From a virus (taxonomy: Duplodnaviria > Heunggongvirae > Uroviricota > Caudoviricetes), in IMG/VR virus record IMGVR_UViG_2698536549_000025, positions 1-14,169 of that record: a stretch of DNA of 14,169 nucleotides; one strand, written 5' to 3'. Both the position numbers and the translations under genes were made by a program. Each line of letters starts with the position of its first letter. Within the stretch, counting starts at the first letter, position 1. Of this stretch, positions 1-14,169 are shown in pieces. Under the pieces are notes generated by a model. It saw only the letters and a program-made list of their open reading frames with translations. It did not search any database and had not been told where the DNA came from.

Positions 1-1230
1 ATGAGCAGAGCACTTAACAAACTGAGTGACACACAGCTAAGGAAAATCAACGGCACACCCGCCCAAAAAACAGCCTTTCTTAATGACGGTGGAAACCTGA
101 GCGTCAGGCATTCAACCAGCGGCCTTTTAACCTGGTATTTCACATACAGGGCCGGAACGGGAAGAGGGACACAACCTGAACGCGTTAAGCTGGGAAATTA
201 TCCCGATCTGAGCCTGAAAGCAGCCAGGGAAAAAGCCGCACAGTGTCGCGCATGGCTGGCTGAGGGGAAAAATCCACGCTATGAACTGAATTACACCATG
301 CAGGAAGCGTTAAAGCCTGCAACGGTTGGCGATGCGCTCACCTACTGGCTTGAGTCGTACGCAAAGGAAAAGCGCACAGATTACGAATCACTGAAAAGCC
401 GGATCAATAAAAACATAATCATCAAAATTGGTGCTATGCCGCTGGATAAATGCGAGCTACGGCACTGGCTGGCCTGTTTTGATCAGGTGGCAAAGCGAAC
501 ACCTGTTACTGCCGGATTCTTGCTACAGACATGCAAACAGGCGCTTAAATTCTGCCGTAGGCGGCGCTATGCAATCAGCAACGTTCTGGACGATCTGAAC
601 GTGGCGGACGTTGGGAAAAAACCGGATATAAGCGAACGTGTCTTAAGCACCAAAGAACTGGGCGAGTTATTGCAGGCGCTGGATAAAAAAATATTTTCTC
701 CTTACTACGTCGCGTTAATCCGCCTCCTGATTGTCTTCGGAGCCAGGACGGTAGAACTGAGGTTATCGGAGATCAGCGAGTGGGATTTTACCGAAATGCT
801 ATGGACCGTTCCGAAGGAGCACAGCAAAACGAAGGTTGCAATATTCCGGCCCATACCGGAAGCGATCCTGCCGTTCGTCACGCGGCTGGTGGACCAGAAC
901 AGGCACACGGGCTTATTACTGGGGGAAGTGAAACAGGAGGCCAGCGTATCGCAGTACGGCAGATTAGCGCACAGGAGGCTAAAACACCCTCAATGGTCAT
1001 TGCATGACATCCGGCGCACCTTTACAACGATGCTGAATGATTTGGGCGTGGATCCTCACGTCGTGGAGCAGCTTACAGGTCATCAGATGCCAGGGATGCA
1101 ACGAGTCTATAACCACTCCCGTTATCTCGATGCGAAACGTGATGCGCTGGATATGTGGACGGAGCGGTTAGGGATACTGGCGGGAGCACATGAAAACGTA
1201 ACCACGCTACCAGTAACCAGAATAAAATAA
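1..1230 (+). CDS. int: Tyrosine recombinase / phage integrase (P4-like, with N-terminal arm-binding-type domain)
   Basis: 409 aa. N-terminus LSDTQLRKI...DGGNLSVRHS...GLLTWYFTYR resembles the P4-type integrase arm-binding domain; C-terminus has HDIRRTF (H-x-x-R) and VYNHSRY (candidate Tyr nucleophile). ATG is at base 1, so upstream sequence and attL are not visible. Confidence 0.9.
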   Translation: MSRALNKLSDTQLRKINGTPAQKTAFLNDGGNLSVRHSTSGLLTWYFTYRAGTGRGTQPERVKLGNYPDLSLKAAREKAAQCRAWLAEGKNPRYELNYTMQEALKPATVGDALTYWLESYAKEKRTDYESLKSRINKNIIIKIGAMPLDKCELRHWLACFDQVAKRTPVTAGFLLQTCKQALKFCRRRRYAISNVLDDLNVADVGKKPDISERVLSTKELGELLQALDKKIFSPYYVALIRLLIVFGARTVELRLSEISEWDFTEMLWTVPKEHSKTKVAIFRPIPEAILPFVTRLVDQNRHTGLLLGEVKQEASVSQYGRLAHRRLKHPQWSLHDIRRTFTTMLNDLGVDPHVVEQLTGHQMPGMQRVYNHSRYLDAKRDALDMWTERLGILAGAHENVTTLPVTRIK

Positions 1231-1283
1231 TTTTTTTCGTGTTTTTTCAGTATGCGCATACTGGATAAGTGCACAGATACAAC

Positions 1284-1310
1284 GTGAAACAATGTGCAAC
1301 AACGTGACAC
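1284..1310 (+). repeat. Three 10-bp-phased direct repeats (aCGTGAAac / aTGTGCAac / aCGTGACAc) between int and alpA
   Basis: GTGAA at 1284, GTGCA at 1294, GTGAC at 1304, exactly 10 bp apart; same motif family as the right-end array at 13811-13850. Confidence 0.5.
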
Positions 1311-1419
1311 AATCACGAACAAGAGGCCAAAAAGAATACAGATTTATAAGTTACTGATTTTTATTGGTTAACTGGTTTTTTATACATTAGCGAATTACGC
1401 GTTAAAGCGTGCGAAAAAA

Positions 1420-1450
1420 GGCATAAAACAAGATTTTATGCCTTTGTATT
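1420..1450 (+). terminator. Weak terminator-like hairpin (GGCATAAAA/TTTTATGCC) followed by TTTGTATT
   Basis: Inverted repeat 1420-1442 with a 5-nt loop and a T-rich tail; the stem is AT-rich, so termination efficiency is uncertain. Confidence 0.3.
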
Positions 1451-1540
1451 AACATGAATTTAAATGATTTTATCCTGATTATTCCTCTTTCTGTAAACCA
1501 TACGACATCAACATTTGCCATTCACCACACTAGCGGGAAC

Positions 1541-1570
1541 AATACGACACAATAAGACACCTGATGACTC
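1541..1570 (+). promoter_or_regulatory. Tandem 10-mer repeats AATACGACAC / AATAAGACAC (plus a degenerate third) just upstream of the alpA ribosome-binding site
   Basis: Direct tandem duplication with one mismatch at 1541-1560, ending about 25 bp before the alpA start; candidate regulator binding site in the alpA control region. Confidence 0.4.
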
Positions 1571-1594
1571 TTTAAGAAACGAAAGGGGGCAATA

Positions 1595-1783
1595 GTGTTA
1601 AGCACTGATCGGTTTATACGTGAAAAAGAATGCGAAAAGCTAACAGGCCTTAGCCGCTCATGCCGCTACCGCCTGGAAAAGGCCGGACAATTCCCATCAC
1701 GTCGTAAACTTGGCGGGCGTTCTGTTGGCTGGTCTTTATCTGAGGTTTTGGCCTGGAAGGATAGCTGCAAGGCAGTTCACTAA
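1595..1783 (+). CDS. alpA: AlpA-family phage transcriptional regulator / excisionase-like helix-turn-helix protein
   Basis: 62 aa with GTG start preceded by AGGGGG 5 nt upstream. The stretch CEKLTGLSRSCRYRLEKAGQFPSRRKLGGRSVGWSLSEVLAW matches the AlpA/Xis-type MerR-like HTH pattern; position directly after int is typical of P4-like elements and Gram-negative PICIs. Confidence 0.8.
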   Translation: MLSTDRFIREKECEKLTGLSRSCRYRLEKAGQFPSRRKLGGRSVGWSLSEVLAWKDSCKAVH

Positions 1784-1923
1784 AAAGACTGGCGGCACAC
1801 AGTCGCCACACATCCACTAATACAGAGATATAACCATGAAGATTGAATATGCGCCCGAACGTGGGCGGGGATTCGTTCGCCCTGGTGAAACTGAAAAACA
1901 ACAAAATTGGGGTTTTTCAGGCA

Positions 1924-1953
1924 TAAAAAAAGCGGCCCCGATATGGAGCCGCC
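1924..1953 (-). terminator. Rho-independent terminator, probably for the minus-strand RHH gene (possibly bidirectional with alpA)
   Basis: Stem GCGGC (1932-1936) / GCCGC (1948-1952) with the A8 run at 1924-1931 on +, which is a U8 run immediately after the hairpin on the minus strand. Confidence 0.45.
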
Positions 1954-2047
1954 TTTCTGAACAATTAACCTGCTGCGCCTTATGTGTATGTGATCCCAAA
2001 CATAAGCACGGGAATGATAGCCGCTATCAGGCTGGTGGGCAATGTAA

Positions 2048-2239
2048 TTACCCTTTGGGTTCTATGCCGCGCCGCTTTAGTTCTGCCCTGGCTAATTCTT
2101 TAAACCAGTTACCAAGGGTTAGACCGTCAGAAGTTGCAGCTTCATTTACTTGTTGGCGTAGCTCTTTACTGATTCTGATTTGGAAGGTTGGAGACCATCC
2201 CTCACCGCGTGGCGATTTATCGCGCTTTAATGTTGACAT
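2048..2239 (-). CDS. Small ribbon-helix-helix (Arc/CopG-like) DNA-binding protein, candidate repressor
   Basis: 63 aa; PTFQIRISKELRQQVNEAATSDGLTLGNWFKELARAELKR fits a beta-strand/helix/helix RHH layout. It is the only convincing minus-strand gene inside the element and is divergent from the main operon. AGGAG lies 12 nt upstream of the ATG, which is a long spacing. Confidence 0.55.
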   Translation of the reverse strand: MSTLKRDKSPRGEGWSPTFQIRISKELRQQVNEAATSDGLTLGNWFKELARAELKRRGIEPKG

Positions 2240-2261
2240 GTACGTACGTAACTCCTATTAT
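2233..2261 (+). promoter_or_regulatory. Near-consensus sigma-70 promoter (TTGACA, 17-bp spacer, TATTAT) driving rightward transcription
   Basis: TTGACA at 2233-2238, 17-bp spacer, TATTAT at 2256-2261; the -35 hexamer overlaps the start codon of the divergent RHH gene. Confidence 0.6.
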
Positions 2262-2282
2262 CATTTCCGTTACGTACGTACA
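2239..2282. promoter_or_regulatory. Operator: perfect 14-bp inverted repeat TGTACGTACGTAAC / GTTACGTACGTACA, each half containing the 10-bp palindrome TACGTACGTA
   Basis: Palindromes at 2241-2250 (inside the promoter spacer) and 2271-2280 (around the predicted +1), 30 bp centre to centre, bracketing the -10 element. Confidence 0.6.
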
Positions 2283-2371
2283 ATATCAGTAGGTACAGTA
2301 AAAAGCAAAGCCCCGCAAGTGTCGTTACCACTCGCAGGGCTTCTAACCAACAACGTAAACTAGGAGCCGTT

Positions 2372-2569
2372 ATGGTTGCCGTAAATCATACTCCACGACT
2401 AGCACACACACAAACGGCCTTTGTGTGGCGTTTTCTGGCACTGAGTGCCGGAGAATCTCAAATCATCCACGTAACCGCCTGGACGGAACGCGAAGCGCGT
2501 AACCGTTGCCCGTCCGGTTGTGTTGCTGTATTTGCCGCCCGTATTCGCCAGGGGTCACATCATGCGTAA
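2372..2569 (+). CDS. Small hypothetical protein, paralog A (FVWRF ... ARIRQG motifs)
   Basis: 65 aa with AGGAG 5 nt upstream of the ATG. Shares the FVWRF and (V/A)ARIRQG segments and its RBS context with the ORF at 2856-3029. Confidence 0.5.
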   Translation: MVAVNHTPRLAHTQTAFVWRFLALSAGESQIIHVTAWTEREARNRCPSGCVAVFAARIRQGSHHA

Positions 2570-2662
2570 AAACCGCTTGCAAAAAATTATAACGGGGCTG
2601 TATGCTTCCCCCGTCGCCCACATGGCGACCGGGTTTAGCAGCCTGAATACTGTAGCGGACAG

Positions 2663-2691
2663 CCGCTTATATTCCGATATGCGGTTTTTTT
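2663..2691 (+). terminator. Terminator-like hairpin plus T7 run inside the A-B interval
   Basis: CCGC (2663-2666) ... GCGG (2681-2684) with internal AT pairing, followed by TTTTTTT at 2685-2691. It lies inside the in-frame ORF 2562-3029, which makes coding status of that interval doubtful. Confidence 0.4.
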
Positions 2692-2855
2692 GTGTCCGTA
2701 AGCCTACCCATACCCGCATTATGGCGGGGCGTAACGGGGGAGCCTTTGCGCTCGCTGGTTCCTACAGTGCCAGTCTGCTAACCCTGTTACGTCTCGCCAC
2801 CCCGTTTAGCAGCGTAGTAGCGAGACTCCTTAAAATTACTGTAGGAGCCTTTCAC

Positions 2856-3029
2856 ATGGCTGTATCCGCACGCCCTTACTTTGTCTGGCGCTTTATGCAG
2901 TGCCAGGAAAAACAAAGATCACTCTTTACCGTCACGGCAGCAACAGAAGGCGAAGCACGCGCCCAGCTGCCGCACGCACATCTTATTTTTGTCGCCCGTA
3001 TTCGCCAGGGGGAAACCTATGCACAATAA
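2856..3029 (+). CDS. Small hypothetical protein, paralog B; could alternatively be the C-terminal part of a longer ORF starting at ATG 2562
   Basis: 58 aa from ATG 2856 with AGGAG 8 nt upstream; MAVSARPYFVWRF...FVARIRQGETYAQ parallels paralog A. No stop separates it from the upstream frame starting at 2562. Confidence 0.45.
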   Translation: MAVSARPYFVWRFMQCQEKQRSLFTVTAATEGEARAQLPHAHLIFVARIRQGETYAQ

Positions 3030-3279
3030 AACCACACCGGACGCAGCCGCCGAAGCCATCAAAACGCTGATGCACGCGCTGATTGATATTTCTGTTATCG
3101 CGGACAGGGCACATAAGCACGCCACCAGCGAAACAGAATATGCCGGGGCTTTCGTTCCTCACTCACTGGCTGTTATGCAATTTAGTGCTGATATGGCACT
3201 GAATGAGGCTAAAACCATCCTGATTACTGATTGTGAAAATGGGGGGGGGTTATGCTTGATGATCGTTTTAATTCCCTGA
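3019..3279 (+). CDS. Hypothetical protein (reading frame passes through the G9 tract)
   Basis: ATG at 3019 with AGGGGG 6 nt upstream, in the same context as ATG 2562 after paralog A. 86 aa, no recognisable motif. Ends at TGA 3277-3279 after the G9 run. Confidence 0.45.
   Translation: MHNKTTPDAAAEAIKTLMHALIDISVIADRAHKHATSETEYAGAFVPHSLAVMQFSADMALNEAKTILITDCENGGGLCLMIVLIP
3241..3249. repeat. G9 homopolymer tract at the junction of two ORFs
   Basis: Nine consecutive G at 3241-3249, immediately upstream of ATG 3252 and inside the 3' end of ORF 3019-3279. Confidence 0.95.
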
Positions 3280-3485
3280 AACAGGAATTTTCCGGCGTTC
3301 CTGATGATGCGGCTGATGCGCTTTCGTCAATGCCAGAACTTATTAGAGCGGCTTTTTTCTTACTTTCCACGAGAGAATATAAATCAACGGGGCTTGATGT
3401 ACTGAATATCGCCGCCGATTATGCGGAATATGTGGCAGAGGCTCGTTACAGAAGAAAATTTCCTGAGGATGTAAGCCATGCGTGA
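3252..3485 (+). CDS. Hypothetical protein
   Basis: 77 aa; ATG 3252 follows the G-rich tract, which can serve as a Shine-Dalgarno sequence; the stop overlaps the next start (ATGCGTGA). Confidence 0.5.
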   Translation: MLDDRFNSLKQEFSGVPDDAADALSSMPELIRAAFFLLSTREYKSTGLDVLNIAADYAEYVAEARYRRKFPEDVSHA

Positions 3486-3711
3486 TATTTACCACGAAAC
3501 AACAGATCGCGTATTTCTTGCACTTTCTCACAGTGAAAATATGATGGAAATATTGCGGATGTGCCTTGAATCCTTTGGCGATAATGAACGTAATGCAAAA
3601 AAAACGCGGATTATTACATCATTAATAACGCTTCTTGAGCCTGTAATAAATGAGTTGCAGGAAATAGAGACATTGCACGACAGATATAACGAACAGCACA
3701 CCGGAGAATAA
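3478..3711 (+). CDS. Hypothetical protein, AT-rich
   Basis: 77 aa, translationally coupled to the upstream ORF. My hand count gives roughly 38% G+C over this ORF, visibly lower than the neighbouring genes. Confidence 0.5.
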   Translation: MRDIYHETTDRVFLALSHSENMMEILRMCLESFGDNERNAKKTRIITSLITLLEPVINELQEIETLHDRYNEQHTGE

Positions 3712-3716
3712 AAATA

Positions 3717-3929
3717 ATGAAACTTAAATATTCTGGCTTAACTGCCAGTGGCAACACTCACCCTAAATTTACGCGCGGTGATATTNNNNNNNNNNNNNNN
3801 NNNNNNNNNNNNNNNNNNNNNNNNNNNNNNNNNNNCGCGCCGCATAACGTGCCCACCAGCAACGCCAGGGCACGGGCAAACATCCAGAAGCTGAAAACCA
3901 TGATTAACGGATTCAGGGGCAAGAAATGA
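3717..3929 (+). CDS. ORF interrupted by the assembly gap; true structure unknown
   Basis: The reading frame spans the N-run at 3786-3835, so length and frame across the gap cannot be trusted. The downstream part ends in an ATGA overlap with the rep start. Confidence 0.2.
   Translation: MKLKYSGLTASGNTHPKFTRGDIXXXXXXXXXXXXXXXXXAPHNVPTSNARARANIQKLKTMINGFRGKK
3786..3835. other. Assembly gap / masked region (50 N)
   Basis: Run of 50 n characters in the sequence. Confidence 1.
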
Positions 3930-5323
3930 AAAGCGCACCGAACTTAAAAAAACAGCCTTACGACAAGATGACCGAAGTCATCATTTTTGCGGGTAGTGAT
4001 GCGTGGGCACATGCGAAACAGTGGCAGGAACAGGACGGGCGACTGGCTGGCGATAATGTGCCTCCCATTGTGCTGGCTGATGATCAACTGGATGAACTGG
4101 CAGACCTGAGAATCATCGACGAGGGGCGCTATTGTGTCCGGCTGTACAAGGCAGGCCACATCAGGCCATCAAATATTAATGCCATTGCGCACAAGCTGGC
4201 GGCGGCGGGCGTAACTGATGCGAATTATTACCCCGAAGGGATACACAGCCAGAAGCGGGAGAACTGGCGCGAATATCTGGAACGGGAGCGGGGGAAAAAG
4301 CCAGGGGAAGAACACCACCAGCGAAAAACCACGCTACCGATGAGCGTTGGATCTGCCGGATACGACACGCAATTAGATTACGTGGTAAAGGGGATTATTC
4401 CGGCATCGTCGCTATGCAGCATATACGGGGCAAGCGGTTCCTATAAATCATTCCTTGCGGGTTCGTGGGCGTGTCACGTTTCCACGGGCCGCCAGTGGGG
4501 AGGCCGCAGGGTGGCGCATGGCGCTGTTCTCTATGTGGTTGGTGAAGGCGGTATCGGCGTTCCGCGTCGTGTAAAAGCCTGGGAGGTTGTGCACGGTGAG
4601 CAGGTGAAAAATCTGTATCTGGTAAACCGTCCAGTTTTTCCGGCTGTCCCGCTTGATGTTGATGAACTGGTTATCGCTGCCCGTCAGGTGGAGCGGGAAA
4701 CGGGTAAACCTGTACGCATGATTATTCTTGATACTCTGGCGCGTTGCTTTGGTGGCAATGATGAAAATGATTCCCGTGATATGGGGGCGTTTATCCGTGG
4801 GTGTGACGAGCTTAAACGGCGCACAGGGGCCACGGTGCTGGTGGTTCACCATTCCGGCAAGGATGAGACGAAAGGCGCGCGCGGTTCCAGTGCATTTCGT
4901 GCTTCGCTGGATGCTGAATACCGGATACGCAGGGAGGACGCAGGAAGCGAAGCGCTGGTTATCTCATGCACCAAAATGAAGGACGCGGAGGAACTCAAAG
5001 AGGCTGCCTATGATTTGCGGGTGGTGGAGCTTTTTACCGACGCTGACGGGGAGTTAATCACGTCGCTGGTGGTGGTGGATAAGCCGCGCCCTCCCGTTGA
5101 ACTGGAGCGCATCGAGGAGGCAGGCAACAAGACGGAAAACCATACCGCACTATGGGGGTGCATCCGTTCACGCACACAGAACGGCGACAAGTGCACGATC
5201 CCGCTGTTACGTGATGACATGAAACGGCTTGGGTATGACGTGAAAAATATGCGGCGATGGTTAGCCAAACTGGAAAAAGACGCCGTGATTTACATTGATG
5301 GTGATGATGTAGGACCACTGTAA
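3926..5323 (+). CDS. Replication initiator with RecA-like AAA_25 ATPase core (RepA/DnaB-like helicase family); candidate pri-rep equivalent
   Basis: 465 aa. Walker A-like YGASGSYKSF, Walker B-like RMIILDTL and VLVVHHSGKDE are typical of AAA_25-type RepA-like ATPases; N-terminal (~150 aa) and C-terminal (~120 aa) extra domains. AGGGGC precedes the ATG; iterons follow the stop codon. Confidence 0.85.
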   Translation: MKSAPNLKKQPYDKMTEVIIFAGSDAWAHAKQWQEQDGRLAGDNVPPIVLADDQLDELADLRIIDEGRYCVRLYKAGHIRPSNINAIAHKLAAAGVTDANYYPEGIHSQKRENWREYLERERGKKPGEEHHQRKTTLPMSVGSAGYDTQLDYVVKGIIPASSLCSIYGASGSYKSFLAGSWACHVSTGRQWGGRRVAHGAVLYVVGEGGIGVPRRVKAWEVVHGEQVKNLYLVNRPVFPAVPLDVDELVIAARQVERETGKPVRMIILDTLARCFGGNDENDSRDMGAFIRGCDELKRRTGATVLVVHHSGKDETKGARGSSAFRASLDAEYRIRREDAGSEALVISCTKMKDAEELKEAAYDLRVVELFTDADGELITSLVVVDKPRPPVELERIEEAGNKTENHTALWGCIRSRTQNGDKCTIPLLRDDMKRLGYDVKNMRRWLAKLEKDAVIYIDGDDVGPL

Positions 5324-5525
5324 AAAGTGAGTAGCAAAAGTGAGTAATGGTGAGGTTTTTACAAAATATTAACACGATTACTCACTTTCTCACCTGTATA
5401 CATGCTCAAAAGTGAGGAGTAAAAAAATGCTTATGAAACATGCATATATAAAACACGAAAATCTCAAGCGAGACGAAGTGAGACGCGTTAAAAAGTGAGG
5501 CGTAAAAGTGAGCGCGAGTGAGGAG
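5322..5525 (+). repeat. Iteron array (core AGTGAG, mostly AAAAGTGAG) with AT-rich spacers; candidate origin of replication
   Basis: Direct copies at about 5322, 5336, 5349, 5408, 5475, 5491, 5504 and 5517 and inverted copies at 5381 and 5389 (CTCACT/CTCACC); AT-rich stretches at 5355-5380 and 5420-5460; immediately 3' of the rep gene. Confidence 0.65.
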
Positions 5526-5534
5526 ATAACCAAA

Positions 5535-5777
5535 ATGCGCAGAGACAGAACAGCGCCAAAATATAAAGCGTTAGACATGACAGAGCACGCTTTAAAGGTG
5601 GCAATCAGAACGATAGACCGCCACGCGGGGGAAGGATACGCGAAGGAACATCCCGACCTGATAAGCGCATTCATGACCACAGCGGCGGCAAACTTTGCCA
5701 CGCTGACAGAACGGGAGATTGCCGAAGCGGAACAGGTAACAACAATCAACGTTAAAACCGGAGAGGTGGAATCATGA
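5535..5777 (+). CDS. Hypothetical protein (the track's GTG start at 5508 lies inside the iteron array; ATG 5535 with GAGGAG 9 nt upstream is preferred)
   Basis: About 80 aa, acidic and Ala-rich, no recognisable motif; the stop overlaps the next start. Confidence 0.5.
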   Translation: MRRDRTAPKYKALDMTEHALKVAIRTIDRHAGEGYAKEHPDLISAFMTTAAANFATLTEREIAEAEQVTTINVKTGEVES

Positions 5778-6079
5778 GCGAACCAAAATTTGGTGAAAAA
5801 TTTTACAAGCACAACGGACGGATCACGATTCTGCAAATAAGCGCAGCTACACCAGGCTGGTGGGTTGAAACAGACGAAGGATCCTCACCCGTGGCATCAT
5901 GGGCGCTTTGTGTGCTTAGTTACCCTGACCGCGATGTGTATCAGGATATTCTGCCTGTGATATCCACAGACAAAGGCATGAAACCCGTAGACATCAAAAG
6001 CATGGGTTTTCAGTGCGTAATGCTCACTGAAAAAATGATGGAAGAGATGAAAAAGAACAACGCCGGATCGCTTCACTGA
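5774..6079 (+). CDS. Hypothetical protein
   Basis: 101 aa, ATGA overlap with the upstream ORF; no motif recognised. Confidence 0.5.
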   Translation: MSEPKFGEKFYKHNGRITILQISAATPGWWVETDEGSSPVASWALCVLSYPDRDVYQDILPVISTDKGMKPVDIKSMGFQCVMLTEKMMEEMKKNNAGSLH

Positions 6080-6088
6080 GGTGGCAAT

Positions 6089-14169: not shown

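Follow-up and report, generated by a model that had tools for sequence, protein, structure and literature searches.

The spacer between int and alpA (1231–1594) contains two arrays of a short box with an ACAA core that is repeated about once per helical turn. The same box is found at five locations: in the distal and proximal arrays of this spacer, upstream of the capsid operon and, in relatives, in both att arms. Because these arrays flank the recombination sites and precede the capsid genes, they are probably landing sites of AlpA. The DNA analyzed here (the window, 14,169 nucleotides) comes from an E. coli phage satellite of the AlpA island family, which includes EcCICFT073; its features are listed in Table 1.

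With moderate confidence, we favor the explanation that 1231–1594 combines the end of the int unit (its 3′ flank and terminator) with the alpA control region, that the boxes would be bound cooperatively by AlpA in the alpA region, in both att arms, and in the array upstream of the capsid operon, and that the proximal boxes would overlap the −10/start region of a candidate TTGCCA promoter.

Table 1. Features of the window and of the int–alpA spacer
Feature	Position	Strand	Basis or remark
int, tyrosine integrase with N-terminal arm-DNA-binding domain	1–1230	+	Pfam Arm-DNA-bind_3 (3e-18), Phage_integrase (3e-16)
Perfect 16-bp palindrome CAGTATGCGCATACTG	1248–1263	.	Preceded by T-rich tract 1231–1247
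Distal array, five ACAA boxes in exact 10-bp steps	1279–1328	+	ACAACGTGAA, ACAATGTGCA, ACAACGTGAC, ACAATCACGA, ACAAGAGGCC
Stem-loop (stem 12 bp, loop 5 nt) with an A-run and UUUGUAUU as flanks	1417–1445	+	Folding, relatives
Candidate alpA promoter, TTGCCA-17 bp-AACAAT	1515–1543	+	Consensus scan
Proximal array, ACAA at 1539 and 1549, then degenerate GACAC and GACTC towards the ribosome-binding site	1538–1565	+	Profile, repeats
alpA, 62-aa excisionase-type winged helix	1595–1783	+	Pfam Phage_AlpA (PF05930), 5e-18
Capsid-upstream array, five ACAA boxes in phase (read as TTGT on the + strand)	6801–6845	−	Profile, phasing
Right-end array, four GTGAC in 10-bp phase	13814–13853	+	Not part of the ACAA-box system

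Phased ACAA boxes in the spacer

The cores of the distal array start at 1279, 1289, 1299, 1309, and 1319, and the consensus of the box is approximately G-R-A-ACAA-Y-G, with one box per helical turn. A shuffled window contained on average 0.016 phased ACAA runs of three or more, and none of 500 shuffles gave a run of four or more. The window holds only two runs of at least three, the distal array (1279–1328) and the array upstream of the capsid operon (6795–6845), and each consists of five direct repeats on one strand. The step is exactly 10 bp in the distal array and 10–11 bp in the others. A profile was built from the boxes of relatives, and the 95th percentile of its best score per shuffled window was 13.7. 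The top three scores in the window belonged to the distal array with 33.7, the capsid-upstream one with 32.8, and the proximal one with 15.8.

Conservation was followed in an alignment of 57 distinct versions of the int–alpA spacer. The ACAA columns were 99% conserved, whereas the columns between the cores were 73% conserved. At least three distal boxes were present in 56 of the 57 spacers, and the number of boxes was 3, 5, or 6, changing by whole units. The alignment contained 23 distal haplotypes, in which the letters between cores are free and the ACAA and the 10-bp step are invariant.

The sequence-only reading of this DNA had listed a palindrome, a set of phased repeats, and a tandem 10-mer in the spacer. 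All three are present, but the motif of the phased repeats was misread. GTGAAA, GTGCAA, and GTGACA do occur at 1284, 1294, and 1304; the true unit, however, is the ACAA core, and the GTG letters of the supposed shared motif, GTGA(C)A, vary among relatives and sit in the variable inter-core spacers. The same phased ACAA arrays recur in related islands.

The spacer repeats had also been assigned to the same family as the right-end array. This assignment fails: the invariant letters of the right-end array are GTGAC and not ACAA, it scores −5.4 with the box profile, and it is absent from five relatives that keep the spacer arrays (L002, L012, L014, L018, and CFT073). Most relatives lack it: it was found in 251 genomes, versus about 900 that carry the spacer. 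The right-end array is an unrelated, non-conserved module.

The G+C content is 35% in the spacer and 30% at its center, against 51% in the window. A search of 1150–1650 against Rfam gave no match at the gathering score (best 23.8 bits, cutoff 114), and in the whole window only a C4 RNA was matched, outside the spacer. The small ORFs in the spacer were only chance frames of 21–39 aa. int is 99.8% identical to the int of an island located between allE and allC in E. coli 2012C-4502.

Candidate promoter, hairpin, and palindrome

The proximal array is weaker than the distal one and has 2–4 boxes. The tandem 10-mer AATACGACAC/AATAAGACAC at 1541–1560 is real (9/10 identical) and belongs to the ACAA box family; two tandem 10-mer loci were found in the window versus 0.3 expected. 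Two relatives have indels of exactly one 10-bp unit in this array (+10 in L011, −10 in L007). The first proximal ACAA box is itself the candidate −10 hexamer, AACAAT. The TTGCCA −35 hexamer is invariant in the 57 distinct spacers, and three spacer lineages that differ in the sequence between the hexamers all retain 17 bp from TTGCCA to (A/C)ACAAT. The ribosome-binding site of alpA, GGGGG, lies at 1585–1589. The proposal that the spacer is the control region of alpA is supported; a site where the helper-phage signal acts was not identifiable from sequence.

If TTGCCA-17-AACAAT is a real promoter, the proximal boxes would span about −12 to +15. This is the usual position of a repressor, whereas activation has been reported for EcCICFT073. 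A second candidate, the minus-strand promoter TTAACC-17-TATAAA at about 1345–1373, was dropped because its hexamers are not conserved in relatives.

The hairpin at 1417–1445 folds with −18.9 kcal/mol (z = −4.55). Its conservation was judged by direct reading of the three spacer lineages, in all of which pairing is retained through G-U changes; one two-sided stem change was found, in L009 (GCGTAAAA/TTTTACGC). However, its stem is rich in AU, no more than UUUGUAUU follows as a tail, and it was not called by the consensus scan. It is the probable terminator of int, which would insulate alpA from int read-through. The distal array lies upstream of this hairpin, an odd place for an activator site.

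The palindrome GTATGCGCATAC at 1250–1261 extends to a perfect 16-mer. Palindromes of 12 letters are not unusual in the window (three versus 3.2 expected), and two of 16 letters were found versus 0.18 expected. The 16-mer is lineage-specific and missing from EcCICFT073-type spacers. We rejected it as a canonical terminator, since neither strand has a U-run after it and the spacers of that type do not conserve it.

Arrays in the att arms and upstream of the capsid operon

The att arms lie about 180–190 bp beyond each end of the window, and the arrays in them were seen in relatives only. The complete relatives (L001, L018, and CFT073) have exactly two further phased ACAA/TTGT runs of at least three, one in each att arm, with 4–5 and 3 boxes. 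In both arms the array abuts a doubled 12-mer, and all arrays open with the ACACGTG-type sequence ACAACGTGRAACAA. With most Ints the doubled 12-mer is GGTGTAGTTAAT, one doublet per arm, about 90 bp and about 142 bp away from the core. The tqsA-type Int, whose residues 1–56 are divergent, goes with GGTGTAGTCACT, and the rcnR-type Int goes with TGTGTGGTCAGT. All three types of Int N-domain are accompanied by the TTGT(TC) arrays. Because the doubled 12-mer changes with the N-terminal domain of Int, it is likely the Int arm-type site, a link that rests on three Int types. The ACAA motif does not change with the arm-binding domain. In both att arms of these relatives an array stands beside the likely integrase arm-type sites, as expected for binding sites of a recombination directionality factor (RDF).

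The sequence-only reading suggested that a motif shared by the spacer and the right end is bound by one protein, Int or AlpA, which would couple recombination to alpA expression. Sharing with the recombination sites is seen for the ACAA arrays in both att arms, but the right-end locus named as partner was wrong. As for the binder, Int is disfavored because the 12-mers change with its N-terminal domain and the ACAA arrays stay constant across the three types, and AlpA is therefore the favored candidate. Coupling by one protein is consistent with the shared ACAA arrays once the motif and the partner locus are corrected.

The capsid-upstream array starts at the T-run of an upstream terminator hairpin (6783–6802), about 215–260 bp upstream of the major capsid gene (7062). 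In a diverged lineage of capsid-forming islands (cf-PICIs; L093 and L094) it is an island of identity between differing flanks. EcCICFT073 lacks an array upstream of its capsid-morphogenesis genes, whereas cf-PICIs have it.

AlpA as the candidate binder

AlpA is the only excisionase-fold protein encoded by the island, which has a small protein of the kind expected to accompany an array of RDF sites. Its AF2 model (pLDDT 87) has the GIsul2 excisionase 8c3t as best structural match (TM 0.79–0.86), and RdfS and TorI also match. Upstream of alpA, at the att arms, and upstream of the capsid operon the box is the same, and we infer that AlpA is the protein that would bind it.

The AlpA of EcCICFT073, which is 95% identical to the protein studied here, switches on PalpA and is required for induction, and its over-expression leads to excision; the activity of Pint was unchanged (PMC6092414). 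In the Gram-negative PICI and cf-PICI systems EcCICFT073 and EcCIEDL933, AlpA is needed for induction and activates PalpA (PMC6092414; bioRxiv 2022.09.08.507074). In a Vibrio satellite, an AlpA similar to TorI/Xis suffices for excision (PMC10803314). The sites of RDFs are direct repeats spaced by one helical turn, and promoters are also regulated by some of these factors (PMC7498355; PMC2951348).

Several observations count against AlpA as the binder. Besides the positions of the proximal and distal arrays described above, it had no effect on EcCICFT073 Pint despite an array just upstream of int, and classical RDF sites are in one att arm, whereas the arrays here are in both.

Covariation of AlpA and box was followed in 68 loci from an AlpA scan of viral contigs; the scan of genome contigs gave three loci, two of them distant, which were not used. 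No case was found in which both change together, the outcome that would have spoken positively for AlpA. AlpA variants of about 50% identity (L019–L021) do not mark a switch in specificity, because their boxes are still CGAACAA-like. CP4-57 of K-12, which carries the original AlpA, has no phased arrays upstream of intA or alpA; it belongs to a different family and is uninformative. A literature search on AlpA binding sites, PDB 8c3t, and the GIsul2 excisionase found no site data, and the literature searched held no EMSA, footprinting, or att-site mutagenesis for the boxes.

We read AlpA as a protein with two roles, in excision and in regulation, comparable to Cox of P2 or Apl of 186. A helper phage would trigger the first burst of alpA transcription. 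AlpA would then occupy its own control region, giving positive feedback as measured for EcCICFT073 AlpA, and both att arms next to Int, directing excision. In capsid-forming islands it may also occupy the array upstream of the capsid operon. The sign of each of these effects is part of the inference.

A further-reaching version, which we put forward tentatively and consider rather doubtful, is that AlpA would be a single master switch acting on a phased ACAA code at five places to govern excision, its own expression, and the capsid/packaging operon. An excisionase would then act as the late-gene activator of the capsid/packaging operon in capsid-forming PICIs, and the int-proximal array with the hairpin would add control of int and alpA, for example through a DNA loop that joins the distal array to the proximal one across about 26 helical turns.

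Other explanations of the arrays

Binding by a factor other than AlpA or Int is unlikely, although it is the alternative that we take most seriously. The factor could be a helper inducer, another island protein (YlcI/HicB-like, Icd-like, or DUF4222), or a host nucleoid protein (H-NS, Fis, or IHF) on the AT-rich spacer. Reporters of alpA respond to helper phage even without AlpA (PMC11773190), and therefore some helper-responsive site should exist in the alpA region. The low G+C content of the spacer relative to the window and the silencing of an alpA promoter by H-NS in Shewanella (PMC5148205) would suit a nucleoid protein, and several small proteins are common to all array-carrying islands. 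However, an excision factor is what arrays in both att arms, next to Int arm sites, would require, and no encoded protein except AlpA has an excisionase fold. Sites in the att arms would be unexpected for a helper inducer. The HicB/YlcI-like gene, a small DNA-binding candidate at 2048–2239, adjoins a palindromic operator of its own at 2240–2281, which is different from the boxes. Sites of H-NS, Fis, and IHF rarely look like a strict 4-bp core in strict 10-bp phase, so the arrays would be atypical for these proteins.

Int itself might bind the arrays as arm-type sites in its own 3′ flank, at the alpA promoter, and in the att arms, which we judge improbable. Int carries a domain for binding arm DNA, short direct repeats in both arms are what arm-type sites look like, and IntS of KplE1 autoregulates through arm sites (PMC2951348). 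Against this, the separate doubled 12-mer already occupies both arms and follows the N-terminal domain while the arrays remain constant, and recognition of two unrelated motifs would be unexpected for a single arm domain.

It is highly improbable that AlpA is a Q-like antiterminator that loads at the distal array and carries RNA polymerase through the 1417–1445 hairpin into alpA. The idea draws on the conserved terminator-like hairpin between the distal array and alpA and on P. aeruginosa AlpA, which bypasses a downstream terminator (PMC9371919). We rejected this model on protein architecture: the Pseudomonas protein is much longer, with its DNA-reading residues at 128–142 and an N-terminal segment that forms a ring in the RNA exit channel (PMC9371919), whereas AlpA here has 62 aa and is a winged helix only. 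The Pseudomonas protein recognizes one GGGACG, located between −35 and −10, and not a phased array; this element does not occur here, and the consensus scan gave no convincing promoter at the distal array.

It is likewise highly improbable that the arrays are slippage-prone simple repeats or curved AT-rich DNA with no protein partner and no specific function. The polymorphism in unit number (3, 5, or 6 boxes; ±10 bp) does show replication slippage, and the region is AT-rich, but neutral repeats would not hold their core at 99% while the spacers drift to 73%, recur at five functionally meaningful places, or survive as an identity island between diverged flanks.

Comparison with known systems

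The sites of Cox and Vis are arrays of direct repeats one helical turn apart, at att and at promoters. The Cox boxes of P2, and the sites of 186 Apl and P4 Vis, thus resemble the helical-turn arrays described here. In such systems, a small RDF that binds arrays at att and at promoters links excision with the control of transcription (PMC7498355). Unlike AlpA, neither Cox nor Apl belongs to PF05930, and their role at promoters is mainly repression of lysogenic/early promoters, whereas AlpA is reported as an auto-activator (PMC6092414). The arrays here also differ from those of Cox, Apl, and Vis in their distribution: they occur in both att arms, behind int in its 3′ flank, and ahead of the capsid operon.

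In KplE1 (CPS-53), the element of TorI and IntS, int points into the element from attL, as it does here. The layout is shared: the int promoter region overlaps the attL arm with Int arm-type and RDF sites, and the RDF gene is transcribed separately (PMC2951348). The TorI sites, unlike the boxes here, are experimentally mapped; they lie in attL. TorI represses intS, whereas EcCICFT073 AlpA left Pint unaffected (PMC6092414), and no array is known at a late operon for TorI, in contrast to the capsid-upstream array.

EcCICFT073 and EcCIEDL933 belong to the same element family. The EcCICFT073 spacer has the same architecture, with a 6-box distal array, the hairpin, TTGCCA, and the proximal array. 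Published work accessible to the literature search defines no AlpA binding site for either island.

A doubled TGTATTGC has been described in the attP of HE-PICIs, as tandem 12-bp repeats with one doublet in each arm, both in the same orientation and separated from the core by 81 and 132 bp (PMC10111431). We liken it to the two copies of GGTGTAGTTAAT found per arm here. The doublet was reported for HE-PICIs only, and its binder was left as the Int arm domain or AlpA (PMC10111431). In the present family it changes with the Int N-terminal domain and is distinct from the ACAA boxes. P. aeruginosa AlpA shares the name, a helix-turn-helix that reads promoter DNA, and a terminator downstream of its site (PMC9371919); its single 6-bp element and RNA-exit-channel ring form an architecture unlike that of AlpA here.

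Implications for the island family

The element is of an ordinary kind, and the finding would be useful but not surprising because this kind of mechanism is familiar from P2, 186, and P4. Induction of Gram-negative phage-inducible islands, among them the capsid-forming islands that move from species to species, has AlpA as its key switch. What is new is a concrete candidate AlpA box, with an ACAA core in 10-bp phase, a proposed nucleating sequence (ACAACGTGRAACAA), and five mapped locations. The box makes it testable whether AlpA is an excision factor, an activator, or both, and it opens the questions of why AlpA alone suffices to trigger excision and how cf-PICIs switch on their own capsid genes. 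In addition, att arms and AlpA-controlled promoters of this island family could be annotated by this simple sequence signature.

The island and its chromosomal sites

Besides int and alpA, the window, an E. coli capsid-forming phage-inducible chromosomal island (cf-PICI), encodes a RepA-type helicase, major capsid protein, protease, portal, HNH and terminase. Near-identical islands occupy four chromosomal sites (roxA/phoQ, tqsA, abgR, and allE/allC), and the window's int shares 99.8% identity with the int of the allE/allC island in strain 2012C-4502. Comparison with the empty K-12 site placed the att core of the roxA/phoQ site, GGACATATTT, about 180 bp left of int and the second core about 190 bp past the right end; the window is thus without both att arms. 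Many IMG/VR contigs, this one included, begin exactly at the int ATG.

The early region holds a P4-type immunity RNA (C4 antisense RNA, Rfam RF01695, 71.5 bits against a cutoff of 45). A repeat search found AAAAGTGAG(G) units at intervals of about 84 bp directly 3' of the helicase gene, which are probably the iterons of the island replication origin. ORFs called across the scaffold gap are unreliable.

Coordinates of the features discussed (window positions unless another locus is named)
Feature	Position	Strand	Remark
int	1-1230		Arm-DNA-bind_3 plus Phage_integrase
Perfect 16-bp palindrome	1248-1263		
Distal ACAA cores	1279, 1289, 1299, 1309, 1319		
Stem-loop	1417-1445		-18.9 kcal/mol, z = -4.55
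TTGCCA	1515-1520		
Tandem 10-mer	1541-1560		ACAA at 1539 and 1549
alpA	1595-1783		Phage_AlpA
HicB/YlcI-like gene	2048-2239	-	63 aa
TTGACA-17-TATTAT	2233-2261		Near-consensus promoter
13-bp inverted repeat	2240-2252, 2269-2281		GTACGTACGTAAC, GTTACGTACGTAC
C4 antisense RNA	2717-2804	+	
50-N run	3786-3835		Scaffold gap
AAAAGTGAG(G) repeats	5321-5534		
Five phased boxes	6801-6845		TTGT on + strand; ~215-260 bp upstream of capsid gene
GTGAC x4	13814-13853		
Hairpin and T-run	13901-13925		Terminator-like
81-aa ORF	13924-14169	-	Unannotated
Perfect 16-bp palindrome	14134-14149		Centre GGGGATCCCC
GGTGTAGTTAAT x2 doublets	L001 2955-2978, 18798-18821		Outside window; equivalents in related loci L018, L012, L019

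Phased ACAA boxes in the int-alpA spacer

The int-alpA spacer (35% G+C against 51% for the window) yielded neither a credible ORF nor a match to a known RNA family. The sequence-only reading had placed a 12-bp palindrome, phased GTGA(C)A repeats and a tandem 10-mer here, and all three lie where it had put them. The palindrome is part of a perfect 16-mer; 12-base palindromes occur at chance level (3 found, 3.2 expected), and there are two of 16 bases against 0.18 expected per window. It was not found in EcCICFT073-type spacers, and neither strand has a U-run after it. The other 16-mer lies within an 81-aa ORF that is kept in islands at several att sites and is not called in RefSeq.

The phased repeats are real, but GTGA(C)A is a partial reading of a longer array of ACAA cores at a 10-bp step. 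Shuffled windows had on average 0.016 phased runs of three or more ACAA, and 500 shuffles gave no run of four or more. The tandem 10-mer (two such loci in the window, 0.3 expected) belongs to the same box family and forms a proximal array.

Regions upstream of alpA were gathered from 78 loci, giving 57 distinct sequences. In the alignment of the distal array, the ACAA columns were 99% conserved and the six columns between cores 73%. Among its 23 haplotypes the number of boxes varies by whole units (3, 5 or 6), and 56 of the 57 sequences keep at least three boxes at the 10-bp step. The letters between cores, including the GTG of the earlier reading, are free to vary (CGTG, TGAG, CGGA, TAAG, CAAG, and others), with a unit consensus of about G-R-A-ACAA-Y-G. 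The proximal array varies likewise, with one to three copies of GACACAATCC per haplotype; against its nearest relatives it is exactly 10 bp longer in L011 and exactly 10 bp shorter in L007. TTGCCA is invariant, and the geometry TTGCCA-17 bp-(A/C)ACAAT is held in three lineages of differing spacer sequence. The ribosome-binding region is also conserved, and the stem-loop is kept through G-U changes and one two-sided change.

Recurrence of the boxes at the capsid operon and att arms

Repeat finding revealed an 88% inverted match between 1298-1322 and 6822-6846. The latter segment is part of a five-box array in front of the capsid gene, and the T-run of a terminator hairpin marks the start of that array. 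In L093 and L094, from a diverged cf-PICI lineage, the upstream gene, terminator and downstream leader are all different, and the array of about 45 bp persists as an island of identity. A box profile built from relatives gave its three best phased scores in the window to the distal (33.7), capsid-upstream (32.8) and proximal (15.8) arrays; in shuffled windows, the best score had a 95th percentile of 13.7. The complete islands L001, L018 and CFT073 have exactly two further arrays, one in the attL arm directly upstream of int (4-5 boxes) and one in the attR arm (3 boxes). ACAACGTGRAACAA is the opening sequence of each of the four long arrays.

In non-capsid-forming relatives, no ACAA array was found upstream of the capsid-morphogenesis genes (10300-10410 of L022, from CFT073, and 8060-8130 of L014). 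These segments hold a different conserved element, TTGCAAC...TTGC.CAAAATGCAATCATGATTATAAT, which suggests that their late promoter uses a different activator.

The right-end GTGAC array had been assigned to the same family as the spacer repeats. This does not hold: its GTGAC is invariant, the profile scores it -5.4, and it is absent from L002, L012, L014, L018 and CFT073, all of which keep the spacer arrays. It occurs in 251 genomes, all E. coli, against about 900 with the spacer. In other islands the letters between its units vary (five units in L023, four in L024). The likeness of CGTGAC to CGTGAC-ACAA is superficial, and GTGAC x4 at 10-bp phase is a separate conserved module. In several PICIs it follows a 93-aa ORF that itself lies past the terminase gene; in the window a terminator-like hairpin lies on its 3' side, and the ETEC1734 island (L013) has an inverted GTCAC x3 close to its own right end. 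The idea that a shared motif couples the alpA region to the recombination sites survives in its general logic, with the motif and the partner locus misidentified.

Candidate reader of the boxes

That the arrays are selected, bind protein, and are common to the alpA control region, att arms and capsid operon is much more secure than the identity of the binder, for which we lean somewhat towards AlpA. The 62-aa protein is modeled as helix, helix, wing, helix (pLDDT 87); in structure searches it matched best to the GIsul2 excisionase 8c3t (39% identity, TM 0.79-0.86), RdfS and TorI. Recombination directionality factors (RDFs) bind direct repeats spaced by one turn of the helix, and promoter regulation is a second role of several RDFs (PMC7498355). 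The attL arm of KplE1 overlaps the int promoter and bears both IntS and TorI sites (PMC2951348), the same layout as seen here. EcCICFT073, at roxA/phoQ in CFT073, shares the spacer architecture and has a 95% identical AlpA; induction depends on that AlpA, its over-expression sets off excision and replication, and it activates PalpA and leaves Pint unchanged (PMC6092414). A Vibrio satellite AlpA resembling TorI/Xis is enough for excision (PMC10803314), and the cf-PICI prototype also needs alpA (bioRxiv 2022.09.08.507074).

Some observations count against AlpA: the hairpin stands between the distal array and alpA, and an RDF does not usually have boxes in both att arms. In the sole conserved promoter candidate, the proximal boxes coincide with the -10 and the start region, a position that fits repression better than the reported activation. 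No case of AlpA and box changing together was found, as AlpA types about 50% identical keep CGAACAA-like boxes.

It is possible, though unlikely, that the reader is instead the inducer from the helper phage, some other protein of the island, or a nucleoid protein on AT-rich DNA, for which H-NS in Shewanella offers a precedent (PMC5148205). The other small DNA-binding candidate, the HicB/YlcI-like gene, has its own, different operator, an inverted repeat overlapping a near-consensus promoter that adjoins its start codon; this looks like a separate repressor-operator pair.

It is improbable that the boxes are Int arm sites. In both att arms the ACAA array adjoins a tandem 12-mer doublet, one per arm, at distances from the core of about 90 bp on the left and about 142 bp on the right, and it is the doublet that covaries with Int: GGTGTAGTTAAT with the common N-terminal domain, GGTGTAGTCACT with the tqsA-type Int (residues 1-56 divergent) and TGTGTGGTCAGT with the rcnR-type. 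The TTGT(TC) arrays are unchanged through all three, so the doublets are likely Int arm-type sites, and the boxes are probably read by another protein. A comparable arrangement, a doubled TGTATTGC at 81 and 132 bp, was reported for attP sites of HE-PICIs only, with its binder left open (PMC10111431).

Antitermination of the Pseudomonas type is very improbable, since that AlpA is far longer, forms a ring at the RNA exit channel and reads a single GGGACG element (PMC9371919). Functionless repeats are hardly credible given the conservation of cores over intervening letters and the array footprint in L093 and L094.

With AlpA as reader, a helper phage would set off a first burst of alpA transcription; alpA reporters respond to helper phage even without AlpA (PMC11773190). 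AlpA would then polymerise on the phased boxes. At its own control region this would give feedback, at the two att arms AlpA would assemble with Int to direct excision, and in cf-PICIs it would also act from the array in front of the capsid operon. In the simplest view the hairpin would terminate int transcripts, so that alpA would not be expressed by read-through.

The boxes are a real regulatory element, and its kind is familiar: phased direct repeats of the RDF type at att sites and promoters, as used by P2 Cox, 186 Apl and P4 Vis. What is gained, for an important phage-satellite family, is a concrete candidate box for AlpA together with a map of five sites.

Follow-up and report, generated by a model that had tools for sequence, protein, structure and literature searches.

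A putative Arc-like repressor cassette with paired operators and facing promoters in a capsid-forming PICI satellite of Escherichia coli

Positions 2048 to 2300 of a capsid-forming PICI (cf-PICI) satellite of E. coli probably constitute a self-contained immunity cassette, consisting of an Arc-like repressor, two operators and a pair of facing promoters, with AlpA above or beside it. The whole 14,169-nt stretch of DNA that was analyzed (IMGVR_UViG_2698536549_000025:1-14169), referred to here as the window, has the gene set of a cf-PICI, with int, alpA, a replication module, and genes for capsid, protease, portal, TerS and TerL. The replication genes, found by Pfam search, encode an AAA_25 helicase and an SSB, and a family search that included PHROG identified the late genes as those for the major head protein, prohead protease, portal, and small and large terminase. 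Judging from the list of ORFs, there are no tail genes in the window. The left end of the window is 94 to 96% identical to the prophage-like element Sp7 of E. coli O157:H7 Sakai. Strain EDL933 carries the Sakai Sp7 element, which agrees in size with the 15.4 kb published for the prototype EcCIEDL933 (10.1101/2022.09.08.507074).

The features that bear on the cassette are collected in Table 1. Upstream lies alpA, whose product is the published activator of Gram-negative PICIs (PMC6092414). Downstream, the main operon opens with one of the two Icd-like genes of the window, preceded by a Shine-Dalgarno sequence, AGGAG, at 2362-2366, and continues into a riboregulator. The C4 antisense RNA of this module (Rfam RF01695) scored 71.5 bits against a gathering score of 45 and matched the model over its full length (1-87); the c4-a1b1 target (45.5 versus 46.7) and the isrK-like element (35.7 versus 50) scored under their Rfam gathering thresholds.

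Table 1. Features of the cassette and its neighborhood, in positions of the window
Feature	Position	Strand	Details
Tyrosine integrase ORF	1-1230		
alpA	1595-1783	+	Pfam Phage_AlpA, E 5e-18; convergent with the RHH gene
Predicted intrinsic terminator of the RHH transcript	1925-1958	-	GCGGCUCC-AUAUC-GGGGCCGC, then U7
RHH gene, 63 aa	2048-2239	-	MSTLKRDKSPRGEGWSPTFQIRISKELRQQVNEAATSDGLTLGNWFKELARAELKRRGIEPKG; ATG 2239-2237, stop codon 2048-2050
Predicted rightward sigma-70 promoter of the main operon	2233-2261	+	-35 TTGACA 2233-2238, 17-nt spacer, -10 TATTAT 2256-2261
Candidate operator O1	2239-2252		Core GTACGTAC at 2240-2247, in the promoter spacer, abutting the RHH start codon; left repeat arm
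Shine-Dalgarno sequence of the RHH gene, AGGAG	2252-2256	-	12 nt 5' of the ATG, a long spacing
Candidate operator O2	2269-2282		Core GTACGTAC at 2274-2281; right repeat arm
Candidate RHH promoter, extended -10 TGaTATTGT	2280-2288	-	Read from 2288 to 2280; final two bases in the O2 core
Terminator-like leader hairpin and U-rich tail	about 2297-2343	-	5' of the RHH promoter, inside the 5' leader of the operon
Icd-like gene (host cell division inhibitor family)	2372-2569	+	First gene of the operon; NCBIfam NF033153, E 5e-18
Riboregulator within the operon	2600-2804	+	Rfam: c4-a1b1 target 2600-2649, isrK-like 2613-2691, C4 antisense RNA 2717-2804

The small minus-strand ORF in the cassette was unbroken in all 72 unique homologous coding sequences, while the antisense frame was open in only 27 of them, which argues that the ORF is real. 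Other long minus-strand ORFs of the window gave no family hits when tested, in keeping with the initial annotation, which had called this the only convincing minus-strand gene. In the Sakai/EDL933 allele the equivalent of its Shine-Dalgarno sequence is AGGTGA, 5 nt before a TTG start. The family is a small one, with 75 clusters at E<=1e-3 among 1.84 billion representatives.

The matches of the encoded protein to family models were all below threshold yet agreed in kind. They included Pfam HicB (E 0.0024, 18.2 bits, cut-off 21), with a match that spans only residues 18-46 of the protein, to a model of 51 positions; NCBIfam YlcI_YnfO_N (E 3e-4, 20.7 bits, threshold 30); NCBIfam MobA; and, weakly, the PHROG "Arc-like repressor" (E 1.9e-4). 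The Sakai allele scored 12.4 bits against Pfam Arc, for which the cut-off is 20.4. A search of the PDB with a profile built from 15 homologues returned P22 Arc as the top match at a marginal E of 0.042, and placed P17-T18-F19-Q20-I21-R22 on Arc P8-Q9-F10-N11-L12-R13. The AlphaFold2 monomer model (mean pLDDT 75.6, 84-92 over residues 21-60) has helices at 25-37 and 42-56 after an extended segment at 17-23, PTFQIRI, predicted to be a beta-strand. Proteins of the ribbon-helix-helix (RHH) superfamily are obligate dimers with an intermolecular two-stranded sheet, and no beta-strand was present in the monomer model, as expected, since the sheet forms only in the dimer. Foldseek gave Arc as the best match to this model (probability 0.99, TM 0.84), and the other top matches were likewise RHH proteins, namely CopG, PutA, AmrZ and ParG, with E-values that were weak. 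Taken together, the predicted helices, the alignment and the fold matches point to an Arc-like RHH protein, so that the "RHH-like" label of the initial annotation was borne out, weakly by the family models and better by the fold. Outside the predicted DNA-contact residues, the tails of the protein are strongly conserved, with MS.IKRDK.PKG... at the N terminus and ...GIEPKG at the C terminus.

Homologues carry the database name "HicB family antitoxin", and this name, the weak Pfam HicB match and the fact that many RHH proteins are antitoxins could suggest that the gene encodes the antitoxin of a toxin-antitoxin pair. We consider this very improbable. The protein has only 63 residues, lacks the HicB N-terminal domain and stays under the Pfam cut-off; neither HicA nor another toxin gene is adjacent in the window. 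The neighbors of the RHH gene on its own strand vary from locus to locus over 75 loci, with no ORF on that strand either behind it or ahead of it in the window, and the partner that is conserved is the divergent operon promoter. The toxin-antitoxin reading was rejected for want of a toxin partner, of the HicB N-terminal domain and of a score above threshold.

The predicted rightward promoter matches the consensus at 11 of 12 positions and was the best promoter-like site within 1400-3000; transcription from it would begin at about 2268. The initial annotation had described a start codon overlapping the -35 of a TTGACA-17-TATTAT promoter, and this is accurate: the RHH ATG (2239-2237) lies over the TTGACA at 2233-2238. 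The same overlap, of the form ATG/GTG/TTG-TCA-A, recurs in 51 unique related loci. In 54 satellite-type coding sequences the -35 hexamer is invariant, Ser2 always being encoded by TCA and giving TTGACA, and a -10 with A2 and T6 at a spacing of 16-19 nt is kept in 41 of 47 unique promoter regions. That the -35 is invariant and a -10 retained would be difficult to account for if the rightward promoter did not work.

The two identical 10-bp palindromes that had been reported in the spacer and around +1 are both present. The sequence TACGTACGTA occurs exactly at 2241-2250, in the promoter spacer, and at 2271-2280, about +3 to +12, so that the copies flank the -10; no other exact copy occurs in the 14 kb, and the expectation from 200 shuffles is 0.00. 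Each copy is the inner part of one arm of a perfect 14-nt inverted repeat, 2239-2252 and 2269-2282. Among relatives the conserved unit is the 8-bp core GTACGTAC. The palindromes had been described as three helical turns apart, which holds for the 10-mers, separated by 30 bp, and does not hold for the conserved cores, which are 34 bp or about 3.2 turns apart. The second site, O2, covers the predicted start region of the operon (about +3 to +14) and also the -10 and start of the leftward promoter discussed below. Further operator copies were sought in the window, including the alpA and int promoters and the late genes, and none was found beyond the two exact sites and a single site with one mismatch at 2289-2296.

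A scan of genomes yielded 75 RHH loci in Enterobacterales; a Pasteurella satellite and a Klebsiella phage record came in addition from a phage collection. That collection contained only six homologue records, among which no helper-phage origin or counterpart was found. When related islands were searched for the dyad, as the initial annotation had suggested, the 8-bp core was found twice, 33-35 bp apart, in 51 unique loci. In these satellite-type loci a core of the form GTnnnnAC directly follows the start codon (+1) and recurs at +34 to +36; of 43 loci, 30 have the cores 34 bp apart, 10 have them 35 bp apart and 3 have them 33 bp apart. The DNA between the two sites is poorly conserved, and an information profile showed conservation of the -35, the cores and a leftward TG-n-TA.

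Base contacts in Arc are made by Q9, N11 and R13, as reported by Raumann et al. in 1994 (cited in PMC2724298), and we took the aligned residues 18, 20 and 22 as the contact triad. The triad TQR, which is that of the window (T18, Q20, R22), pairs with the core GTACGTAC in 43 unique loci from genera that include Escherichia, Morganella, Yersinia, Xenorhabdus, Pectobacterium, Brenneria, Pantoea, Serratia and Erwinia. Of these 43 loci, 34 have the exact core at site 1, which is degenerate in the other nine, and 40 have it at site 2. Six further triads each come with a core of their own. The QRR triad of Sakai/EDL933 is found with GTGGTCAC at both sites and the QKR triad of Yersinia with GTGGCCAC at both sites; PHR is found with GTGCACAC and GTGTACAC, ISR with GTATGGAC and its reverse complement, QQR, from Pasteurella, with GTATATAC and GTAATTAC, and AQR with GTGCGTAC and GTACACAC. 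Seven triads are thus matched by seven different cores, the core being altered in both sites together, and R22 and the outer GT..AC are constant throughout the specificity classes. The operator tracks the triad rather than overall divergence, because TQR proteins only 50-57% identical to the query retain GTACGTAC and the Sakai allele, which is 67% identical, does not.

Since the loci are related, locus counts overstate the number of independent events, and the independent evidence consists of the seven specificity classes. The trait expected of an RHH protein, that alternate beta-strand residues read a palindromic operator, was recovered here by co-variation only. This co-variation is strong comparative, and hence indirect, evidence for a repressor-operator pair, and the small protein is very probably a sequence-specific binder of both palindromes, placed to shut the rightward promoter. 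The initial annotation had proposed that the RHH protein is the operator-binding repressor of the operon, and the joint change of the triad and both cores over seven classes lends that proposal comparative support. By the same token, we give practically no weight to the idea that a chance ORF lies beside chance palindromes. A small ORF with weak family-model matches might invite it; the comparative data contradict it, given that no exact palindrome copies are expected in shuffled sequence, that the ORF is intact in every unique homologue over many genera, and that the operators show both conservation and co-variation with the protein.

The RHH gene also appears to have a promoter of its own within the cassette. 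Hairpins that resemble minus-strand terminators bound the transcription unit on both sides and so confine its promoter to about 2257-2306, where the only candidate is the extended -10 TGaTATTGT, with a weak -35-like TTGCTT at 2308-2303 and a start predicted at about 2273. Of 51 unique loci, 37, drawn from all specificity classes, have the motif TGnTAnnnT at this distance from core 2, and the other 14 lack it in its exact form; the TA positions of the motif are prominent in the information profile. The position of this leftward extended -10, overlapping site 2, suggests autoregulation and competition between the promoters.

The hairpin at 1925-1958, on the far side of the gene, was not listed by a terminator scan and was established by folding: its energy is -21.7 kcal/mol on the minus strand (z -4.98) versus -12.3 kcal/mol on the plus strand, where it is a weak structure 3' of alpA. 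The leader hairpin on the other side (2307-2343) folds at -27.6 kcal/mol on the minus versus -16.3 kcal/mol on the plus strand. Folded sequence by sequence on both strands, it was better on the minus strand in 51 of 51 unique loci, so that selection appears clearly to act on its minus-strand form; in most a U-tract follows. The hairpin may terminate an antisense RNA directed at the ribosome-binding region of the Icd-like gene, or it may insulate the RHH promoter. Rfam contained no family matching the leader hairpin, and RNAalifold, applied to a MAFFT alignment of 21 minus-strand sequences, returned no structure, as indels misalign the stems.

Given that both sites also fall within the promoter and 5' UTR of the RHH gene, the palindromes might serve only to control the leftward transcript, along with the small gene or cargo behind it in relatives, and the operon might run from the alpA promoter instead of TTGACA-17-TATTAT. 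Variable genes behind the RHH gene in many relatives would be in keeping with this, as would the AlpA-dependent expression downstream of alpA in EcCICFT073 (PMC6092414). We think it improbable, in view of the invariant -35 and the usable -10 described above, and in the window there is no gene behind the RHH gene for such a transcript to carry. Our preferred reading remains that of a repressor which acts on the operon promoter as well as on its own.

The cassette is exchanged as a unit. Neither this exchangeability nor the leftward promoter of the RHH gene had been noticed in the initial annotation. Homology between the window and a majority of related E. coli islands ends at 2048, at the RHH stop codon, and resumes at 2300. 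Relative to Sakai Sp7/EcCIEDL933, identity is 93.8% over 534 nt in one flank and 95.7% over 255 nt in the other, while the switch segment, 2240-2299, has no alignable counterpart in Sakai Sp7 and the RHH coding sequence gave a local alignment only, 79% over 81 nt (70.8% over the cassette by blastn). The stretch 2048-2300 is a swapped module between conserved flanks. The prototype EcCIEDL933 carries an unannotated allele of the RHH cassette, and about 160 complete E. coli genomes match this allele; in RefSeq, both EDL933 and Sakai have a 247-aa plus-strand protein annotated over the minus-strand RHH gene and a second small minus-strand ORF.

In EcCICFT073, the prototype Gram-negative PICI, and in FORC_029, the slot between alpA and the Icd-like gene is occupied by a gene of the YlcI/YnfO family (59 aa, minus strand). 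These cassettes have a TTGACG-17/18-TAnnnT promoter with repeats in the spacer and just past the -10, and then the same leader hairpin. The repeat is TGGGCCACACC, present twice, in EcCICFT073 and GTGTT[C/T]AACAC, present three times, in FORC_029, and in EcCICFT073 a leftward extended -10, TGaTAATCT, adjoins the second repeat. The YlcI/YnfO gene starts about 55 bp from the -35, whereas the RHH start overlaps it. When profiles were compared, the RHH family showed no significant similarity to the YlcI/YnfO protein of EcCICFT073; the two cassettes share an architecture, and we do not claim homology. Over the 75 RHH loci, single-sequence and iterated HMM searches found alpA and Icd neighbors in only 16 and 19, respectively, and a partnership with alpA is accordingly shown for part of the family only.

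Published genetics make AlpA necessary for induction. Mutation of alpA abolishes induction and transfer of EcCIEDL933 (10.1101/2022.09.08.507074), and an alpA-overexpressing strain has been used, without a helper, to promote reproduction of the same element (10.1101/2025.02.11.637232). In EcCICFT073 the helper phage raises alpA transcription, and reporters showed AlpA-dependent expression downstream of alpA (PMC6092414). These data in EcCIEDL933 and EcCICFT073 place AlpA above or beside the repressor. The description of the RHH gene as a candidate master switch finds no support in them, since EcCIEDL933 has an allele of the cassette and needs alpA in order to be induced, and the operon has a C4 module of its own; the RHH repressor is at most one layer of control.

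The initial annotation had further compared the RHH protein to Stl, in the sense of a master repressor that silences the island alone until it is inactivated by binding to a helper-phage protein, as happens in SaPIs. This reading is unlikely. The gene is indeed divergent from a repressible operon promoter, as are stl and rpr in Gram-positive PICIs (PMC6092414), and the conserved N- and C-terminal tails could be a surface for a partner. However, the protein has an RHH fold and matches no helix-turn-helix family, and we found neither homology nor a fold relation to Stl-type helix-turn-helix repressors. In the allele carrier EcCIEDL933 induction depends on alpA, and alpA overexpression without a helper is used to promote reproduction of the island, as set out above. 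As for a helper-phage anti-repressor, nothing points to a protein of that kind, and the helper phages of EcCICFT073 act through raised alpA transcription (PMC6092414).

We favor instead a switch in which repressor and promoters compete. Dimers of the RHH protein would recognize GTACGTAC through the beta-strand residues T18, Q20 and R22. With O1 filling the spacer of the rightward promoter and O2 covering its start point, occupation of both sites would block the early operon, and with it the Icd-like genes, the C4 RNA module, the replication genes and then the capsid and packaging genes. As O2 overlaps the -10 and start of the weaker leftward promoter, the protein would also hold down its own production. 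The predicted starts of the two facing promoters lie about 5 bp apart, and a polymerase on one would exclude a polymerase on the other; upon loss of repression, the strong operon promoter would silence RHH synthesis and lock the ON state. Rightward transcription driven by AlpA would read through the weak plus-strand hairpin at 1925-1958 and run antisense across the RHH gene and its operators, both supplying the operon transcript and tipping the switch, overriding the repressor. This read-through step is inferred purely from the convergence of alpA and the RHH gene and from the weak plus-strand folding of the hairpin that separates them. Extended to Gram-negative PICIs and cf-PICIs at large, a tentative proposal is that RHH proteins, of at least seven specificities, or YlcI/YnfO proteins form a repressor layer and a bistable, allele-specific switch, and that AlpA might induce not by classical activation but by convergent read-through that silences the repressor gene and clears the operators.

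One of the closest known systems is the immI region of P22 with Arc and Mnt. Arc is the best match in both sequence and fold, a small RHH protein with an N-terminal arm, equivalent base-contact positions, and an operator located where a phage "early/anti-immunity" operon has its promoter. A single 21-bp operator is bound by Arc as a dimer of dimers, on half-sites that adjoin each other, whereas in the satellite two 8-bp palindromic cores, 34 bp apart, bracket the -10. The RHH gene is divergent, in a Mnt-like position, unlike arc, which is co-transcribed with ant, and the element is a satellite and not a phage, in which the controlled operon holds Icd, C4, replication and capsid functions. Short palindromic boxes overlapping a promoter are likewise a feature of CopG and MetJ, and an 8-bp palindromic box for each dimer recalls the met-box of MetJ. 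Arc, MetJ and CopG bind cooperatively as dimers of dimers at adjacent sites; unlike the CopG and MetJ boxes, the cores here are more than three turns apart (34 bp, about 3.2 turns) and not exactly on the same face of the DNA, so that cooperativity between adjacent sites is not obviously possible.

The operon itself is reminiscent of the immI region of P1 and P7 in having Icd-like genes, an a1b1-like target and a C4 RNA that passes the Rfam threshold. The equivalent promoter of P1 is likewise controlled by a protein, the repressor C1, which acts at Op51; here the repressor would be an RHH protein encoded beside the promoter, there are two Icd-like genes, and no ant homologue was identified in the operon. 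The YlcI/YnfO cassettes of EcCICFT073 and FORC_029 have the same slot, strand, promoter and repeat layout and leader hairpin, and differ in their repeats and in the distance of the gene start from the -35. Two overlapping divergent promoters, Pant and Pmnt, are the targets of repression by Arc (PMC2724298), and we propose that the RHH protein, too, may repress two overlapping, oppositely oriented promoters. In SaPIs and Gram-positive PICIs, Stl and Rpr are also encoded divergently from an operon for replication and packaging, with their genes placed between it and the int side (PMC6092414), although they are larger helix-turn-helix proteins, compared with a 63-aa RHH protein, and although AlpA is required in the Gram-negative elements.

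Literature searches turned up no account of PICIs with an RHH, HicB or YlcI regulator or with a C4 RNA. The cf-PICI preprint never uses the word "repressor" (10.1101/2022.09.08.507074), a later study calls the region after alpA variable and refers to a gene "of unknown function" there (10.1101/2025.02.11.637232), and the different induction strategies of Gram-positive and Gram-negative islands have been called "a mystery" (PMC6092414). No repressor has yet been described for cf-PICIs, and whether Gram-negative PICIs have one is an open question. The RHH cassette offers a concrete repressor candidate together with its operators. With an allele in EcCIEDL933 and an analogous cassette in EcCICFT073, the question is directly testable with existing strains and helper phages. 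The RHH gene call also corrects an annotation error, the 247-aa plus-strand protein, that has been propagated through O157:H7 genomes. Beyond the satellites themselves, seven matched protein-operator specificities on one tiny scaffold could serve studies of DNA recognition by beta-sheets or the design of orthogonal repressors.

The riboregulator at 2600-2804, which resembles immI of P1, lies inside the main operon and under the rightward promoter at 2233-2261. The match to its C4 antisense RNA scored 71.5 bits, exceeding the Rfam threshold, and searching the literature gave no report of C4 RNA in connection with PICIs. The conserved hairpin in the operon 5' leader gave no match in Rfam over 2297-2358. 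Folding of the window sequence yielded -27.6 kcal/mol for the minus strand versus -16.3 kcal/mol for the plus strand, and the minus-strand fold was the better one in all 51 unique loci. This region also carries a U-rich tail on the minus strand, and a conserved motif, CTAACCA(A/C)nAACGT, flanks the hairpin; this motif is similar to the CUAACC that is single-stranded in C4 RNA. The hairpin could terminate an antisense RNA directed against the ribosome binding site of the Icd-like gene, or act as an insulator. A third copy of the operator core with one mismatch, GTAGGTAC, is found at 2289-2296, 15 bp to the right of the predicted operator O2, and falls within the spacer of the ribbon-helix-helix (RHH) gene's putative promoter. 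A comparable copy, partial or full, occurs in some relatives, such as GTGTGCAC in the related locus L038, and is absent from many.

Coordinates of features in the window and in related loci
Feature	Locus	Position	Strand	Remark
c4-a1b1 target-like element	window	2600-2649
isrK-like terminator element	window	2613-2691
C4 antisense RNA	window	2717-2804		Rfam
Icd-like ORFs (two)	window	2372-2569; about 2880-3029
ECs_1576	Sakai Sp7 (L005)	2058-2801	plus	247 aa, annotated 'hypothetical protein', downstream of alpA
P7249_RS15655	EcCIEDL933 (L002)	3329-4072	plus	247 aa, annotated 'hypothetical protein', downstream of alpA
Full cassette	Klebsiella phage P12620-1 (L082)	2800-3200		106.5 kb, GenBank
Full cassette	Pasteurella phage Pmp8 (L083)	4840-5180		15.3 kb, GenBank
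YlcI/YnfO-family gene with promoter and repeats	EcCICFT073 (L084)	2200-2500	minus (gene)	59 aa, RHH slot
YlcI/YnfO-family gene with promoter and repeats	FORC_029 (L003)	3773-4060	minus (gene)	59 aa, RHH slot
Conserved ORF behind regulator	L005	2270-2458	minus	57-62 aa
Conserved ORF behind regulator	L003	3542-3730	minus	57-62 aa
Conserved ORF behind regulator	L084	1969-2142	minus	57-62 aa
Conserved ORF behind regulator	L004	2131-2310	minus	57-62 aa

The 247-aa plus-strand ORF annotated in Sakai Sp7 and EcCIEDL933 is antisense both to the RHH gene and to a 62-aa ORF, which are encoded on the minus strand, and also covers the promoter and operators; it is probably spurious. A remnant persists in the window at 1836-2048, and the window ORF at 1836-2363 (175 aa) is probably the same artifact. 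The RHH gene of Klebsiella phage P12620-1 is likewise masked by an antisense annotation. Both this phage and Pmp8 have the RHH gene, a TTGACA over its start codon, two cores, an extended -10, and the leader hairpin. The Pmp8 record, deposited as a phage, seems to describe a cf-PICI-type satellite. Homologues from Pantoea and Erwinia (L052-L064 and L076-L081), with the strand sequence RS(S/A)AFQ(L/I)RIH, lack the TTGACA/operator arrangement and have a leader-type hairpin adjoining the start codon. Their neighbors look chromosomal; domesticated or remnant copies are one possible reading.

In EcCICFT073, the prototype Gram-negative PICI, and in FORC_029, the cassettes have a TTGACG promoter, and each has repeats of its own, located within the spacer and immediately 3' of the -10. 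Their architecture is the same as that of the window cassette, but the YlcI/YnfO protein family is different and uncharacterized. Behind a regulator gene of either type, several islands carry a small ORF with the conserved sequence ...ERFAPCAF..EQFLKEYREK..., which matched no family and is missing to the left of 2048 in the window. Might its product be a partner of the regulator? Within the window, a run of 50 Ns (3786-3835; masked or unsequenced) falls in a small ORF at 3717-3929. Among E. coli, the nearest relative is strain 2015C-3121 (L001), with 99.7% identity over the cassette. At L001 3873-4211, which corresponds to about 2372 in the window, some 360 additional bases and an 'ash family' pseudogene separate the leader from the Icd-like gene. 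The replication module of this relative is primase-type, whereas that of the window is helicase-type; the insertion and the primase-type module show further mosaicism.

Follow-up and report, generated by a model that had tools for sequence, protein, structure and literature searches.

Background

The immI region of phages P1 and P7 is arranged in the order P51 - a1 b1 - c4 - a2 b2 - icd - ant1/ant2, and Citron and Schuster are said to have reported in 1990 that the b sequences set specificity in P1/P7 heteroimmunity. The immunity region of P4 runs seqA - CI RNA - seqC, with kil nested in eta; one account covers the eta/kil/CI mechanism of P4 and CI/seqA homologues in PICIs (PMC10111431). In the isrK - orf45 - anrP region of Gifsy-1 (Salmonella), IsrK is a SeqA homologue, a translation-coupled ORF lies over a processed RNA, and the next gene depends, via overlapping stop and start codons, on this ORF being translated and not on what it encodes; IsrK activates orf45 translation in trans, and the downstream gene is antirepressor-like (PMC4825925). 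The Icd protein of P1 binds FtsZ, with core residues 12-51 (PMC11897509).

Here, we describe a region of comparable organization in a 14,169-nt stretch of a Caudoviricetes genome (IMG/VR record IMGVR_UViG_2698536549_000025, positions 1 to 14,169), hereafter the window. We consider it likely that the early operon of a satellite of the capsid-forming PICI (cf-PICI) type starts here, and that its first part holds an antisense-RNA immunity module of the P1 immI/P4 CI type flanked by two Icd-like genes. The coordinates of all features are collected in Table 1.

Table 1. Features of the early-operon front, in window coordinates
Feature	Position	Strand	Details
AlpA-like ORF	1595-1783		Similarity to the HTH regulator of locus L050 annotated by PGAP
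Small ribbon-helix-helix-like protein (YlcI/YnfO / HicB-like)	2048..2239	-	Divergent from the icd operon
Sigma-70 promoter-like site, 5' of icd1	2233..2261	+	TTGACA-17-TATTAT; 11/12 consensus matches
Perfect 13-bp inverted repeat around the -10 hexamer	2240..2281		GTACGTACGTAAC (2240-2252) and GTTACGTACGTAC (2269-2281); read from sequence
Leader hairpin, followed by UCUAACC	2308..2343	+	Predicted fold
icd1, Icd-like protein, 65 aa, first gene of the operon	2372..2569	+	NF033153, 64.9 bits
19-nt block, copy 1	2536..2554	+	CGCCCGTATTCGCCAGGGG; encodes ARIRQG; AGGGG end is the SD for ATG 2562
Long eta-like open frame, 155 aa	2562..3029	+	ATG overlaps the icd1 stop (2567-2569), by 8 nt
Candidate internal promoter	2577..2606	+	TTGCAA (2577-2582), 18 nt, TATGCT (2601-2606); inferred
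Upstream C4 target region	2600..2649	+	a1 TTAGCAG 2635-2641 (within the match); b1 ACTGTAG 2649-2655
IsrK/SeqA-like RNA element	2613..2691	+	Terminator hairpin 2663-2684; T7 run 2685-2691
C4 antisense RNA gene	2717..2804	+	Rfam RF01695, 71.5 bits against a gathering score of 45; full-length match
C4 loop b'	2759-2769	+	
C4 a'	2775-2781	+	Single-stranded
Downstream C4 targets	2806..2847	+	a2 TTAGCAG 2806-2812; b2 ACTGTAGGAG 2838-2847, containing the icd2 SD
icd2 (kil-like), Icd-like protein, 57 aa	2856..3029	+	NF033153, 52.9 bits; occupies the 3' end of the long frame, in frame
19-nt block, copy 2	2993..3011	+	CGCCCGTATTCGCCAGGGG; ends in the SD for ATG 3019
Next cistron, 86 aa	3019..3279	+	ORF; ATG overlaps the icd2 end by 11 nt

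The window element and its relatives

In addition to the AlpA-like ORF, the window carries genes for an integrase and a RepA-type AAA_25 helicase (RepA gene, 3926-5323), along with a head and packaging set comprising the major capsid protein, protease, portal, connector, HNH, TerS and TerL; no tail genes were found among the ORFs scanned within the 14-kb window. An integrase, an alpA-like gene, a rep gene and head and packaging genes of its own, with tail genes missing, is the gene content by which cf-PICIs are defined (10.1101/2022.09.08.507074), and on this definition the genes within the 14-kb window identify it as a satellite of the cf-PICI type.

Among its closest described counterparts are cf-PICIs of the EcCIEDL933 type, which it resembles in its capsid and packaging gene set and in a backbone that, from int and the alpA-like gene by way of icd1 and the small ORFs to the RepA helicase gene, is 91-95% identical to that of an Escherichia coli O157:H7 island. 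The otherwise collinear island differs in that it contains a single Icd-like gene, corresponding to icd1, and no C4 RNA; a 70-aa hypothetical gene takes the place of window positions 2553-3017, where the window has the eta-like frame, C4 and icd2. The repressor and operator module of the window is likewise unlike that of the island. Further comparisons were made with 11 closely related satellite loci, whose open frames are non-independent observations.

Two Icd-like genes

The original prediction described two small ORFs sharing FVWRF and ARIRQG segments and similar ribosome-binding contexts, interpreted as an internally duplicated cassette of unknown function. Both ORFs and both motifs are present where they had been placed, with the correction that the second encodes 57 aa plus a stop codon, not 58 aa. 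Their function can be narrowed considerably: residues 17-60 of icd1 and 9-51 of icd2 each match, over the full length of the profile, the 48-residue domain NF033153 (NCBIfam "host cell division inhibitor Icd-like"; curated cut-off, 25 bits), and the profile scores place both products in the phage Icd/Kil family of cell-division inhibitors. Both span the equivalent of the P1 Icd core and, in the alignment, retain the arginine of FxWRF, the glutamate of TE and the AR pair. The pairwise alignment proposed as a check on the duplication bears out homology (22 of 49 residues identical, 45%; BLASTP E = 5e-12), and the two genes are paralogues; icd2 is about as near to P1/P7 Icd (49-50% identity) as to icd1.

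A tblastn search of the phage collection with icd2 matched only P1-like Icd and did not find P4 Kil, and the link to P4 was obtained solely via the NF033153 profile and Rfam. A protein-pattern scan of genome contigs returned a single Shigella locus, where a C4 match was absent. The predicted likeness of the ribosome-binding contexts resides in TAGGAGCC, which precedes both starts (2361-2368 for icd1 and 2842-2849 for icd2). At icd2 this sequence makes up the 3' portion of b2, a target of C4; at icd1, where it does not covary with C4, it is an ordinary strong SD.

A shared block that joins each Icd-like gene to the next cistron

The identical stretch near the ends of the two genes, predicted as 18 bp, is 19 nt long, and the start codons that follow it, correctly located at 2562 and 3019, each lie 7 nt, rather than 6 nt, past the shared AGGGG and overlap the end of the respective Icd-like gene. 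When codons were drawn from the codon usage of the window itself with both proteins held fixed, 2 of 3000 trials produced a shared run of at least 18 nt and none produced a 19-nt run; the same codon is used at 6/6 ARIRQG residues, compared with 6 of the 14 conserved degenerate residues elsewhere in the alignment. The 19-nt identity thus exceeds chance.

The similarity was also predicted to continue through the gene end, SD and next start, and this junction is indeed kept in 11/11 satellite loci, with seven different downstream sequences. Synonymous variants of the block are present in relatives, and at a CGC/CGT variant within it, copies 1 and 2 agree with each other in 9 of the 11 loci. Many E. 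coli matches stop at window position 2554/2555, and homology to the O157 island breaks at 2552 and restarts at 3018. The gene at 3019, which produced no family match in profile searches, is also present in O157, where another gene precedes it and the two are linked by a junction of this kind, CAGGGG-N7-ATGCACAATAA. The 19-mer is a joint, combining the last residues of the Icd domain (ARIRQG) with CAGGGG as the SD of whichever cistron follows, and the positions at which homology starts and stops mark it as a mosaic breakpoint and boundary of module recombination.

Control region upstream of icd1

The small protein encoded divergently from the icd operon has weak, below-cut-off matches to NF041551 YlcI_YnfO_N (20.7 bits) and Pfam HicB (18.2 bits), and PGAP calls a YlcI/YnfO family protein at the equivalent position in locus L002; it is a putative repressor of the icd operon promoter. 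The inverted repeat around the -10 hexamer is a candidate operator, and the repeats at the equivalent position differ in relatives. As judged by eye, without a count of pairs, the stem of the leader hairpin is kept despite two-sided changes in five loci (L002, L007, L016, L020 and L035). The same hairpin also scores as a terminator-like site on the minus strand.

The C4 RNA and its targets

Between the two Icd-like genes lies a C4 RNA gene that was not part of the original prediction. It is preceded by two weaker matches, one to Rfam RF03163 (c4-a1b1) at 45.5 bits (E = 4e-10), just under the gathering score of 46.7, with b1 overlapping the last base of the match, and the other to RF01394 (IsrK) at 35.7 bits, under the gathering score of 50. 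In both, positions, hairpins and terminator are as in the models, and the a1b1 element of P4 is also just sub-threshold at 44.1 bits; the fold of positions 2600-2700 has a z score of -4.15. Over the 190 nt from 2625 to 2814, the window is about 80% identical in DNA sequence to the P1/P7 c4 region. The candidate internal promoter is weak (8/12 consensus positions) and was not called by the promoter scan; its predicted start at about 2613 is also where the IsrK-like match begins, and its hexamers are collinear with TTGACC-17-TATAGT located 5' of a1/b1 in P7.

The duplex between b' and the a2/b2 region has a predicted energy of -21.9 kcal/mol, a value reached by 0 of 300 shuffles. Across loci, b1, b' and b2 covary as five types (ACTGTAG, ACTACAG, AAATTGG and ACTTTGG, with GATTGTG in P7), and cognate b'-b2 duplexes range from -11.7 to -16.4 kcal/mol, compared with -0.8 to -10.0 kcal/mol for non-cognate ones. 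Judged by eye, a' also covaries with a2 in the second modules of loci L006 and L029. The C4 loop is complementary to b1 and, over the icd2 SD, to b2, and these patterns suggest that the icd2 start is C4-controlled. An exact a1..b1 pattern scan of the genome contigs gave no match.

The icd1 ribosome-binding site CTAGGAGCC was considered as a second C4 target and rejected: its duplex with the C4 loop reaches only -5.8 kcal/mol, the same site occurs alongside three C4 loop types, and other sites occur alongside one and the same loop type. Because the site does not covary and the duplex is weak, icd1 is not a C4 target. An Rfam search of positions 2150-3150 (E <= 1) found no degenerate C4 gene 5' of icd1; a second C4 gene of this kind is present in loci L006, L013 and L029.

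An open frame across the RNA genes

The long frame, which appears in the ORF listing as 2520-3029, extends over all of the RNA features, from a1/b1 and the terminator hairpin to C4 and a2/b2, and shares its reading frame with icd2; that the frame after copy 1 reads into copy 2 had likewise not been predicted. It contains 0 stops, compared with 7 and 6 in the other two frames, and 1.9% of shuffles contain none. The icd frame is free of stops in the window module, in P4 eta and in an independent second module of L006 (shuffle chances of 0.019, 0.008 and 0.004, respectively), the remaining frames of those three modules contain 3 to 10 stops, and the icd frame of P7 contains 4. The frame is open and in frame in 11/11 related satellite loci; in four of these, paired -1/+1 indels alter 34 codons and keep the length of 294 nt. 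In the AAATTGG-type loci, the middle 34 codons are wholly different.

The N-terminal 98 residues of the long frame are not conserved as a protein, and Phage_ASH (PF10554) gave no match at E <= 1 for either 2562-2855 or 2562-3029; elsewhere, the same profile scores 82.2 bits with P4 Eta, and 44 and 48 bits with the L006 and L029 modules, respectively.

Comparison with P4, P1/P7 and Gifsy-1

The order of elements in the window is the same as in the P4 immunity region. In both, an upstream stop meets the start of the long ORF (at the sequence level in 11/11 loci), followed by an a1/b1 (seqA)/IsrK-like element with its terminator and a C4-family RNA; the long ORF extends over the immunity RNA and ends in frame with a nested Icd-like gene, whose stop overlaps the next start. 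The same models recover the P4 elements: CI RNA scores as C4 (74.9 bits), with IsrK and c4-a1b1 matches upstream of it, and Kil, nested in Eta, matches NF033153 at 76.1 bits. The window differs from P4 in that the upstream coupled gene is icd1 rather than the vis/alpA-like ORF88, the long ORF lacks the Phage_ASH match of Eta, and the sequence of the RNA region resembles that of P1/P7 more than that of P4. In the P4-type arrangement, translating the long ORF prevents the Rho-dependent termination on which immunity relies, and a constitutive promoter is located within this ORF; the window has the weak candidate at 2577-2606 in that place. The element as a whole is also a capsid-encoding PICI, whereas P4-like satellites carry sid/psu/delta.

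With P1/P7 immI, the window shares, besides the DNA identity over the c4 region, the c4-to-icd spacing (equal to the P7 layout, with a 51-nt gap), the position of b2 over the icd SD, a specificity that lies in the b sequences, and an icd stop overlapping the next start behind a CAGGGG-type SD. Downstream of icd2, however, the ant1/ant2 antirepressor is absent, with the ORF at 3019-3279 in its place; the upstream control region of the window has no C1 operator and a different inverted repeat; and the additional Icd-like gene upstream and the open frame across c4 set the window apart. The resemblance to Gifsy-1 consists in an IsrK/SeqA-like RNA element with a terminator and in predicted read-through into an ORF over a C4-like RNA; it differs in that no Icd-like gene is involved there, and the IsrK match of the window is weak.

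Alternative readings of the locus

A purely P1-type arrangement, in which every transcript would be subject to C4 repression of icd2 and, by polarity, of the genes downstream, with icd1 an unregulated extra division inhibitor and the frame from 2562 incidental, draws on the fact that the c4 region is nearest in DNA to those of P1 and P7, which have no open frame across c4, and that the long frame bears no conserved protein signature and has a middle segment that differs in the AAATTGG-type loci. We nonetheless judge it unlikely, given the stop-free icd frame of three independent satellite modules, the AGGGG-preceded ATG kept over the icd1 stop in all 11 loci and the paired indels that restore the frame. 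The converse possibility, that 2562-3029 yields one 155-aa Icd-like protein and nothing else, with the ORF at 2856 no independent gene, corresponds to the annotation of the whole frame by PGAP in L002 and fits an open frame coupled to icd1. It appears very improbable: the SD 8 nt 5' of ATG 2856 is the covarying b2, which is sensible only if initiation occurs there; icd of P7 and kil of P4 start at the equivalent position; and the N-terminal part of the frame is not conserved as protein.

The relationship between the two Icd-like genes bears on the duplication originally proposed. We give hardly any credence to the idea that a cassette of gene plus RBS was recently duplicated in tandem at this locus, with the 19-mer as its remnant or as a product of gene conversion: an amino acid identity of just 45%, synonymous sites that mostly differ outside the block and synonymous variants in the block itself among relatives all speak against it, even though the identical 19-mer, the similar ribosome-binding site and start (TAGGAGCC ... 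ATGG) and the concordance of the CGC/CGT variant in 9 of 11 loci would be in keeping with such an event. Copy 2, moreover, is linked to the P1-like c4 region and is missing from the otherwise collinear O157 island, where the copy-number comparison recovers copy 1 alone. The low identity of icd1 and icd2, the P1/P7-like c4 region accompanying copy 2 and the presence of only copy 1 in the island are more readily accounted for if a c4-icd cassette was inserted as a module beside a resident icd gene.

Discussion

If the region is the antisense-RNA immunity module proposed here, P1 immI and P4 eta/kil suggest by analogy how it would operate. While the satellite is resident, the weak internal promoter at about 2577-2606 would give rise to short IsrK/SeqA-like transcripts and to the C4 precursor, which RNase P may process into a stable RNA of about 77 nt; C4 RNA would pair with a2/b2, blocking translation of icd2 and, via polarity, silencing the downstream replication genes. 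Firing of the operator-controlled promoter at 2233-2261 would lead to translation of icd1 and re-initiation at ATG 2562, so that ribosomes cross the target sites. We propose that translation through these sites would make the transcript insensitive to C4 and to premature termination and thereby allow the Icd proteins and replication genes to be expressed.

A more specific scenario, which we regard as possible but, taken as a whole, short of probable, is that a P1-type c4-icd cassette was converted to P4 logic. A "conveyor" ORF, whose amino acid sequence would be immaterial, would begin at the stop codon of the icd gene upstream and take ribosomes over the antisense RNA gene and its targets, restricting escape from C4 to transcripts made from the regulated promoter; the 19-nt ARIRQG/SD block would serve as a portable joint for plugging in modules, including c4-icd cassettes of other specificities; and the Pfam Ash family would largely represent translated RNA genes rather than a protein domain.

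The region is an ordinary control region of a known kind; the analysis extends known mechanisms to another element and leaves the current understanding of such systems unchanged. It has consequences for annotation, in that the product listed by PGAP as a 155-aa "Icd-like protein" is read across an RNA gene and masks the 57-aa gene nested in it, and "Ash family protein" calls coincide with IsrK and C4 RNA elements. For the satellite itself, an RNA-based immunity switch of the P1/P4 type, in place of or alongside a protein repressor, probably silences and then turns on a capsid-forming element. Four C4 specificities occur on nearly identical satellite backbones, which suggests that co-resident satellites avoid cross-repression, as P1 and P7 do.

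Icd-family genes and their conserved junctions

The region is almost certainly composed of two Icd-family genes, a C4 antisense RNA with covarying icd2 targets, a long open frame in which the second gene is nested, and conserved gene junctions, as read from the sequence. Both genes of the originally proposed cassette (icd1, copy 1; icd2, copy 2) were recovered in place, icd1 with its 65 aa and icd2 with 57 aa plus a stop codon rather than 58 aa, and the motifs FVWRF and ARIRQG are common to both; the two proteins align with 45% identity over 49 residues (E = 5e-12). Their function had been listed as unknown, but a profile search assigns both to NCBIfam NF033153 ("host cell division inhibitor Icd-like protein"), at 64.9 bits for icd1 and 52.9 bits for icd2 (cut-off 25) and in each case over all 48 profile residues. 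Icd of phage P1 was reported to bind FtsZ and thereby block Z-ring formation, with residues 12-51 being sufficient (PMC11897509), and the equivalent region is present in icd1 and icd2. Most Enterobacter satellites have been described as carrying Icd-like genes, among them cf-PICIs where YlcI/YnfO genes lie alongside (PMC13612085), and two adjacent Icd-like genes are also annotated by RefSeq in related E. coli loci.

Features of the icd/C4 region and its surroundings
Feature	Position	Note
Tyrosine integrase	1-1230	
AlpA-like ORF	1595-1783	62 aa, GTG start
RHH-like gene, divergent	2048-2239	minus strand
Near-consensus promoter	2233-2261	TTGACA-17-TATTAT
Perfect 13-bp inverted repeat	2240-2281	GTACGTACGTAAC / GTTACGTACGTAC, around -10 hexamer
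icd1	2372-2569	
19-nt block, copy 1	2536-2554	CGCCCGTATTCGCCAGGGG
Long frame	2562-3029	
a1/b1 target element	2600-2649	5' of C4; RF03163, 45.5 vs gathering 46.7, permissive threshold
IsrK/SeqA-like RNA	2613-2691	5' of C4; RF01394, 35.7 vs gathering 50, permissive threshold
C4 antisense RNA, full-length	2717-2804	Rfam RF01695, 71.5 bits vs gathering score 45
C4 loop	2759-2769	UUCCUACAGUG
Downstream C4 target	2838-2847	ACTGTAGGAG, includes icd2 SD
icd2	2856-3029	
19-nt block, copy 2	2993-3011	CGCCCGTATTCGCCAGGGG
RepA-type helicase	3926-5323	

The identical stretch near the 3' ends of the genes is present as described and proved to be 19 nt long, not 18; in both copies the next ATG (2562 and 3019) overlaps the icd gene end and lies 7 nt, not 6 nt, after the shared AGGGG. 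When both proteins were held fixed and codons were resampled from the window's own usage, a common run of at least 18 nt arose in 2 of 3000 trials and a 19-nt run in none, and the same codon is used at 6/14 conserved degenerate residues outside the block vs 6/6 inside. The shared block thus exceeds what protein conservation by itself predicts.

Across 11 closely related satellite loci, GCC CGT ATT CG(C/T) CAG GG(G/A) is kept in both paralogues with a few synonymous variants, and in every case the following cistron has its start codon overlapping the icd stop, with at least seven different sequences found 3' of icd2. Part of 2372-3029 is matched in 930 of 5426 complete E. coli genomes, only 68 of which match at least 80% of it, and numerous matches stop at 2554/2555, the end of the block. 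An island of E. coli O157:H7 shares 91-95% identity with the window over 88-2044, 2300-2552, and 3018-5223, with another gene replacing 2553-3017; this gene terminates in CAGGGGATGCTTTATGCACAATAA, and icd2 in CAGGGGGAAACCTATGCACAATAA. No C4 RNA was found in this island. The block thus closes the Icd domain, provides the SD for the next cistron, and marks a boundary between modules. The CGC/CGT variant agrees between copies in 9 of the 11 loci, which are non-independent, and gene conversion between the copies may contribute too. In the same O157:H7 island (L050), RefSeq lists an "Icd-like protein, incomplete" pseudogene at 1754-2347 that overlaps the opposite-strand RHH-like gene; it appears to consist only of the long open frame that lies 5' of the genuine 65-aa icd gene, and the call is likely an annotation artefact.

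A C4 RNA with covarying targets

Between the two genes, the interval 2600-2700 folds with z = -4.15, and a hairpin (2663-2684) followed by a T7 run closes the IsrK-like element. The C4 loop is complementary to the downstream target, forming a duplex of -21.9 kcal/mol that was reached by 0/300 shuffles, and also to ACTGTAG at 2649-2655. Pattern scanning across viral contigs yielded 45 loci, 10 satellite-type and the remainder P1/P7-type. Among the satellite-type loci, one E. coli chromosomal locus (L002), and P7, the loop and its upstream and downstream targets covary in five types, with b cores ACTGTAG (window, L002, L016), ACTACAG (L006, L012, L020, L035), AAATTGG (L007, L013, L029, L036), ACTTTGG (L046), and GATTGTG (P7 type). 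Cognate duplexes of the loop with the downstream target b2 range from -11.7 to -16.4 kcal/mol, and all non-cognate pairings are weaker.

The icd1 RBS, AAACTAGGAGCC, is identical across loci of three loop types, and one loop type also occurs with other icd1 RBSs. C4 is accordingly predicted to target icd2, not icd1. The similarity of the RBS contexts stood as a likeness in TAGGAGCC, but not as common regulation, because the icd1 RBS is independent of loop type; it may instead stem from a shared origin of the two translation-initiation regions.

Three related loci (L006, L029, L013) carry a second IsrK and C4 module further upstream, giving tandem C4 genes with differing a and b sequences (2958-3621, 2642-3308, and 7631-8294 on the minus strand, respectively). 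The first C4, together with an IsrK element, is inserted in an icd gene just after or before FVWRF, leaving three consecutive Icd-related coding segments.

The long frame compared with P1, P7, and P4

The frame from ATG 2562 is stop-free for 98 codons and in frame with icd2, so the long frame is a single 155-codon ORF with icd2 nested terminally; PGAP calls it as one 155-aa Icd-like protein. The main rival to the working model given below is pure P1-type control, with the open frame incidental. Window 2625-2814 is ~80% identical in DNA to the P1 and P7 c4 region, and the c4-to-icd start distance, ~50 nt, is equal in the window and P7. The other two frames contain 7 and 6 stops, and 1.9% of shuffles lack stops in the icd frame. 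The frame is open in 11/11 satellite loci, including the four AAATTGG-type loci, in which the terminator hairpin carries a -1 indel and the C4 loop a +1 indel; these wholly change 34 codons, yet the frame stays open and its length remains 294 nt. In the second upstream modules, an open frame likewise runs from the icd N-terminus into the next icd gene (L006: 0 stops, 4 and 10 in the other frames). The P4 Eta frame also has 0 stops (3 and 6 in the others), whereas the corresponding P7 frame has 4. Thus, the open frame across the RNA gene recurs in satellite modules and not in the phage module.

In P4 (NC_001609), the CI RNA gives a Rfam C4 match of 74.9 bits, with IsrK and c4-a1b1 matches located before it; the Eta ORF spans the RNA matches and ends with the 65-aa Kil (NF033153, 76.1 bits), which shares 8 nt at its stop with the start of epsilon. 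The ORF88 stop is annotated at 8764-8766. The eta start codons reportedly adjoin it, at about 8767 (Forti et al. 1999). The icd/C4 region has the eta/kil architecture of P4 carrying P1-like c4 sequence. A Phage_ASH (PF10554) match to Eta residues 37-161 (P4 8330-8704, minus strand) covers the c4-a1b1, IsrK, and C4 matches, and the Ash-positive ORFs of the L006 and L029 second modules likewise coincide with RNA matches; for the most part, the "Ash protein family" may represent translated conserved RNA genes.

The surrounding satellite

The predicted gene content, which further includes small ORFs downstream of the icd/C4 region, SSB, major capsid, protease, portal, head closure, adaptor, HNH, TerS, and TerL genes, matches the published description of capsid-forming PICIs. 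The AlpA-like ORF has no NCBIfam match at E <= 0.01; the O157 island encodes an almost identical protein, which PGAP calls a "helix-turn-helix transcriptional regulator". The inverted repeat adjoins the start of the divergent RHH-like gene, and in the O157 island, otherwise collinear, unrelated sequence takes the place of the whole putative repressor/operator segment (2045-2299).

The icd1 leader (2308-2343) forms a hairpin followed by UCUAACC, with the stem retained in related loci despite two-sided changes; read on the minus strand, it resembles a terminator with a T-rich run after it. A short motif, ACAACGTGAMACAAT / CAATACGACACAATAAGACAC, occurs several times at 1262-1320 and 1535-1560, 3' of the integrase gene and 5' of the AlpA-like ORF, and its copies may be arm-type or regulator binding sites. 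A G9 tract (3241-3249), an SD-like run ahead of ATG 3252, lies where ORFs 3019-3279 and 3252-3485 meet; L002 has G8 here and the O157:H7 island G7, and with G7 the two ORFs are fused into one of 154 aa. Phase variation, a natural fused/split polymorphism, or sequencing error could account for this.

Working model

All components belong to families already described, and PMC10111431 notes CI/seqA homologues in PICIs. In the literature searched, we found no description of an upstream coupling partner that is Icd-like, of an eta-like frame without the Ash signature, or of four specificities on near-identical cf-PICI backbones. For P4, the summary in that paper, whose primary source is Forti et al. 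1999, describes a constitutive promoter within eta whose transcripts give rise to CI RNA and terminate early via CI/seqA pairing, with Kil translated on read-through only; Eta is translated only when transcription comes from a regulated promoter further upstream, in coupling with the preceding gene, and its translation prevents termination (PMC10111431). By analogy with P1 and P4, in transcripts from a putative internal promoter C4 would silence icd2 and the downstream replication genes. In those from the operator-controlled promoter, ribosomes would move from icd1 into the long frame and so permit escape from C4, a P4-like step that we consider moderately probable.

Follow-up and report, generated by a model that had tools for sequence, protein, structure and literature searches.

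The window analysed here is a stretch of 14,169 nucleotides (IMG/VR virus record IMGVR_UViG_2698536549_000025, positions 1 to 14,169). It begins with an integrase gene (1-1230), followed by Icd-like genes, three small ORFs, a DUF4222 gene, a RepA-family helicase gene (3926-5323) and an SSB gene, and then by genes for the major capsid protein, the portal protein and the large terminase. E. coli chromosomal islands with an integrase, RepA helicase, major capsid, portal and large terminase matched the window with 94% coverage and 97.7% identity. PICIs and capsid-forming PICIs (cf-PICIs) are recognized by an integrase, an AlpA-type regulator, a replication module, capsid, portal and terminase genes of their own, the absence of tail and lysis genes, and a size of about 10-15 kb. 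Judged on its gene layout, the window appears to be a phage satellite of E. coli of the PICI or cf-PICI type, and its order of genes from integrase to terminase is the same as in EcCICFT073 (PMC6092414) and EcCIEDL933 (bioRxiv 10.1101/2025.02.11.637232, 10.1101/2022.09.08.507074). The small-ORF module with its homopolymeric G tract was also found in CFT073 (island EcCICFT073), where the tract has eight G (G8) and the genes are split, and in a cf-PICI-type island of E. coli O157:H7 SS52, where it has seven (G7) and the genes are fused. The tract occurs in classical PICIs, EcCICFT073 among them, as well as in capsid-forming ones. The available text of the EcCICFT073 and EcCIEDL933 papers does not mention it, and there the small ORFs between alpA and the replication gene have no assigned function (PMC6092414; PMC6739421). 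Upstream of the module, a 175-aa ORF on the + strand (1836-2363) had no match in Pfam, PHROG or PADLOC. The - strand has a strong hairpin at 2343-2307 that resembles a terminator, and relatives annotate small - strand genes of the YlcI/YnfO family around this position; the 175-aa ORF is perhaps not a true gene.

Within the early operon, the tract has the Icd-like genes on one side and the DUF4222 and RepA replication genes on the other, and the operon genes are all on the + strand. The Icd-like gene just upstream (2520-3029) matched Icd-like and 'transcriptional repressor' PHROG families over residues 116-165, and relatives annotate its counterpart as 'host cell division inhibitor Icd-like protein'. 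The GTG at 2520 is probably too early a start, with the true start downstream. The TAA of this gene (3027-3029) overlaps the start of ORF1 by 11 nt (ATGCACAATAA), and a GGGGG run at 3008-3012, 6 nt 5' of the ORF1 start (CCAGGGGGAAACCTATG), resembles a Shine-Dalgarno sequence. A G run of the same style was found 5' of the stand-alone homologue of ORF2 in other islands (CAGGGGGGTAAACATG), and these runs are the putative ribosome-binding motif of the operon. ORF3 (3478-3711; 77 aa; phrog_2196) starts within the end of ORF2, and its start overlaps the ORF2 stop by 8 nt in an ATGCGTGA arrangement (3478-3485), which shows the normal junction type of this operon. ORF1, ORF2 and ORF3 were compared with one another, and no paralogy was found. 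The remainder of the operon is formed by the DUF4222 gene (3717-3929) and the helicase gene. The DUF4222 gene is interrupted by 50 N at 3786-3835; it is 300 nt long in relatives versus 213 nt, N run included, in the window, and the N run replaces about 137 nt. The run looks like a scaffold gap, which would mean that the window comes from a draft assembly.

At the junction itself, a T at 3240 is followed by nine G at 3241-3249 (G9), TT at 3250-3251 and the ATG of ORF2 at 3252-3254 (...GAAAAT GGGGGGGGG TTATGCTTGATGATCG...). The tract is thus placed as the preliminary description had it, inside the 3' end of ORF1 (3019-3279) and 2 nt 5' of the start of ORF2 (3252-3485), and this is the site at which length is hypervariable among relatives. 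G9 codes for Gly-Gly-Gly at the C-terminal end of the ORF1 core (residues 1-77, ...ADCENGGG) and may double as a G-rich ribosome-binding stretch just 5' of ORF2. In the G9 allele the ORF1 product has 86 aa and ends in ...CENGGGLCLMIVLIP (in a longer stretch, ...ADCENGGGLCLMIVLIP); because of the tract length, its last nine residues, LCLMIVLIP, are read out of frame from ORF2 sequence. ORF2 (77 aa, MLDDRFN...) has its own ATG. Relative to ORF1 it is read in the -1 frame (3252-3019 = 233), and with a tenth G the two therefore become a single protein of 155 aa. A fusion of about this size had been predicted by frame arithmetic; G10 alleles occur in nature and code for precisely this protein, P0005 (...CENGGGVMRDD...) among them. 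A TGA at 3257-3259, within ATGCTTGA, is out of frame for ORF1 in the G9 allele and serves as the ORF1 stop in G8 and G11 alleles, which gives an 8-nt stop/start overlap. The G9 run alone was statistically unremarkable, because 24 of 200 dinucleotide-preserving shuffles of the window also contained a run of nine G or C (mean 0.15). What goes beyond chance is a G tract at the homologous position, varying in length, in more than 140 related loci.

ORF1, the N-half, matched phrog_5146 over residues 1-73, and ORF2, the C-half, matched phrog_24341 over residues 1-77 of 77; both are families of unknown function. Profile searches with the two proteins gave no match in Pfam, NCBIfam, PADLOC or PDB sequences. 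The pN/pS ratio was about 0.4-0.5 for each half, a rough value from ungapped, tract-anchored alignments that is distorted by N-half indel variants and alternative C-half C-termini and documents constraint weakly. The hypothetical G10 fusion matched phrog_2512 from end to end (1-154/154, E = 6e-89), and the products of the window fit the two half-length families, with no single window polypeptide matching phrog_2512 over its full length. More than 100 clusters of fused proteins of 154 or 155 aa were found in E. coli.

The wider comparison nonetheless favours two genes. An exhaustive HMMER search of 1.84 billion representatives, with the natural G10 protein P0005 as the query, returned only 50 relatives. 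The distant ones (43-56% identity) were for the most part either N-halves alone (73-95 aa, without a Gly run) or C-halves alone (75-77 aa), the latter starting exactly at the Met that follows the tract. Each half was also found with other partners. In some E. coli islands the C-half lies behind an unrelated upstream gene that ends in ...VIQGGKHA at the same TGA in ATGCGTGA, and there it is preceded by CAGGGGGGTAAAC. In other islands the N-half is followed by a different downstream gene, and the junction (AAT GGC GGG GGC GAT TAT GCG AAA TAA) is not slippery. Since distant relatives and islands with other partners carry each half separately, the two-gene arrangement is probably the ancestral state, and the locus does not appear to be simply one gene broken in two. 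ORF2 was intact in all tract classes except at one Shigella locus, and its own start codon, used by the stand-alone homologues, suggests that it is translated independently of ORF1.

Further joins were seen at this position. In the IMG/VR loci L050-L061 the C-half follows an unrelated gene of about 120 aa (MHNLSISDLNS...), which contains ...CERLRDDCCFG..., resembling the MRDDRFN start of the C-half. The 167-aa protein P0128 looks like this gene fused to the C-half at the shared motif. A comparison of P0165 (144 aa) with P0148 (77 aa) indicated that a distant N-half relative (...AILEADIKNAPGDNEYE) is also found fused to a different downstream sequence (...AILEADIKNAPGIMSMNNVQELK...). Fusion at this position may therefore not be confined to the poly-G lineage of E. 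coli.

The preliminary description had called for tract lengths to be compared in related islands. Collections were scanned with a frame-agnostic pattern (GATTGTGAAAAT-GGGG-N(0-9)-TTATGCKTGATGATCG), and all fetched loci were pooled and duplicates removed, which left 141 non-redundant loci. The tract in these loci was 4 to 12 bases long. The most frequent length was 8 bases (64 loci), followed by 9 (31 loci) and 7 (30 loci); lengths of 10, 11, 12 and 4 bases occurred in 5, 4, 4 and 3 loci. By frame, 27% of the loci were fused (4, 7 or 10 bases), 48% had 8 or 11 bases and 25% had 9 or 12 bases, all of these frequencies being approximate because the loci are phylogenetically non-independent. The scan of IMG/VR alone (n = 90) gave 22, 39, 19, 4, 3 and 3 loci with 7, 8, 9, 10, 11 and 12 bases, and the scan of metagenome contigs, which are largely SPAdes-style NODE assemblies (n = 53), gave 10, 28, 12, 1, 1 and 1. 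Rough counts from BLAST identity bands in complete E. coli genomes were about 356 G7, 178 G8, 166 G9 and 19 G10; the top band of these counts is contaminated by about 240 shortened 100%-identity matches from islands with the C-half only, some genomes have several islands, and G7 is inflated by O157:H7 clones. Roughly 890 complete E. coli genomes have the junction. The search of a genome-contig collection for related loci returned a single locus, from Shigella flexneri.

The length of the tract differed even between nearly identical copies of the locus. The first three E. coli chromosomes compared had G11, G8 and G9 at the homologous site, and the G11 copy was 99.7% identical to the window. The window haplotype was found as G9 in the window itself and in AP027256 (100% identical over 221 nt), and as G11 in CP043478. 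The 154-aa fused proteins P0001 and P0003, with the G7 junction ...CENGGVMLDD..., were 99% identical to the fusion predicted from the window. Among 25 flank haplotypes (391 nt identical, each seen at least twice), 11 had tracts of differing length. The tract thus evolves much more quickly than the sequence around it, as is characteristic of slipped-strand mispairing. It is a genuine hotspot of slippage, a frameshift-prone site being one of the possibilities raised at the outset, and strand slippage is the probable mechanism. Contingency loci are marked by a homopolymer of at least about 7 bases in or beside a coding sequence, and by a length polymorphism that exceeds flanking substitutions among close relatives, and both were found here. 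Within clones, by contrast with the differences between clones, tract lengths were reproducible. In a spread sample, 24 genomes, mostly O157:H7, all had G7 and one CDS, five CFT073-like genomes all had G8, and a Nissle 1917 genome had the fused form. As a separate observation, the complete genome AP027256.1 has two islands with an identical G9 module (L236, 1772147-1775407; L237, 1260260-1263520), and their upstream neighbours differ, an Ash-family gene in one versus small ORFs in the other.

The preliminary description had also considered that the tract might be an assembly artefact splitting one gene, and this idea did not hold. If an error had split a single gene, the frameshift should be private and the homologues uniformly in frame; 73% of the related loci were out of frame, and the two-gene state with G8 was the commonest. 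In the CFT073 reference genome the G8 tract separates two annotated CDS that overlap by 8 nt. We consider it very unlikely that the count of nine in the window is itself a sequencing or assembly error and that the true tract is G8 or G10. Length errors in homopolymers are common on some sequencing platforms, and a small doubt about the count persists because the assembly is gapped, with its 50 N lying about 540 nt downstream of the tract. However, the exact 86-aa product of the G9 frame of the window haplotype was on record in 191 blocks of a public assembly collection, complete genomes included, and it occurred twice in one complete genome. G9 also made up 22% of the 143 pattern-matched loci, metagenome contigs included, and the reproducible lengths within clones came from genomes sequenced by different laboratories.

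The length of the tract decides which products the pair can make. Translation of the alleles gave ORF1 ending in ...NGGGYA (G8) or ...NGGGGYA (G11) together with ORF2, ORF1 ending in ...GGGLCLMIVLIP together with ORF2, or a fused protein of 154 or 155 aa. In our judgement G9 is probably a natural allele of a slippage-prone tract that joins two ancestrally separate, translationally coupled genes, and the variation in length is largely tolerated. On the simplest reading, the long homopolymer arose when Gly codons ran together with a G-rich ribosome-binding site of the ordinary kind, and the tract would then have two roles, as the Gly-rich C-terminus of the upstream protein and as the ribosome-binding stretch for the downstream gene. 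Slipped-strand mispairing would alter its length and move the pair between overlapping, extended and fused forms. With 8 or 11 bases, the mode, the TGA of ORF1 would overlap the ORF2 start (ATGCGTGA), the standard coupled junction of the operon and the same 8-nt arrangement as at the ORF2/ORF3 junction. With 9 or 12 bases, as in the window, ORF1 would run 27 nt into ORF2 and gain a short hydrophobic tail, and ORF2 would still be made from its own ATG. With 4, 7 or 10 bases, a single fused protein of 154-155 aa would result. The window would thus hold two genes with a slip of +1 relative to the modal allele and not a broken gene. What the sequences themselves show is that the tract is polymorphic, that the alleles fall into three classes, and that the two halves are modular and remain intact.

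Whether the variation is tolerated or used was judged from the distribution and the conservation of the alleles. Tract lengths in the 141 loci had a single peak at 8, lengths of 7 and 9 were about equally frequent, and no three-base periodicity was seen. Because of this, and because both halves stay intact, the variation looks tolerated and is probably not used as a switch; the case for near-neutrality is drawn from how the lengths are distributed. Interrupted alleles that lock the locus were found in the split state (GGGGGTGG, GGGGTGGG) and, as judged from ...CENGWVM..., in the fused state (GGGTGGG). An AlphaFold model of low confidence, built on a shallow alignment of 39 sequences (pLDDT 58, pTM 0.43), had two helical halves and a low-confidence linker at residues 75-99. 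Taken with the intact halves, the unimodal lengths and the locked alleles in both states, this two-halves model suggests that neither the covalent linkage nor the tail of ORF1 is of much importance. A stretch of roughly 55 nt that includes the tract (about 3226-3290; -15 to +40) was almost invariant in nucleotides across 49 flank haplotypes, and the rest of ORF1 and ORF2 was diverse, with N-half and C-half variants in different combinations. A conserved joint for module exchange by recombination and a constraint on translation initiation are candidate explanations for this stretch, which may also have a function of another kind.

The same data bear on an adaptive reading, in which the tract is kept since stochastic switching between separate and fused proteins, or a changed coupling to the replication genes, lends the satellite more than one behaviour, such as a different response to helper phages or a different interference. 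We regard this as unlikely, although several findings speak for it. All three frame classes are common, identical haplotypes have switched repeatedly, and the tract was uninterrupted in about 92% of loci, while a sister module uses synonymous, non-slippery Gly codons (GGCGGGGGC). The near-invariant flanks amid diverse gene sequence fit as well, and so does the position in an operon that also holds the replication genes of the island; the genes of EcCICFT073 are activated by AlpA (PMC6092414). However, the lengths had neither a three-base periodicity nor a bimodal distribution, the locked alleles occur in both states, and the tract is no purer than the generally invariant 55 nt around it would lead one to expect. 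Switching is also probably not fast on clonal timescales, because the sampled clones, G7 in the mostly O157:H7 genomes and G8 in the CFT073-like ones, were uniform in tract length. Neither protein had a family, defence-system or PDB match that would point to such a use, and a full-text literature search found no report of a slippage hotspot in PICIs or capsid-forming PICIs and no paper linking PICIs with homopolymeric tracts. The more specific proposal, that the poly-G is a true contingency locus acting as a stochastic fusion/fission switch on a PICI, with forms that differ in their response to or interference with helper phage, is in our view rather improbable. If it were true, a satellite population would be a mixture of islands that make the proteins separately or fused, or that couple the replication genes differently.

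A recoding site was also considered, at which a -1 ribosomal frameshift on G GGG GGG, or slippage of RNA polymerase, would give some fused protein from the G9 allele. Transcription and translation are both known to slip on homopolymer runs, and how efficiently this happens on G runs in E. coli is uncertain. ORF2 does lie in the -1 frame, the run formally fits X XXY YYZ, and the fused protein is a viable natural product. However, the relatives fall into all three frame classes (27%, 48% and 25%), so there is no fixed programmed shift. The downstream RNA had no stable structure (3225-3330, MFE z-score 0.06 versus shuffles), and ORF2 has a start codon of its own. We hold recoding to be extremely unlikely, and retain the tolerated slippage of a coupled gene junction as the preferred explanation. 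Among other roles, a G-quadruplex was ruled out, since a single G run cannot form an intramolecular quadruplex, and an origin or primase site was considered and found to be without supporting evidence.

The locus was compared with known systems. Poly-G and poly-C contingency loci are known from Neisseria, Haemophilus, Campylobacter and Bordetella (for example PMC5084427, PMC8355987 and PMC1891110). Like these, the present tract is a coding homopolymer in which slippage shifts the frame and which is polymorphic among close relatives. In contrast to them, the change of frame moves two intact genes between forms instead of silencing one, the host, E. coli, is proficient in mismatch repair, and the tract is stable within the sampled clones. 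Another parallel is the homopolymer-mediated switching of C-terminal sequence among the simple sequence repeats of Helicobacter canadensis (PMC2823697), where a tract near the 3' end of a gene alters the C-terminal tail and the protein is kept; here, however, one frame also fuses the product of the next gene, and the locus is on a phage satellite. The G8 allele, with its 8-nt ATGCGTGA overlap, the 11-nt overlap upstream and the Shine-Dalgarno-like G runs, resembles coupled overlapping genes in phage operons. It differs from ordinary pairs of this kind in that the ribosome-binding run is merged with Gly codons into a slippery homopolymer, and this is why one junction of the operon is unstable. 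Programmed -1 pairs, such as the tail assembly chaperone G/GT and dnaX, share two overlapping frames, a slippery run and the possibility of a short and a fused product, but here the frame relation was not conserved, a stimulatory structure was not found, and the downstream ORF begins at a start codon of its own.

Slippage hotspots in homopolymers are a familiar phenomenon, yet unusual for E. coli. The one described here lies where two coupled genes meet in phage satellites of E. coli. PICIs and cf-PICIs are under active study for their part in gene transfer, and reference islands differ at this junction, EcCICFT073 being split versus the fused O157:H7 island, which matters for comparative and engineering work. 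Annotation pipelines call the locus one gene or two according to tract length, and one homology group is thereby spread over three PHROG families. Should the two forms, fused and split, have different activities, the tract would act as an inbuilt source of diversity in the early operon of the satellite; if they do not, it would be a clear natural example of gene fusion and fission tolerated at a domain linker. The sequence comparisons have as yet given no sign that tract variation matters to the island.

A second G run was noted at 11298-11304, G7 in GACGGGGTGGGGGGGCGTTTTCAGG, in an apparently non-coding stretch 5' of the gene at 11403. In the few relatives that have it, its length varied (G5 once, G6 five times, G7 once); it is a possible further site of slippage, close to the packaging genes.

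Follow-up and report, generated by a model that had tools for sequence, protein, structure and literature searches.

The segment at 5322-5525 of the DNA stretch analysed here (14,169 bases in all, termed the window) is, on comparative sequence grounds, very probably the replication origin of the island that the window carries. With high confidence, the segment represents the vegetative origin of an Escherichia coli capsid-forming PICI (cf-PICI), and the adjoining gene, rep, encodes an initiator-helicase with a predicted winged helix. An origin had been proposed at this site in the initial annotation. That reading is favored by the conserved layout of the repeats, their concerted change, their covariation with Rep residue 441 and a gene slot shared with the tested origin of the island EcCICFT073. 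The type of origin is already known, and origin function would be expected by a specialist at this position. Features of PICI origins that are present include an array immediately 3′ of the initiator gene, a left and a right array with AT-rich stretches between them, and oppositely oriented iterons across the sequence TGTATACA, an arrangement conserved in all relatives examined. A literature search, extended to the supplements of PMC6092414, yielded no earlier description of GTGAG iterons, and two cf-PICI papers, one of them bioRxiv 10.1101/2025.02.11.637232, do not discuss the origin.

By its gene content, the element in the window is an E. coli cf-PICI. Pfam matches identify a tyrosine integrase, AlpA, a RepA-family helicase, SSB and PerC as well as a head and packaging module (HK97-type capsid, protease, portal, HNH, TerS and TerL), and no tail or lysis genes are found by Pfam in the window. 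These matches correspond to the cf-PICI gene criteria given in bioRxiv 10.1101/2025.02.11.637232; on the right, the island may extend beyond the window. Partition genes are absent among the Pfam matches of the island, no RepC-like gene is detected among its open reading frames and no primase is evident, so priming must be assumed to be host-supplied. Relatives of the rep-ori region cover most of the query in ~560-640 of 5,426 complete E. coli genomes. A related cf-PICI has been deposited as a 16,971-bp circular 'plasmid' (CP018459.1), which is at best a weak hint of autonomous replication.

The repeat (A)AAAGTGAG, mapped as 9-mers straight from the sequence, is present in 11 copies at 5323-5522, nine of them direct and two inverted (Table 1). 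Ten have an exact GTGAG core and one has GCGAG; as hexamers, eight are exactly AGTGAG, two GGTGAG and one AGCGAG, and five copies are exactly AAAAGTGAG. All seven exact AAGTGAG sites of the window lie within 5325-5512, a number reached in 0 of 200 dinucleotide shuffles. Counted on both strands, GTGAG occurs 10 times in 5320-5526 against 0.34 expected from the remaining window (Poisson P ~4e-12); the window total is 33, and any other 207-bp stretch has at most two. The array reported in the initial annotation is thus real, as are its two inverted copies, its two AT-rich stretches and its beginning at the rep stop codon: the first A of the first iteron is the last base of TAA (5321-5323). The regular 13-14 bp spacing described there is wrong, as core-to-core distances vary from 8 to 17 (left array, 13 and 10; inverted pair, 8; right array, 10, 17, 13 and 10). 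Because of this irregularity, Tandem Repeats Finder leaves the full array unreported and gives just a 2-copy piece at 5466-5485.

The inverted pair faces the next direct copy across the palindrome, and the array ends before the next gene begins. AT-rich region 2 contains an A-run and an AAACA motif that are conserved among E. coli relatives; by analogy with SaPI origins (PMC9371898), this region is a candidate melting site. Single-strand folding of the region gives z = -3.25, but the hairpin merely pairs a direct with an inverted iteron and for this reason is not treated as separate evidence. An RNA gene at the array was also considered and rejected, as Rfam gave two sub-threshold chance matches alone.

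Table 1. Features of the rep-ori module, in window coordinates
Feature	Position	Strand	Remarks
rep, 465-aa initiator-helicase	3926-5323	+	Pfam AAA_25; PHROG 2850 full-length match
Rep C-terminal winged helix (aa 404-465), predicted iteron reader	5135-5320	+	Three helices and a beta-hairpin wing
Asn441 codon AAT	5246-5248	+	Candidate determinant for fourth base of GTGAG
Left iteron array, three direct copies	5323-5354	+	Offset from rep stop codon kept across genera
Iteron copy	5323-5331	+	AAAAGTGAG; left array
Iteron copy	5336-5344	+	AAAAGTGAG; left array
Iteron copy	5346-5354	+	AATGGTGAG; left array
AT-rich spacer 1, 16% GC	5356-5380	.	Sequence varies among relatives
Dyad core: two inverted iterons, palindrome TGTATACA (5395-5402) and direct iteron	5381-5416	.	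Inverted-repeat detection
Iteron copy	5381-5389	-	GAAAGTGAG; inverted, dyad core
Iteron copy	5389-5397	-	ACAGGTGAG; inverted, dyad core
Iteron copy	5408-5416	+	AAAAGTGAG; direct, dyad core
AT-rich region 2, 23% GC, candidate DNA-unwinding element	5420-5463	.	
Right iteron array, five direct copies	5464-5522	+	Position kept in relatives
Iteron copy	5464-5472	+	TCAAGCGAG; degenerate GCGAG; right array
Iteron copy	5474-5482	+	CGAAGTGAG; right array
Iteron copy	5491-5499	+	AAAAGTGAG; right array
Iteron copy	5504-5512	+	AAAAGTGAG; right array
Iteron copy	5514-5522	+	GCGAGTGAG; right array
First post-origin gene, 80 aa, PHROG 1231, unknown function	5535-5777	+	Right border of rep-ori module

In the AlphaFold2 prediction, Rep begins with an alpha/beta domain (aa 1-123), which is followed by a RepA-type ATPase core with a RecA fold (~aa 146-385) and by the C-terminal winged helix. 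The structural models are based on shallow alignments, of 29 and 16 sequences; for the full-length protein the model is of mediocre quality, with a mean pLDDT of 69, and the C-terminal domain was modelled alone, separately from it. The core is assigned from sequence as well. It matches Pfam AAA_25 (PF13481) over aa 146-314 with E 4.7e-44 and 150.8 bits against a cut-off of 27, and a Walker A motif, GASGSYKS, is visible in the translation. Among all PDB chains, with E up to 1, RSF1010 RepA (1g8y, E 0.007) is the sole related match to Rep, two others are at chance level, and no SaPI Rep structure is matched. Foldseek comparison of the full-length model with the PDB gives nothing at E <= 0.001; there are weak RecA/RAD51-type matches as well as spurious ones to periplasmic binding proteins. 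A Rep_3 domain is not matched in Rep by Pfam.

The C-terminal extension of Rep was suggested in the initial annotation to be the iteron-binding domain, and the predicted winged helix and the covariation of residue 441 with the repeats both argue for this. In the model, Asn441 caps the N-terminus of the predicted recognition helix, helix 3 (aa 442-451, MRRWLAKLEK). The N-terminal domain was examined as a possible iteron reader and set aside, as it comes in two allelic types and these reassort without regard to iteron type.

Residue 441 and the repeat core were compared in ~170 related loci, in two sets of ~80, of which ~160 have a detectable array; the two correspond in every locus with such an array. 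In the first set, 30 loci combine Asn with GTGAG or ATGAG and 7 combine Ser with GTGCG, and GTGGG accompanies His in 15 loci and Lys in 28. Three more loci, with Asn, His and Lys respectively, lack a detectable array. An independent set from IMG/VR shows Asn with GTGAG in 41 of 41 loci and His with GTGGG in 38 of 39, where the lone exception is an origin deletion. Predicted iterons were present in all four loci that were picked by residue 441 before the DNA was read, and a Klebsiella pneumoniae element found later also conforms. Of ~470 alignment columns, column 441 is the sole fully informative one, with a normalised mutual information with iteron type of 1.00, the runner-up having 0.76. On a tree of the helicase core the class of residue 441 switches at least 14 times, and iteron type follows wherever an array is detectable. 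The Rep proteins of loci L088 and L006 differ in the last 77 residues solely by Asn versus His; the iterons are GTGAG in 8 of 8 copies in L088 and GTGGG in 9 of 10 in L006.

Such covariation is the signature expected if the C-terminal domain reads the iterons, and it suggests that one Rep amino acid sets which repeat sequence is recognised. The fourth position of GTGNG may be read by a code in which Asn specifies A, His or Lys specifies G, and Ser, together with a one-residue insertion, specifies C. The copies of each element, inverted ones included, carry one core, GTGAG, GTGGG(G) or GTGCGGC. Mixed arrays are also found: L130, L131 and L137 pair an Asn-type Rep with two to three GTGGG copies in the right array, and some Xenorhabdus loci mix ATGAG with GTGAG, so individual copies can depart from the code. 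As the Rep C-terminal domain and the repeats are <300 bp apart, linkage alone would give some association. Pure linkage is nevertheless judged probably insufficient on comparative grounds, because column 441 is unique, all copies change in concert and the rule persists across very divergent hosts.

The layout of the array recurs across the Enterobacterales. The 80 loci compared, from Escherichia, Salmonella, Xenorhabdus, Pectobacterium, Serratia, Morganella, Pantoea, Kosakonia and two Oceanospirillales, share near-identical repeat offsets from the rep stop codon, with direct copies at ~4, 17, 27, 89, 145-155, 171, 183 and 194 and an inverted copy at ~59. The succession of inverted iteron, TGTATAYA/TATATAC motif and direct iteron is kept in each of the four iteron classes and in every genus examined.

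Comparison of closely related islands indicates that the Rep C-terminal domain and the iterons recombine between islands as a single cassette. The window and locus L005, for example, have 98-100% DNA identity over 3926-5110 and again from 5558 onward, but 47-70% over 5130-5530. In sibling islands with matching flanking genes, the rep-ori slot is occupied by a DUF927 protein with TAACCCGCA repeats, and in others, EcCICFT073 among them, by a primase-family protein with CTGTCTACC repeats. Unrelated initiators bring their own repeats to the same slot, which ties the repeats to the replication protein and not to the downstream genes. It is somewhat better than an even chance, on these comparisons, that residue 441 largely sets iteron specificity and that the ~65-residue C-terminal domain and the ~200-bp origin form a portable specificity cassette. 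Locus L134 has undergone an iteron-to-iteron deletion; this deletion and the mixed arrays of L130, L131 and L137 would be snapshots of cassette change or decay.

One of the closest parallels is EcCICFT073, which shares with the present island the host species, the island family and an origin directly 3′ of the initiator gene. Its rep-ori segment supported plasmid maintenance, which was reduced by deletion of the ori (Fillol-Salom et al., 2018, ISME J, PMC6092414); two sets of short iterons lie around AT-rich DNA there, as here. The flanking genes are also alike: a DUF4222 gene, the initiator, a gap, a gene of 83-85 aa, SSB and PerC. EcCICFT073 differs in having a 584-aa primase-family initiator, CTGTCTACC-type repeats and a 289-bp gap, compared with a 465-aa RepA-family helicase, AAAAGTGAG repeats and a 202-bp gap in the window.

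The origins of SaPI1, SaPIbov1 and SaPI5 are situated directly downstream of rep and have 6-12 short iterons (Qiao et al., 2022, PMC9371898). As in the window, there are two iteron groups, opposite orientations and a central AT-rich region, and the initiator doubles as a helicase and reads the iterons by a C-terminal winged helix (PMC9371898), a role that is predicted for the Rep described here. SaPI Reps are AAA+ helicases of 3′-5′ polarity (PMC9371898), whereas the present Rep has a RecA-fold AAA_25 core and, among PDB chains, no detected sequence similarity to them. SaPI Reps are also accompanied by a separate or fused primase, of which none is evident on this island.

RSF1010 RepA, a characterised AAA_25 relative, moves 5′-3′. 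With RSF1010/IncQ the island has in common the helicase-core family (AAA_25; 1g8y) and an iteron origin with an AT-rich segment. In RSF1010, however, the iterons are recognised by a separate RepC, RepB′ is the primase and RepA is a bare 279-aa helicase, whereas the present Rep includes a predicted winged helix of its own and is extended by a further domain at the N-terminus. The iterons of RSF1010 are three in number and 20 bp long, compared with the eleven 9-bp copies found here.

The alpha protein of satellite phage P4 combines helicase and origin recognition in one polypeptide, and its C-terminal DNA-binding domain reads short repeated octamers. P4 resembles the present island in being a satellite of enterobacterial phages and in joining helicase and, for Rep, predicted origin recognition in a single protein. 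The alpha protein differs in being a primase and a helicase of another superfamily, and the repeats that P4 needs lie in two separate regions, ori and crr, whereas here one array abuts rep. P4 alpha is mentioned in PMC6092414. The classical iteron plasmids pPS10, F, R6K and RK2 are similar in having repeats beside an AT-rich unwinding element and winged-helix recognition. Their Rep_3/WH1-WH2 initiators, however, are not helicases and need DnaA, DnaB and DnaC, and their iterons are 17-22 bp long and regularly spaced; the present system has no Rep_3 domain, no excess of DnaA boxes, and 9 bp iterons at 8-17 bp spacing.

Covariation of this kind shows that Rep and the repeats are matched to each other, not that replication is initiated at the repeats. 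The array might thus be a true Rep-binding site that serves copy-number control, incompatibility or handcuffing, with replication starting elsewhere; iteron plasmids P1, F and R6K do use extra iteron clusters in this manner, for titration or pairing of Rep. Such a role is considered improbable here. There is no second cluster of the motif in the 14-kb island, where all AAGTGAG sites belong to the array, the array resembles initiation sites in holding an inverted pair and AT-rich DNA, and in EcCICFT073 the corresponding region is required for the replicon to function (PMC6092414). It is very improbable that the repeats act as operators for the genes downstream (5535 onward, SSB, PerC and head), with transcription under the control of the Rep C-terminal domain or of some other island protein. 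A scan of 5000-5900 showed no sigma-70-like promoter and, as the only terminator, one at chance level inside rep. Gram-negative PICIs are transcribed as a single rightward unit (PMC6092414). Eleven sites spread across 200 bp with two AT-rich gaps are unlike an operator, and the presence of other repeats with unrelated initiators in the same slot also argues against such control.

The repeats might also be a packaging (cos/pac) or centromere-like partition site, as short repeats in arrays are bound by small terminases and by ParB/ParR proteins too. Yet the repeat core covaries with Rep residue 441, and recombination moves the array along with the Rep C-terminus, whereas the head/terminase module is unchanged or varies independently. 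The rep-ori cassette is found in islands with different packaging modules, namely HK97-type heads, a lambda-like capsid with decoration protein, or terS only; for the partition role, the island has no partition genes. Either function is scarcely credible.

For the preferred reading, a replication origin, we infer that binding, melting, self-loading and firing would proceed as follows. After induction by a helper phage, the winged helices of Rep would bind the 9-bp (A)AAAGTGAG iterons; the recognition helix would enter the major groove, where Asn441, which caps the N-terminus of this helix, would read the A of GTGAG. Many Rep subunits would gather on the left and right arrays and on the inverted/direct pair that flanks TGTATACA, and the AT-rich DNA between bound copies (5395-5463) would melt. 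Rep, with its core resembling the RecA-fold, hexameric helicase of the RSF1010 RepA type, would itself assemble as helicase rings on the opened strands, with no separate loader and apparently no DnaA, and the island SSB, together with primase and polymerase of the host, would complete replication. The window shows no enrichment of DnaA boxes (31 matches versus ~25 expected), and the origin has one match with 1 mismatch, which is within chance. The cumulative GC skew does not turn at the array; the 14-kb island is perhaps too short to show a turn.

Annotation gains a probable origin and the predicted DNA-binding domain of its initiator for a widespread cf-PICI replicon. It appears that a RecA-fold RepA-type helicase has adopted the SaPI-like plan of helicase, winged helix and downstream iterons, which the SaPIs built on an unrelated AAA+ helicase. 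The pairing of residue 441 with an iteron base offers a simple, testable recognition rule. It could account for replicon specificity and for the compatibility of satellites that reside in the same cell, and may be of use in building orthogonal Rep/ori pairs. If the rule is true, cassette exchange between near-identical islands could allow a cell to harbor several PICIs that replicate free of cross-talk.

The gene that follows the array has ATG 5535 as its likely start. The initial annotation preferred this codon to GTG 5508, a reasonable choice, as the GTG falls within an iteron and relatives start at an ATG whose counterpart in the window, at 5526, reads ATA; the following ATG in this frame, 5535, has GAGGAG 10 nt upstream of it. 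This 80-aa gene is matched alone, without rep or origin, in ~1000 E. coli genomes.

A repeat array is present 3′ of rep, as the initial annotation had it. All seven AAGTGAG sites in the window fall within 5325-5512, a number that none of 200 shuffles reached, and GTGAG occurs 10 times in 207 bp where 0.34 are expected; other stretches of equal length hold at most two. The repeats are real and far above chance expectation. Direct reading of the sequence gives eleven 9-bp sites in total (Table). The start of the repeats at the rep stop codon, the two inverted copies and the two AT-rich stretches had been described correctly; the described spacing of 13-14 bp is loose, the actual distances being 8, 10, 13 and 17 bp. 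Because of this irregular spacing the array was missed by Tandem Repeats Finder. The candidate origin region shows no excess of DnaA boxes, and neither a promoter nor a terminator nor a known RNA was found there.

Table. Island genes and parts of the candidate origin in the window
Position	Feature	Details
1-1230	Tyrosine integrase	
1595-1783	AlpA	
3926-5323	rep	RepA-family helicase
5323-5354	Three direct copies (left array)	First begins in rep stop codon
5356-5380	AT-rich DNA	16% GC
5381-5397	Two inverted copies (dyad core)	
5395-5402	Palindrome TGTATACA (dyad core)	Between inverted pair and next direct copy, which face each other
5408-5416	One direct copy (dyad core)	
5420-5463	AT-rich DNA	23% GC
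5464-5522	Five direct copies (right array)	First degenerate
6089-6499	SSB	
7062-13404	PerC and HK97-type major capsid protein, prohead protease, portal, head completion/connector proteins, HNH endonuclease, TerS, TerL	

The 200-bp gap and the repeat layout are common to all six E. coli relatives compared (79-90% DNA identity over rep-ori), and in five of these GTGGG replaces GTGAG in every copy, inverted ones included. A cross-genus set of 80 loci, taken from one-genome-per-species contigs, comprises Xenorhabdus, Pectobacterium, Serratia, Morganella, Erwinia, Pantoea, Kosakonia, Kluyvera, Citrobacter, Gilliamella and two Oceanospirillales. Across these genera the offsets of the repeats from the rep stop codon are nearly constant, and the order of inverted copy, TGTATAYA motif and direct copy is also kept. 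Four repeat classes were found. Reps with K-N before the recognition helix have the repeat AAAGTGAGG (30 loci with an array, ATGAG-rich in two), those with K-H have AAGTGGGGA (15 loci), those with K-K AAGTGGGGGA (28 loci) and those with R-K-S AAGTGCGGCA (7 loci). An array is detectable in none of three further loci; loci L075 and L077 are without a detectable array. Control segments within rep contain 0-4 copies of any counted pentamer and at most two of the iteron core of the locus itself.

The Rep core belongs to the RSF1010 RepA family of RecA-fold ATPases (Pfam AAA_25, E 4.7e-44; 1g8y, E 0.007), and the helicase part also matches phage primase-helicases. AlphaFold2 predicts a three-helix bundle with a beta hairpin for residues 404-465 (pLDDT 80-93). 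In this model Asn441 caps the N-terminus of the third helix (442-451), the putative recognition helix. The predicted fold, together with covariation between residue 441 and the iterons, supports the earlier suggestion that the C-terminal extension could be the iteron-binding domain.

The C-termini of E. coli Reps read K-N-[MF]-R-R-W-L with GTGAG and K-H-[FL]-[RK]-R-W-L with GTGGG, one conspicuous difference. When all Rep alignment columns were scanned against iteron type, residue 441 was the sole column with a normalised mutual information of 1.00 (runner-up 0.76), and this is also true inside 13 closely related E. coli and Salmonella loci. A helicase-core tree has at least 14 changes of residue class, and for all detectable arrays the iteron type follows; a single inherited event thus does not account for the association. 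Four database Reps were picked by residue 441 alone, three with Asn (P0050, P0030, P0064) and one with His (P0007); when their contigs were then fetched, all four showed the predicted iteron. The Rep of L088, the P0050 locus, is identical to that of locus L006 over the last 77 residues except for N versus H, and GTGAG is present in 8/8 L088 copies, GTGGG in 9/10 L006 copies. Among 80 IMG/VR loci examined as an independent set (57 distinct C-terminus/origin combinations), Asn occurs with GTGAG in 41/41 and His with GTGGG in 38/39. Asn-adenine and His/Lys-guanine pairings would match familiar amino-acid/base contact preferences.

The sole IMG/VR exception, L134, has three iterons left and lacks the whole origin interior directly after rep. 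A left and a right iteron appear to have recombined to give the deletion, and L134 is probably a replication-defective island. Three other IMG/VR loci (L130, L131, L137) encode an Asn-type Rep. Their left array and dyad core have GTGAG, but their right array is mixed, with 2-3 GTGGG copies. Since the right half is similar to that of His-type origins, these loci look like recombinants within the origin. ATGAG and GTGAG cores are mixed in L010, L024 and L031, from Xenorhabdus and an Enterobacteriaceae MAG. The recognition helix of these Reps ends in K-L-E-N, versus K-L-E-Q or K-L-E-H in other Xenorhabdus, and may hold a second specificity position there. A Klebsiella element from a plasmid collection has V-R-K-S-F in its Rep and the iterons GTGCGGCA. 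This element (CP018459.1, K. pneumoniae pKp_Goe_795-4), a circle of 16,971 bp deposited as a plasmid, carries genes for an integrase, a Ser-class Rep homologue, capsid and terminase, and has the appearance of a capsid-forming PICI (cf-PICI) assembled as a circular episome.

DNA identity between the window and locus L005 is 98-100% over 3926-5110 and from 5558, and falls to 47-70% over 5130-5530. The last 65 rep codons and the repeats thus form one divergent block between conserved flanks. The N-terminal 130 residues of Rep occur in E. coli as two unrelated-looking types, independent of iteron type, and reassort independently of the helicase core and C-terminal domain. Residues 1-123 (3926-4294) are confidently modelled as an alpha/beta fold (pLDDT 84-92). 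This domain has a match (E 1e-13) in the N-terminal portion of phrog_864, a family of phage DNA primases, and in NZ_CP148328.1, a 10.8-kb E. coli 'plasmid' record, it is found on a different 'primase-like' protein.

Fillol-Salom et al. (PMC6092414) showed that a plasmid can be maintained by the rep-ori of EcCICFT073, which they call pri-rep/pri-ori, and that ori deletion reduces this maintenance. We located EcCICFT073 in the CFT073 chromosome. Like the window it has a DUF4222 gene, initiator, gap, 85-aa gene, SSB and PerC in order, but the initiator is of the primase family and the gap has CTGTCTACC-type repeats. The cf-PICIs found in O157:H7 strains have a third initiator type in this slot, a DUF927 protein with TAACCCGCA repeats. 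As different initiators with their own repeats share it, the slot is a replicon module. The gene after the origin was matched without rep or origin in about 1000 E. coli genomes. The reading of the array as a candidate island origin is supported by these sequence comparisons and by the slot shared with the EcCICFT073 origin.

It is proposed that Rep winged helices would bind the eleven iterons. Rep would be gathered on either side of AT-rich DNA by both flanking arrays and by the inverted/direct pair around TGTATACA; this DNA would melt between the arrays, and Rep itself could assemble there as helicase rings. The array is unlikely to be a copy-control site with the origin elsewhere, since nowhere else in the island does the motif form a cluster. 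A transcriptional operator is improbable, given that there is no promoter and that the repeats are tied to initiator type. Nor is a packaging or partition site likely, since it is the Rep C-terminus, not the packaging module, that the array accompanies. The evidence supports an origin of a known PICI type with a helicase family that differs from the well-studied SaPI case. SaPI Reps, which are AAA+ proteins, recognize DNA via a C-terminal winged helix (PMC9371898), as is proposed for the window Rep, but have no similarity to the window Rep detectable by sequence search. An origin function is ordinary for a position directly 3′ of rep; the proposed one-residue/one-base specificity rule and the cassette structure are what is added, and both are directly testable.

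From its gene content under cf-PICI criteria (bioRxiv 10.1101/2025.02.11.637232), the window is assigned to the capsid-forming PICIs among E. coli phage satellites; it lacks tail and lysis genes. Near-identical island copies in E. coli chromosomes adjoin roxA/pepT. The AT-rich integrase-alpA gap (33-35% GC) has short tandem 10-bp repeats at 1279-1322, 1449-1472 and 1539-1560 (e.g. ACAACGTGAA x3.4), which may be regulatory or attachment-related sites. A 290-bp non-coding gap separates the HNH gene from terS (11112-11403). In HNH-TerS-TerL packaging modules the cos site is usually between these two genes.

For the gene after the origin, the start ATG of relatives is ATA in the window (5526), and RefSeq annotates the gene from that ATA in an identical sequence in strain ST130. 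In frame, the next ATG follows at 5535; 10 nt upstream of it is GAGGAG, which belongs to the last iteron. Just upstream of rep a 49-N run (3787-3835) breaks the DUF4222 gene, so the ORF list has a truncated 70-aa ORF (3717-3929) versus a 99-aa gene in relatives; the run looks like masking in the source data and not biology. The initiator gene begins within the DUF4222 gene, here and in L093, L095 and L096. This overlap is present with all three initiator types (RepA-family, DUF927, primase-family), and the DUF4222 gene may serve replication as a conserved accessory, whatever the origin specificity.
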